Shown: positions 1-64,000 of the stretch, piece by piece
Layout of the letters: every line of letters starts with the position of its first letter
How positions within the stretch are numbered: the first letter of the stretch is position 1
Assembly (NCBI GenBank): GCA_009103225.1
Contig: RHPI01003587.1
Location: forward strand, 194,145 to 258,144
Direction of reading: 5' to 3'
Length of the DNA stretch: 64,000 nucleotides
From: Chlorokybus atmophyticus
Taxonomy: Eukaryota > Plantae > Mesostigma and Chlorokybus algae
Position numbers and translations under genes: made by a program
Notes under the pieces: model-generated
Database searches by the model: none
What the model saw: only the letters and a program-made list of their open reading frames with translations
Told to the model about the DNA's origin: nothing

Positions 1-987
1 CCAGCAACAAATTATAACAGCGATCACGTTCCCGAGCTGTGTGGCAAATTGGACTCTTTCCACTGCCCTTGCACCTCTGTGTCCTCATCCCAAAAAGTTG
101 CAGTGAGTTTAGCAGCCAGAGGTTGTTGCCTCTCGACGGAGGGGCATGAAGGCTGTTAGCAGCCACGGAGATTGCGTCTGAGTTGGCATGGCAGCCAGCG
201 TCGCGGGTGTCGTGATGAGCAGCGTTATTGACAACGTCGTCACAGGTGGGACGCTTTGCATCACCATAAGTACCGCTGGCATTGTGCTTGGGTTTGGCGA
301 CCTCGATGTGCGCCTGTACGCAGCGTAGCAATATGCGCTGATTAACCAAGCGCCGGACGCCATAGACACAAACATTATAACCATGTTTAAGCACGAGGGG
401 GGCAGACAGTTTGACAATAAAACAACAACAAGCTCAGAAGGACATGAGGAATGACATCAGCCAACAAATTATGCAAGCGATCTATCATCAAACCACTGCA
501 CTCATAGAGGTGCGGCAAGCAGTTGAAGGCCAGGAGCTGTGAAAAAGGTTTCATAATAAGCAAATGCAAGCGAATTGCAATTGCTACCGTGAGTACTTGT
601 ATAGCAATATTGTCAGCCAGCGGTCAGCCTGCTATAACAAGCTCATCAGAAACCAGCCAAGACGTACGTTGCGGCCAACAAATTTGCAAAAGATCGAGGG
701 TACTCGCAGCGCTTTTCATTCAAGGCTGTTTGCGCCATGGTGATGATTGGTGAATCAACAATCATAGCCGCGTTCGACAATCGTGACATTTCAGACGCGG
801 TTCGGGCAGAGGGCCTGGAGGTGTTGTAATACTGCTAGAAGCGGAGTGTCACGTCCAAAGAACTGACTTATCATAACACATGATGTCACTCTCAGTTCCT
901 TACTTATGTGGTAAGTAGGAAGGACTAAGTGATTCCGTATAATCATGGTGTGTATAGCACCTGGCATACGTGCTCATGAAGTCAGTT

Positions 988-1046
988 CTTGTGTAGCTGC
1001 TGGGCCCTTATGCACTTAATGCATAAGGGCCCAGCAGCTACACAAG
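988..1046. repeat. Perfect inverted repeat (27-bp stem, 5-nt loop CTTAA)
   Basis: cttgtgtagctgctgggcccttatgca (988-1014) is the exact reverse complement of 1020-1046. Confidence 0.95.
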
Positions 1047-4000
1047 GCACTGTCAACCAGTAAGTACAGGTTTGGTCAGTGTCAATGCATATTGTCGCAC
1101 AAGCAGCATGTGCTGCCTATGTTTATGTGTCCGAGGGTGGACAAAGTTAGCCTGTGCTGACAGGTCAGCACATAGGAAGCAAGACCTTGTTGGTCTTGGA
1201 TTACATGTGTGCCAGGTCGCAGAGCAGCAAGTAGTATAAGGGCGTGACTACCACCTTGTGGGGCAATGAAATGCTGGCCTTGCGGAGCTATTTGTGTGTG
1301 GAGTGCCTGGCTGAAGCTGTTGAAGGGTGCTCTCCCCATCTACTCCTTGTGGGGGTGCTGCTTGCTGCTTGTTGCAAGATTTGCAATAAGTTGAACTGCT
1401 TGTGCAGAAGTTTGTGACCCTCACCAGCAGGTAAGTGAGAGGTCAGCATGACACGGAGGACTTCGTCACATACGTGCGTTATAGCCAAGCCATGGCTTAA
1501 TCAGCACGCGTGGCCACTGCGTGCAACAGCGGCATCCACGGCGCTGCCAGGCAATCATTCTTGAACTGGCTGCTGCTCGACGTATGTGCGTTGATGTTTG
1601 ACACGTGTGCTGTGATGGCAGGCATCAGCAGCAGCACATGTGAAGTTAATCATTTGCAAAGCATGCTTTGTAGCATTGCTTTATCGCCACCGGTAGATGC
1701 AAGCACCAATGCGTTTCGCAACTTAGCAGAAGGCATGGACGTGGTTGCCATAGCCAGCAACATATACAATTGTTCGGCTAGGTAGGACGTATCCAGCAAT
1801 GGCAAGGTGCTGCGGTTTTCGTGATGCTGCTGCTTCAAACATTGAAGTCGGGGTTGCCCTCTGCCAAGAGAGTGGCTGCTGCCGCTTTGGAGGGTGAAGC
1901 GCAATTTGACGAGGAGCGTCATGCGTTACAACACCCAAAAGCCATGGTTCTATTGCAAAGGTTTAATGGGGTGCTGCAAGATCAGGGGAGACAATTGATG
2001 GACATAGTTGATGTGAAACTAGGGCAAATAAGATTGTTTTTAAGCCAACTAGTTCATTTGATTTACACAAAACAAGCTTTGCTGATCAATATTCTAACCG
2101 CAATAGCTGTTTTTAAATTGATCAGACCCTCTCTCCGTTGTATTGCGAGTGCGCTAATAACCTCATATTTGTAACGACATGATCGTTCAGTTGGGTACCA
2201 TTTTCCAACCGGAAACGGTTTTAATTAGTTTATGAGTGGCTTGTTTTGGCCAATCTACGCATGATGTCACTTAGGCAAGTTCTTTTTAATATCGGCGATT
2301 AGCTTTTGACATTTTAAATTGCATTATTAGTCTGAATGAGTGATTTAAACATGCGTGCTAAGAACAATCATTCCTAATTATATATGGTGTTTATGTGTTT
2401 CATTCGCGACTTTTTTGTTTTTCAATGACACATATAGGATATAATGGATTGTTGCATATCTCAAACGCATGATGTCTGCTTCTTTCATGCACGAGTTTAA
2501 CTGATCATTCAACGCAAGACCGAGGTATATCGTAATTACTGTAAGCATGACGTGCATCTAATGTTTTTGGTGAAGACCATTATTATACTTACTTGTACTA
2601 GTATGTATATGTTTTACTATAGTGTGTATGACAACGGCATGGTTGTACTACCGCCTTATAATCCTCGCGGTTTTTTGCTAAGCCTACGTGATGGATTTCA
2701 CTTGGATTGTGTTGGGAAACATTTCCTAACTCGGCGCGCAATGGGCGCTCCAAACACGGTGCATCATGAGCCAAAACAAGTTCATAACATGCGACTCGCA
2801 TGATGAGAGACACGGGATTCGAACACACGACCACTTGGACAAAAGACAGCTCATTGAGAGCTATACTGATGTGATGACTACGACCACACACCGATGGCAT
2901 AGTGTGTTGAGAGCTATACGTAGTTAGCCGTCTCCAAGGGGTAGGCAGGCTATTTGGTCGCGCATTGCTGGGCTACTTCAAATAGCGTAGTAAATAGCCC
3001 GCCATCGACACCGTGCACAAGACCGCAGCGCGCGACCCGGGAATCCGGAGGCAAGACGTGGCCACAAGAAAAGCTTGATAGGGTAATTGTTTCTAATATC
3101 GTGCAAACAAGACGCCATCGACGATAACTTGTTGATTCATTGGTTTTTTGGCGGTCATGTATACGACAATATTGTTGTACCGGATGTAGCTACACGCCCG
3201 TCATTTTTCAACATCTTTCTAACACCTATAGCATCAGATATGACGCTGCAAAGTATACCTACGTAGGGTGTGTGTGAGGGGTTGGCAAAAATGGCTTGTT
3301 CCCTAATTTTGGCCGAGTGCCAACCACTGGTGCCAACCACGAACTTCTGCATAAGTCTATTACTGTGCGTGAAAGTTTGATTGATTGAAGTTGTATCTAC
3401 TCATACATAACCCGTTGCAAAAGACCGCATGACAAACAAGTAAGTAAGTAGAAACTTATATCCAACAGGGCTATAGAAGATGTTTTTCCCAAATATGGCG
3501 CTTTCAGAGAGCCATTAGAAATTATGTAGGCAGCGCATTACTGCGCCAAAACGCGCAGTTTAAAGTTCAACGCGTCCGTCTAAGCGCGCTCTACAAGCTG
3601 ACAACTTCCTGGCGCCATCCACACTCTCTCTCTCTCGGATGACGGAGATATCAACGAAAAACCAACTGTGGCCGAAATAAGGGTACACGCCAAAAATAGG
3701 AACATTTACCCTATACACAAAACCGCAGCCTCGCTGCATGCGCTTGCAACGTACCGTAGTAATCATTGCACGGTTTGCGACGGTGGACGTCGTGGGTTCG
3801 AGTCTCTTAAACCACTCATATAAACGACGCAATACGCGCCTCCGTGTTGCAGCCTTACAGCGCGCCGAGCTTATTTGAAAAATGTTTCCAACTGTACAAA
3901 CGTCGACCGACTTAAGCCCGGTTCCCATTGGTGTTAGCGTGCAGTTTGCTGACCCGCGGCTCGCTTAACACCAATCGCGCCGCTAACACCGAAACCCATT

Positions 4001-4559
4001 AGTGGTGTTAGGTACGGCGCTCCAAAACCTCGTACTGCACCGCTTACACTTCTCAATGGTAGTGTTAGGGTAAGTGTGGGTTATCCGGGACAGTTTCAAC
4101 GGACAAGGACAGTGCTAGGTGTGTGATTGATGTTATGGGTTGATTTTTTGTACATGCCTAATTGGGCGATTGGGCTATCTAATGGCGTTTCAAACTCCGT
4201 TTTTGGTGTAGTGCATTGTCAGCACTGACGGGTCAAAGACCCGTGTGTACAGGAAGTCAAAGACACAGACGGTAGAAATCGGCTTTTTGCAACCCCGGAC
4301 AGCCTGTTTTGGCTGTGTGTTGGTAAGGCCTGTGAGGTTGATGGCGGCGGGGGTGGCGGGAAAGTGGGTCGCGGGGTAAGGTTGTTGTTGTGGGCAAGGC
4401 AAGGCGGGCGTGGTGCAAGTGTGCATGGGTAGGAGTGGTGTAGGCATGCATGCATGCATGCAAGTTGTGCGTTTCAGCTTGCTTGCATGTAAAGCTTGCA
4501 TTGCACTTTATGTACAAGGGTGGTGTTAGCTAGAACGGCTAGGTGTTGAAGGTGTGTGC

Positions 4560-5282
4560 ATTATGTGCTAGCCACAGGTAGTGTGCATGTTGTCTAGCTG
4601 CTGCCTTGTGCATGGCCTGCTGCCTAACCTCCTTTGCTGCCTTCGCAGCGCGCTCTTGCCTTGCAGCCTCTTCCTTGGCCTTCGCCGCCTCCTCCTTTGC
4701 CTGGCGCTTCTCCTCAGCCAGGGCCGCCTTGGCTGCCTTGCCTGACTCGCGCTTTGCTGCCTTCTCCAGCCTAGCTTGCTCCTACATGGCCTTTTGGTAA
4801 GTGAGATATGCTTCCTATTGACTGCTCTGACTGTGCGCTCCTTCTTGGCTGCCTTTGCAGCTGCCGTACGTGCTGCTTTGGCCTGCAGGTAGCGCACAAG
4901 CTCAGGCGAGGTCAGGATGCACGCGCCATTCAGCCCTGTCAAACTCCTCCTCCGGGACAACCTTCCTCTGCCTCATGTGCCTCCTCAGCCTCCTCTTCTC
5001 TATCACCACCCCCCAACTCTTCCTGCCAAGCACTTTCACCTGCCTCAAGCAAGGCACTAGTGAGAGCATCCCCTTGCAACATTGGCTGTGCTGGTGCTTG
5101 CTCTGCAATGTCGTCGCGGAGCTTGTGGTCAAGTGCATGCCTGTCTCCTGGCCATAGTCCTGCATGTGCATGTGTTTGTGTCCGTTCCATGCATGTGTAG
5201 CATGCATGTGCAGTGCATGCTTGAAGTTGTGCTCACCGCATGCTTTTAAGCTATTGGTGATGTTGGCATATGTCATTGCCAA
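4560..5282 (-). pseudogene. Fot1/pogo-like DDE_1 transposase, 3' fragment (frameshifted)
   Basis: AMTYANITNSLKAC, intron 5236-5160, then GLWPGDRHALDHKL. This is followed by RRRSLTGLNGACILTSPE and a Lys/Ala/Glu-rich tail, typical of Fot1/pogo C-termini. Stops and frameshifts are present. Confidence 0.8.
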
Positions 5283-5677
5283 CACACCGATTGACGTCAA
5301 AGGACCCGTACCTCTGGACCGGGATTTCCTCCTGCTAAATGAAATTAGCGGACCATGCATGGTTCAAACCTCACGTGAATGGTCTCATGGTTTTTTGGGG
5401 TCGCACCATGTATGGCCCCGTCAGTTTCGATTGCGTGAGGACCAGGTAACGTCCGAGCAGCGGACCATGATCAAATCATACAATTGTGAAAATTCAATCA
5501 TTACTGGTCCGGCCAGCGGACCATGAACCTAACATTGATACATTATAATGAGAATTGAGAGTGAATGCATTAAAAGTGGCTTGATCTTCAGCCGACGGAA
5601 CCGGCCACACCCGCCTGTTAGCGCACGAGGCCGCGGCGTTTTTAATATAATTATTTATATGATTAGCCAAGAACACA

Positions 5678-5750
5678 TGCGCTCAGTGAGAATCAAACCC
5701 AGTACCTTTAGTTAGCAAACACGACACCCTAACCACTAAGCTACAAGTGC
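5678..5750 (-). ncRNA. Degenerate tRNA-derived sequence (Pol III A/B boxes) inside CACTA-A1
   Basis: The reverse complement reads GCACTTG-TAGCTTAGTGGTTAGGG...AAAGGTACTGGGTTTGATTC...TGAGCGC: A-box, B-box-like motif and partial acceptor stem. The anticodon arm does not pair, so this is not a functional tRNA. Confidence 0.6.
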
Positions 5751-6039
5751 ACGTACTGGTAGGGACGGCGAAATAGTTGCATCATCTAGTGCAATGTGCC
5801 GACGGCCACTTGGCGACGGTCGATTGATATGCCCATAGGCTTGAGCCCATGCAATGCATGCTATAAGCATGCATAGGGTGTACCAGTATTACTTTGAGCA
5901 AATTCGAAAATGAATGGACAGTCGCAACTCGGCGACTGCCATGGTAATTAAATCACAACATTCGGTCAGGGGGGCTCAGCCGGGGGCTGTCAATGACAGC
6001 CCATTTTAAGAATTAAATACATTTATTGCTATTTGATGT

Positions 6040-6500
6040 ATCCATACATACACGATCACATACATTAATGTTTACATATATATATACATATTTATACACA
6101 TATGTATATACATATATATACACAGAGTACAATGGAATATGTATATATGTGTGCATTTATCATGTTATCAAATTGGTGGCATTGAATAACACTTATAATG
6201 CACAGCGTCAATGTACAACACTTAACAAAACCATTAACATTATATTAATGCTATCATATTGTAACATTCTCTACCGCTTTATGTTCATTTATAAATAACA
6301 GTGTAGTATACAACAACTCATAAGGTCACAGAACATATATGCATTAATGCATATATATGGTAATGTACATATGCATATATACATATATATGCATTAATGT
6401 ATGGACATTATGATAACGATATATAACGATAGTTTAGCACAGTACTATTATATTATATTCTGTTGGTATACATGCATGCATAGATGTACATATGCATGTA
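6040..6500. repeat. AT-rich (TA/TACA)n low-complexity tract internal to CACTA family A
   Basis: tatatatacata-type repeats; homologous tracts at ~9500-9670 and ~51760-52260. Confidence 0.8.
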
Positions 6501-6973
6501 TACAGAACAATTGTATAATACACATTCGCAACTTCGTGGACATGCAGTTATGGTAACTATGTTCATTGCACAGACAGCCACTTACAGCTTATTAACAGCC
6601 CGGCTGTCAATTGGTCGCCGACCATTTGCGGCTGTCCACCTGTCGGTGAGCATTTTTTGACAGTCGAGGCGGCCTGTTAATAAGTTTTGAGCTATATATA
6701 TATTTGTACAATCATTAGTTTATGTGTCTTAGCCTGTCCGTAGGTTTTAAGCAACTTATATTCATACAGTCAGTAGTCTTTATGTAGGTACTCATGGTAG
6801 CGGCAGGGCCGCGGTTATGGTGCGGCGTACTGTTGCATGCATAATACACGGACCAGTAATGTCACTGGTCCCTGCCGCACCATTTATGGTTCGGGACGGA
6901 CCAGATACGGTGCGCGACAGCAGGACCGCAGGGCCGCGGGACCATATCTAACTTGCATGGAAGGACCAGCGTA

Positions 6974-7422
6974 CAGTTTACCCTCTTTAAGAGCATACTG
7001 TTTGCCCCCAGCCATTGTATGCTCTTCGCGAGGTTATTCTCTTGGCGTTTAAGAGAATAATATGCTTTTAGATGTCAAGAGCATATTTATGTTAGTAGCG
7101 CGGTTTCATCACGCCCATTACGTCACGCGTCACGTTTACCCCGTCGCACCGTCACGCTAATTGCGTCTCACACCTTGCCCATCACGCCCTAACCGTCACG
7201 CTCATCACGCCTTATGCCAAACTCGTCACGTCTCCTCCCTCGATGTTAGGAATATGCAAACTCAAACTTGCAAGAATTTCACCGGGAAAAAATATGCTCT
7301 TCGCGGTTAGTCATATTCTCTTAAGCACCAACATTTGCCGGTAAAACCATTAGTAACCTCACATTCTATGCTATAAGCAGGGTTATTCTCTTGAAGCGAA
7401 GTCTCTGAGCAGGGGTAGACTG
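6974..7422. mobile_element. 449-bp internally deleted pogo/Tigger derivative (MITE-like)
   Basis: TA|CAGTTTACCCTC...GGGGTAGACTG|TA. The ends match those of the full pogo at 48130-51273, with the same host flanks. Confidence 0.85.
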
Positions 7423-7600
7423 TATTTGACTGGTCCGTGCCGCACCATGTTTAGTGCGGAACGGACCATGTCTGGTGCGCGACTGCGCACCAGGATGTGG
7501 GGCCCCGAACGGACCAGGAATGGTCCGTCCCCCGCGGACCAGGCAGTCCTGGCCCGCGGGATACGGACAATGAATGGTCCTTGAACGTCAAGTCGTGTGC

Positions 7601-8137
7601 AACATGAATGATTTCGCTGTGATGCTTCACAAACTCGTCCTTGGTCATCATGTCCGGGTTGTTGTCGCAGCATGTGCTTGTGGTGTTCTTCACGGTAACG
7701 AGCCTTGAAGCTAGAGAAGCAAGAGACATCCAGCACCTACAGCAATAGAGGTCAGAGCATGTATTGATTGTTCTATTGTAGAGTATGCACAGCAACACTA
7801 CTTGCATGGTGTGTGTCAGGTGAGGAGGGAGCAGGATGATGTGCACTCCATGCTCTCTAGCCTTGAAGATGAGGTCCAGCTACATTTTGCTATCAATGAC
7901 GAGGATGCATGGGTACTGAGGTTGGAGCCCCCAGCTACGTAGCCTAGGAAGTGGTTGAACCAGGCAGCAAATGTTTCATGTGTCATGTAGGCGTTCTCCT
8001 GTGCATATCATTCATGAGTGCATGCACGTATGAATGGACGGTGAGTGCATGTACAGCACTTACCTGCATGGCCACCATGCAGCCTGGGTGCATCTTTGAG
8101 GTAGTTCTGTGTCTTGCGTTGCCCTTTGTGTATGTAT
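7601..8137 (-). pseudogene. Fot1/pogo-like DDE_1 transposase, catalytic-core fragment
   Basis: Exons read IHKGQRKTQNYLKDAP..CMVAMQ | ENAYMTHETFAAWFNHFL...HGVHIILLPPHLTHTMQ | VLDVSCFSSFKARY...MTKDEFVKHHSEIIHV. These are DDE_1 motifs, with GT-AG introns and frameshifts. Confidence 0.88.
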
Positions 8138-8565
8138 CACACGGATTGACGTTCAAGGACCATGAATGGTCCGTGACGCAGGACCGGGATTTCCCCCTGC
8201 TAAATGAAATCGGTGGACCTTGCATGGTCTGTTTTCATCGACAGTCGGACCGTTCATGGTCCGAATTTCACGTGAATGGTACCATTGTCCCTTGGTACGC
8301 ACCACTTAAGGTCCGGCCGATTACTGTTGCGTCAGGACCAGGTATGGTCCAGCCATCGGACCAGGGACAAAGTCATCACAATACTTCAATAACTGGTCCG
8401 GCCAGCGGACCATCGACCGAAGTTTAATATGAAACAATGCAAACATTAGTGCAACTGCAGTAAAAGTTGAGACATCTTTGCCGGCGGCACCGGCCACGCC
8501 CAACCTGCGGCGCAGGAGGCCGCGGCCAGCTCCGCGGAGTTAGTGGAATGATTAGTCAAGAACAC

Positions 8566-8640
8566 ACCGCATCGGCCGGATTTGAACCCAGTACCTTTAG
8601 CATATCAAAGACGACGCCCTAACCACTAAGCTACAAGTGC
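8566..8640 (-). ncRNA. Degenerate tRNA-derived sequence inside CACTA-A2
   Basis: rc GCACTTGTAGCTTAGTGGTTAGGGCG...AAAGGTACTGGGTTCAAATCC: good A and B boxes, homologous to 5678-5750. Confidence 0.65.
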
Positions 8641-10081
8641 ACGTACCGGTAGGGCCGTATGGCAACCTATATCATGTTGTTTATTGCATGCGCCGACAGC
8701 CGCTTAGCAACTGTCGGCCGGCGGCAGTAATTGCCGATGGACAGTCGGAGATTGTGTGTCACTTTGATAGGCCCATAGGCTGAGCCTATGCAATTGTAGC
8801 ATTTATAGGCTGTACCAGTTACATGGACGGTGGTAAACTACATACCGGTAGCCGCGAACTCGGCGGTTGTCAATACGCCAGTACAATTTGTAGACTTGTT
8901 AGGGGCTGTCATTATGACAATGCTTAGTGATAGTAGCCAAATTGCGACTGTCAATGCAGCCAGTGTACCTTATCGGGCTGTCGATGATTCTGTGGTCGCA
9001 TGAGGCTTTTATAGGCCATTTATGAGGTTATACAAGTAAGGCTATAAGTCATAACATCTGACATTGCTTGCGCTTTTGTTTCATACAAATTATTAAAATC
9101 AATCATACCATAAACTACGCCTAGCAATGCAACATGCGAACAGCATCAACATATGTATTCATGGTATGATATTAACGGTTGTGAACATCATAATAATGTA
9201 ATAACCAACGAACTATATATAATGTAATTACACGCGCAACGCATGGATGTAAATTTGCTTTAATTATAATTGTAGACTATGTAATTGTATAGTAATCATA
9301 ACACTTTGTACAATCATATTTTTATACATTATTTTAGATATATATAATTTTGCATATGAAAGGTCTAATGCACATGTGTACGCGCATCAATATACTTACA
9401 ACAATGTATGTACATGAAATGATAGATATGAAGTAATTGCACGGCTACGTATTGCGGCCGCAATACGTCAATAATTTTTGCTTGTATACCTTAAGCCTAT
9501 TCCTACATGCACACACACACACACGTATATTTATCAACATATATATACATATGCATGTATACATATATATATATACATATGCATGTATACATATATATAT
9601 ATGTATATATACACATATCCATTTATATGTATATATTTATATGTATACACATATCCATTTATACATGTATAGGCCACAAGTGGACAGCCGCAACTGGTCG
9701 GCGGCTGTCAAGTTAAAATGTACATGGACAGCCGGCTGTCATTATACATTGACAGCCGCCGACCATTTGCGACTGTCCACTTTATGGTAAGCAGCGACAG
9801 TCGGTGCGGCCTGTCATTTATTAAATGATGATACACACAATGTACCTATGTACTCGTACATGCAATAACGATACTTCAGTCATGCTACACGTGTAGCGCG
9901 CCCTGCAGGGCCGCCAACCAGCAACATTGCTGGTCCATGCCGCCCCATACATGGTGCGGTACGAACTATGTACGGTGCGCGGCTGCTGGGCCGCTGAGCC
10001 GCGGGCCCACTCCTGGTCCGCATCCAGGAACCAGCGTAGAGTACTGGTCCGTGCCGCACCATACAAGGTGCGGCACGGACC

Positions 10082-10280
10082 ATGGGCATTACTCGTCGGC
10101 TTCAACTATTGGCCGGCGAGTTTTCGTTTAACAAATTAATAAGTAAGTGATTAATACGTATAGTTTAAGTTAGGGTTTGCCTCTGTTGCTTGACACACAC
10201 GTGTCAAGCAACAGAGCAGTTGAGGCCGTCACCTCAGCGGCGGCGTTGTTGGCGACGCTGCTGGCGACGGCGAAAATTCG
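10082..10280 (+). repeat. Split direct repeat A1 (copy A2 at 15997-16195)
   Basis: 199 bp; I see one mismatch versus A2. Contains a 16-bp perfect hairpin at 10181-10216. Confidence 0.95.
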
Positions 10281-10309
10281 GCGAAAGTTTGGGGAGAGGA
10301 GAGAGAGAG

Positions 10310-11185
10310 ATGCCGCCGAAGGGGCGGGCTGTGGCTGCTGGCGGGCAGCGCGGCCGAAAGAAGCCGGCTGCTGGAGCTGCGCAGCCAGGCAAGCAGGCCG
10401 CATCACCGGCCGGTGATGAGGGGCAGGCCAGCGCGGCCAAGCAGCGGCGAGCAGCGCGGAAGGCCACGCAGCCTGCTGCGCCGGTAGCTAGGCGTACGGC
10501 TCAGCCTGTGCCGCCAAAGTCACATGCGGCCGACGCAGAGCCAGAGCCAGAGCCAGAGCCAGAGGTGACGCTGGAAAACGCTGCAGAGCCAGAGCAAGCT
10601 GCCAAGCTAAAGCTGCCCACGGTTCCGCGACGTCAGCGTAGTAGAGTGGAATTGTCATCCACCTCGGAGGAGGAGGAGGACAACAAAAAGAAGAGGTTCA
10701 AGAGGAAGAAGAAGGTGCACAAGAAGAGACGCACGTCGTCCTCGTCATCCACCTCCTCGTCATCATCTAGCTCTGATACGGACAGCTCCGACTCTGGAGA
10801 TAGGCATACGAAATACATCAAGCACATCGGCTTCATCAAGCGCCTGTCCAAGCAATCAGAGACATATGCCTTGTGGGAGGAGTACCGCACGCGCAAGGTC
10901 TCGACTGGTGTGCAGGCTTGCTTCGAGGCGATTGGCCGTGCCCTCTTCACAGGTCCGCCAGTTGCGCAGTTGGTGTCATATCTGTATCAGATGCTGCTCA
11001 CGCACGTGCACGGTAGCGTGGACTTTGCAGCAGCTTTTGCGACCGGGGCTCGAGGTATCATCAACGACGCCCGCATCAACCGCAAACACAAGGAAGCCAA
11101 GGTGATTCGGCGCCTCACCAAGCTCGCCAACAGCTTCCAGGGCAAAGCAGCCATGCAAAAGGCAAAGACTTCTGTCCCTCAGTAA
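10310..11185 (+). CDS. gag: DIRS ORF1, Gag-like (basic/low-complexity N-terminus, helical C-terminus); likely exon 1 of a spliced gag-pol
   Basis: ATG at 10310 (MPPKGRAVAAGG...) just after repeat A, in the gag position. Ends at CA|GTAAGT, where the stop codon overlaps a donor site. Confidence 0.7.
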   Translation: MPPKGRAVAAGGQRGRKKPAAGAAQPGKQAASPAGDEGQASAAKQRRAARKATQPAAPVARRTAQPVPPKSHAADAEPEPEPEPEVTLENAAEPEQAAKLKLPTVPRRQRSRVELSSTSEEEEDNKKKRFKRKKKVHKKRRTSSSSSTSSSSSSSDTDSSDSGDRHTKYIKHIGFIKRLSKQSETYALWEEYRTRKVSTGVQACFEAIGRALFTGPPVAQLVSYLYQMLLTHVHGSVDFAAAFATGARGIINDARINRKHKEAKVIRRLTKLANSFQGKAAMQKAKTSVPQ

Positions 11186-11260
11186 GTCTGTTGCTTGTAA
11201 GAGTTGTAACACCAAACATGCAATGCGCTGACATGCACACATGCACTCTGCTTAACAGTC

Positions 11261-11640
11261 GCACAATGTGTGCGTGCAGTATGCTCAGCAACTGCTGTTT
11301 GTGTCATGGTGCAATGCGCACCTGCTTATGAACATGCACAATGTGTGCATGCAGCATGCTCAGCAGCTGCTATCTGTTGTAATGGTGCAATGCGCGCCTG
11401 TTCAACAATGGCACAATGTGTGCATAATACATGCAGCGTGCACCACAGTTGCTGTCAGATAGCATGGTGCTTCACGCACCCGTTGTATTTGATAATGCGC
11501 ACAATGTGTGCATACAACATCAGTTGCAACACCATGTCAATGGTGCCATGTGCGCCTGTGTCCACTCCCATATATATGTCAAGCAGTGCACAGCACTTGT
11601 TCATGTGTTGGTGCACAGCACATGTGCTGTTACTATTGCA
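11261..11640 (+). repeat. Degenerate ~75-bp tandem repeat within the DIRS intron
   Basis: gcacaatgtgtgc recurs at 11261, 11336, 11411 and 11499. Confidence 0.8.
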
Positions 11641-11735
11641 TTGAACAACCAGCTGCAATGGGCACGGTGCATACCTGTGAGTTCTACTTAAGGTTTGCTT
11701 CACGTCAGACCATTGATGCAATCGTGCGCCTACAG

Positions 11736-11928
11736 GCGCTCCGTCACAGAAGAGGGGAGTACCCAGTTCCAGCGTGGACGCGGTCGTGGTGGCTACGGCC
11801 GCGGTGGTCGTGGTGGTTACGGTCGCGGAGGCGGCTACAACAATCAACAGACTGCGCCCGCTCACCAGGAAGCGCTGGCATACTATGTCCCCGTGCAAGA
11901 GCAGCCACGCCTAGCATTGCAGCAGTAA
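11736..11928 (+). CDS. RGG-rich putative exon 2 of DIRS gag
   Basis: The acceptor cctacag|g at 11735 puts QRSVTEEGSTQFQRGRGRGGYGRGGRGGYGRGGGY in frame with exon 1. Ends at CA|GTAAGT (donor at 11925). Confidence 0.65.
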
Positions 11929-12118
11929 GTCATGCTGCCAGTACAGCTGCCGAGTAGCTACAGTGCAATAGCAGAAGATGTCGACAGGTGCTGGTGTGTA
12001 TCATAGCTGGCGCAAGCGCGCATGTATGCATGTATGCGCGCAACTGCGCATGTATGCATGTTTGGATGATGTATTATAGTGTACTTGAAGTGCAGCTGTT
12101 CATGGCTGACAATGGCAT

Positions 12119-14536
12119 GTGTGTATGATACACACAGCTGTATGTTACTTGACAGGGTTATTTCGCATACGAAAGGCCAATAGTCACTTCTGGTATAGCT
12201 TAATTGATTGGCATGTGCGCAGACATAGCACATCTGAAGAACTCGTCGCTATTAGTGCCATTCTTGAGGATGATTGCATGCAAGCAGAGTGGGATCCTGC
12301 AATGCCAGCTTTGGCAGTGGACCCTTTGTCCCCACCAGAGGAGCACACTGATGTTATTACACAAGTGCCACACACTGTTGCGAGCTTACCTATTGCACAG
12401 CAACAAGAGGACATTCGTTCAGTATATGCGGAGTTGTCACAAGTGTCAACAGGCTTTGAAGAGCATCCTAGCTCAGCAACCCAATGGGCAGAGCAGCTAC
12501 ACACCGAAACTCTTAATGCGGAAAATTTTGTGGCAGCCTCTTTGCAGCAGAAGCTCGCAGCATGGACCACATGGTTTCACTTGACGATGCAAAGCAAGAA
12601 GACATTTGTGCTTGACTGGTTGCGTTACGGGTATCGCTTACAATGGGTCGGCACTCAAGCATCGGATAGACGCAAGTGGGAAGAAGTACATGCATTGTTA
12701 CAGGCCGAAGGCTTTGCTGTTGAGGATATTACAATTATGCTGTCACGCAATTCCCCAACACCAGTTGTGTTTCGAAATCGCAAGTCCGCTTCTATACATC
12801 GCGAATACGTTGTCAGTGAGTTGGCAAATTTGGTGACAACAGGAGCAATCTCTGTAGTTAATGCGCACAGCGCGGCAGTGGTCACTGGCATAGGAGTGGT
12901 TGAGCAGGAAAAACGTTTGCGACTCATTATGGACCTGAGGTATATCAACCTCTTTTTGCGCCACATTCCCTTCAACTATGAGAGGTTGCGCGATATATTG
13001 CTGTACACAAAGCGCCACTTTTGGCAAGTAACAGCGGACTTGAAGTCGGGTTATCATCATGTGCCCATTCATGAGGACAGCAAGCCTTACTTGGCTTTGC
13101 GATTTGCTGGAGTCACATACAGGTGGAATGTGCTGCCATTTGGCCTGAGTCAAGCATGCTGGCTGTTTACGAACTTGATGTCCACTGTCTTCACGCCTTT
13201 ACGGGCTATGAGCTTTCCATGCCTTTCCTATATTGATGACATGCACTTCAGCCATTCCAATCGTTGGCATTTGTGCTGGCGCATTCGCCGCGTACTGCGT
13301 CTGTTTAAGGTGCTTGGAATATATATTTCTGTGAAGAAAAGCCAGTTGTGGCCGGAGCAGGTGGTACAGATGTTGGGTCTGCTGGTGGACACTGTGGCAG
13401 GCTCTTTTGCTATTCCTGCAAGCAAGCTGACCAAGCTATTGCAGCTGATGAAGGAGTTAGCAGAAGCTCCTATATTGACCAAGCGTCATCTGGCACGCAT
13501 TGCTGGCAAATTGATTGCGCTAAGACTAGCTTTTGCACCTGCAAGCATTTATGCTCGCCAGCTGATGCGTTTAGCGTTGGTTGCTGATGCATGGGACGAT
13601 ACTGTGAGTGATACGAACGCCTTCAGACACTTCTGTGAGTGGACTGCTGCTGGCTTGCAGACTTACAATGGCAACGCTTGGTGGAAGCCCCCCGTACTGC
13701 TTGAGCTGCACGTGGATGCTTCGGGTACCATTGGTTGGGGGGCGACAGGTCCTTGGCCTCGCATGGCAGGCAACTTTCAGCCTGAGCATATGTCGCTGCC
13801 TTCGGCCATCAAAGAGGCACTCGCTTATGTCCAAGCATTTACTGAAGTAGCACGCACGCACGATCTTCAGCACTGTACAGTGCGCATTATTGGCGATTGT
13901 CAACCAGCGATTCAAATGCTCAACAAGCTGTCTGCTTCTGAGCCTCATATCCTACAAGCTTTACATCAATTGTGGTCTTTGTGCTGGGAGCGTGATATTG
14001 CGCTGACATGTGTGTGGCGCTCACGTGATGAGCTGCGTGATGCGGATGCATTATCTAAATTTACTGACAGAGGAGATTGGGCCCTGACCGCAGACGCAAC
14101 CGCGCTTGTACAACAACGTGTTGGACACCCAATTTTGGATTGTTTTGCAGCTGATTGGAACAGCAAAGCACCTGCTTATTTGAGTTACATACACATGCCT
14201 GGAAGTTTGGGCAATGCTCTTACTACAAACTGGCGCGATGTTCTTCAACGCTTAGGGGGCGGCTTTGTTTGGTGTCACCCGCCATTGGCCCTCCTGCATG
14301 AAGCCATAGCATTATTGCAATATTACCAGCTGCCAGCTGTGGTGTTGGTGCCTGAATGGCACTCTGCTGTGTGGTGGCCAGTGTTCCGCAACTGGCAATT
14401 CACTTATTATGAGAGATTAGGCCCACGGCCCGAATGGTTTGAACGTGGTGCTCGAGTACCCGAAAACAGCATCAACCCTGGACGCTACCCATACATTTGT
14501 GCTTTTGTGCATTGGGTAAGCGCACCTTTCGTGTAG
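12119..14536 (+). CDS. pol: DIRS reverse transcriptase - RNase H - adenine-methyltransferase-like polyprotein
   Basis: Uninterrupted 805-codon ORF with DLKSGYHHV, LPFGLSQA, YIDD (RT); LHVDAS, IIGDCQ, DADALSK (RNase H); LDCFA...WCHPPL...VLVPEW (MT-like). Confidence 0.95.
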   Translation: MCMIHTAVCYLTGLFRIRKANSHFWYSLIDWHVRRHSTSEELVAISAILEDDCMQAEWDPAMPALAVDPLSPPEEHTDVITQVPHTVASLPIAQQQEDIRSVYAELSQVSTGFEEHPSSATQWAEQLHTETLNAENFVAASLQQKLAAWTTWFHLTMQSKKTFVLDWLRYGYRLQWVGTQASDRRKWEEVHALLQAEGFAVEDITIMLSRNSPTPVVFRNRKSASIHREYVVSELANLVTTGAISVVNAHSAAVVTGIGVVEQEKRLRLIMDLRYINLFLRHIPFNYERLRDILLYTKRHFWQVTADLKSGYHHVPIHEDSKPYLALRFAGVTYRWNVLPFGLSQACWLFTNLMSTVFTPLRAMSFPCLSYIDDMHFSHSNRWHLCWRIRRVLRLFKVLGIYISVKKSQLWPEQVVQMLGLLVDTVAGSFAIPASKLTKLLQLMKELAEAPILTKRHLARIAGKLIALRLAFAPASIYARQLMRLALVADAWDDTVSDTNAFRHFCEWTAAGLQTYNGNAWWKPPVLLELHVDASGTIGWGATGPWPRMAGNFQPEHMSLPSAIKEALAYVQAFTEVARTHDLQHCTVRIIGDCQPAIQMLNKLSASEPHILQALHQLWSLCWERDIALTCVWRSRDELRDADALSKFTDRGDWALTADATALVQQRVGHPILDCFAADWNSKAPAYLSYIHMPGSLGNALTTNWRDVLQRLGGGFVWCHPPLALLHEAIALLQYYQLPAVVLVPEWHSAVWWPVFRNWQFTYYERLGPRPEWFERGARVPENSINPGRYPYICAFVHWVSAPFV

Positions 14537-15766
14537 GTAACGGTGCATGATAACAGAACTTCTCCATGTGCCTTGAGCTTGTATTTCTTCCAGAGTAACG
14601 CCACAGCGGAAGGCGCTCTGAGCGGCACCACGTCTGAAAGAGTGCAACCCCAGGTGCGGCCTATATATGCCACATGCCTTGCAGCAGCGCGCAATTGCAT
14701 GGTATGCACAGTTACCAGACATGCTATGTTCTTCCCACTTCAACCTATTCTTCGCAACAGGCCGAAATAGAGGACCAGCGGTGATGGCAAAGCAGCTCCC
14801 GCGACAGTAGGTCAAATAGGCATAGAGCACTTCAGAGAACTCCACAGGCAAACCACTGCTGCGCACTGGTATAGTGGGTGCACCTCCAGTGCTGTAATTC
14901 TTGAGATGTGTTACAGTGGCCGTCAACCCAGAACCTGCCGCTTGTATCTCGTGCATCTGTAAACGCGCACCTTCACCACCCCGTTGCCATGTGCACCATA
15001 GGTATAGGCAAAGTGCATAGTCGCGCCAGAGCACAGCCTTATCATGTGTGACTGTCAGTTGCTGAGGTATGGTAAACAGCTGGTGTTGGAAGTATGCGAT
15101 AAGCGTTCGCATGTCATCAATTGCCAATGGCACAGCAGGAATAGGTTGAACTCCTTGCCGAGCAGCAATCTTTGCATATCCTTGACGGAACTCGCGCACG
15201 TCTATGGACAGAAGCGGGTTCCCTGTGGATGTGTCGCTGTCCCATGGGCTGATGCGCCCTAGAAGTCTGAAGGAGCATGTGAGATGTGAGATCACATTGT
15301 CTAGTGTGGTGCTGGCGATCATGCGATGACCATGGCGGTCGAGCCTGCGAGCTTTGCCGATGTGTGTGTCGGTCCAGTGCCCAGCAAGGTAGCTTGTGAC
15401 AATAGCTGGGGTGACGTTGGCGACGGCAATGTTGAGCTCAGGATGTTGCAGGTAGTTGGCAAACTCTTGCCAGACGCGATCGCGTTGGTCGCGAGTGCCA
15501 TCAGATACAGCTTCACGACTGATGCGCTCTACTTCCAAAAGCGCTGCTGCTGCTCGCTCTCGCAGATTACACCCCATTACTTGCTGTGGACGCACAGTCG
15601 CGCGTGCGGTGCGTTGTGCATCAGCGGTATGTTGCAAGCGCTGTGCGAAGTCCATCTGCACAACGATCACACACATTGTCAGACGACTGCGCGCAGCACT
15701 CTGCGCAAGGATCAAACACTGTGTCAGGCAACCAAACAAAACTATCTTGATTTGCAACTTTGGCAA
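14417..15766 (-). CDS. Tyrosine recombinase (DIRS integrase), antisense to RT
   Basis: Intact ORF with QRGGE, GPLFR, LHSFRRG, GTWRS and RYL catalytic motifs. Probable start MDFAQ at 15655; overlaps the RT ORF tail-to-tail by 120 bp. Confidence 0.93.
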   Translation of the reverse strand: MPKLQIKIVLFGCLTQCLILAQSAARSRLTMCVIVVQMDFAQRLQHTADAQRTARATVRPQQVMGCNLRERAAAALLEVERISREAVSDGTRDQRDRVWQEFANYLQHPELNIAVANVTPAIVTSYLAGHWTDTHIGKARRLDRHGHRMIASTTLDNVISHLTCSFRLLGRISPWDSDTSTGNPLLSIDVREFRQGYAKIAARQGVQPIPAVPLAIDDMRTLIAYFQHQLFTIPQQLTVTHDKAVLWRDYALCLYLWCTWQRGGEGARLQMHEIQAAGSGLTATVTHLKNYSTGGAPTIPVRSSGLPVEFSEVLYAYLTYCRGSCFAITAGPLFRPVAKNRLKWEEHSMSGNCAYHAIARCCKACGIYRPHLGLHSFRRGAAQSAFRCGVTLEEIQAQGTWRSSVIMHRYLHERCAYPMHKSTNVWVASRVDAVFGYSSTTFKPFGPWA

Positions 15767-15832
15767 TACAAATACACCAGGCTCTACACCTACAACTCGT
15801 CCCTACTGATATATGCTTGGGAGGGGGAGGTA

Positions 15833-15999
15833 GAATGTTCAATGCATTCGCAGTTGTTCATCGTGTAAATCATACTTATAACGATGAACGCGTATGATCG
15901 TAGGGCTTAGGTGTTCTTGCCAAAGTTGGACTGTAGGTAGGATAATTGTTTGAAACAAAAGGAATGTAAATCGTTCATCGTGTGCAAAGTAGTATAATG
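15833..15999 (+). repeat. Split direct repeat B1 (copy B2 at 16434-16600)
   Basis: 167 bp; I see one mismatch versus B2. Confidence 0.95.
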
Positions 16000-16759
16000 G
16001 GCATTACTTGTCGGCTTCAACTATTGGCCGGCGAGTTTTCGTTTAACAAATTAATAAGTAAGTGATTAATACGTATAGTTTAAGTTAGGGTTTGCCTCTG
16101 TTGCTTGACACACACGTGTCAAGCAACAGAGCAGTTGAGGCCGTCACCTCAGCGGCGGCGTTGTTGGCGACGCTGCTGGCGACGGCGAAAATTCGCCCTT
16201 CCCGCCCCACCCTGATGCGCCGCCGCGCTTCACAAGAACTATGCGCCTCGTCTCGATTGCGCTTTCAAGTTCATGCTCATGCTCAGGAACGAGATAAGTG
16301 GATCGTGATTCTAAATGCATTCGTCTCGGTTGAATAGGATCCGGGTTGCGTCAACGGCGTGCTGCTGACCGTGCGATTACGTTGTTACATCGACGGTATT
16401 TCGCTTCATTGCTAGCCGCCGTCGGTACATCCCGAATGTTCAATGCATTCGCAGTTGTTCATCGTGTAAATCATACTTATAACGATGAACGCGTATGATC
16501 GTAGGGCTTAGGTGTTCTTGCCAAAGTTGGACTGTAGGTAGGATAATTGTTTGAAACAAAAAGAATGTAAATCGTTCATCGTGTGCAAAGTAGTATAATG
16601 TGTGGTGCGCTACTGCGCGCCAGGTGTTGGGGCCCCAAAAGGACCATGCACGGTCCGTCCCTCACGGACCAGACACTCGTGGTCCGCGGGGACGGACCAT
16701 GTATGGCCCGCGGGGTCCGTGGAAGGACCATGCATGGTCCCCGAACGTCAATCCGTGTG

Positions 16760-16846
16760 TATAGAGTGGGCATGCTGGTGCCTGCAGCAGAGACGCATGC
16801 CATGATGCTGATGTGCTCCATGTTGCCAACCTTCACATGGAAGAAT
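16760..16846 (-). pseudogene. Fot1/pogo-like transposase, most 5' fragment in the window
   Basis: FHVKVGNMEHISIMACVSAAGTSMPTLY matches the DDE_1 'E-x-I-T/S-V...C-x-S-A-x-G...P' motif and joins in frame to 8137. Confidence 0.85.
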
Positions 16847-17460
16847 CAGTACAAATCGTATACCCGTAAACTGCAATCGATATGGCCAGCGTCCGCGAGC
16901 CGCATACGTTTCTCGTACAAGCCATGCATGCACCATATGTGGTGGCGTCAATGTTACAGGCCATACTGGTCGTCGGTTGTACCATACACGCTGTGCACTT
17001 AAGCCACATCAGATGTGGTGCAAACAGCGCACCATGTATGGTTTCATAGATTTTTACCGCCATTAATGGCTTGAACCCTGTTGCCACCATATATGGTGCT
17101 GCATATTCACCACCACATCTAGTGCAAGACTCAATGCCATGTATGCTGTAAATTTATAGCCATGTGTGTGTTGTTGATACATGACCATGCATGGTGTGTA
17201 AGCATTGGTGCCATACATGGTCTGAAATCAGCGGCAGGTGTGGCCCCAAACCTATGGACCATTGCAGGTGCGCATCACTTGCGTGTCGGCTTGCATGCGC
17301 GCCATAAATGGTTGTGACTTACGCTGACTGCCACAGCTTGTTCCATTTGTGGCGCTAATTATTGCCAACTGTAATCAACGTCATGTACCTGGTCTTTATA
17401 AGAAGTTGCGTTGATTGCCATATGACATGTGTACATCTTGAAGTAGGACTCTAGGCATGG
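16847..17460. repeat. Array of CCATRYATGG / CACCA..TGGTG palindromes, probably the subterminal region of an unassigned large element
   Basis: accatatgtggtg, accatgtatggt, ccatatatggtg, accatgcatggt, ccatacatggt clustered exactly where Fot1 homology stops. Confidence 0.5.
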
Positions 17461-17950
17461 CATTCAACGTCACAAGCCAGTGGCCGCATGTGCACGCCAT
17501 ACATTATTAGCCAACAACGATGACTGCCATCCAACACACAATACTGGGCCCGTATGTGTTGGAAGGGCAGTCAATGTAAGTGGACTTGCTGTATGCTAAG
17601 AACGACATTGACTGCCAGGAAGCAGCACATTTGACACGATAGCCATCTACTAAATGCAGTTAACGTCTTGAATGCGACTCTGTCATTGATGGCCACTAAG
17701 TTGCATCTCTGAGGTGTTGGCAGTGTAAAATGGCAGGTATATTGTAAATAAGACCTCACACACAAACATATATCAGCGCTAGTGAACATACCAAGTTCAA
17801 CGCGGATGAAGTACTGTATAATATGGCCTACATGTTGAGTGGTAAACTGACATGTATCATATACAAATGCTTGTTTTTAATTTAATTGGGGGGTGGGTGG
17901 CTGAGCGAGATAAGCTTTCAAAATTGCAAGTTGGCAAAGTTAGCCATCGA

Positions 17951-18724
17951 TTAATCAATCTTGCGCATCAGTTTCATGTCATCCTTGGTTAGGGTGACGC
18001 GCTTGCGATGGATGGCTACTAGATTTTTGCACGCCATCAACTGGATACATTCACATCCATACATGGCATGCATGCGGGTGCACACAGGACTTACGCCTTT
18101 TCAAGCAGCGTGACAAGGAAAGTTTCGGCAGCCTCTTGAATGGCGAGTATTGCATCGGATGTGAACCTGAAAGGATCCTTATCCCTGTGCTGCTCGTTGC
18201 AAACCTCCCTGACTAGCCTGGAGAATGGCAGCTGTTACCATACAGTCTAATCAGCACAAGTGCAACATGTAGATGGGGCGTGAGCTTGCGGCAACGTGCA
18301 TCACACCAACCTTAGCAAGAAGCAGCTCAGTTGACTTCTGTTACTTGCGAATCTCGCGCAGGGCCATGGTACCCGAGCGGTTACGATGTGGCTTTTGCTG
18401 TAGCTCTGTCCGACCACGGCGTGCGTGCTTGGGCAGACGCTTGGCGCCTATTGTGGGGCGACGTCCCTGAATTGTTGCGTTGCTGGCGCGTGGCTTCTTC
18501 TTCTGGCGCTTGGAGTTCGAGGCGCCTGACTTCTAGCGCTTGCGCTTTGCGCCGTTTGTAGTGGTACCCCCTCCCGTAACCTCGTTGTTATCGGCTGCGC
18601 CCCCTGTATTGCCGGCAGTGGCATCAGCATTTGGCAGATGAGGGAGAGGGTATCCCATCAGGCGGTAGAACTCGTCGGCGTGTGCGTTCAGCTGGGCGTC
18701 TATGTTGTCAATGACTGCCTCTAT
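17951..18724 (-). pseudogene. Divergent histone H3-fold (CENH3-like) domain at the C-terminus of a larger decayed gene
   Basis: Exons 18724-18311, 18231-18095 and 18026-17951 give KPHRNRSGTMALREIRK*QKSTELLLAK|[46 protein letters not shown]|NLVAIHRKRVTLTKDDMKLMRKID. Two premature stops, and the last acceptor reads AA instead of AG. Confidence 0.92.
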
Positions 18725-18814
18725 CTGCGCGTAAAGAAGAGTTACACAACCACTCATGCCCAGCAACGTAGTGTGCAAGCAGGTTTAGGGTTAGGGTTAG
18801 GTCACATGTGCTCA

Positions 18815-20373
18815 CCTCTTTCACTTGGTTGACTAGGAGTGTGTGCTCATGGTCGAGCTTCTTGTGTTCTGCAGGCGATGTAGACAGCTGCATCTGGAGA
18901 TTGTCCCTTTTCATTGGCTGGTGTAGTGGGCAGGGCTGCCGCTGCATCTTTGCTTTGCTTTGAAGCAGTGGCGCGTTTGGCGATGCAGTTGACGAGCTAA
19001 CCCTTGAGGACTTGGCGTTCATCCTCGCGCGCTTGTAATCGGTCCAACTGCTCTTGACTGAACACCCTCAACTGCATTACACTCGCATGCTGCGCAATAC
19101 AAGCGACAATGTTAGTGCAATGTCAATGTGGCAATAGGCGGAGTGCTTGGGACAGACGATGCCGATCAACTGTAGTCCCACAACAACAGCTGCATTTGCT
19201 GCTATGATGCACGCAGTGAGGACACAAAGCGCATGCCCACGAACTTTAATTACAACAACACTTGCCTTGTCGGCTGGGAGCCCAGCAGACCGAATGGGGC
19301 AGAGTCTTGTAGTCCTCACAAACTCGTGCCATGCATGCGTCAAACAAAGTTGTCAAGGGCTGGCATCATCTCCACATGCAAGCAAACAATGTGCGTTACG
19401 GCGTGTAGCTCAAATGTGTATTGCTAGTGTGCTGCAGTCAAAGCATGATCAAAAGACTCATGTTGCATGCCACTGGACTAGGGGATGCACGTGGCATGCA
19501 TGAATGCTGATGTGTCTGGCTGAACAGTAAGGAGAAGGGAATGTGCTTTTTGGGAGGAAGAGTGCAATGTTATCAGTAGTGCATGCAAGAATGCCATTGC
19601 ACAAAAGAGGCATGGAACTAGCATGCATACTAGGTGCGTGTGGGTGCCACAGACTGCACCACAAGGTGGTTGTGCTTAGAGCAGCCGAGCATGAATGCAA
19701 GGTGGCTGCAAACCTTGCTTGATTGAAACTGCCCCTAAACATGCATGCAACTGGCAGGCATAACTAGGTGCACACATGTGCTATGATCTGAACGATAACA
19801 TGGTTGAAGGGATAAGGCATGGTTGAAGGGATAAGGCAGGCAGGCAGGCATGCAACTGTCATAACCTCCTCGCCGCCGAGCGCCGTCACGTTGATGGGTG
19901 CATTCTCAGGCGGCTCCTCAGGTGGCTCTACCGGCAAGTTGCCAGGCACCTCTGGCGTTGTGGTGGTGGCTGCTGCCCTCCCCCCCCTAAAACCATCAGC
20001 TACCGTTGGAGTGGCCATGTGGGCGCTAGCAGCGTGCGAGGTGGTGGCAGCCTTGTTGTCGGCCACCGGCGTTGTGTGCGCCTCCCCAGCCTCCCTAGCC
20101 GGCGGGGCGTTGCCCATGTTAGCTACACAATCCGCCATGGTCGACATTGCTGCCGCCTCCCTCGTTCACCTCGACTATGCCGCCAACCTCGCCGTGATTG
20201 GACTTGTGAGGTCAAAAAGCGCGGGAAACCTTTCAGACTAACCTTGCTGGCAGGCGACGCTGACAGCCCATCGACACAGGGAATGAGGTAGCATTGATTG
20301 TTGGTGGCAGCAGAGGATCCGATGCCCTCAAGGAGTGATGTGACGCCTGTGGTCAGTGGGCGAGTGTCAGATG
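18815..20373 (-). pseudogene. Upstream coiled-coil and low-complexity exons of the H3-like gene (decayed)
   Basis: LDRLQAREDERQVLKG...KKLDHEHTLLVNQVKE|gtgagc splices in phase to IEAVIDN; the exon ...NAPINVTALGGEE ends near 19866. Stops and frameshifts are present. Confidence 0.55.
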
Positions 20374-44647: not shown

Positions 44648-44812
44648 ATAGTCTTTTGGGCTGCTTGCTACAGTATTGTGTGCGGTTGTGAACCTGACTT
44701 GAAATGCAAGCACGGCCATGCATTGTTTAGAACGGTAATGCAACAACATGCAACAATTGTTAAAAATGCTTGCTCGATCCGCACACGATGATGGGCCACG
44801 CTAACATTGATT

Positions 44813-45470
44813 GGCATGCAAGGTTTGTGGTGTACACTACATGACATGCAAGGTTCGTGGTGTACACTACATGGCATGCAAGGTTCAGGGTGTACACTAC
44901 ATGACATGCAGGGTTCAGGTTGAGTCTCCACCCTTACAGTAAGTAGGCTATGTGTACACTACCGATACTCAACTGGGAGACAACCTGTCGACTCAAATTG
45001 ATCAATTGATGACATGCAAGGTGCAGGTTGAGTCTCCACCCACACAGGATGTACACATGCTATGTGTACACTACCCATACTCAACTGGGAGACAACATGT
45101 AGACTCAGATTGATTGGTTAATGACATGCAAGGTGCAGGTTGAGTCTCCACCCACACAGGATGTACACATGCTATGTGTACACAACCCATACTCAGCTGG
45201 GAGACAACCTGTAGACTCAAATTGATTGATTGATGACTTGCAAGGTGCAGGTTGAGTCTCCACCCACATGGGATGTACACATGCTATGTGTACACTACCC
45301 ATACTCAATTAAGAAACAACTTGGAGACTCAAATTCATATTAATCGCTGACATGCAAGGTGCAGGTTGAGTCTCCACCCATACATGATGTACACATGCTA
45401 TGTGTACACTACCCATACTCAACTGGGCGACAACCTGTTGAGTCTAATTGATAAATTGCTGACGTGCAAG
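44813..45470 (+). repeat. Compound minisatellite: ~30-bp unit x3 followed by ~112-bp unit x5
   Basis: The gacatgcaaggt(t/g)c core recurs at 30-bp spacing, then at 44903, 45011, 45123, 45235, 45349 and 45461. Confidence 0.9.
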
Positions 45471-45887
45471 GTGCATGATCTGTTGCGAACGATGGAATAA
45501 CAGTTGACGCTCAGCAAGGAGCAGTTCATGAGTGCTTCACATAATGATGATTACTACATCGGATTTACACATGCTCCTCATGTTTGATTACTATTTTTGC
45601 ATTATTGTTGTTATCGCTATGCACTTGATTGCCAAGCGTACCGCACAGTTTGAATTACCGTCAGAGGATTGATTCCATGCAACATGTAATGAGGACTGCA
45701 TGGCCTGTGTCTCAACATCAACCACAAGCAGTGCACACATAGACATAGCCGGCGGCCAGCATGCCATTGACAATAACAGCCATTGCAAGCATGATTGCTG
45801 TCGCTGCGATGGGATAATGGCAGGTAGCGTGCCGCAATTGATGTAGAGATGTTGCGGGCGTGACCATTCGGTTAGCATAAAAGCAGC

Positions 45888-46754
45888 CTACTTTTTAGAT
45901 GCTAGAGCAATTGAACGGAATGATGCAAGTTCGCGCAGCATCATGGCTTGTACTGTAGCATCCCGACTATCAAAGCGACCGCGTTGGAACCGTTCCTTCG
46001 TTGTGGCATTCATGATTTCAATGCGCCATTGGCGGCCGCTGGCTTTGCGACTCCTGCTCTTATCCATCACAATGTATCCCTTGATGTCGTGCCCTCTGTT
46101 GCGTGACGGTTGTTTAAGACGTTTACGTTGCACATAACCAATCACCATTGCAGGTAGCTGCGGTATCGAGGCAGGTTGCTTTCGAGCTGCACTTGCTCTT
46201 TTGTCACTTGCACAACTGGTTGGATCACGTGCGCCTGAGCCATGGCATAGATCAGGGGACCATATGCATGGGTTTGGTTCTGCTGGACAACTGCCATCGT
46301 CCTTTATGGGCGTGGAGGGTGCGAGGATGCGTGGAAGGCTGCGATGAACGACCTCGCCGCACAGTGGTTTAACGCACATGTAACACGCACATGATTCTGG
46401 ACCAAGGACGCATGGGTAACCGTACGAGGGCTCCAGTTCGTGAGGGCGATTATCATGCTCCGCCAGCGGCATGCCGGGCATGGGCTCGTGTTCTGGCCAG
46501 ACTGGTGGCGGCGTACATGACGCTGATTGGAGAGAAGCATGCAGCGCGGTGCGGTTGGGCACCTGATGATGCAGTAATGGATTGACACTGTGTGGATGCG
46601 TTGTGGTGATATATTGCGGGCGCATAGGTGTGACATGGTTGAGCAGCAGCGTCGATAGATGAGGGTGCGCTGATAGCCCTGCAGCGCATGCAACAGGGCT
46701 GAGTTGGGCTGGCATTACAAGAATAGATGTAACTATTACAGCATGATCCATCAT
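45888..46754 (-). CDS. ORF with a Cys-rich segment and a possible C-terminal AP2-like DNA-binding domain
   Basis: CVLGPESCACYMC, then IKGY...RQWRIEIMNATTKERFQRGRFDSRDATVQA, which resembles the AP2 pattern W-x-A/I-E-I...G-x-F-D-T/S. Confidence 0.4.
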   Translation of the reverse strand: MMDHAVIVTSILVMPAQLSPVACAAGLSAHPHLSTLLLNHVTPMRPQYITTTHPHSVNPLLHHQVPNRTALHASLQSASCTPPPVWPEHEPMPGMPLAEHDNRPHELEPSYGYPCVLGPESCACYMCVKPLCGEVVHRSLPRILAPSTPIKDDGSCPAEPNPCIWSPDLCHGSGARDPTSCASDKRASAARKQPASIPQLPAMVIGYVQRKRLKQPSRNRGHDIKGYIVMDKSRSRKASGRQWRIEIMNATTKERFQRGRFDSRDATVQAMMLRELASFRSIALASKK

Positions 46755-47299
46755 TCAAAGCATCACTCAAAATAGAATCATACCAACAGTGGGTCGCCCT
46801 GTGTACAAGAGCTGTGGTGCACGTGCATACGCCAGCCACTTTGTGAGTGCAAAGCTGCTGCAACGCCACCTTGACATTAACGACCAATAAGAGAGAGACG
46901 CAGAACAGGTTGTCCCTTTACAAAAGCGGCAGCAGTGTATGCATGCATGTGTCAACATGCATATGGTGTCACATCAAGTATGCACATGCTGGGAGCTCAC
47001 CAATCCGGCGTGGTCGCACACGTCCACAATCCAAATGCATATGTCTTGAGCCAGCGGAGTCTGATTCAGCATCATTTGCAGGCCCGGCGGCAAGAAGTGC
47101 GTCCGCCATTTGTGCAATCCTCAGTGCGTTACAATCCTATCAATGCACGCCAAGTCGTTAGCCGCCGACCACCACGCCGCCTAGACCATCATCAGGCTTT
47201 TTGGGCGCCAGAACGTCTAATGTGAGTTGCTGGACGGGCGTGTGCTCATTATACATCTGGCTGGGCGGCGGGCGTGCAAGTGCAAGGCGGCGGGCGTGC

Positions 47300-47921
47300 A
47301 AGGTTGATGGCGCGATCTCGGCCAACTGGAATATCCACAGGGGCGCCTGGCAACAGGCAGAGTATGGCAAAAGAGCGAGGGTGGCAAGACAAAGGAGGGC
47401 AACAGAGCGAGGATGGCAACAGAGCGAGGATGGCTATTTTGGAACGCCCCCGCCAATGACATCACCCATGCTGAGCCGCTTGCCCCTACCAATGACAACA
47501 CCCCTGCCTCTGACAACGCCCCTGCTGAGCCTGCCGCACCCAGTGACAACACCTGCAGCGTCAATTATGGGATTGATCGAGGTGACACGCGTGTGCAGGT
47601 TTGCATTGTCTGTACGCTTGCTTGCGTTAATCGCATTGTCTGGGCACAGCGCATGCATTGGAGCAGGAGCTCAAGAGCTGCGCCGGCAGGTGGGCCGCTA
47701 ACTGCACTTGCAACCTCTGTGCTATGCGCATCACGGGCAGCCTTGGAACTCACAGTGTGCATGCTTTGTAGGTCGAGACCCAGCGTGCAATCAACAACGA
47801 AGTGACGGCAAATGAGATCCGGTATCAAGAATACTGGGAGTCGATAAGAGCCAAGGTAAGCCCATGTACCAGTCATTACGGCATTGTACTCGAGTAGGTG
47901 TGCCCTCGTAATCTTGCTAAT
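47300..47921 (+). pseudogene. Unknown gene fragment truncated by CACTA-A4
   Basis: Exons such as ...TCSVNYGIDRGDTRVQ| and VETQRAINNEVTANEIRYQEYWESIRAK| with GT-AG borders. Confidence 0.35.
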
Positions 47922-48319
47922 CACACGGCTTGACGTTCAAGGACCATCTATGGTCCTTTCACGGACCCCGCGGACCAAGCATGGACCGTACCCCGCGGGC
48001 CAGGACTGCCTGGTCCGCGGGGGACGGACCGTTCCTGGTCCGTTCGGGGCCCCACATCCTGGTGCGCAGTCGCGCACCAGACATGGTCCGTTCCGCACCG
48101 GACATGGTGCGGCACGGATCAGTCAAGTACAGTCTACCCCCGTTAAGAGACTTCGGTTTAAGAAAATAACCCCGCTAAGATCATAGATTTTTTAAAGACC
48201 GATGGTTTTACAGGCAAATATCGTTGGTCAAGAGAATATTCCCGTACGTAATAAGTCTAATGTTGCAACATGCAAAACCCAGTGGTCCTATTCTCTTATC
48301 AGGGTAGCAGTGCTATGAG

Positions 48320-48347
48320 TTAGGGTTAGGGTTAGGGTTAGGTTTAG
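48320..48347 (+). repeat. Short (TTAGGG)n tract
   Basis: ttagggttagggttagggttaggtttag; a similar tract lies at 18783-18801. Confidence 0.85.
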
Positions 48348-48603
48348 CACTTGCAGGCGTATCTAAGCCTTACGCCGCCAGAGTGGCAGCCCTGGTGGAG
48401 CGGTAAGATGCGGCGGCGGCGGCGGCGGCGGCAATAGGTGTAGATAGGTGCTATATGATGCCTTGGCGGGGGGAACGGATGCTTCCAGCTCTGGAGGGCT
48501 TTTGCTGAGGTGTGCATTGTGCGCATGCGTGTGTGTGTGTGTGTGCATTGTTGTAGCCGTTCACGTGAACACTAAGGCCATTGTATGCGTTTTGTAGGTC
48601 ATC

Positions 48604-50788
48604 ATGTCTGCGCTACAGCCCGTCAAGCGAAGCAACATCACTCTCAAGGACAAGAAGCGCATATTAGAGTTGTATGATGAGTTGTGCGAGAACACCAACG
48701 TTAGGCAAGCGGACTTCATTGCTAGTGTCAAATCCAAGTTGAAATTGGACATCAAACAGAGTGCATTGTCTAAGTTGCTGAATAGCCGTGAGAAGATAGT
48801 TGAGACGCTAGCTCAGGGTGGTAATTTTGCTGCAAGTACCAAGCGCATGCGGCTTGCAGCACATCCCAAGTTGGAGGACGCATTGTATGCATGGTTTGTA
48901 CAAGCTCGGGCTCGTAATGCCACCATCACAGACACGATACTAATAGAGAAAGGCAAGGACTTTGTTAGCAAGTTGAACGTGGAGGACTTTAATGCATCAC
49001 ACGGGTGGGTGAATCGGTTCAAGAAGCGTCATGGCATCTCCGCTAAACCATTGCACGGGGAAGCCAACGATGCAGATGAAGAAGGGGTCGACATGGCCCG
49101 AGCTGACTTACCAGAGATTCTTGAGGAGTACGGCGCTGCCAACACCTTCAACATGGATGAGAGTGGGGTGTTCTACCGGGCTCGTCCACGCCGCACATTG
49201 GTCACTGCAACTGAGGAAGCGAGGGGGGGGGGGAAGAGAGAGAAGGATAGGTTCACCATAGCATTGTGTGTGCATGCCGACGGCTCCGAGAATTATCCCC
49301 TTTTGCTAATTAGTACATCCAAAAGACCTAAATCTTTTGGCAGCATATGGACTCCCATCCGCATCGGTGTGGAGTATGAGAACAACAAGAAGGCTTGGAT
49401 GAACGCAGAGGTAAGGTGTTTGACACTACTGCAAGTTGGCGAGTCTATTTGTGCAACTGCAAGTTCACATGTGACTGCAAGTTCGTGTGTGTCACTAAGC
49501 GTTGTTTCATGCAGATCTTCAGCCGCTGGCTCTGCAACTTCGCCTTGCAGATGAAGCTACAGAAGCGCAATGTCTTGTTGCTGCTCGACAACTCTTCCAC
49601 CCACGCCTGCAAGTACGGGGTCGAGGGCATGGAGAAAGGGTTCAAGACGCTGCAGGTGAACACTGTGAAGTGTCTGTTCCTGCCTCCCAACACAACCAGC
49701 AAGGTTCAACCTCTTGACGCAGGCATTATTGCTGCGTTCAAGGCCAGGTACGTGCCCATTTGTTTACGTTGCTGCGTTACTCTGGTTACAAACTGAGTGT
49801 TAATAGAGCAAACTTGTAAACAATTTTGGGCTGGGGGGGGACCCCCCCCCCCCCCCCNGTTCAAGGGCAGGTACGCTGCTGCGTTACTCTGGTTACAAAC
49901 TGAGTCCGAATTTAGAAAACTTGTAATAACATTTGGGCTGGAGGGGGGGAAGTCCCCCCCCCCCCCCCCCCCGACCCCCCTTGTTCGTCAGAGTTTGTAA
50001 TGCTTTCTCATTTGGTTCGTTGCAGGTACAAGCGCAAGCTTGTTGCGTACTTGCTGCAGCAATATGATGCCGACCCGACAACCGACTTGCGCACGGTGAA
50101 GGTGCAGTTGAGGGAGGCCATCATATGGTGTCGCGAGGCGTACGGGGAGCTCACCGCACTCACCATCTCGAATTGCTGGAGGAAGAGCGGCATCACCCCC
50201 CCGGCCTGGCACGTGCCCACTTCCGACACTGACGCACGAGAGCAGGATGTTGTGCAGGAGATTGGGGACATCATGCAGCGTCTTCCTATTCCACGTGCGG
50301 AGATGCTCTCACCAGCTGAGTTTGTTCACGCTGACGACACCCTCCCAACCGAAGCCGGTCAGAGTGACGAGGACATCCTCCAAAGCATCGGAGCGGTTGA
50401 GGGGGGCGTCAATGATGAGCCTCTTGAGGCTGAAAGTGAGGAATTCCCCTTTGTGTGTGTGTGTGTGTGCGTGTGTGTGTGTGTACTCACAATGTCTTGT
50501 GTTACAGATGATGATGAGGAGAAGGAGTCACCCCCACGTGTCACAGTTGCAGAGTGCATGAGGTTCTTGGATGGTGTAAAAGCCTTCATCGCCACCAACG
50601 ACTGCCCCACCTCAGAGCACCATCAGCTCACATTACGGCAGCTGCGTAATGTGATCATCAAGCATCAGCAGTTTGACGCTGGCCATCAGACCCGCATACA
50701 GGATTTCTTCACTGCGGGTTCTTCTGGACATGATGCTAGCACTAGTGCCACTGGTGGCACAGTCGATGAGCCAGTCGAGTTGGAGTAG
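48604..50788 (+). CDS. Tigger/pogo (CENP-B-like HTH + DDE_1) transposase, 4 exons, apparently intact, 576 aa
   Basis: Exons 48604-49410, 49515-49747, 50026-50435 and 50508-50788 total 1731 nt and stay open. Motifs HPKLEDALYAWF, FNASHGWVNRFKKRH, NMDESG, LLDN and QPLDAG. Confidence 0.92.
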
Positions 50789-53700
50789 TGTGCATTACAT
50801 GCATGCACGCATGTGGTTTGTAATGCTCGTATTAGTGATGATCGCTTTGCAGATGCATGCTGTTTACAACTCATGCACGCGCACGCAAAGCAACATGCTC
50901 ATGTACACACGTATGCATTGTTTGTTGTACATTATACACATGCGTGTGCACCAACAAACATGCACACGACCACTTATTGAGTCATAATGTCACAACCAAG
51001 CATGCTGTCACACAACACCATGTTGTAATGTATGTTATTAACTCGCTTGATATACCTAGAACTCATTAAACTGATCATATACATGTGTAATAGGCACACT
51101 TCGTTCATAGCATATTTATTCTTTTTAACGCACCTGGCAGGACCCTCTCTAAGGGAATATATATTCTCGTAACGTTAAGAGAATATATATTGTTTTAAGC
51201 GCCAAGAGAATAACCCCGTTAGTGGAATGAAAAGCTCCAGGATAATCGTGATTCTTATAACAGGGGTAGACTGTACGCTGGTCCTTCCATGCAAACCAGA
51301 TATGGTTCCGCGGCCCTGCGGTCCTGCTGTCGCACACCGTACCTGGTCCATCCCGAACCATAAATGGTGCGGCAGGGACCAGTGACATCACTGGTCCGTG
51401 TATTATACATGCAACAGTACGCCGCACCATAATCGCGGCCCTGCCGCTACGATGAGTACCTACATAAAGACTAATGACTGTATGAACATAAATTGCTTAA
51501 AACCTACTGACAGGCTAAGACACATAGACTAATTATTTTGTAAGTATATATATAGCTCAAAACTTATTGACAGGCCGCCTCGACTGTCGGAAAATGCTCA
51601 CCGACAGGTGGACAGCCGCAAATGGTCGGCGGCCAATTGACAGCCGGGCTGTTAGTGAGCTGTAAGTGGCTGTCTGTGCAATGAACATAGTTACCATAAC
51701 TGCATGTGCACGAAGTTGCGAATGTGTATTATTATTCGTTCTTTATACATGCATATGTACATCTATGCATGCATGTATACAAAAAGAATATGATATAATA
51801 TTAATGTGCTAATATATTGTTAAACATTGTTAATATAATATGTGTGCATTGATGTACATACAGCAATGCATACATATGTATATATACATATGTACATTGA
51901 CATATATATGCATTGATGCATATCTGTCATGTGAGCTTATGAGTTGTTGTATATTACACTGTTATCTATACATGCAACATTTAAGACGCGCATCATTAAA
52001 TGAACATATAGCGGTGGTGAATGTTACAACATCATAGCATTGCTATGTTGATGTTTTTGTCAAGTGTTGTACATTCACGCTGTGCATAATATGTGTTATT
52101 CAATGCCACCAGTCTCATAACATAATAAATGCACACATATATACATATTTAATTGTACTTTGTGTATATATATATAAATATGTATATACACATGTGTATG
52201 TATATGTATATATATATGTAAACATTTATGTATGTGATGTTTTATGTACGGATACATCAAATAGCAATAAATGTATATAATTCTCAAAACGGGCTGTCAT
52301 AAACAGCCCCAGGGTGAGCCCCCCTGACCGAATGTTGTTATTTTATTTCCATGGCAGTCGCCGAGTTGCAACTGTCCATTCATTCTCGAATCTGCTCAAA
52401 GTAATACTGGTATACCCTATGCATATAGAGGGGACGGCAACCCTCTTCGGGCTGGAATGGACGGCTTTGTAACTACTCTTGTATTTAGTAAAATACAAAG
52501 GATCGATGGCTCTCGTGAGCTGCCGTTAGTAATTACAAAGTAAATACACACACCGTTGGATTGCGGCGACACGGACCGATCGATTACTCAATGCCTATAC
52601 AATTGTTGACTGCCGACTGTATAGCGATCGACGGCAAGCGTCGCGCCGTCACCTGTTAGTACTGCACGGTACTGTACCATTGGTACATGTATCAGCGTGC
52701 GGTACGCACTCGTATGGTACCCTCACACGCTGCATCTACATAGATACACAGTTTGTAGATACAACGACATTGTTTTAGACACTTATATCTGTTTAGCAAC
52801 CTGTGTATCTACATAGATGCAGCCAAAAAGAGCAAGTCTCGGTGTCCACACAACATTGTTCATCTAGGGTTTTGTGTGGGCGGCGTGGGCGGAGTGGGCG
52901 GCGGCGTAGGCGGCGGCATGGGAGGCATGGTTAATATAGGCATGTGATGAGACATAATGGTTGCAGATATGGACATGTTGTTTAGTAGTGCGGGGATGAT
53001 GTTGTCAATGCTCATGATGTGGATGAGCTTGTTTTATTGCGATAAGCTCTTTACATGGCTGTGCACATGCGCGACATTGTTGGGAGGGGATACTGCCAGC
53101 TTGAAGCTAGTCCATCCACCACCTCCCTCTCCTCATGCTCCCCCACCTCCCCCACCTGCCACACAACCTCCCTCATCACAACCTTAATCGCGGCAAGAGG
53201 GTAAGTGATAGGTACACACGGTGTGTGTGGGCGTGCGACTGTGTATGCGCTTGTATATATATGCGCACATCACATGTTTGTGAGCGTGCGTGCGTGCGTG
53301 CGTGCGTGCCCGTGTGCGTGCGGACGCGTATGTGCGCATGTGTATCTTGTCAAAACGGGTGCGCGCATGCAAGCTGCTCTCGGGGCGGGCGTGGGTGCGT
53401 ACCTTAGTATTTGCACACGCGCATATGCATCTATGTGCGCGTGTGTCTGTTTATGGGCGTGTGGGCGCCAAGGCTGGTGTGGGCGCGTGTACGCATGCAT
53501 GTGCGTGCTGACATGCGTGTGCATGAGTGTGAATGCGCATATTCATATACGCGCGCGTGAATGTGTATGGGCGTGTGTGATTGCCAAGGCTGGTGTGCGC
53601 GCGTGCACGCGTGCGTGTTCGTGCTTACATGCGTGTGAACGCATATGCATATACGCGCGTGTGTGTGCTTGTGGGCGCATGTGGTCGCCAAGGCTCGTGT

Positions 53701-55537
53701 GTGTGGTGCGTGTGGTATGTGTTGTAAACATGCATGTGCTGACATTGATGTGTGAATAGACAATGAGGAGATTGGAGCGGGGCACCCCGCATACGAAGAA
53801 GCCTCTAAGCGGGTGCGCTCGTATGTACCAGAACTTCAGCGCAACAATGTCAGCCAAACGTGGCAGCTCAAGCAACCTTTGGAACTTATGCATTGGCCGG
53901 ACATTAGAAAGCCGCTCACAAACCCTTTGTTGGCGGTGAAATCGAAAGAGGATTGTACGCCGGCAACCTTCTACAAGAAAGACTGTCATGTAAGTGCTGT
54001 TGACATGAGTGGCTATGTGGGGTGATTTGAGGTGATTGACATGCATGCCCGTGCGCATGCGAGTATGTCCATCGGCGTTCACGCGCGCTTGCACGCGCGT
54101 GGATGTAACATTGTATGCTTCTCGAGTTGTGCTATAGATGTTGTCCGATGTGCAAGTATATGTGTAGGTGACATATTGGGCGCCACATGCCTTCTTCAAT
54201 CAATATGTGAAGCAGTACATTTGCCCCTCATGCAACAAGAAGGCAATGACATCCGACGGGTGGTACAAGCACATACGCAAAGTCACGGGCTTACGCGGTA
54301 GTAAGGCTCTATGGCTCTATGGCATGAGTCTGCGATGCAAGAAGTGCACAGGTATGCGCTGTTACACACGTGTCATGGGCACAATCATTGTGCCTCATGA
54401 TGATAGCTTCAACATGCAAGTACTTACCGTGTGATGATGATGCAGGTAATGAAAGCAAAGATTTTACTTGTCTCGCTTATGATGATAGAATCCTGGAGCA
54501 GCTGCCATCATTTGTGAGAGACGAGTTCAAGATCCTGTTGACACCCCGAGTAGGCTTGGAGAAGGACTAAATTGATTTCGTGACAAGAGCCATATCGAAT
54601 GGTCAATCCCTCCATGACGTGTGCGAGCAACTAAAAGAGAGCCACCGCACCGACTACACACGGGTACATTGCTTTGGTGGACTGGTGTTGTTCGGTTGCA
54701 TATGCATGCGGATTGCATGATGATGTCATGACACTAACTACATGACTATCATGGACACAGCCTTTGTTGGCGTACACTGAGGTTTGGGAGCATGTGCATA
54801 AACCGAGCAATGCACTTGCTCGCTTGTACACTACATCCATACCGCCACCACCGACGTTTGGAGCTTTTGATGATCCCAAGGGATGGCGCGGGTACGTGCC
54901 AAGCGCTGAGTACTTGACTCAGCAATACATCAAGCATGGTCAGTCAACACGAGAATGGCAAAAAATGAGAATGACGACACTTGGTGGAGCTATACTAGCT
55001 GTGGACCATAGCTTCGAGCTACCTAAGTTTGTACGTCAAGAAGGACGCAAAGTGGCTGAAGCTGTCTTCACCTTGTATAACGAAACCAAGCAGGTATGGT
55101 TGAAGTAATCTGCAAGTCTTGCATCTGAGGCTAATTGATCACAATGCCAATTGTGCAAGCTCATTAACGCGGTATTATCAGGTGATTGGATGGTATCTGG
55201 CTAGCTCATCCGCCTTGTCCGAAGTTGTTCCTGCTTTGCAAAGGATCATGAAGCGTGCATACTACGCGGTGCTGCAAAATGTGAGCTGCACAACACTGCA
55301 TCCTGCTGCACAGGAACTTTGTGTATTTGCATGCAGATATCAATCAAATTCGTGCAGCCGTTGAAGGTGGTGTATTGTGATAACTCGACAAGCATGGAGA
55401 GCTCTTTGCTTCAAGGATTTGGGTCAGACCATCTACTGATACTAGAGGATCCATGGCATTTCATGGATAGGTATGCCAGGCTAATTGTGGACTTGAGCAA
55501 ACTCAAAGGTAATTGTGCCGCGCTGCCCCCCCCCCCC

Positions 55538-55799
55538 NNNNNNNNNNNNNNNNNNNNNNNNNNNNNNNNNNNNNNNNNNNNNNNNNNNNNNNNNNNNNNN
55601 NNNNNNNNNNNNNNNNNNNNNNNNNNNNNNNNNNNNNNNNNNNNNNNNNNNNNNNNNNNNNNNNNNNNNNNNNNNNNNNNNNNNNNNNNNNNNNNNNNNN
55701 NNNNNNNNNNNNNNNNNNNNNNNNNNNNNNNNNNNNNNNNNNNNNNNNNNNNNNNNNNNNNNNNNNNNNNNNNNNNNNNNNNNNNNNNNNNNNNNNNNN
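55538..55799. other. Assembly gap (N run) flanked by poly-C
   Basis: Direct read of the sequence. Confidence 1.
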
Positions 55800-56276
55800 C
55801 CCCCCCCCCCCCCTTCCCGCCCCTACATGCGCACACAACTACATGTATGCGTGCAGAGCGATTTAGGTGTGACTTGAGCCGAGCTATCTTTGAGGCTGAC
55901 ATGAACAAAGAGCAGGAGCTGCGCCAGCACTTACTGCACGTCATGAAAAAGACGCCAAAAGAGGTTTGTACGCATGTCAAGTATTGAGGCCATCATGGTG
56001 CTTTGTTGATAAGCCTTGATTGTAGGTGGCAAAACTACCGCGACGATACTGGCGAAAGCGAGTGCCTCATGTTATTCCTGAGCGCCACACATTGGCGGCC
56101 AAGTTGGATAGCATGATGGAAGAGTATCGCGAAGCCATTGAGCCTGACACACAGGAGCGGTTCTGGAGTAAGCAGCTGGAAGCCCTTCGCCAACGGCAAA
56201 TGGACCTTGTATGGTCAGGCAGGTTGAGCGGTACGTTGTGCTCCAGTGCTGTGCATAGCCTATGAGCACAAGCATC

Positions 56277-56300
56277 ATCTCTCTCTCTCTCTCTCTCTCN

Positions 56301-56354
<54 letters not shown>
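56277..56354. repeat. (CT)n microsatellite in an intron
   Basis: Direct read of the sequence. Confidence 0.95.
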
Positions 56355-56357
<3 letters not shown>

Positions 56358-59300
56358 CTCCTACTGACCGCAAGTGGTTGTTGCGTGCAGATCCTGAGGG
56401 AGTCAAGCTGTACTGGAATGTGAACAAAGCAGGAACCATGCCAAGATACATGTGTGCGCGAGGCACATCTCCACTGGAAGGGTTTTATAGGTTATTACGA
56501 AGCATTCTGCATGGCTCAAACACCACCGCGGAGTTGGCGGAGCTCATAGTTACCGACTACATCAACCGCCACAATACCCGCAGCGGCATACGCAATAAAG
56601 GTGATGTCGATTACGGCACCTTTGACCATTGGCTTATTCAGGTACTACACTGATATGTGTATCAAGGGCTATGTGTCAGGTTGTGCAGTTAGTATACGCT
56701 GATATGCGTGAACTCGTGCAGAAAATTCATACGCTTTACAGCAAGCATAGCTGGCCAAATCCATTTCCAAAATGGGAGGTGGTGTTAATGTCCTCCACGC
56801 AACATGAGAAGTTGGGCATGGATCATCTACCACCCTCAATGCAGAGCTTTACTGAGGTGGATGCCGCAGTATTTGCAGATGGAAATGTGGAAGGCGAAGA
56901 GTGGATAGAGGACATCATCGCCGACGCAGAGGTGTTTGATTTTGCAACATTTGCAACACGTGTTGGTTATTATGTTTTGTGCCATTGCTCACACTACTTG
57001 CGCAGACGCAGTCCTCTGCAGCACACAACCCCTCACCGCCCGACAACATCAACACCAAGCAACCACAACACGCGCACACACGCTCACAGCATAACAGTGA
57101 CACCACCGCCATGACCGAGGTAAATAATAGTAGCATGTCAATACATGCATGCGGTGATGTTGAGTGTAAACACTACAGACACACATTGTTGTAGGCACCA
57201 GCCACAACGCTAGTGAATCTTGATCACTCCCCTTCAAGCAACGCCAACACAACCCAGCCGCAACGTTCGTCTTCTCAGCATGACAGCAACACCACGGCAC
57301 AAGTATGTAATGTGCGAGCGTGCGTGCGTAACAGTGTGCATGCGCGTGAGCGTGCGCGTGTGGGTTACATGTGCTGACATCTGCATATTGAAGAGGTTGT
57401 TGACGATGAGTTGTACCATCACTTCACCCTTTTCGAGCAAGAACATAGCGCGACACAACAGGTGAGTTATTCAGTGCCAGTTGAAAAAGGTGTTGTGTGG
57501 TAATATCAATTAATCTGCAGGGTGTCAGGCAAGGACAAAACCCATCATACGATGCCGATATGCTGGCTGAAGGCACACGAAGAATTAGCATATCACCACG
57601 TCCTCCACGGCCAGCATGGAGATTAAGCCCGCGCATTACATCTCAGCCCACCAGCAACGTCAATGCACGCAATGAAGGTGTGTGAAGTTTCCGACCTTCA
57701 CCCTAAGTTGTCATTGCAGTCATAGCCAATCCAGCATACGCATACGCTTATTGCATGTACTTGCTTATTGTGGGCGCATACACAAATCATGTGCTCCAAT
57801 AGTTTATGGTTGTTACTGTTTGTGTGCCATTCATACTAATTTATAATGACTCTCCCTAGGCACTCAACCTGAAACATCAAGGAATGCGGCGCGCGGAGCA
57901 CAACGCGACCTGAAGGTGCGCGCGAGTGTGTTGCGCAAAAAAAAACCCATCAACTTTGCACGCCACATTGCAAACGCCGAAGAACGGCGAATATGGTTCA
58001 AACTGCATCAGGCTTTCACAAGTGACAATGGCAAAACCGATTGGGACGCTATGTGTCGGGAGTGGAATTTGCAATTGAGTGAACATGTAGCTCAGAGAAA
58101 CGGCACCCCAATCCACTGGAAGTGCAAGCATCACCTGCAAGCGTTTGAACGTCAGCTAGTCAAGGAGATGGTGGAGAACGAGCATGTAACCATGCGCAAT
58201 GCTATGCAGGGGTTCTTTTCAACCGCTGCCAGCGTCACTCCTCCTTTGACGGCAACTGCACCGCGCGTTCCAGCACCAAGCCGAGCATCCACAAGCTCAG
58301 CGCCAGCCGGCAGGCCGCCACCCACAAGCGAGGTGGGACAAGTAAAGGTGGGCCTTTTCGCAACACTCATCAGGGAACGGGGATTGGGGGCAAGACGATC
58401 CCTCGCACATGTCGAACATGTTACCATTATCAACGCGATCCTGCAAAGATACGTGTTGTGCGCAAGGATTTTGCGCACCGACGGGAGTGCCCCTTCAAGG
58501 ACGTCACCAACACATGGGAACTGCAGCCCGTGCCAGTACTGGCACAAACCGTTTGTGCCAGTACTGGCAACTGCTTTTCGGGGCTAGACCCGAAAAGCCC
58601 CGAAACTGGTACAAAACGGCTTGTGCCAGCAATGGATGCTAACTCACCTACTGGTAAGTGGCACAAGCCGTCCATAACCAGCACTGAAATGACTTAATAG
58701 TTAACAATACTAGCACAAAGCCCTTACGGCCGACACTGGCATCAAGGCTTTCCATGCCTGCTCTGGCAAGAACAGTTTAAGACCAGAACTGGCACAACAG
58801 TCTTGTAGCCGGTGCTGGAATTTGAAGATTATGTCCATTACTGCAGCAGACAACTTGCTGCCAGTGCCGTTTCTGATGCTTTCATGCCAGCACTGGCAAA
58901 GAACCCATTGTGCCAAGGCTAGATCCTTGAATTTCCTGCCATTACTGGCACAAATAGTTTTAGAACCAGTAATGACAAAAAAAGCGTTGTGCCATTCACG
59001 GAGGCCTATCAGCAGAGAAAATGTGATACTGGCACAATGTATTCAACAAAAGTCATGCACTGGTCTAATCAAACCAGTGCCATACAGCACAGCTATAGCT
59101 TTCCTATCAAAAGCCCTACGAAGTAGCTACAAAAAGCCCATGAAGAAAGTCTTCTGGTCTTCAGCTGTCCAGTCCCCGCAGCCAGCAGGCCCGCTTGGCC
59201 CAGCCCGCTAGCCCAGGTATTAGCCCGCTAGCCCGCTAGACCCTGCAAGTCTCAACCCTGACCGTGCGGAAAACCCTTCCAGTAGACCCTGCAAAGGCCC

Positions 59301-59538
59301 TGCCTTAAAGCCTCCTAACCCCAAACAGACCCTGGAAAGTCTCCACCTTAAACCCTTCAAGCCCCAACCCAGACCCTGCCAAGACGCAAACCCTCTGGAC
59401 CCATACCCAGTAGCTATAGTGTTCTCCAGTCCAGCTACTCCCATTCACCCTGCAACACCGCAAAAGCCCCTTATGTCTTTGATGAGTGAAATGCGTATTG
59501 CACACTCAAGCAATGTTTGTTTCCAAACGAGCCTACCT

Positions 59539-61007
59539 TCAAGCTCTTGACAACGATGCTCGATGCCTCTTTCTCGGAGACTGCCAGATCATGCTATGCG
59601 GCGCCTCCATGGAATGCTCCACCACCAGCCACTTGCGCGATGTCGCAAACTTTACCAATATGAGAGCAATCTGCTGGTTGGTGAACTTGGCAAGGCAGTG
59701 CTCCTCCCTTGGCAAGGTTGTGATCTGGTTGCCATACACACTCCTCCAGGCCCTGTAGACCTCAAGCATTTTTTCTCTCGTAGGTGTGTCACCGTCTCTA
59801 TCTCCACAGCACATTCCAGCCCAATTCAACAACAAAGGATTCTCGGACCAATCCTGCAAGCAGACTTGTGTTTAAACCCAGCACAACGCAACAATACACA
59901 GAAGGCTAATCAAGCGCAGCAAGACCCAGCAAAACCAGTCAAGCCTAGCCAATCTTGCAGGTAAACTTTTGTTAAACCCAGCACAACCCAGCAACAACAA
60001 CACCGAGAAGACCAGTCAAGCGCAGCAAGACCCAATATAAACCAGTTAAGCCTAGTCAAACTCAGCAAGACACAGGTAGAAAATTTAGCCCAGAGTTTAC
60101 CTTGTCCCGAGTCTGCGCTTGCGGCCGTCGCGTATCCTGAAGCTGAGATTGGAAGCACATCGACCCTGTCCCCGCACCTTCGCCTTCATGACAGCTGTTG
60201 CATTGGCAAGGCCATGTCTCTGCAACCAGAGATGCTGGCCAAGCTATCGTACGACCCTGCGCAAGCACCACCAGTCACTCACATCTTGCACGCTGTTTAA
60301 ACTTGCCTCATACATCATCAGACAGGCTAAGTGCTGCACAGACTCACCTCAATGGTGCACCAGCGATTCCTCGTTTACAACCTTGCCGGCATACCCATCC
60401 GTCTTACGTACCGGCATAAACAGCTGTCCGTATTCATTCTCCCCTACACATACTTCGAACCACTCTGTGATCTTGACTTTATAGCTCCGCCATGGAACTT
60501 CCTCGTCAAAGATCTCCAGCACATCGCCCCTCCCCACCGGGTACATGTACGGCTGGTCTTGATCTTCGTAGCGCCCATTAATCCTGCATATAATCAATTG
60601 CATCACCAAGTGCAAACGAACACAAGCATTAATACTTGCACACATTTAAGTCAGTAGGTGACCCAAGACATAGACCTGCTGACCTAAACTTACAAATGTT
60701 TGCGCCAATGATCTGTCAGCATGTCTTCGGTGGGTGGTTGTGGTGTTACCAAGGCCAGTAATACAGCGTTGACGCCAGCTTCGCAGTCCACCAAGGTGAA
60801 CTCAGGTCCTAGACCGGTGATGGTGCTGGACATGCGTCGGGTGTTACGGTGACCACCGTTTTCAGCTGTTGCCTGCGCACGCTTCTCCTGCTGTTCTTTT
60901 TTGCGGTCTTCTTGGGTCTTTCCCTTTCCTCGAGTCCCTCTCCGCACCGTATTAGACAACTCGGTGATCTGTTCCTTTATGTATTCTGTCAAAGCACAGA
61001 ACTTCAA
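59539..61007 (-). pseudogene. Homolog of the CACTA-A3 accessory gene
   Basis: PWRSYKVKITEW..MPVRKTDGYAG and TPTREKMLEVY...ILVKFATSRKWLV align by eye with the 22690-22430 and 21876-21410 exons. Confidence 0.7.
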
Positions 61008-61173
61008 CTCACAAGATCAGCTTACAGCTCAGCAAGAGGCCAGCGACACCAGCAACTTCAACAAGACACGCTCAGCACACCAGACCCAGCAGACTCAGCA
61101 AATCCGGCAATCCCAATAGACTCAGCAATTCCAGCAGACCCAGCATACCATCAGCTAGACCAACAATTACAAG

Positions 61174-62400
61174 TCACATGGAGAAGCTTTTAACTGGAGA
61201 GTTAAAGCAAAAAGACTCAAGCACAAGACTGACATAAAAGCTCTTACTTGTTGGCCATGTTAGGCAGTGGCCGTTGATCTGCAGTGGTGTGTGTTTGTCG
61301 AGGACCTCGGCAATCACCGCGTCGCGACGCTGCATGTCTTCCTCCTGTCGCAAGCGGAAATCTACCATCAACAACTTTGGGTTGTCAGGGAAGTGCTCTG
61401 CTATCTTCCTTTTCAGCAGCTTNACTTGAACAGACAGGCCAGCAACTTGTTAATGCAGTCTTTCGACATACCGCCCTCGTCGGCAATGGTCATGATGTCT
61501 AGGTACTTGTCCATGTAAGACTTCTCGGGTTCTGGGTGCTCGGTAAGTGGGTCACTCTCTGCTGGTGCTACAGCAGGTGACACAACTTTGGGAATGGCCC
61601 GGAACTGCTGAAGCACGCGGTCTTTGTGCAAGTGAATTTGGATTACTGAGTTCCTCTGCAGCACCTGTGACAGAAAAGCTTAGGATCTAGCCAAACACGC
61701 TGCCAACGAAAGCCCTAAACCATCAAAACCACCAAAAGACAAGACTGCCATGGTCGAAAAGATCTGTAAGTCACCTCATTGTTGCACTTGGAGCACGGAC
61801 AGGATCTGAGAGATGTAGACAGCTGTGGGTCTGCAACCGGGTCTTCATTGGGCTGGACCAATGGTTCTAACGTTGCTTGCAGATGTGTAGGCAACTCCTT
61901 TGGTTCAGGTGAGGGTTGTGGAGGTTGGTCACATGGCAGCTCAGGAGTGTCACGAATGCCGTTCAGTGAACTGGCAAGAAGAGAATCTCCCAGCGGGTCT
62001 TGCGTGTGGATTGGATGTTCTGGTGTCTTAAGGTTGTGGTGATGCTGGTCATGTAAGAGGTCTTGCGAGGCTGGTAGAAGTTGCGGATTGTCTTGGTTTT
62101 CTTGCTGGTGGTTTGGCCGCGGCTGCTCTTCCGCAATGTTTGGAATGGACTGCAATGAGTTTTGGTGCTGACTTGCATTCAAGATAGTCTGCTGACTGTC
62201 ACCCGGCTGGAATGCAGACTGTCTTTGCTGCTGTTTGAACTTTGCTTACGTACGTCTGGATGCTTTATGGACCGGCACTTGGAGTAAAGCAACTGCCTCA
62301 TTGAATGCATTGCGGCGGCCGATAGCGTCCAGCTGTGCAATGCGACTAGCCATGGATCTAGGAGAAACGAAAGAGCATGTTAGCTTGATACTGTCAACAG
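61174..62400 (-). pseudogene. 5' remnant of a CACTA transposase
   Basis: MDKYLDIMTIADEGGMSKDCINKLLACLF resembles LNKFMSLLTDLEDSHAQQSLINNVLKTVF of the A3 transposase; no catalytic core remains. Confidence 0.5.
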
Positions 62401-63808
62401 GCAGCCATAGCAGCTGAAAGACCTGGCTGGCTTGGACTAGCTAGGCATTTGACAAGGAGCTAATTCAAGACTGTAGTTACTAACGGACAGGTGGTTGGAG
62501 GAAACTTGCACAGGCGCAACAATGCATGGCTAAGGGAAAGAATTCCACCCAGAGCTAAAATACAACCACAAAACTGGATCAAAACGGACTTCATCAGAGT
62601 TTGCATAGACGTACCTGGAAAGCTGGAGCAGGCTTGCTGCGGGTGTTTTAGCCGGCCAGCCCGCTGCTTCAACCAAAAGACCAGGTCTTAGACCGGCTTA
62701 ACCCTGGTGAGCAACCCCTGAGCATGCAACAGCGGCTTATCAGCTTGGAAAGCTTGGGATGCTGGATGACAGCTGGGGCATTGGTTGCATAGCTTTCAAT
62801 ACACGCTTTTGCAGTGGTTTTGGGGCATTCTAAGCTTACGTTGACCAAACAAGCAGTTCAGCCGTCTGCAACCTTACAAGTTCTAACACCGGGTCTGCAG
62901 CCTCGGTGCTAGAACGGTAGGTTGTGAAGCATTGGCAGCTGTTTGGCAGCTGTAACAGTGTTTCTCCAGCTCCAGAACCGTTCCACCCAAAGACCTTGAG
63001 GTCCTGCAAGCTTCCGCCAATGGGTTTGCTGGTTGCAGCAGTAGCCGCAGCCGCCTCCTGGTCTAGCCTGGTCTGGCCTGGTCTAGCCTGCGGGTCTAGC
63101 CTGCGGGAGCTTCCTGAGTTCCGAATTGCAGTGCTCTCGAGTTTGTAAGCCAGTAATGGCATGTATAACTATCTAACGTTGCTGGTTCTGAGTCTTTTGG
63201 GTTTTGGAGGTTTACGAGCATGTCTTTCCAGTATAGGAACGCATGTAGCTTGTGCCATTGCTGGGAAACTTAGGTTGCAACCGTTGCTGGTCTTAAACCA
63301 GGTTTACCAACATTGGCAAGCACGGTCTATGACCGGCAACTATGTCAGAGGGCTTAAGCCAGTACTGAGTCTTTTGGGACTTGAAGGTTTGTGAGCAGGT
63401 CTTTCCAGTACATGCAAGCATGTAGGTTGTGCCAGTGCTGGAAAACGCGGTCTGCAAGCGGTGCTGGTCTTTGACAAGTTGTATCAATGCTGGCATACAC
63501 GGTTTAAGACCAGCCCTGGGGTTAAAATGGTTTAAGCCAGTGCTGAGTGAAATGGTTGTGCCAATGCTGGCTTTGTTAGCCATTCACGATCAGTACTGGC
63601 ACCAACTTTGTGCCAGTGAAGACGTCTGTGCCATTGCCGGCACAGTACTTGTGCCATTACAGGTCTATAATTCATAAACCAGTAATGGCATAGTTTATGC
63701 CAGTACTGGCATGGGTCTTATACAGGTTGCCAGTACTAGCACGGGGTTTTTGTGCCAGTACTGGCACGGGTTTGTGCCAGTACTGGCACGGGCTGCAGGA
63801 CCCATGTG

Positions 63809-63896
63809 CAAGTACCCGTGGCCTCCACTGATGAGCGATCTCTGCGGACCGGACTGCAAAACCAAATGCCGAGTAGTAGGAGATTTGCGAGTTTGA
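63809..63896 (+). pseudogene. Last codons of the Zisupton transposase (Cys-rich tail)
   Basis: KYPWPPLMSDLCGPDCKTKCRVVGDLRV* continues the frame from 58510 once family B is removed. Confidence 0.75.
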
Positions 63897-64000
63897 AGTC
63901 GCCTCAGTGCTAGATTCTTCAATACATCTACCATAGTTCTTATTGTGCCCCGCTCATCTTTATTACTCAATACCACCCTCACGCCATCATACTCCCCCTC

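Follow-up and report, generated by a model that had tools for sequence, protein, structure and literature searches.

How does a retrotransposon whose gag and pol lie in separate open frames of one strand make both proteins, and what sets the amount of each? The question is raised by an element of the streptophyte alga Chlorokybus atmophyticus, found in a stretch of 64,000 nucleotides of contig RHPI01003587.1 that was analysed as a whole (the window, to which all positions refer). To our knowledge, the expression of Pol in the DIRS order, and its balance with Gag where there is neither a protease nor an obvious frameshift, is largely unstudied. From the features described below, we consider it fairly probable that host splicing joins gag and pol and thereby sets the output of each protein.

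Results

Structure of the element

The locus is a complete 6.5-kb tyrosine-recombinase retrotransposon of the PAT/DIRS type at 10085-16600, with gag and pol (RT, RNase H and a putative methyltransferase) on the + strand and the recombinase gene inverted. An earlier sequence-only reading had described a young gag-pol copy with two introns, and had missed both this type and the antisense recombinase gene. Its features are as follows.

10082-10280, + strand: split direct repeat A1 at the 5' terminus, 199 nt, differing from A2 (15997-16195) by 1 mismatch
10310-11181, + strand: proposed exon 1, encoding 290 aa of a Gag-like protein, within open frame 10169-11185, identified by codon score
11182-11735, + strand: putative intron 1, 554 nt, with donor GTAAGT, ttgat and acceptor cag
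11736-11924, + strand: proposed exon 2, a 63-codon cassette with an RGG/RG box, in the sole open frame here (11692-11928)
11925-12222, + strand: putative intron 2, 298 nt, with donor GTAAGT, cttaat and acceptor cag
12223-14536, + strand: proposed exon 3, Pol, identified by PF00078 (E 1.8e-17), PF05869 (E 0.002) and its relatives
12605, + strand: Pol N-terminal region, FVLDWL motif
~12974-13381, + strand: RT, YIDD at 13229, PF00078 (E 1.8e-17)
~13709, + strand: RNase H, DAS, from invariant columns in alignments with relatives
~14069-14383, + strand: putative Dam-like methyltransferase, weak PF05869 match
14417-15766, - strand: tyrosine recombinase gene, PF00589 (E 9.8e-6, its 25.9 bits falling just short of the 27.1 cut-off) and phrog_1 integrase (E 3.9e-9)
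15833-16600, + strand: 3' repeat block of B1 (15833-15999), A2 (15997-16195), unique spacer X (16196-16433) and B2 (16434-16600)

The repeats have the split-direct-repeat order A1...B1A2...B2 expected of the DIRS order and the PAT group, B1 adjoining A2 with a 3-nt overlap. B1 and B2 (167 nt) differ by 1 mismatch, as do A1 and A2, and all ORFs are open; the element is thus intact and young, in agreement with the age that had been claimed for it. Folding showed a strong hairpin inside A1 at ~10181-10219 (-31.9 kcal/mol, z = -5.5).

The phrog_1 integrase match spans residues 45-370 of the recombinase, in which the motifs R (GARLQM), HSFRRG and HRY were found, corresponding to R, H-x-x-R and H-x-Y. 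A word search and a PDB sequence search with the recombinase returned no match. The 3' ends of its gene and of pol overlap tail-to-tail by 120 nt.

For Pol, 20,905 relatives were collected, the best being 31-34% identical, with alignments beginning at residues 12-50. The top matches have the same RT-RH-MT layout, the RT falls among DIRS/PAT Pol proteins, and nothing in the public protein collections was more than 45% identical to pol. The RNase H residues D498, E531, D558 and D608 (DAS and the acidic residues following it) fall in columns invariant among the relatives. The methyltransferase match to PF05869 is weak (18.3 bits, under the 28.1 cut-off); its D-x-F-A and PP motifs are invariant across the relatives, one of which (L006) reaches E 6e-6 for the methyltransferase and also scores on RT_RNaseH.

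Proposed exons, spacers and splice sites

ATG 10310 is the first ATG downstream of the element's 5' end, following a 225-nt leader with zero ATGs. The N-terminal half of the Gag-like protein is disordered and rich in Ser, Lys and Glu, and residues 163-287 form a helical bundle in an AF2 model that is all-helical and of low confidence (pLDDT 55). No homologue of this protein was detected in public protein collections. Exon 2 has the highest in-frame codon score in the element, contains a 24-nt (8-codon) internal repeat and terminates in the second GTAAGT. Neither exon 1 nor exon 2 has a CCHC motif; the RGG/RG box is a putative RNA-binding tail of Gag, which would make functional sense as its nucleic-acid-binding tail.

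The splice signals listed by the sequence-only reading are all present. The donors, GTAAGT starting at 11182 and at 11925, both follow CA and lie within the same 9-mer, CAGTAAGTC. The acceptors are cctacag ending at 11735 and gtgcgcag ending at 12222, and the branch-like motifs ttgat (11713-11717) and cttaat (12199-12204) each lie about 19 nt upstream of their AG with no AG between. The frame arithmetic also stands: checked exon by exon, 10310-11181, 11736-11924 and 12223-14536 are each open (window frames 2, 1 and 2), and their 872 + 189 + 2314 nt sum to 3375 nt. Both introns split a codon after its second base; the codons formed at the junctions are CAG and CAA, and the symmetric exon 2 cassette could be skipped without loss of frame. 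The immediate stop that had been pointed out in each intron is indeed there, but it is not a separate feature, because a GTAAGT donor in that phase always reads xxG-TAA.

Coding contrast separates the exons from the spacers. Both spacers have a negative codon score in every frame and all three exons a positive in-frame score, exon 1 being negative off-frame. The GC content is 0.60-0.64 in exons 1 and 2 versus 0.47-0.48 in the spacers, intron 1 having 0.48. Intron 1 contains a 75-nt tandem repeat (11261-11425) and has an ATG density of 52 per kb. A TGA at 12107-12109, in frame, closes the pol frame upstream, and ATG 12125 lies inside putative intron 2. The leader contains no ATG, and past the gag stop 44 ATGs precede the first one in the pol frame, which makes scanning or reinitiation to pol on unspliced RNA implausible. 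Homology of Pol to its relatives starts 12-20 residues past the proposed acceptor 2, and the 33 codons from ATG 12125 to this acceptor are without counterpart in them.

In order to weigh the donors, chance occurrences were counted over the window. Among its 509 open frames 60 codons or longer, only seven have G-TAA-GT as their ending, including the two consecutive ORFs considered here; two other long ORFs, in a neighbouring gypsy element, end in this way by accident. The joint chance of two consecutive ORFs with the same 9-mer donor is roughly 1e-4 to 1e-2. The donor motifs moderately exceed chance. In-phase acceptor AGs, three for intron 1 and six for intron 2, are no commoner than chance; exon starts at 11709 or 11760 are alternatives for intron 1, and 12184, 12199, 12229 and 12256 for intron 2. 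Both donors carry A in place of the usual G at position -1, and the polypyrimidine tracts of both putative introns are weak.

Relatives from metagenomes

The element was compared with 38 distant Pat1-like relatives from metagenomes (loci L002-L038), whose Pol is 25-40% identical. In relatives of at least seven families a gag intron lies just upstream of the nucleic-acid-binding tail and splits a CCHC zinc knuckle, of which the second half directly follows a polypyrimidine tract and YAG. The first half closes the gag ORF, 346-391 nt upstream of the second. One relative (L017) has the exact knuckle junction with the intervening DNA absent. Between knuckle exon and Pol the relatives have one in-frame stop followed by Leu. 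A single stop in frame before Pol implies that Pol in their clade is made as a Gag-Pol fusion, which, as these reading frames are read, is by stop-codon readthrough.

The alga's element is like the relatives in its Pol clade, in the gag intron before the nucleic-acid-binding tail and in the Gag-Pol fusion that we propose for it. It differs in several respects: the tail is an RGG box in place of an intron-split CCHC knuckle, and the donor is GTAAGT versus ATAAGT. The relatives' intron carries the internal repeats B1A2, their recombinase is on the same strand and not on the opposite one, and they link Gag and Pol by a readthrough stop (TGA CTA) where the alga has the second putative intron. No gag homology was detectable between the alga's element and the intron-bearing relatives; with Pol only 25-40% identical, a shared position of the gag intron may be argued only by analogy.

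Discussion

Proposed expression and its alternatives

We infer splicing itself, the acceptors used, the isoform ratios and the choice of template from the DNA. The + strand transcript would be translated from the first ATG, at 10310. Unspliced RNA would yield a 291-residue Gag alone, since the frame stops inside the retained donor. Removal of intron 1 by the host spliceosome would add the RGG RNA-binding tail (about 354 residues), and removal of both introns, or skipping of exon 2, would fuse Gag to RT-RNase H-methyltransferase. It would be a logical consequence of this model that splicing sets the Gag : Gag-RGG : Gag-Pol ratio, its efficiency acting in place of the relatives' stop-codon readthrough for Gag to Gag-Pol. 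The replication template would be the full-length unspliced RNA, as the genomic copy retains both introns, and the recombinase would be expressed separately, from the opposite strand. The sequence-only reading had likewise proposed a gag-pol built by splicing. The donors, the coding contrast and the relatives' gag intron and fusions favour that part; several in-phase acceptors could serve, and ATGs are available to pol.

These ATGs are the basis of a rather unlikely alternative, namely that Gag, the RGG mini-ORF and Pol each form a cistron of their own, with Pol starting at ATG 12125 or 12278 on the subgenomic RNA of an internal promoter in the spacer or through an IRES, and GTAAGT being coincidental. 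ATG 12125 is in the pol frame, five codons past the upstream stop, with a purine at -3, and most relatives in databases are annotated as Pol proteins on their own, with a Met close to the position that corresponds to the beginning of exon 3. The statistically unconstrained acceptor choice and the two chance long ORFs ending in G-TAA-GT in the same window also fit separate cistrons. However, ATG 12125 is overlapped by the out-of-frame ATG 12117, and the codons after it are those lacking in the relatives, whose readable DNA has Pol in frame after Gag across one stop, which is a fusion. A free-standing 71-residue RGG peptide in a eukaryotic polycistron is unlikely, and the recurrence of one 9-mer donor at the ends of two consecutive ORFs counts against coincidence.

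If splicing is real, its main product may still differ from Gag-RGG-Pol, for instance through joining of donor 1 to acceptor 2 or use of other acceptors, with exon 2 minor or regulatory. The shared phase of the introns, which keeps exon 2 skipping in frame, and the alternative in-phase acceptors (11709, 12184, 12199, 12229 and 12256) would allow this; we hold it to be improbable given that exon 2 has the element's strongest coding signal and a perfect donor of its own. Still less probable is a dead copy, in which the spacers are later insertions or decay in a once continuous or readthrough-linked gag-pol and the ORFs and splice-like motifs are residual. One copy was examined, and intron 1 is mostly a degenerate 75-nt tandem repeat of a type able to expand in non-functional DNA. 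Against decay, the A and B pairs are one base different each and gag, pol and recombinase are intact; the spacers have neither flanking target-site duplications nor terminal repeats, no other copies of them lie in the window, and each spacer begins exactly at the stop embedded in GTAAGT.

Comparison with described elements

The splicing model has its closest counterpart in the Ogre Ty3/gypsy LTR retrotransposons of legumes, in which, according to the summaries in PMC6317226 and PMC3735527, an intron lying between the ORFs for gag-pro and for RT-RH-INT is removed from some of the transcripts only, work that these attribute to Neumann 2003 and Steinbauerova 2008. In both cases a non-coding spacer with splice signals lies between gag and pol, GT...AG removal gives one frame, and polyprotein translation would need splicing; if partial, this would determine the ratio of Gag to Pol. 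Genomic copies keep the intron, pointing to unspliced RNA as template, and the host is a streptophyte. Ogre differs in being of the LTR/integrase type and in having a single intron, for which there is experimental proof, whereas the alga's element has a tyrosine recombinase, two putative introns of the same phase and an RGG cassette exon.

With kangaroo and other PAT-type DIRS elements it shares RT-RNase H, a putative methyltransferase, an opposite-strand recombinase and A1...B1A2...B2 (PMC4157794, PMC3266345), and with kangaroo also a Gag without zinc finger and a green-lineage host. Introns have been reported in kangaroo-1 transcripts of Volvox carteri, as cited in PMC1636488. The internal repeats of kangaroo lie between methyltransferase and recombinase (PMC4157794), but B1A2 of the alga (15833-16195) comes after the recombinase, a layout that matches the 'novel' inverted-recombinase form of Daphnia (PMC4157794). 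A 238-nt unique spacer parts A2 from B2.

Penelope-like Athena elements, which had been offered as the established precedent, are only analogous, and the Ogre gag-pol intron is closer. They too keep spliceosomal introns after retrotransposition, but have an unrelated RT clade, a GIY-YIG nuclease or none, and target-primed integration, and the best studied of their introns sits within the 5' UTR, where it does not link gag with pol (PMC8557442). Membership of the locus in this group was rejected: its RT groups with DIRS/PAT Pol and its integrating enzyme is a tyrosine recombinase. In copia and BARE1, splicing produces a Gag-only subgenomic RNA (PMC3735527). Gag to Pol stoichiometry is there also tuned by splicing in place of frameshifting, but Gag-Pol comes from the unspliced RNA, and on splicing pol is lost or a stop is created, so that the alga's logic would be the reverse.

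Implications

If splicing occurs as proposed, the Ogre-type strategy would extend from LTR elements to recombinase retrotransposons, and introns could be stably maintained in elements replicating through RNA, which implies a mechanism excluding spliced RNA from the replication pathway. A broader and more doubtful reading, which we put forward tentatively, is that dependence on the host spliceosome is an old trait of the whole PAT/DIRS clade, with the gag intron conserved in elements of streptophyte algae and of the relatives' hosts, which are probably animals. Were it true, stop-codon readthrough would have given way to the second intron in the alga, and the kept intron of the relatives would even house internal replication repeats. 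Like retroviruses, such elements would need to keep genomic RNA, which is unspliced, apart from their spliced mRNA, and the strength of the splice sites alone would determine their three or four isoforms containing Gag. The locus and its relatives offer a concrete testable model, with readthrough and a gag intron in the relatives versus two introns in the alga. For annotation, ORF-based TE pipelines would yield three genes here: gag, an orphan RGG peptide and pol.

Structure and proteins of the element

The window element is a complete PAT/DIRS-type tyrosine-recombinase retrotransposon (10085-16600). Split direct repeats are described for PAT elements, some of which may have an inverted recombinase (PMC3266345, PMC4157794). 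In the position of its internal repeats, which follow the recombinase, the window element resembles the 'novel' Daphnia form and differs from kangaroo proper.

Parts of the window element. The three exon pieces were each translated and analysed separately.
10082-10280, repeat A1
10310-11181, + strand, exon 1 (gag), open from ATG 10310 and ending at the TAA within the first GTAAGT
11692-11928, open frame of the middle piece (with exon 2 inside it, 11736-11924), in window frame 1 only and ending at the TAA within the second GTAAGT
12110-14536, open pol frame
14417-15766, - strand, tyrosine recombinase, 449-codon ORF (PF00589, E 1e-5; phrog_1 integrase, E 4e-9)
15833-15999, repeat B1, abutting A2
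15997-16195, repeat A2
238 nt between A2 and B2, unique spacer
16434-16600, repeat B2

One base differs within the A pair and one within the B pair. Pol carries a reverse transcriptase (PF00078, E 1.8e-17), an RNase H with a DAS motif and a weak match to Dam-like methyltransferases. The recombinase ORF, which has the R, HxxR and HxY motifs, overlaps the end of pol tail-to-tail; a word search and a PDB sequence search with it gave zero matches. Pol is divergent, the best among 20,905 relatives being 31-34% identical and the highest public identity, exceeded by none, being 45% over 304 aa. No transcript-derived or same-species proteins of the element were found in public protein collections. Gag exon 1 had no homologues by word search or in the ESM Atlas, and Pfam returned only low-complexity SR-25. 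In a single-sequence AF2 model of Gag, the N-terminal half is disordered and a bundle of six helices comes after it; the model was of low confidence (pLDDT 55) and therefore too poor for a fold search. Rfam gave only sub-threshold miRNA noise on the element, and no second copy was found elsewhere within the 64-kb window.

Putative splice signals and coding contrast

The sequence-only reading proposed that gag is joined to pol by removal of two introns, 11182-11735 and 11925-12222. The motifs on which it relied are all in place. GTAAGT starts at both 11182 and 11925, with CA before each; AG ends at 11735 (cctacag) and 12222 (gtgcgcag); and some 19 nt before these AGs, with no other AG between, come the branch-like ttgat (11713-11717) and cttaat (12199-12204), respectively. 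The exons add up as claimed (872 + 189 + 2314 = 3375 nt). The two donors have the 9-mer CAGTAAGTC in common, with A at position -1 in both, and weak polypyrimidine tracts precede the acceptors. Each intron interrupts a codon after its second base (junction codons CAG and CAA), so that exon 2 is a symmetric cassette whose skipping would also be in frame.

A codon-usage contrast was trained on conserved pol sequence and on the recombinase. Scores are above zero in frame and below zero out of frame for exons 1 and 2 and for the N-terminal extension of Pol, whereas both spacers score below zero in all three frames; GC content is 60-64% in exons 1 and 2 against 47-48% in the spacers. A degenerate 75-nt tandem repeat makes up part of intron 1. 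A 144-codon open frame of this intron was rejected as a gene because it translates to Cys/Ala/His-rich repeat junk and its codon score is negative, and a -1 frameshift out of gag was rejected because that frame dead-ends at 11331. Both putative introns are rich in GCATG, CATGCA and TGCGC words. An 8-codon repeat underlies the RGG/RG box encoded by exon 2. The box could plausibly serve as the nucleic-acid-binding tail of Gag, which has no zinc knuckle.

The distribution of ATGs also differs between exons 1 and 2 and the putative introns. The 225-nt leader has no ATG upstream of 10310, exons 1 and 2 show a four-fold depletion, and the putative introns have 52-57 per kb compared to 25 per kb in the window, with 44 ATGs between the gag stop and the first ATG in the pol frame. 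Pol is out of reach for a ribosome that scans the unspliced RNA, and its translation therefore needs splicing, an internal promoter or an IRES.

Although each intron does begin with an immediate stop, as had been pointed out, this is not an independent feature, because any intron with a GTAAGT donor in this phase reads xxG-TAA. Open frames ending as G-TAA-GT number 7 of 509 (at least 60 codons, whole window), and CAGTAAGT is seen 8 times in the window against 1.9 expected. The informative part is that two consecutive ORFs both end within GTAAGT. Since two of the other GTAAGT-ended ORFs, both in the neighbouring Ty3/gypsy element, are demonstrably accidental, the donor signature is supportive, not conclusive. 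For the acceptors, 3 in-phase AGs are usable for intron 1 and 6 for intron 2, and the acceptors are without statistical weight; 11735 and 12222 are each tentative, with a little less than an even chance of being exact.

Relatives in metagenomes

Metagenome contigs were scanned with a profile from a 5-sequence alignment, giving 38 loci with Pol relatives 25-40% identical. In more than 20 loci of at least 7 sequence families, a strong polypyrimidine tract and YAG are directly followed by the second half (C-x4-H-x4-C) of a CCHC knuckle in Gag. In the four loci below with an upstream gag ORF, gag breaks off after the first knuckle half (C-x-x), and a conserved ATAAGT comes next, 346-391 nt upstream of the YAG acceptor. 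A CX2CX4HX4C knuckle is restored only by removing the intervening DNA. The 5' end of this intron has A, not G, at +1, and AT...AG is a very unusual pair of intron boundaries.

Putative gag introns (four families) and stop + Leu sites of Pat1-like relatives.
L006:887-1274, gag intron
L012:1589-1934, gag intron
L019:1988-2378, gag intron
L030:1680-2070, gag intron
L006:1350-1355, stop + Leu site (TGA CTA G); equivalents in L005, L009, L012 and L020

The segment removed in L006 holds the internal split repeats B1-A2, so that spliced RNA would lack replication signals. In the divergent, decayed locus L017 (700-840), the knuckle junction (..GPYFK^CGEFGH.., where ^ marks the boundary) has no intervening DNA; the locus represents a lineage lacking the intron, or else a processed copy from spliced RNA.

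Between the Gag knuckle exon and Pol, five families have one in-frame stop followed by Leu and then an acidic Pol N-terminus. TGA CTA is a known readthrough context. This arrangement suggests that programmed stop-codon readthrough yields Gag-Pol in Pat1-like elements, and Pol in the clade of the relatives would therefore be made as a Gag-Pol fusion.

As a separate observation, the Pol ORF ends as TTTAG^GTGAG(T/A/C), a stop inside a consensus donor, in L002-L007 (for example L006:3366-3376 and L005:2205-2215) and L016:3766-3776. This donor lies about 180-320 nt 5' of the recombinase ORF, which in L006 is preceded by a good acceptor (3590-3592). A spliced pol-recombinase fusion in L006 was rejected, the obvious acceptor being out of phase.

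Expression of pol in the window element

Intron 1 of the window element adjoins the 5' side of the putative nucleic-acid-binding tail, a position equivalent to that of the gag intron in the relatives, and intron 2 is placed between the RGG tail and the Pol N-terminus, the position of the readthrough stop in the relatives. These relatives are distant ones, with a Gag that shows no detectable homology to that of the window element and with ATAAGT, not GTAAGT, as donor. Homology of the window Pol to database relatives begins 12-20 residues past the proposed acceptor 2, and the 33 codons from ATG 12125 to that acceptor are without counterpart in relatives. The far acceptor at 12385 is thereby ruled out, leaving a range of 12184-12256. 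An alternative is that pol is translated from its own start, ATG 12125 or 12278. In databases, many relatives are annotated as free-standing Pol proteins whose Met lies close to the point matching the start of exon 3. Although chosen by gene callers, such starts lend this alternative some probability. The coding/non-coding contrast, the ATG distribution and the layout of the relatives favour the splicing model. The sequence-only reading is partly supported, and on this sequence evidence it is moderately probable that splicing joins gag to pol.

Under the splicing model, unspliced RNA would give Gag, removal of intron 1 would give Gag-RGG, and removal of both introns, or skipping of exon 2, would give Gag-Pol, with the isoform ratio set by splice-site strength. 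Unspliced RNA would be the replication template, and the recombinase would be expressed from the opposite strand. Such a mechanism would work like that of Ogre LTR retrotransposons. In copia and BARE, splicing serves the same stoichiometric end by a logic opposite to that of the window element (PMC3735527). The Penelope-like Athena elements, previously cited as precedent, have only intron retention in common with it (PMC8557442). Introns in transcripts of the related kangaroo-1 are mentioned in PMC1636488. Two overviews that deal with DIRS and tyrosine-recombinase elements are silent on introns. What is new here is the comparative evidence from relatives and the caution on chance GTAAGT stops.

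Neighbouring Ty3/gypsy element

A Ty3/gypsy LTR retrotransposon lies at 30834-36916, with 581-nt LTRs that are 97-98% identical.

LTRs of the Ty3/gypsy element.
30834-31414, LTR
36339-36916, LTR

Its gag (capsid and zinc knuckle) has its stop within CAGTAAGT, apparently by chance. It was rejected as a second case of a stop inside a donor, since gag and pol overlap by 78 nt with a canonical slippery heptamer for -1 frameshifting, G_GGA_AAC, at 32613-32619. The pol of this element is broken by several frameshifts. One integrase fragment ends in GTAAGT because an upstream frameshift shifts conserved S-K-F codons, which the motif encodes there, out of frame.

Other features

A near-perfect 16-bp hairpin lies inside both copies of repeat A (10181-10219 and 16096-16134; -31.9 kcal/mol, z = -5.5), about 90 nt 5' of the gag ATG, and may act as a signal for priming, packaging or recombination. 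The element is inserted among a palindromic repeat family, GGACCATG...CATGGTCC, at 7429-7470, 9929-9970, 10043-10084 and 16639-16691. Its junctions read ..GGACCATG^GGCATT.. and ..TATAATG^TGTGG.., and an ATG is common to the flank, the B1/A2 junction and the right end of the element; this shared ATG is a possible recombination core. Two database relatives of Pol (P0030 and P0151, about 1250 aa) carry at the N-terminus a region resembling cytosine-5 DNA methyltransferases, with motifs I (FAG) and IV (PC), and are similar to the DNMT-bearing DIRS elements of Symbiodinium (PMC5890265).
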